DNA of 5,874 bases from IMG/VR virus record IMGVR_UViG_3300045988_010385, positions 1 through 5,874 of that record, one strand, 5' to 3'. Shown here piece by piece: positions 1 to 5,874 of this stretch. Each line of letters opens with the position of its first letter. The stretch's first letter is position 1. This DNA is from a virus. The notes beneath the pieces were generated by a model that was not told where the DNA came from, ran no database searches, and was given only the letters and a program-made list of their open reading frames with translations. The position numbers were made by a program, and so were the translations under genes.

Positions 1-55
1 AAGCATGACGAAGATGAATGGTTTGCAGTAATCGGGAACACAATCATTTCACGAG
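1..55. repeat. Terminal redundancy, copy 1. It is identical to 5820..5874 and marks circular closure of a 5819-nt genome.
   Basis: A base-by-base read shows 1..55 (aagcatgacg...tttcacgag) equals 5820..5874. A 55-nt exact end overlap is the typical signature of a circular contig from a k=55 de Bruijn assembly. Confidence 0.95.
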
Positions 56-186
56 GAACATATAAGACTAAAGAAGAATGTATTAATGACCTGGAAAAAA
101 CCGATTATGAACAAGTTTGCAAAATTGCTATGGCAATTGCTATGGCTATTAAGGATTATAAACCGGAAAAAGTAAAAGAAGTATGA
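1..186 (+). CDS. 3' part of a junction-spanning 83-aa hypothetical protein. Its ATG is at 5754, and positions 1..55 duplicate 5820..5874.
   Basis: Frame 1 is open from base 1 to TGA 184..186. Joined through the circular junction it reads MEKNENNYNEVYKGITRVIKTKKHDEDEWFAVIGNTIISRGTYKTKEECINDLEKTDYEQVCKIAMAIAMAIKDYKPEKVKEV. The stop overlaps the VP1 start (gtATGA), which suggests translational coupling. No family was recognised. Confidence 0.6.
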   Translation, partial: KHDEDEWFAVIGNTIISRGTYKTKEECINDLEKTDYEQVCKIAMAIAMAIKDYKPEKVKEV

Positions 187-2174
187 AAGTAAACATCGGA
201 AAGAACACACTGGGTGACAGCAACAAGATGTCCGTAGAGTTAAAAGAATATGGACGCAGTACTCATGACCTGTCTTATGCATGGCGATCACCTATGGGGG
301 TAGGTACACTTGTACCGTTTATGAAGATACTGGCGTTGCCAGGAGATACATTCGATATCGACCTAGATACAAAAGTGCTGACACATCCAACAGTAGGACC
401 TCTATTTGGACAATTCAAAATGCAACTGGACGTATTCACGTGTCCATTGAGATTATACCAGGCTCAATTACACAACAATGCACTAAATATCGGGCTGGAA
501 ATGAAAAAAGTAAAGTTACCTAAATTCGTACACAGCTACAAAACACTGGAGGGAGACACGGGTGATTTAAGGAGGTCAAAAAAAACAGGAAAAGGGAGTC
601 TAGCGGAATACCTAGGATTAAGATATGAACCTATAAGAGACAAAATCGACAATGTCAATGCAATACCTTACTTTGCATATTACGACGTATTCAAAAATTA
701 CTATGCGAACAAGCAGGAAGCGTACTTTATGGTGATGGGAGGTAGTACAATTGTAAATGGGGCAACCATTACTACAAGTGATTTTAAAGGGACAAAAAAC
801 GGATTAAGCAATACTGTATTAAAATGTACCGAAATAGCTACCATAACAATCACAGGGACGGATATCAAATTGGAAGACATAAAAGAATTTCAATTTAGCG
901 TAGATGGAAATACGGTAGTAATGCCATACAAATATGGGGTAGCAGGATGGAATGTAACAACTAACGAACCCGGAAAAAAAATAGTAACCACTGTTATAGG
1001 AGAAACTTATAGATTTGAATACACTTTCCAAGGAGAACAGGGAAAAGAAATAACATTAAAAGGGAAAACACAAGAGATTAAACAAGGAACAATAGTAAAT
1101 AACTACACAAGCTCGTACAAGCTAGAGGAAATAGATAACTTAAGGGAGTATATCCTGAAGCAAGGAAGAAAACAAATAATAATCAAAGCAAATTCCACAG
1201 AAGAATGGTTAGGTTTATCATTCATTAAAGATGTATTAGTAGGAACAGGAGACAAAGAGACGAACGAACCGAATATTAAAATGCCAATCATTCAAATGGA
1301 AATGGGCGGACTATGCCTTAAAACTCTACAGAGTGATATATTCAACAACTGGGTTAATAAAGAATGGGTAGACGGAGACAACGGAATCAAAGCGATAACT
1401 GACGTAGCAATTACGGAAGGAAAACTGAACTTAGACAGCCTGAACATTGCACAAAAGGTATACAACATGCTGAACCGCATTGCGGTATCAGGAGGAAGTT
1501 ACAAAGACTGGATCGAAACTGTCTACACAACAGACTATTATTTCAGAGCAGAAACACCGGTATACGAGGGAGGTATGTCAACTATAATTGACTTCGAAGC
1601 GGTAGTAAGTAATTCAGCAAGCACGGCAAGCGGTATAGAAGAGCCATTAGGAAGCCTAGCAGGACGCGGATACAACGGGCAGAAAAAAGGCGGAAAGGTT
1701 GAGATAAAGGTCAATGAACCTTGCTATATCATGGGTATTGTGAGCATTACACCACTAGTAGACTACTCTCAGGGTAATGACTGGGACAACTGGCTAGAAA
1801 CAATGGATGACCTGCATAAGCCACAGCTGGACGGTATCGGTTATCAAGATTTGATGCAGAACAAAATGCACGGACTGGCTAAAACTGCGCTAGCAATCGG
1901 AAAGCAACCTGCATGGTTGGACTACATGACCAATTACAATAAGACATTCGCAGACTTCGCTGCAGGTGAAGAGGAAAGTTATATGGTACTAAACCGAATC
2001 TATAATGTGGACGAAAACGGAGCAATCACCAACGCAACAACGTATATTAATCCAAAAGACTACACCTATATCTTTGCAACGAACACGGAAACAAACAGAG
2101 ACTTCTGGGTGCAGATTGGTTGCGGAGTAACCGCGAGACGAGTAATGAGCGCAGCTCAGATTCCATTAATGTAA
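183..2174 (+). CDS. VP1: Microviridae major capsid protein (VP1 / F-like), 663 aa
   Basis: This is the largest ORF. The N-terminal blocks STHDLSY, LPGDTFDID and QLDVFTCPLRLY parallel the phiX174 F / gokushovirus VP1 blocks HDLSH, xGDxF and DxFTFxxPxR. Further typical blocks are YFAYYDVFKNYYANKQ, PLGSLAGRGY and RDFWVQ. The call is from remembered motifs, not a search. Confidence 0.93.
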   Translation: MKVNIGKNTLGDSNKMSVELKEYGRSTHDLSYAWRSPMGVGTLVPFMKILALPGDTFDIDLDTKVLTHPTVGPLFGQFKMQLDVFTCPLRLYQAQLHNNALNIGLEMKKVKLPKFVHSYKTLEGDTGDLRRSKKTGKGSLAEYLGLRYEPIRDKIDNVNAIPYFAYYDVFKNYYANKQEAYFMVMGGSTIVNGATITTSDFKGTKNGLSNTVLKCTEIATITITGTDIKLEDIKEFQFSVDGNTVVMPYKYGVAGWNVTTNEPGKKIVTTVIGETYRFEYTFQGEQGKEITLKGKTQEIKQGTIVNNYTSSYKLEEIDNLREYILKQGRKQIIIKANSTEEWLGLSFIKDVLVGTGDKETNEPNIKMPIIQMEMGGLCLKTLQSDIFNNWVNKEWVDGDNGIKAITDVAITEGKLNLDSLNIAQKVYNMLNRIAVSGGSYKDWIETVYTTDYYFRAETPVYEGGMSTIIDFEAVVSNSASTASGIEEPLGSLAGRGYNGQKKGGKVEIKVNEPCYIMGIVSITPLVDYSQGNDWDNWLETMDDLHKPQLDGIGYQDLMQNKMHGLAKTALAIGKQPAWLDYMTNYNKTFADFAAGEEESYMVLNRIYNVDENGAITNATTYINPKDYTYIFATNTETNRDFWVQIGCGVTARRVMSAAQIPLM

Positions 2175-2185
2175 CAACTAAGAAT

Positions 2186-2518
2186 ATGGGAAAGCCAAGA
2201 GTATTAAAAGAAAGCCATCGAGTAGGATTCTACGTGATGGAAGCCTATGAAGGCAAGACGATAGAACAGAGATGCAGAGAAATGGTAGAGACGGGCGAGC
2301 CAATCAAGGACACATCACCGTTAATATATACGCCAAAAGAAAAAGGAGTAAGACCTGAATACAACGTGCGTGCAGACAAGTGGGATATTGCTCTGGAAGC
2401 TATGAGTGCGGTGAATCGAGAAAAGATTGCCAAGGGGCAGCAGCCACCTAATGAGGGCAGGACAGAAGAAACGCCTAAAGGCGCGCCTGAACCAAATCAG
2501 GCTGGGCTACCGAGCTGA
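2186..2518 (+). CDS. Small 110-aa protein between VP1 and VP2, a candidate internal scaffolding (VP3-like) protein
   Basis: The ORF track opens at TTG 2120, inside VP1. The first ATG is at 2186, 12 nt after the VP1 stop. The product is MGKPRVLKESH...PLIYTPKEKGVRPEYNVRADKWDIALEAM..., with a Pro/Glu/Gly-rich, probably disordered tail. The YTxKxxGVxPEYxxRxDxWxIAxEAM block resembles, from memory only, small proteins found next to VP1/VP2 in other microviruses. The function is inferred from size and position. Confidence 0.55.
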   Translation: MGKPRVLKESHRVGFYVMEAYEGKTIEQRCREMVETGEPIKDTSPLIYTPKEKGVRPEYNVRADKWDIALEAMSAVNREKIAKGQQPPNEGRTEETPKGAPEPNQAGLPS

Positions 2519-2535
2519 CACTCGGGTTCAATAAC

Positions 2536-2557
2536 TGTGCGTACTTCGGTACGCACA
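2536..2557 (+). terminator. Perfect 9-bp stem-loop with a TTCG tetraloop. It may be a terminator or attenuator, or an ssDNA structural element.
   Basis: TGTGCGTAC (2536..2544), TTCG (2545..2548), GTACGCACA (2549..2557). It starts 18 nt after the stop of ORF 2186..2518. No T-run follows, so it is not a canonical intrinsic terminator. Confidence 0.35.
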
Positions 2558-2617
2558 TAGCCATATATATCGAGTAATATGTAATCGCTTTTTGAAAAAG
2601 CGCGAAAACGACACAAT

Positions 2618-3694
2618 ATGGGATTCTTAGACTTTTTAGGAAATGGAGGCTCAGGACTGATTACAGGAATTGCCAACACAATAACGGGAGCCGTACAGAA
2701 CAAAAAAGCACTGGCATGGCAGAAAGAGCAATGGCAGCAGCAGATGGACTACGGACGTGAAATGTGGGAGAAGCAGAACAAGGCAGAAGACAACCGTATG
2801 GCACTGCAGAACCAATGGAACAAGGAGGCAGCAGCGCAGACACAACAGTATGCCAAGGAGATGTTCGACTACACGGGATACGAGAACCAGGTAAAACAAA
2901 TGAAAGCTGCAGGACTGAATCCGGCGCTGATGAATGGCAGCGGAGGATCAGCAGGACAAGCAAGTGCAGGAGCTAATGTACAGCCTGCTCAAGCATTCCA
3001 GCCGATGGGAATACAGATGGCATTACAAGCACAGCAGGTAATGGCTAGCACTCAGCTGGCTAATGCTCAGGCTGAGAAGACAAGAGCCGAGGCTACGGCA
3101 CAGAACATGCAGAACCTGATAGGCAGCAGCATAGACTTAGCACAGAAGATTGGCGAGATTGGCAGGACAAAACAGGAAAAGAAAAACCTAGAGGTTACCT
3201 ATGACAAGACAGTGAAAGAAATCAAGAAGATTCAGGAAGAGGTTAATAACCTTACGCTACAGGGAGATATATTGAAAGAGAACAAAGAACTGCTTGAGTT
3301 CCAGAACGCAGCGAACAGAGTTATCAAGAACGGAATAAAATACAATGCCGATGGTAAAGGAATGGACTGGGAACAGTCAGTGCTCGTGAGATACTTCGGG
3401 CCTATCGGAAGAGACGTGGCACAATGGGATAAAGACGAGCAGCAGGCACTGTTCGACAAAGGTGTGCTAGAGCGTATGATGAAAGATATAGATGCCATTG
3501 CAACAGGTAAGGTTAACGAGTTCTCACTGTCAGGGATGAGATTTGACTTGATGCAGAAACAGTGGGAAAGAGCAGACTTCGAACTGGAGCAAGACAAAGC
3601 AGCATCGAAGCTGCTCGATGAGATGACGGGTGAAGGAGAATATGCAAGGCTACTAGGTAAGTTCTTAAAGGTACTATTAAGTTACATCAAGTAA
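2618..3694 (+). CDS. VP2: Microviridae minor capsid / DNA pilot protein (VP2, H-like), 358 aa
   Basis: The ATG is at 2618. The N-terminus is Gly-rich (MGFLDFLGNGGSGLITG) and is followed by a Q/W/N-rich block. Next comes YENQVKQMKAAGLNPALM, which contains the AGLNP motif typical of microvirus VP2. Long Ala/Gln-rich and Lys/Glu-rich stretches follow and are likely helical. The position after the capsid module also fits. Confidence 0.85.
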   Translation: MGFLDFLGNGGSGLITGIANTITGAVQNKKALAWQKEQWQQQMDYGREMWEKQNKAEDNRMALQNQWNKEAAAQTQQYAKEMFDYTGYENQVKQMKAAGLNPALMNGSGGSAGQASAGANVQPAQAFQPMGIQMALQAQQVMASTQLANAQAEKTRAEATAQNMQNLIGSSIDLAQKIGEIGRTKQEKKNLEVTYDKTVKEIKKIQEEVNNLTLQGDILKENKELLEFQNAANRVIKNGIKYNADGKGMDWEQSVLVRYFGPIGRDVAQWDKDEQQALFDKGVLERMMKDIDAIATGKVNEFSLSGMRFDLMQKQWERADFELEQDKAASKLLDEMTGEGEYARLLGKFLKVLLSYIK

Positions 3695-3780
3695 GTCGCG
3701 CGCGTACGTATATCGCACACGCACGAAATCAGATTGATGGTCATATTATGGGCGTCTCAATCGCCGACGGTTAGAATACG

Positions 3781-3850
3781 TAACAACAAGAGGTCGAACC
3801 AACTGAAGATGGCAGCGCCATCGGAAGAAGGTTGCGACCTCTCATTGTTA
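3781..3850 (+). promoter_or_regulatory. Compound 70-nt hairpin in the VP2-VP4 intergenic region
   Basis: The outer stem pairs 3781..3800 with 3830..3850. It has 6+8+4 = 18 bp, a 2x2 internal mismatch (3787-3788 / 3843-3844) and one bulged G (3834). The inner hairpin is GATGGC (3808..3813), AGC loop, GCCATC (3817..3822). The stem sequesters TTG 3832 and ATG 3850, the alternative upstream starts of the rep ORF. Confidence 0.6.
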
Positions 3851-3903
3851 TGTATGGAACATTTCGCGTAAACATTAAAGTAAAACTTAAACAATTATAT
3901 GAT

Positions 3904-4842
3904 ATGTGTCTGTATACCAAGTATATACTAAACAAAAAATATTTACCGACGAAAAAAAATAGATATAATCCGCCAGTGTGCCAAGATGAACGTCTGAGAT
4001 ATGTGCCGGTAAAGTGCGGAAAGTGTATGGAGTGTCGAAAGCAGAAGAGAAGAGAATGGTATATACGGCTGTCCGAAGAATTGAAAAAGCACAAAGGAGC
4101 ACTATTCCTGACTCTGACATTCAATGAAGAAATGTATAAAGAGGTGCGCAGAGCCGTGAAAGCAGGACTGAAGCCAACATATGAAGAGGAGAATGAGATG
4201 TGCCGTTATGCGATAAGACATTGGTTGGAACTGATACGGAAAAAAACGGGAAAGTCCGTAAAGCATTGGGTAATCACAGAGAAAGGTGAAGACTACAACC
4301 GCATACACATGCACGGTATAGTATGGTGCAGCAAAAAAGACGTAGACGCATGGCGTTACGGATATACCTACATAGGAGATTATGTCAACGGCAAGACAGT
4401 TAACTATATCACCAAGTATATGTTAAAGATAAATGAAAACTGTCCTGAATTCGAGGGAAAAGTATTCTGTAGTCAAGGTATTGGCCGAGATTACGAAAAA
4501 AGCATTAACGCAAGACGAAACAGATATCAGGGAGAACGTACTATTGAGACGTACAAGGCAGAGGACGGCAGAGAATTGCCGATGCCTAAGTATTACCACG
4601 ATAAGGTGTACTCAGAAGAAGAGCGGGAAAAATTATGGATAATCAAGCAAGAGAGAGGCTACAGATATATAGGAGGCGAAAAGTGCAGCACAGAAGACCT
4701 CGAAGAATGGGACAACTTAACAAGATATTATCAAAGACGGGGTGTAGAAGTATTCGGTGACAACCCGGAAAAATGGGAAAAAGACAAGCAGCGCAAGCGT
4801 TTGGAACGTATGCGTATTGCCAGACGTAAGATGCGCGGTTAA
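3904..4842 (+). CDS. VP4: Microviridae replication initiation protein (VP4; HUH rolling-circle endonuclease, phiX174 A-like), 312 aa from ATG 3904
   Basis: The frame is open from TTG 3832, and the first ATG is at 3850. I prefer ATG 3904 because the product then starts MCLYTKYILNKKY, as microvirus VP4 proteins do. There is a Cys cluster CGKCMEC (4015..4035), RCR motif 1 FLTLTF (4105..4122), the HUH motif HMHGIVW (4306..4326), and a twin-tyrosine motif YITKY (4405..4419; compare phiX174 A, YVAKY). The C-terminus is basic. Confidence 0.9.
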   Translation: MCLYTKYILNKKYLPTKKNRYNPPVCQDERLRYVPVKCGKCMECRKQKRREWYIRLSEELKKHKGALFLTLTFNEEMYKEVRRAVKAGLKPTYEEENEMCRYAIRHWLELIRKKTGKSVKHWVITEKGEDYNRIHMHGIVWCSKKDVDAWRYGYTYIGDYVNGKTVNYITKYMLKINENCPEFEGKVFCSQGIGRDYEKSINARRNRYQGERTIETYKAEDGRELPMPKYYHDKVYSEEEREKLWIIKQERGYRYIGGEKCSTEDLEEWDNLTRYYQRRGVEVFGDNPEKWEKDKQRKRLERMRIARRKMRG

Positions 4843-4901
4843 TAACCTGTTGATAACCTATCAAAATCGGTTAATAAACCTGTTGATAAATTGTTGATAA
4901 C
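4837..4901 (+). repeat. Iteron-like direct repeats spanning and just downstream of the rep stop codon, a candidate plus-strand origin or Rep-binding region
   Basis: GGTTAATAACCTGTTGATAA (4837..4856) and GGTTAATAAACCTGTTGATAA (4869..4889) differ by one inserted A. TGTTGATAA occurs three times (4848..4856, 4881..4889, 4892..4900). There is also an inverted repeat TTGATA-acc-TATCAA (4850..4864). Confidence 0.5.
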
Positions 4902-4948
4902 TTGGAGACTGAAAATTTGGAAATGTCAGAAAAATATATACAGAAAAT

Positions 4949-5046
4949 AGTTATGAACAATGCTAATAAATAAATGAAAAGTTATTAACAAAGTTATGAA
5001 CAGGATAAATGATTGAAAATGAATAAATTAACACAGTTATGAACAG
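4949..5046 (+). repeat. Three copies of AGTTATGAACA at an exact 43-bp period in the AT-rich non-coding region
   Basis: The copies are at 4949..4959, 4992..5002 and 5035..5045. Copies 2 and 3 extend to TTAACAnAGTTATGAACAG (4985..5003 and 5028..5046; 18/19 identical). A degenerate fourth copy, AGTTATGGAAA (5181..5191), contains the start codon of ORF 5185. Confidence 0.8.
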
Positions 5047-5076
5047 TTTCAACAGGATATCATATACATATATAAT

Positions 5077-5096
5077 TTATCGTATAGGGAAAAAAA
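5077..5096 (+). repeat. 20-nt perfect direct repeat, copy 1 (TTATCGTATAGGGAAAAAAA)
   Basis: It is identical to 5194..5213. Both copies lie downstream of an identical ATGAACAGTT word (5039..5048 and 5175..5184), which indicates a partial segmental duplication. Confidence 0.85.
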
Positions 5097-5123
5097 TATA
5101 TTATTATAATAGAAATCCAGAAA

Positions 5124-5152
5124 TTTGTATTTTGAAAAAATGTATATATTTG
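5124..5152 (+). promoter_or_regulatory. Candidate Bacteroidota-type promoter (TTTG -33-like element plus TAnnTTTG -7 box) for the small-ORF cassette and the late genes
   Basis: TATATTTG at 5145..5152 matches the Bacteroides -7 consensus TAnnTTTG. TTTG occurs at 5124..5127, 17 nt upstream of the -7 box, which is slightly shorter than the ~19-21 nt I recall. It occurs again at 5131..5134. The box lies 32 nt upstream of ATG 5185 in an otherwise non-coding AT-rich region. Confidence 0.4.
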
Positions 5153-5184
5153 CAATGCAGAAAAAACCAATTAAATGAACAGTT

Positions 5185-5403
5185 ATGGAAAAATTATCGT
5201 ATAGGGAAAAAAAAAAGAATTACAGGATAACAATTATTCTTACGGATGATATTATAGTTGAACAATATGAAACACAAGAAGGAGCCATAAAGACAGTGAC
5301 TAATATAAGGGACTTATGTCCTAATATGTTCGTAGGAGGAGCAGTTGAAGAGAAGCAAAAAAAGTGGAAAGTAATCTGGACAACAGGCCAAAAGAAAAGT
5401 TAA
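5185..5403 (+). CDS. Hypothetical small protein, 72 aa (first ORF of the accessory cassette)
   Basis: The ATG is at 5185 in the context ATGGAAAA. The product is MEKLSYREKKKNYRITIILTDDIIVEQYETQEGAIKTVTNIRDLCPNMFVGGAVEEKQKKWKVIWTTGQKKS. A 72-codon open frame is notable in AT-rich sequence. It is on the same strand as all the other genes and sits just downstream of the candidate promoter. Repeat copy 2 and an A10 run lie at codons 4-11. No family was recognised. Confidence 0.55.
   Translation: MEKLSYREKKKNYRITIILTDDIIVEQYETQEGAIKTVTNIRDLCPNMFVGGAVEEKQKKWKVIWTTGQKKS
5194..5213 (+). repeat. 20-nt perfect direct repeat, copy 2. It lies inside the 5' end of ORF 5185..5403, where the A run extends to A10 (5207..5216).
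   Basis: TTATCGTATAGGGAAAAAAA is identical to 5077..5096, 117 nt upstream. Confidence 0.85.
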
Positions 5404-5414
5404 ATATAAACAGA

Positions 5415-5591
5415 ATGGAAAAAGAGACACAATTGTTCGTTATATTTGAAATTGAATTCGTTAACGAGAAAACAGGACAGGTGGTAAGCCTAACTACCAC
5501 CTGTGGAAGCTACAGGGAGCTAGGAAAGTACTTAACAGAGATGAGCAAAAAATCATGGAAAATGGTAAAAGTGACAAAGAAAGAAAACTGA
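5415..5591 (+). CDS. Hypothetical small protein, 58 aa (second cassette ORF)
   Basis: The ORF track opens at GTG 5364, overlapping the previous ORF. The first ATG is at 5415, 11 nt after the previous stop, again in the context ATGGAAAA. The product is MEKETQLFVIFEIEFVNEKTGQVVSLTTTCGSYRELGKYLTEMSKKSWKMVKVTKKEN. No family was recognised. Confidence 0.55.
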   Translation: MEKETQLFVIFEIEFVNEKTGQVVSLTTTCGSYRELGKYLTEMSKKSWKMVKVTKKEN

Positions 5592-5767
5592 TGATGCTAC
5601 TAGTAGTGGCATGGATAATGGCAGCAACACTAGGAGGATGCGTAATAAGTCTGAACATACAGAAGAATAATCAGGACAGCACACAATCCGTATCACAGGA
5701 AAACGAGGCAGCGCAAAAAAATGATAGTACAAACTTTAAGATGAGTCTAGATAATGGAAAAGAATGA
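5555..5767 (+). CDS. Small secreted or membrane protein with a lipoprotein-type signal peptide, 70 aa (third cassette ORF)
   Basis: The ATG is at 5555 (ATGGAAAA). An alternative ATG at 5591 overlaps the previous stop (cTGATG). The n-region is MENGKSDKERK, the hydrophobic core is LMMLLVVAWIMAAT, and the lipobox-like LGGC has its Cys29 codon TGC at 5639..5641. The mature part is a 42-aa Q/N/S-rich hydrophilic peptide. The sequence fits my recollection of the PROSITE lipoprotein rule: K/R in the first 7 residues, Cys between positions 15 and 35, and no charged residue in the 6 positions before the lipobox. Confidence 0.65.
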   Translation: MENGKSDKERKLMMLLVVAWIMAATLGGCVISLNIQKNNQDSTQSVSQENEAAQKNDSTNFKMSLDNGKE

Positions 5768-5874
5768 GAATAATTACAACGAAGTATACAAGGGAATCAC
5801 AAGAGTTATAAAGACTAAGAAGCATGACGAAGATGAATGGTTTGCAGTAATCGGGAACACAATCATTTCACGAG
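5754..5874 (+). CDS. 5' part of the junction-spanning 83-aa hypothetical protein (fourth cassette ORF). It continues at window position 56 and ends at 186.
   Basis: The ATG is at 5754 (ATGGAAAA), just after an in-frame TAG at 5748..5750. It overlaps the end of ORF 5555..5767 by 14 nt. The frame stays open across the 5819-nt circle junction to TGA 184..186. Confidence 0.6.
   Translation, partial: MEKNENNYNEVYKGITRVIKTKKHDEDEWFAVIGNTIISR
5820..5874. repeat. Terminal redundancy, copy 2 (identical to 1..55)
   Basis: See the feature at 1..55. Confidence 0.95.

What the first reader, a model, noticed from the sequence alone, without database searches (positions are those of the whole stretch)
5555..5767. 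The only membrane-targeted ORF in the genome: a 70-aa signal-peptide/lipobox protein, a candidate lysis or superinfection-exclusion factor
Among all + strand ORFs, including those embedded in other frames, only this one has a hydrophobic segment. It has a charged n-region, a 15-residue hydrophobic core, LGGC, and then a short Q/N/S-rich tail. Microviruses outside the phiX group lack a recognisable E-type lysis gene, and for most of them the exit mechanism is unknown. The architecture (N-terminal membrane segment plus a short hydrophilic tail) fits two possibilities. One is a single-gene lysis protein like phiX174 E. The other is a tiny phage lipoprotein like T5 Llp or phi80/N15 Cor, which block the phage receptor, or like Rz1-type o-spanins. 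No acidic residues follow the Cys (CVISLNIQ), so a Bacteroidota surface-export signal is not evident.
Basis: partly seen in the sequence, partly recalled or inferred. Interest (0 to 1): 0.7.

Follow-up and report, generated by a model that had tools for sequence, protein, structure and literature searches.

The report
Conserved small lipoprotein of Bacteroides microviruses
This 70-codon gene of a gut microvirus encodes a tiny exported lipoprotein that belongs to a large, unnamed family shared by thousands of Bacteroides-associated microviruses, and it is the best candidate for their unidentified host-lysis gene, although that function is inferred and not shown.

Summary
ORF 5555-5767 (+) is a real gene. 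It is the only + strand ORF with a membrane-type hydrophobic segment, and it has a PROSITE-type lipobox (LGG|C29) that appears in 1 of 500 shuffles. It is under purifying selection in this frame only.

It is also not an orphan. There are 924 close clusters and 2,339 clusters of a sister subfamily (hhalign probability 96%). All lie on roughly 6-kb microvirus contigs, and none is named or in Pfam or PHROGs.

All 240 members examined keep three features: the Cys, an alternating hydrophobic/polar segment right after it (C-x-φ-S-φ-x-φ-x-K-N-N), and a D-S-T triplet 26-30 residues further on. That triplet matches the Bacteroidota O-glycosylation motif. One member sits in a prophage inside a Bacteroides xylanisolvens-like chromosome.

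The protein is more conserved than the capsid, pilot and Rep proteins. None of 32 genomes carrying it has a cell-wall hydrolase. Nine related genomes with an M15 peptidase or Amidase_2 lack it, and in three of them, including the two Dysgonomonas prophages, the hydrolase lies directly upstream of VP1.

Best reading: a Sec/LspA-processed 42-residue lipopeptide that causes lysis by hitting a conserved envelope target (about 0.4). Main rival: Llp/Cor-like exclusion (about 0.25). Function is untested.

The parts
5555..5767 (+). Lipoprotein precursor gene (70 codons plus TGA).
   Evidence: ORF listing and sequence. There are 924 homologous 90%-identity clusters on microvirus contigs. pN/pS is 0.31 in this frame, while the other two + strand frames give about 0.9-2.1 (reverse frames 0.40-1.66) and are full of stops.
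5555..5590 (+). n-region of the signal peptide, M1-L12 (MENGKSDKERKL). It overlaps the 3' end of upstream ORF 5415-5591 in another frame.
   Evidence: Conserved as MEN.K..KERKL. Reduced pS (0.35) fits dual coding. The upstream ORF ends at 5591.
5591..5629 (+). h-region, M13-T25 (MMLLVVAWIMAAT).
   Evidence: KD 2.51 over L12-L26. It is among the more variable parts of the protein (pN/pS 0.51), as expected of a signal-peptide core. AlphaFold predicts a helix with pLDDT about 89.
5630..5641 (+). Lipobox L26-G27-G28-C29. Predicted LspA cleavage is between G28 and C29 (5638|5639), and Cys29 (5639-5641) is the predicted lipidation site.
   Evidence: LGGC in 119/120 close relatives, and Cys in 240/240 across both subfamilies. 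pN/pS is 0.005 while pS is 0.40. PS51257-type match, found in 1/500 shuffles.
5639..5671 (+). Membrane-proximal conserved segment of the mature lipopeptide, C29-N39 (CVISLNIQKNN). Hydrophobic residues at +3/+5/+7 alternate with polar residues, followed by K-N-N.
   Evidence: Across 240 members: S at +4 in 240/240, hydrophobic at +3 (235), +5 (237) and +7 (240), K at +9 in 235, N at +11 in 237. Synonymous codon changes are abundant here.
5672..5722 (+). Polar Q/N/S/T/E-rich linker (Q40-N56). In this genome only, it contains an extra D41-S42-T43 triplet.
   Evidence: Alignments. Low AlphaFold confidence, pLDDT about 50. D41 is N in nearly all relatives.
5723..5731 (+). Invariant D57-S58-T59, a candidate Bacteroidota O-glycosylation site.
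   Evidence: DST is present in 240/240 members at a fixed 26-30 residues from the Cys. The motif D-S/T-A/L/V/I/M/T in non-cytoplasmic proteins is described in PMC12871550. A chance occurrence in a shuffled tail has probability 0.15, so the argument rests on the invariance.
5732..5764 (+). C-terminal segment N60-E70. A second alternating hydrophobic/polar stretch (N-F-K-M-S-L) is followed by a variable end that overlaps the start of ORF 5754-8.
   Evidence: Positions +4 and +6 after the D are F/I/V and M/I/L in nearly all of 240 members. The tail beyond is variable (pN/pS 0.69).
5415..5591 (+). Upstream conserved small ORF (58 aa from the ATG at 5415). It overlaps the lipoprotein gene by 37 nt and belongs to the same small-gene cluster.
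   Evidence: 63-83% amino-acid identity in all 16 related loci that hold this region. No family match.
5754..5874 (+). Downstream small ORF (42 aa). It starts 14 nt before the lipoprotein stop and runs across the contig junction to position 8. VP1 follows at 183.
   Evidence: Circular ORF scan. 34-78% identity in relatives.

Best explanation
The ORF encodes a 70-residue lipoprotein precursor.

Proposed pathway:
1. The precursor is exported by Sec.
2. Cys29 receives a diacylglycerol from Lgt.
3. The 28-residue signal peptide is removed by signal peptidase II (LspA) between G28 and C29.
4. The product is a 42-residue lipopeptide tethered on the periplasmic side of a Bacteroidales envelope membrane. 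It is not surface-exposed, because no acidic export signal follows the Cys. It is probably O-glycosylated on Ser58 of the invariant D-S-T.
5. The nearly invariant membrane-proximal segment (C-V-I/V-S-L-N-I-Q-K-N-N) and the C-terminal D-S-T-x-φ-x-φ segment bind a conserved, periplasm-facing component of envelope biogenesis or maintenance.
6. Late in infection this leads to envelope failure and release of progeny.

On this reading it is the single-gene lysis function of microviruses that carry no muralytic enzyme. In architecture it resembles the small lipoprotein 'lysis/release' proteins of colicin plasmids more than phiX174 E.

Shown: the gene is real, it is a core gene of its clade, it is under strong purifying selection, it meets the sequence rules for a lipoprotein signal, and the family belongs to microviruses of Bacteroides-type hosts.

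Inferred: processing, lipidation, glycosylation, location, target and the lysis phenotype.

Sub-confidences: real gene 0.98; SPII lipoprotein 0.8; lysis effector 0.4.
For: Gene and signal peptide:
- The gene is real. There are 924 clusters at 76-87% identity, synonymous changes run through the invariant amino-acid stretches, and pN/pS is 0.31 overall, 0.005 at the lipobox and 0.21 in mature residues 29-61; the other two + strand frames give about 0.9-2.1 and are stop-ridden.
- The signal-peptide signature is present: a variable h-region, an invariant Cys, and preceding residues that change mostly within lipobox-permitted sets in distant relatives. Chance expectation is 0.002 per genome.

Family breadth:
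- A sister subfamily (…VQSC-T-x-S-L-S-I-S-K-N-N…V-D-S-T…) has 2,339 clusters and is homologous by hhalign (96.2%, E 2e-9).
- It occurs in at least 70 GenBank microvirus records from lemur, rodent, tortoise, chicken and human samples. All are 'hypothetical' or unannotated.
- It spans genomes whose VP1 is only 20-27% identical or undetectable, and whose gene order differs.

Host:
- A member lies in a prophage flanked by proteins identical to Bacteroides xylanisolvens/Bacteroidaceae proteins.
- A VP1 profile finds Dysgonomonas and Phocaeicola loci.
- Alpavirinae are associated with Bacteroides and Prevotella (PMC9239249).

Core status and constraint:
- The gene is present in all 16 related loci that include the region.
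- In the most distant clade members it is 60-71% identical, against VP1 50%, VP2 31% and Rep 57%.

No alternative lysis candidate:
- The window has no other membrane ORF and no hydrolase.

Complementary distribution:
- 0 of 32 lipoprotein-bearing genomes have an M15 peptidase or Amidase_2.
- 0 of 9 hydrolase-bearing genomes have the lipoprotein. These include phiHBP1, which is lytic on B. fragilis.
- In the Dysgonomonas prophages L021 and L022 (VP1 40-42%), as in phiHBP1, the hydrolase lies directly upstream of VP1, in the small-gene slot that the lipoprotein occupies here.

Background from the literature:
- Outside phiX174 the lysis mechanism of microviruses is unknown (PMC3394797).
Against: - There is no experimental evidence of any kind.
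- No homology to a known lysis protein was found. Pfam Lysis_col and the microvirus E family gave nothing at E<=1 for the window protein or at E<=0.1 for 47 members.
- The complementary distribution is confounded by phylogeny and sampling. Hydrolases are rare in microviruses, so little co-occurrence would be expected by chance, and only 2 hydrolase-bearing genomes are close relatives.
- Two related genomes (L023, L025) show neither a hydrolase nor the lipoprotein.
- No phage single-gene lysis protein is known to act as a processed lipoprotein. The open-access search found none, and otherwise this rests on my own knowledge.
- AlphaFold gives no confident fold for the mature part.
- 19 of 120 sister-subfamily members have His at -2 (VHSC, IHSC) and two GenBank members have Asn at -1. 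Both are unusual for a lipobox.
- The only database hint, weak and confined to the N-terminus, points to superinfection-exclusion families (phrog_8545, E 7e-4).
Confidence: 0.4

Rival explanations
1. Superinfection exclusion or receptor masking. The lipoprotein sits in the inner leaflet of the outer membrane and binds the periplasmic face of the phage's outer-membrane receptor, as T5 Llp does with FhuA. This would block entry of further phages and prevent progeny from being lost on cell debris. In temperate members it would protect lysogens.
For: - It has the same architecture as Llp/Cor: a small phage lipoprotein with no surface-export signal (Llp/Cor properties are from my own knowledge).
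- There are weak N-terminal matches to PHROG 'superinfection exclusion' families. phrog_8545 scores E 7e-4 and is matched by 22 of 47 members; phrog_4980 scores 0.035 for the window protein (best 0.016 among members).
- The gene is adjacent to VP1, the receptor-binding capsid protein, in this lineage and in the Bacteroides prophage L038.
- Some family members are temperate.
Against: - The PHROG matches cover only the signal peptide and low-complexity linker (positions 1-56 of a 177-position profile) and are near noise.
- The mature peptide keeps its motifs across phages whose VP1 is under 30% identical, from hosts of very different animals. Receptor blockers are expected to diversify along with receptor specificity.
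- The gene is a core gene and evolves more slowly than the capsid, which is unlike typical moron-type exclusion genes.
- It is not next to VP1 in genomes with the other gene order.
- It is absent from all nine hydrolase-bearing relatives. An exclusion function would not predict that.
Confidence: 0.25
2. An uncleaved bitopic membrane protein. On this reading the N-terminal hydrophobic segment is a permanent N-in/C-out signal anchor rather than a cleaved signal peptide, and it acts in the inner membrane. It could work as a holin-like or E/LysM-like inhibitor of a membrane enzyme, with the Cys conserved for some other reason such as dimerisation.
For: - Known single-gene lysis proteins act through a TMD (PMC12506998 and related abstracts).
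- In the sister subfamily the pre-Cys region is long (Cys at position 31 or later) and fairly conserved (…W-I-E-I-V-K-L-I-S-T-F…). Some members have His at -2 or Asn at -1.
Against: - In the window's subfamily the TMD is among the less conserved parts and the exported tail among the most conserved. This is the reverse of what a TMD-based effector would show.
- The Cys always sits exactly at the end of the hydrophobic core and is preceded by small residues.
- The PS51257 rule is met, and rarely so by chance.
Confidence: 0.1
3. Another periplasmic role unrelated to exit or exclusion. The lipopeptide might modulate the host envelope, vesiculation or a defence system, or it might assist DNA delivery or assembly at the membrane.
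For: - No function is demonstrated, and the family has no annotated relative.
- Two relatives lack both the lipoprotein and a hydrolase, so lysis in this group need not depend on either.
Against: - No specific evidence supports this reading.
- A 6-kb genome under tight packing rarely keeps a gene more conserved than its capsid for a dispensable role.
- PADLOC gives no hit.
Confidence: 0.2
4. The ORF is not a gene: a chance ORF, or conservation imposed by an overlapping gene or a DNA element.
For: The first 37 nt and the last 14 nt overlap neighbouring ORFs.
Against: - The central 160 nt overlap nothing.
- The other frames are full of stops, and the other two + strand frames have pN/pS of about 0.9-2.1.
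- Synonymous sites vary freely while the amino acids are invariant.
- More than 3,000 clusters keep the frame open.
Confidence: 0.02

Closest known systems
Colicin lysis / bacteriocin release proteins (Pfam Lysis_col; e.g. ColE1 Kil, CelB)
   Same: Both are very small lipoprotein precursors (about 45-70 aa) with a lipobox and a mature lipopeptide of about 30-40 polar residues. Each is encoded by a tiny replicon that has no muralytic enzyme and must get a product out of a Gram-negative cell. This comparison rests on architecture; the BRP properties are from my own knowledge.
   Different: No sequence relationship was found (no Lysis_col match). These proteins are plasmid-borne in enterobacteria, not viral. 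Their action through the OmpLA phospholipase is not known to apply in Bacteroides. The conserved motifs here (S-φ-x-φ-x-K-N-N and D-S-T) have no counterpart in them.
T5 Llp and phi80/N15 Cor receptor-blocking lipoproteins
   Same: Both are small phage-encoded lipoproteins that face the periplasm with no surface-export signal. The gene can lie next to the receptor-binding protein gene.
   Different: No homology was detected. Llp has a folded, disulfide-containing domain of about 60 aa (my own knowledge), whereas here there is a single Cys and no confident fold. The family is conserved across very different capsids.
phiX174 E and other single-gene lysis proteins (LysM, MS2 L)
   Same: Both are one small membrane-targeted protein in a genome that has no endolysin. 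Both are candidates for a 'protein antibiotic' mode of lysis.
   Different: E and LysM act through an uncleaved transmembrane helix on the inner-membrane enzymes MraY and MurJ, and E is overprinted inside gene D. Here the gene mostly stands alone, the hydrophobic segment looks like a removable signal, and the conserved part is periplasmic. No similarity to the microvirus E family was found.
Rz1-type o-spanins
   Same: Both are small phage lipoproteins of about 40 mature residues.
   Different: There is no i-spanin partner, no endolysin or holin, and no proline in the mature part of this subfamily. The gene is also absent from exactly those relatives that carry an endolysin-type hydrolase.
Bacteroidota O-glycosylated periplasmic lipoproteins
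   Same: Both have an exported region carrying D-S-T, the phylum-specific O-glycosylation motif. The motif is invariant in the family, and a Bacteroides host is shown for one member.
   Different: This is a class of modification, not a functional family. Glycosylation of this protein is untested.

Membership tests
Bacterial lipoprotein precursors (signal peptidase II substrates; PROSITE PS51257) | Positively charged n-region, with K/R in the first 7 residues. | tested here: met
   K5 is present, followed by K8, R10 and K11.
Bacterial lipoprotein precursors (signal peptidase II substrates; PROSITE PS51257) | Uncharged hydrophobic h-region immediately before the lipobox. | tested here: met
   L12-L26 has KD 2.51 and contains no D/E/R/K.
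Bacterial lipoprotein precursors (signal peptidase II substrates; PROSITE PS51257) | Lipobox [LIVMFWSTAG]2-[LIVMFYSTAGCQ]-[AGS]-C with the Cys at position 15-35. | tested here: met
   T-L-G-G-C29 in the window. LGGC in 119/120 close relatives. VQSC or AQSC in 98/120 of the sister subfamily, while 19/120 have His at -2, which lies outside the pattern.
Bacterial lipoprotein precursors (signal peptidase II substrates; PROSITE PS51257) | Lipid modification of the Cys and globomycin-sensitive cleavage. | not testable with these tools
   This needs labelling or inhibitor experiments. SignalP and LipoP were not available.
Colicin lysis proteins (Pfam PF02402 Lysis_col) | Match to the family profile. 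| tested here: not met
   No hit at E<=1 for the window protein or at E<=0.1 for 47 family members.
Colicin lysis proteins (Pfam PF02402 Lysis_col) | Expression causes quasi-lysis or release. | not testable with these tools
   This is an experimental question.
phiX174 E-type lysis protein | Sequence similarity to the microvirus E family, and overprinting inside a scaffolding gene. | tested here: not met
   No Pfam or PHROG match. The ORF overlaps its neighbours only at its ends.
T5 Llp / Cor exclusion lipoproteins | Sequence or profile similarity to a known exclusion lipoprotein. | tested here: inconclusive
   The only matches are weak and restricted to the N-terminus, to phrog_8545 and phrog_4980 (E 7e-4 and 0.035, covering 56 of 177 profile positions). 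Nothing was found in Pfam or NCBIfam.
T5 Llp / Cor exclusion lipoproteins | Blocks adsorption or DNA entry of the cognate phage. | not testable with these tools
   This is an experimental question.
Two-component spanins (Rz/Rz1) | An o-spanin lipoprotein paired with an i-spanin, accompanying a holin and endolysin. | tested here: not met
   The window has no second membrane ORF and no hydrolase. The family is absent from the 9 hydrolase-bearing relatives.
Bacteroidota surface-exposed lipoproteins (lipoprotein export signal) | Acidic residues within about 5 positions after the Cys. | tested here: not met
   Positions +2 to +8 are V/T, φ, S, φ, N/S, φ, Q/S/A in 240 members, with no D or E. The definition of the export signal is from my own knowledge.
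Bacteroidota O-glycoproteins | D-(S/T)-(A/L/V/I/M/T) in a non-cytoplasmic region. | tested here: met
   D57-S58-T59 in the window, and D-S-T in 240/240 members. The motif is taken from PMC12871550. Actual glycosylation was not tested.

The most novel reading that the evidence does not exclude
This would be the missing lysis gene of the Bacteroides-infecting microviruses, which are among the most abundant phages of the human gut. It would also be a new class of single-gene lysis effector: a processed and probably O-glycosylated 42-residue lipopeptide. It would kill from the periplasmic side by binding a conserved envelope-biogenesis component of Bacteroidales, rather than acting through a transmembrane helix on MurA, MraY or MurJ. 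Its target would then be a new antibacterial vulnerability in Bacteroidota.
Probability: 0.35. Interest if true: 0.85.

Novelty: new variant of a known kind. Interest (0 to 1): 0.7.

Why it matters
Microviruses are major members of the gut virome, yet outside the phiX174 group nobody knows how they leave the cell unless they happen to carry a peptidase.

This work turns one hydrophobic ORF into a defined and very large protein family of more than 3,000 sequence clusters. The family has no name, no Pfam entry and no PHROG. It has clear motifs, a demonstrated Bacteroides host link, and a distribution that complements cell-wall hydrolases.

That gives a concrete and cheap experiment: express the wild type against C29A and S58A mutants in Bacteroides. 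This addresses a long-standing open question.

If the protein is a lysis effector, its target would be a new 'protein antibiotic' site in Bacteroidota. If it is an exclusion factor, it would be the first described for microviruses of this phylum.

Either way it should be annotated. It is also a useful marker gene for Bacteroidales-associated microviruses.

Tried and rejected
- Whole-window megablast against GenBank phages found no match. tblastn of the window protein against the same set also found nothing. The sister-subfamily query was needed to reach GenBank records.
- A scan of 185,579 species genomes with the lipoprotein profile found no copy. This subfamily was therefore not found as a prophage in the reference genomes.
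- The profile search of 1.84 billion representatives gave only 18 hits. Apart from one repeat-protein hit (P0133) and one marginal membrane-protein hit (P0138), they were small family-like proteins or broken copies of them, and none was a recognisable cellular homologue. This rules out mimicry of a host protein at the sequence level.
- AlphaFold2 with a 47-sequence alignment gave mean pLDDT 61, with the mature part near 50. No structure search was run, because the matches would be meaningless.
- The alternating hydrophobic pattern suggests short amphipathic β-strands. The low-confidence model drew helices, so this remains a sequence-level inference.
- Pfam, PHROGs, NCBIfam and PADLOC gave nothing above noise. 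The Pilin_N, FliL, DUF3531 and Lpp-like hits reflect the signal peptide and low-complexity tail and were rejected.
- Literature searches for a microvirus lipoprotein or a lipobox-bearing single-gene lysis protein found nothing relevant. One search was badly specified and wasted.
- Mutual exclusion with hydrolases was considered as a statistical test and rejected as such. Hydrolases are too rare, and the sample is too confounded by phylogeny, to give a P-value. It is reported only as a pattern.
- The promoter/terminator scan of 4700-5874 was at shuffle level for promoters. It does not cover Bacteroides-type promoters.
Full report
**What the window is.** The 5,874-nt window is a complete microvirus genome. 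It carries a major capsid protein VP1 (183-2174; Phage_F, PHROG 514), a VP2-type pilot protein (2618-3694) and a Rep (3832-4842). A cluster of small overlapping ORFs lies between Rep and VP1. The database contig that carries the same protein is also 5,874 nt (P0051).

**Checking the observation.** ORF 5555-5767 (+) reads MENGKSDKERKLMMLLVVAWIMAATLGGCVISLNIQKNNQDSTQSVSQENEAAQKNDSTNFKMSLDNGKE, as reported.
- In a circular scan of all + strand ORFs of at least 30 aa, it has the only 15-residue hydrophobic window above KD 2 (2.51). The runner-up is 1.71, inside VP1.
- It meets a PROSITE PS51257-type lipoprotein rule: K/R early, an uncharged core, T-L-G-G-C, and Cys at position 29.
- Only 1 of 500 dinucleotide-preserving shuffles of the genome produced such an ORF on the + strand.

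VP2/H pilot proteins are also described as having an N-terminal membrane segment (PMC3091885), though the one here is weak.

**It is a real gene.**
- A search of 5.8 billion proteins returned 924 clusters. The best 120 are 76-87% identical, 66-75 aa long and sit on contigs of up to about 6 kb. None is named beyond 'hypothetical', apart from two evidently spurious automatic labels.
- Of 20 IMG/VR loci related through VP1 (48-89% identity), 16 carry the gene. Three of the four without it are a fragment or incomplete contigs that lack the whole small-ORF cluster, and the fourth (L020) has a divergent possible analogue.
- In a codon alignment, synonymous changes are frequent inside stretches where the amino acids never change.
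- pN/pS is 0.31 overall, 0.005 across the lipobox, 0.21 for mature residues 29-61 and 0.51 for the hydrophobic core.
- The other two + strand frames give ratios of about 0.9-2.1 (reverse-strand frames 0.40-1.66) and are full of stops.
- The true start is the first ATG. Residue 13, where the public gene call starts, is I, V or T in most relatives.

**Signal-peptide behaviour.**
- The n-region and especially the h-region drift, while A-A-T-L-G-G-C-V-x-S-L-N-I-Q-K-N-N is essentially frozen.
- In distant relatives found by an exhaustive profile search (only 18 hits among 1.84 billion representatives), the Cys is kept. The three residues before it change only to other lipobox-compatible residues: MGGC, AGGC, LGSC, AGSC, AQSC.

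This is the pattern expected of a signal peptidase II substrate whose function lies in the exported part.

**A much larger family.**
- Microviruses with VP1 only 44-50% identical have, in their small-ORF cluster, a protein of the form …T-L-x-V-Q-S-C-T-x-S-L-S-I-S-K-N-N-x-N-S-x-Q-K-T-E-Q-T…V-D-S-T-x-I-N….
- A profile of 12 such sequences retrieved 2,339 further clusters. Almost all are on contigs of up to about 6.7 kb; a few longer ones include the Bacteroides prophage contig. There are no Pfam domains and no names.
- tblastn found the family in 70 GenBank microvirus records from lemurs, rodents, tortoises, rat, chicken and humans. All are annotated as hypothetical or not annotated.
- The two subfamilies are homologous: hhalign probability 96.2%, E 2e-9.
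- A joint alignment has invariant M1, C29, S32, K37, N39, Q44, Q48, D57, S58 and T59.
- Over 240 members, hydrophobic residues occupy +3, +5 and +7 after the Cys and alternate with S/N/Q. K-N-N follows, and an invariant D-S-T lies 26-30 residues from the Cys. A second alternating stretch comes after that.
- The family is kept in genomes with a different gene order (VP1-VP3-VP2-small ORFs-Rep) and with VP1 that is 20-27% identical or undetectable relative to the window's.

**Host.**
- One sister-subfamily member (P0222) lies in a 6.4-kb microvirus prophage on a 19-kb contig, directly before VP1.
- The flanking genes encode proteins identical to database entries named universal stress protein [Bacteroides xylanisolvens], TPR proteins [Bacteroidaceae] and BatD [Bacteroides sp.].
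- A VP1 profile of the window's clade also finds prophage-like loci in two Dysgonomonas genomes and a Phocaeicola MAG.
- The literature assigns Alpavirinae-type microviruses to Bacteroides and Prevotella.
- The window's own subfamily was not found in any of 185,579 reference species genomes.

A Bacteroidales host is therefore well supported for the family and is inferred for this genome.

**The D-S-T triplet.** Bacteroidota O-glycosylate non-cytoplasmic proteins at D-S/T-A/L/V/I/M/T. Introduced motifs become glycosylated, and the sites face the periplasm (PMC12871550).
- The family's invariant D-S-T fits this motif.
- By composition alone such a triplet would occur in 15% of shuffled tails, so the argument rests on invariance across both subfamilies.
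- This genome has a second, private D-S-T (D41), created by an N-to-D change.
- Glycosylation is a prediction only.
- No acidic residues follow the Cys in any member, so surface export by the Bacteroidota lipoprotein export signal is not expected.

**What it is not.** Pfam, PHROGs, NCBIfam and PADLOC give nothing significant for the window protein or for 47 members.
- There is no match to colicin lysis proteins or to phiX174 E.
- The only functional label is a weak hit to PHROG 8545, 'superinfection exclusion Sie-like' (E 7e-4). It covers just the first 56 of 177 profile positions, that is, the signal peptide plus the polar linker.
- AlphaFold2 with the 47-sequence alignment predicts a confident helix for the signal peptide (pLDDT about 89) and no confident structure for the mature part (about 50).

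**Evidence bearing on function.**
1. The genome has no muralytic enzyme and no other membrane-type ORF.
2. The gene is core to its clade and more constrained than the structural and replication proteins. Against the most distant clade members it is 60-71% identical, while VP1 is 50%, VP2 31% and Rep 57%.
3. The mature motifs persist across phages with very different capsids and from very different animal hosts. This fits a conserved host target better than a phage-specific receptor.
4. The distribution is complementary to hydrolases. Eight M15-bearing genomes lack it (phiHBP1, which forms plaques on B. fragilis, PMC13064476; six rodent or rabbit microviruses; and the Dysgonomonas prophage L022). 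So does one Amidase_2-bearing prophage (L021).
5. In L021, L022 and phiHBP1 the hydrolase gene lies immediately upstream of VP1, within the same small-gene slot that the lipoprotein occupies here.

This pattern is suggestive and is not statistical proof. Hydrolases are uncommon in microviruses, only two of the nine hydrolase-bearing genomes are close relatives (VP1 40-42%), and two relatives (L023, L025) show neither gene.

**Most likely mechanism.** The proposed sequence is Sec export, lipidation of Cys29, LspA cleavage after G28, and probable O-glycosylation of Ser58. The product is a 42-residue lipopeptide held at a periplasmic membrane face. Its membrane-proximal alternating segment and its C-terminal D-S-T-x-φ-x-φ segment engage a conserved envelope component, which ends in lysis. 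I put this at about 0.4.

The closest functional analogy is the small lipoprotein release proteins of colicin plasmids. It is not a member of that family.

The rivals are as follows:
- Llp/Cor-like exclusion, about 0.25. Its architecture is equally compatible, and a prophage member exists. The conservation pattern and the absence from hydrolase-bearing relatives count against it.
- An uncleaved membrane anchor, about 0.1.
- Another periplasmic role, about 0.2.
- An o-spanin role is rejected.

**Novelty.** Full-text searches found no description of a microvirus lipoprotein or of a lipobox-bearing single-gene lysis protein. The global microvirus survey notes only that small proteins of about 65 aa link families and mostly lack assignable function (PMC9239249).

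The kind of element, a small phage or plasmid lipoprotein acting on the envelope, is known. This family, its viral lineage, its motifs and its probable role are not described. I therefore rate it a new variant of a known kind, with interest 0.7.

Noticed in passing
window 5415-5591 (+): The small ORF just upstream (58 aa from the ATG at 5415, MEKETQLFVIFEIEFVNEKTGQVVSLTTTCGSYRELGKYLTEMSKKSWKMVKVTKKEN) is the most conserved protein against the most distant clade members. It is 77-83% identical where VP1 is 50% (63-83% across all relatives). It matches no family and overlaps the lipoprotein start by 37 nt.
   Followed up: partly
window 5477-5504: A perfect 10-bp inverted repeat (ACAGGTGGTA…TACCACCTGT, 8-nt loop) lies 50 nt before the lipoprotein start, inside ORF 5415-5591. 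It is perfect over 9-10 bp in 7 of the 15 genomes compared, the window included. One relative (L014) has a change on both arms that keeps the pairing. It could be a structural DNA or RNA element, or a by-product of the conserved TGQVVSLTTTCG coding.
   Followed up: partly
window 5754-5874 plus 1-8 (+): A 42-aa ORF spans the contig junction. Its C-terminal W-F/V-x-V-I-G-N motif recurs just upstream of VP1 in one more distant microvirus (L025) and more loosely in others (L020, L023), in longer proteins containing …EEA.E(Y/W)…. The short length here may reflect the junction or real truncation.
   Followed up: no
L021 3511-3933 and L022 7594-7932 (Dysgonomonas genomes): Two microvirus prophage-like loci in Dysgonomonas carry a peptidoglycan hydrolase directly upstream of VP1: Amidase_2 in L021 and Peptidase_M15_3 in L022. 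L022 also has an 86-aa membrane protein (7006-7266) before the peptidase, which could be a holin.
   Followed up: partly
L038 about 3965-10337: A complete microvirus prophage is integrated in a Bacteroides xylanisolvens-like chromosome, between a TPR gene and a universal stress protein gene, near batD. It consists of three small ORFs, the lipoprotein, an 800-aa VP1, a pilot protein and Rep. It is a possible source for resurrecting a phage that carries this gene family.
   Followed up: partly
sister-subfamily proteins (e.g. L026 5501-5698; P0137): The N-terminal roughly 30 residues (…W-I-E-I-I-K-L-I-S-T-F-I-I-G-V-L-T-T-L-T-V-Q-S-C-T) give sub-threshold matches to NCBIfam NF033879 'smalltalk protein', a 29-position model. 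Three of 12 members match, with best E 3e-4 and 15 bits against a cut-off of 24.7. Short look-alike ORFs without a Cys (MKINRIWSTILEAVSLVINFLLNRKKE in L025; MNNVWKTIIKGILAIIKKLLS in L023) sit upstream of VP1 in two genomes that lack the lipoprotein.
   Followed up: partly
window 5591 (Met13): The public (JGI) gene call for this very contig starts at Met13 and gives a 58-aa product (P0051). This removes the charged n-region, so automated signal-peptide prediction on the deposited protein could fail.
   Followed up: yes
window 5675-5683: This genome has a private second D-S-T (D41-S42-T43), because residue 41 is D where nearly all relatives have N. That would be a second potential O-glycosylation site.
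   Followed up: no
L020 3911-4129: A relative with VP1 about 50% identical has a 72-aa membrane protein with …IFEGC… and a later Q-N-D-S-I-T, in place of a recognisable family member. The HMM does not detect it, and it may be a divergent analogue.
   Followed up: no
P0004, P0037, P0045, P0077 contigs: Several contigs that carry close homologues are about 2 or 4 times genome length (10.8-11.8 kb; 23,483 nt, roughly 4 x 5.87 kb). They look like concatemer assemblies rather than prophages. This was not checked.
   Followed up: no
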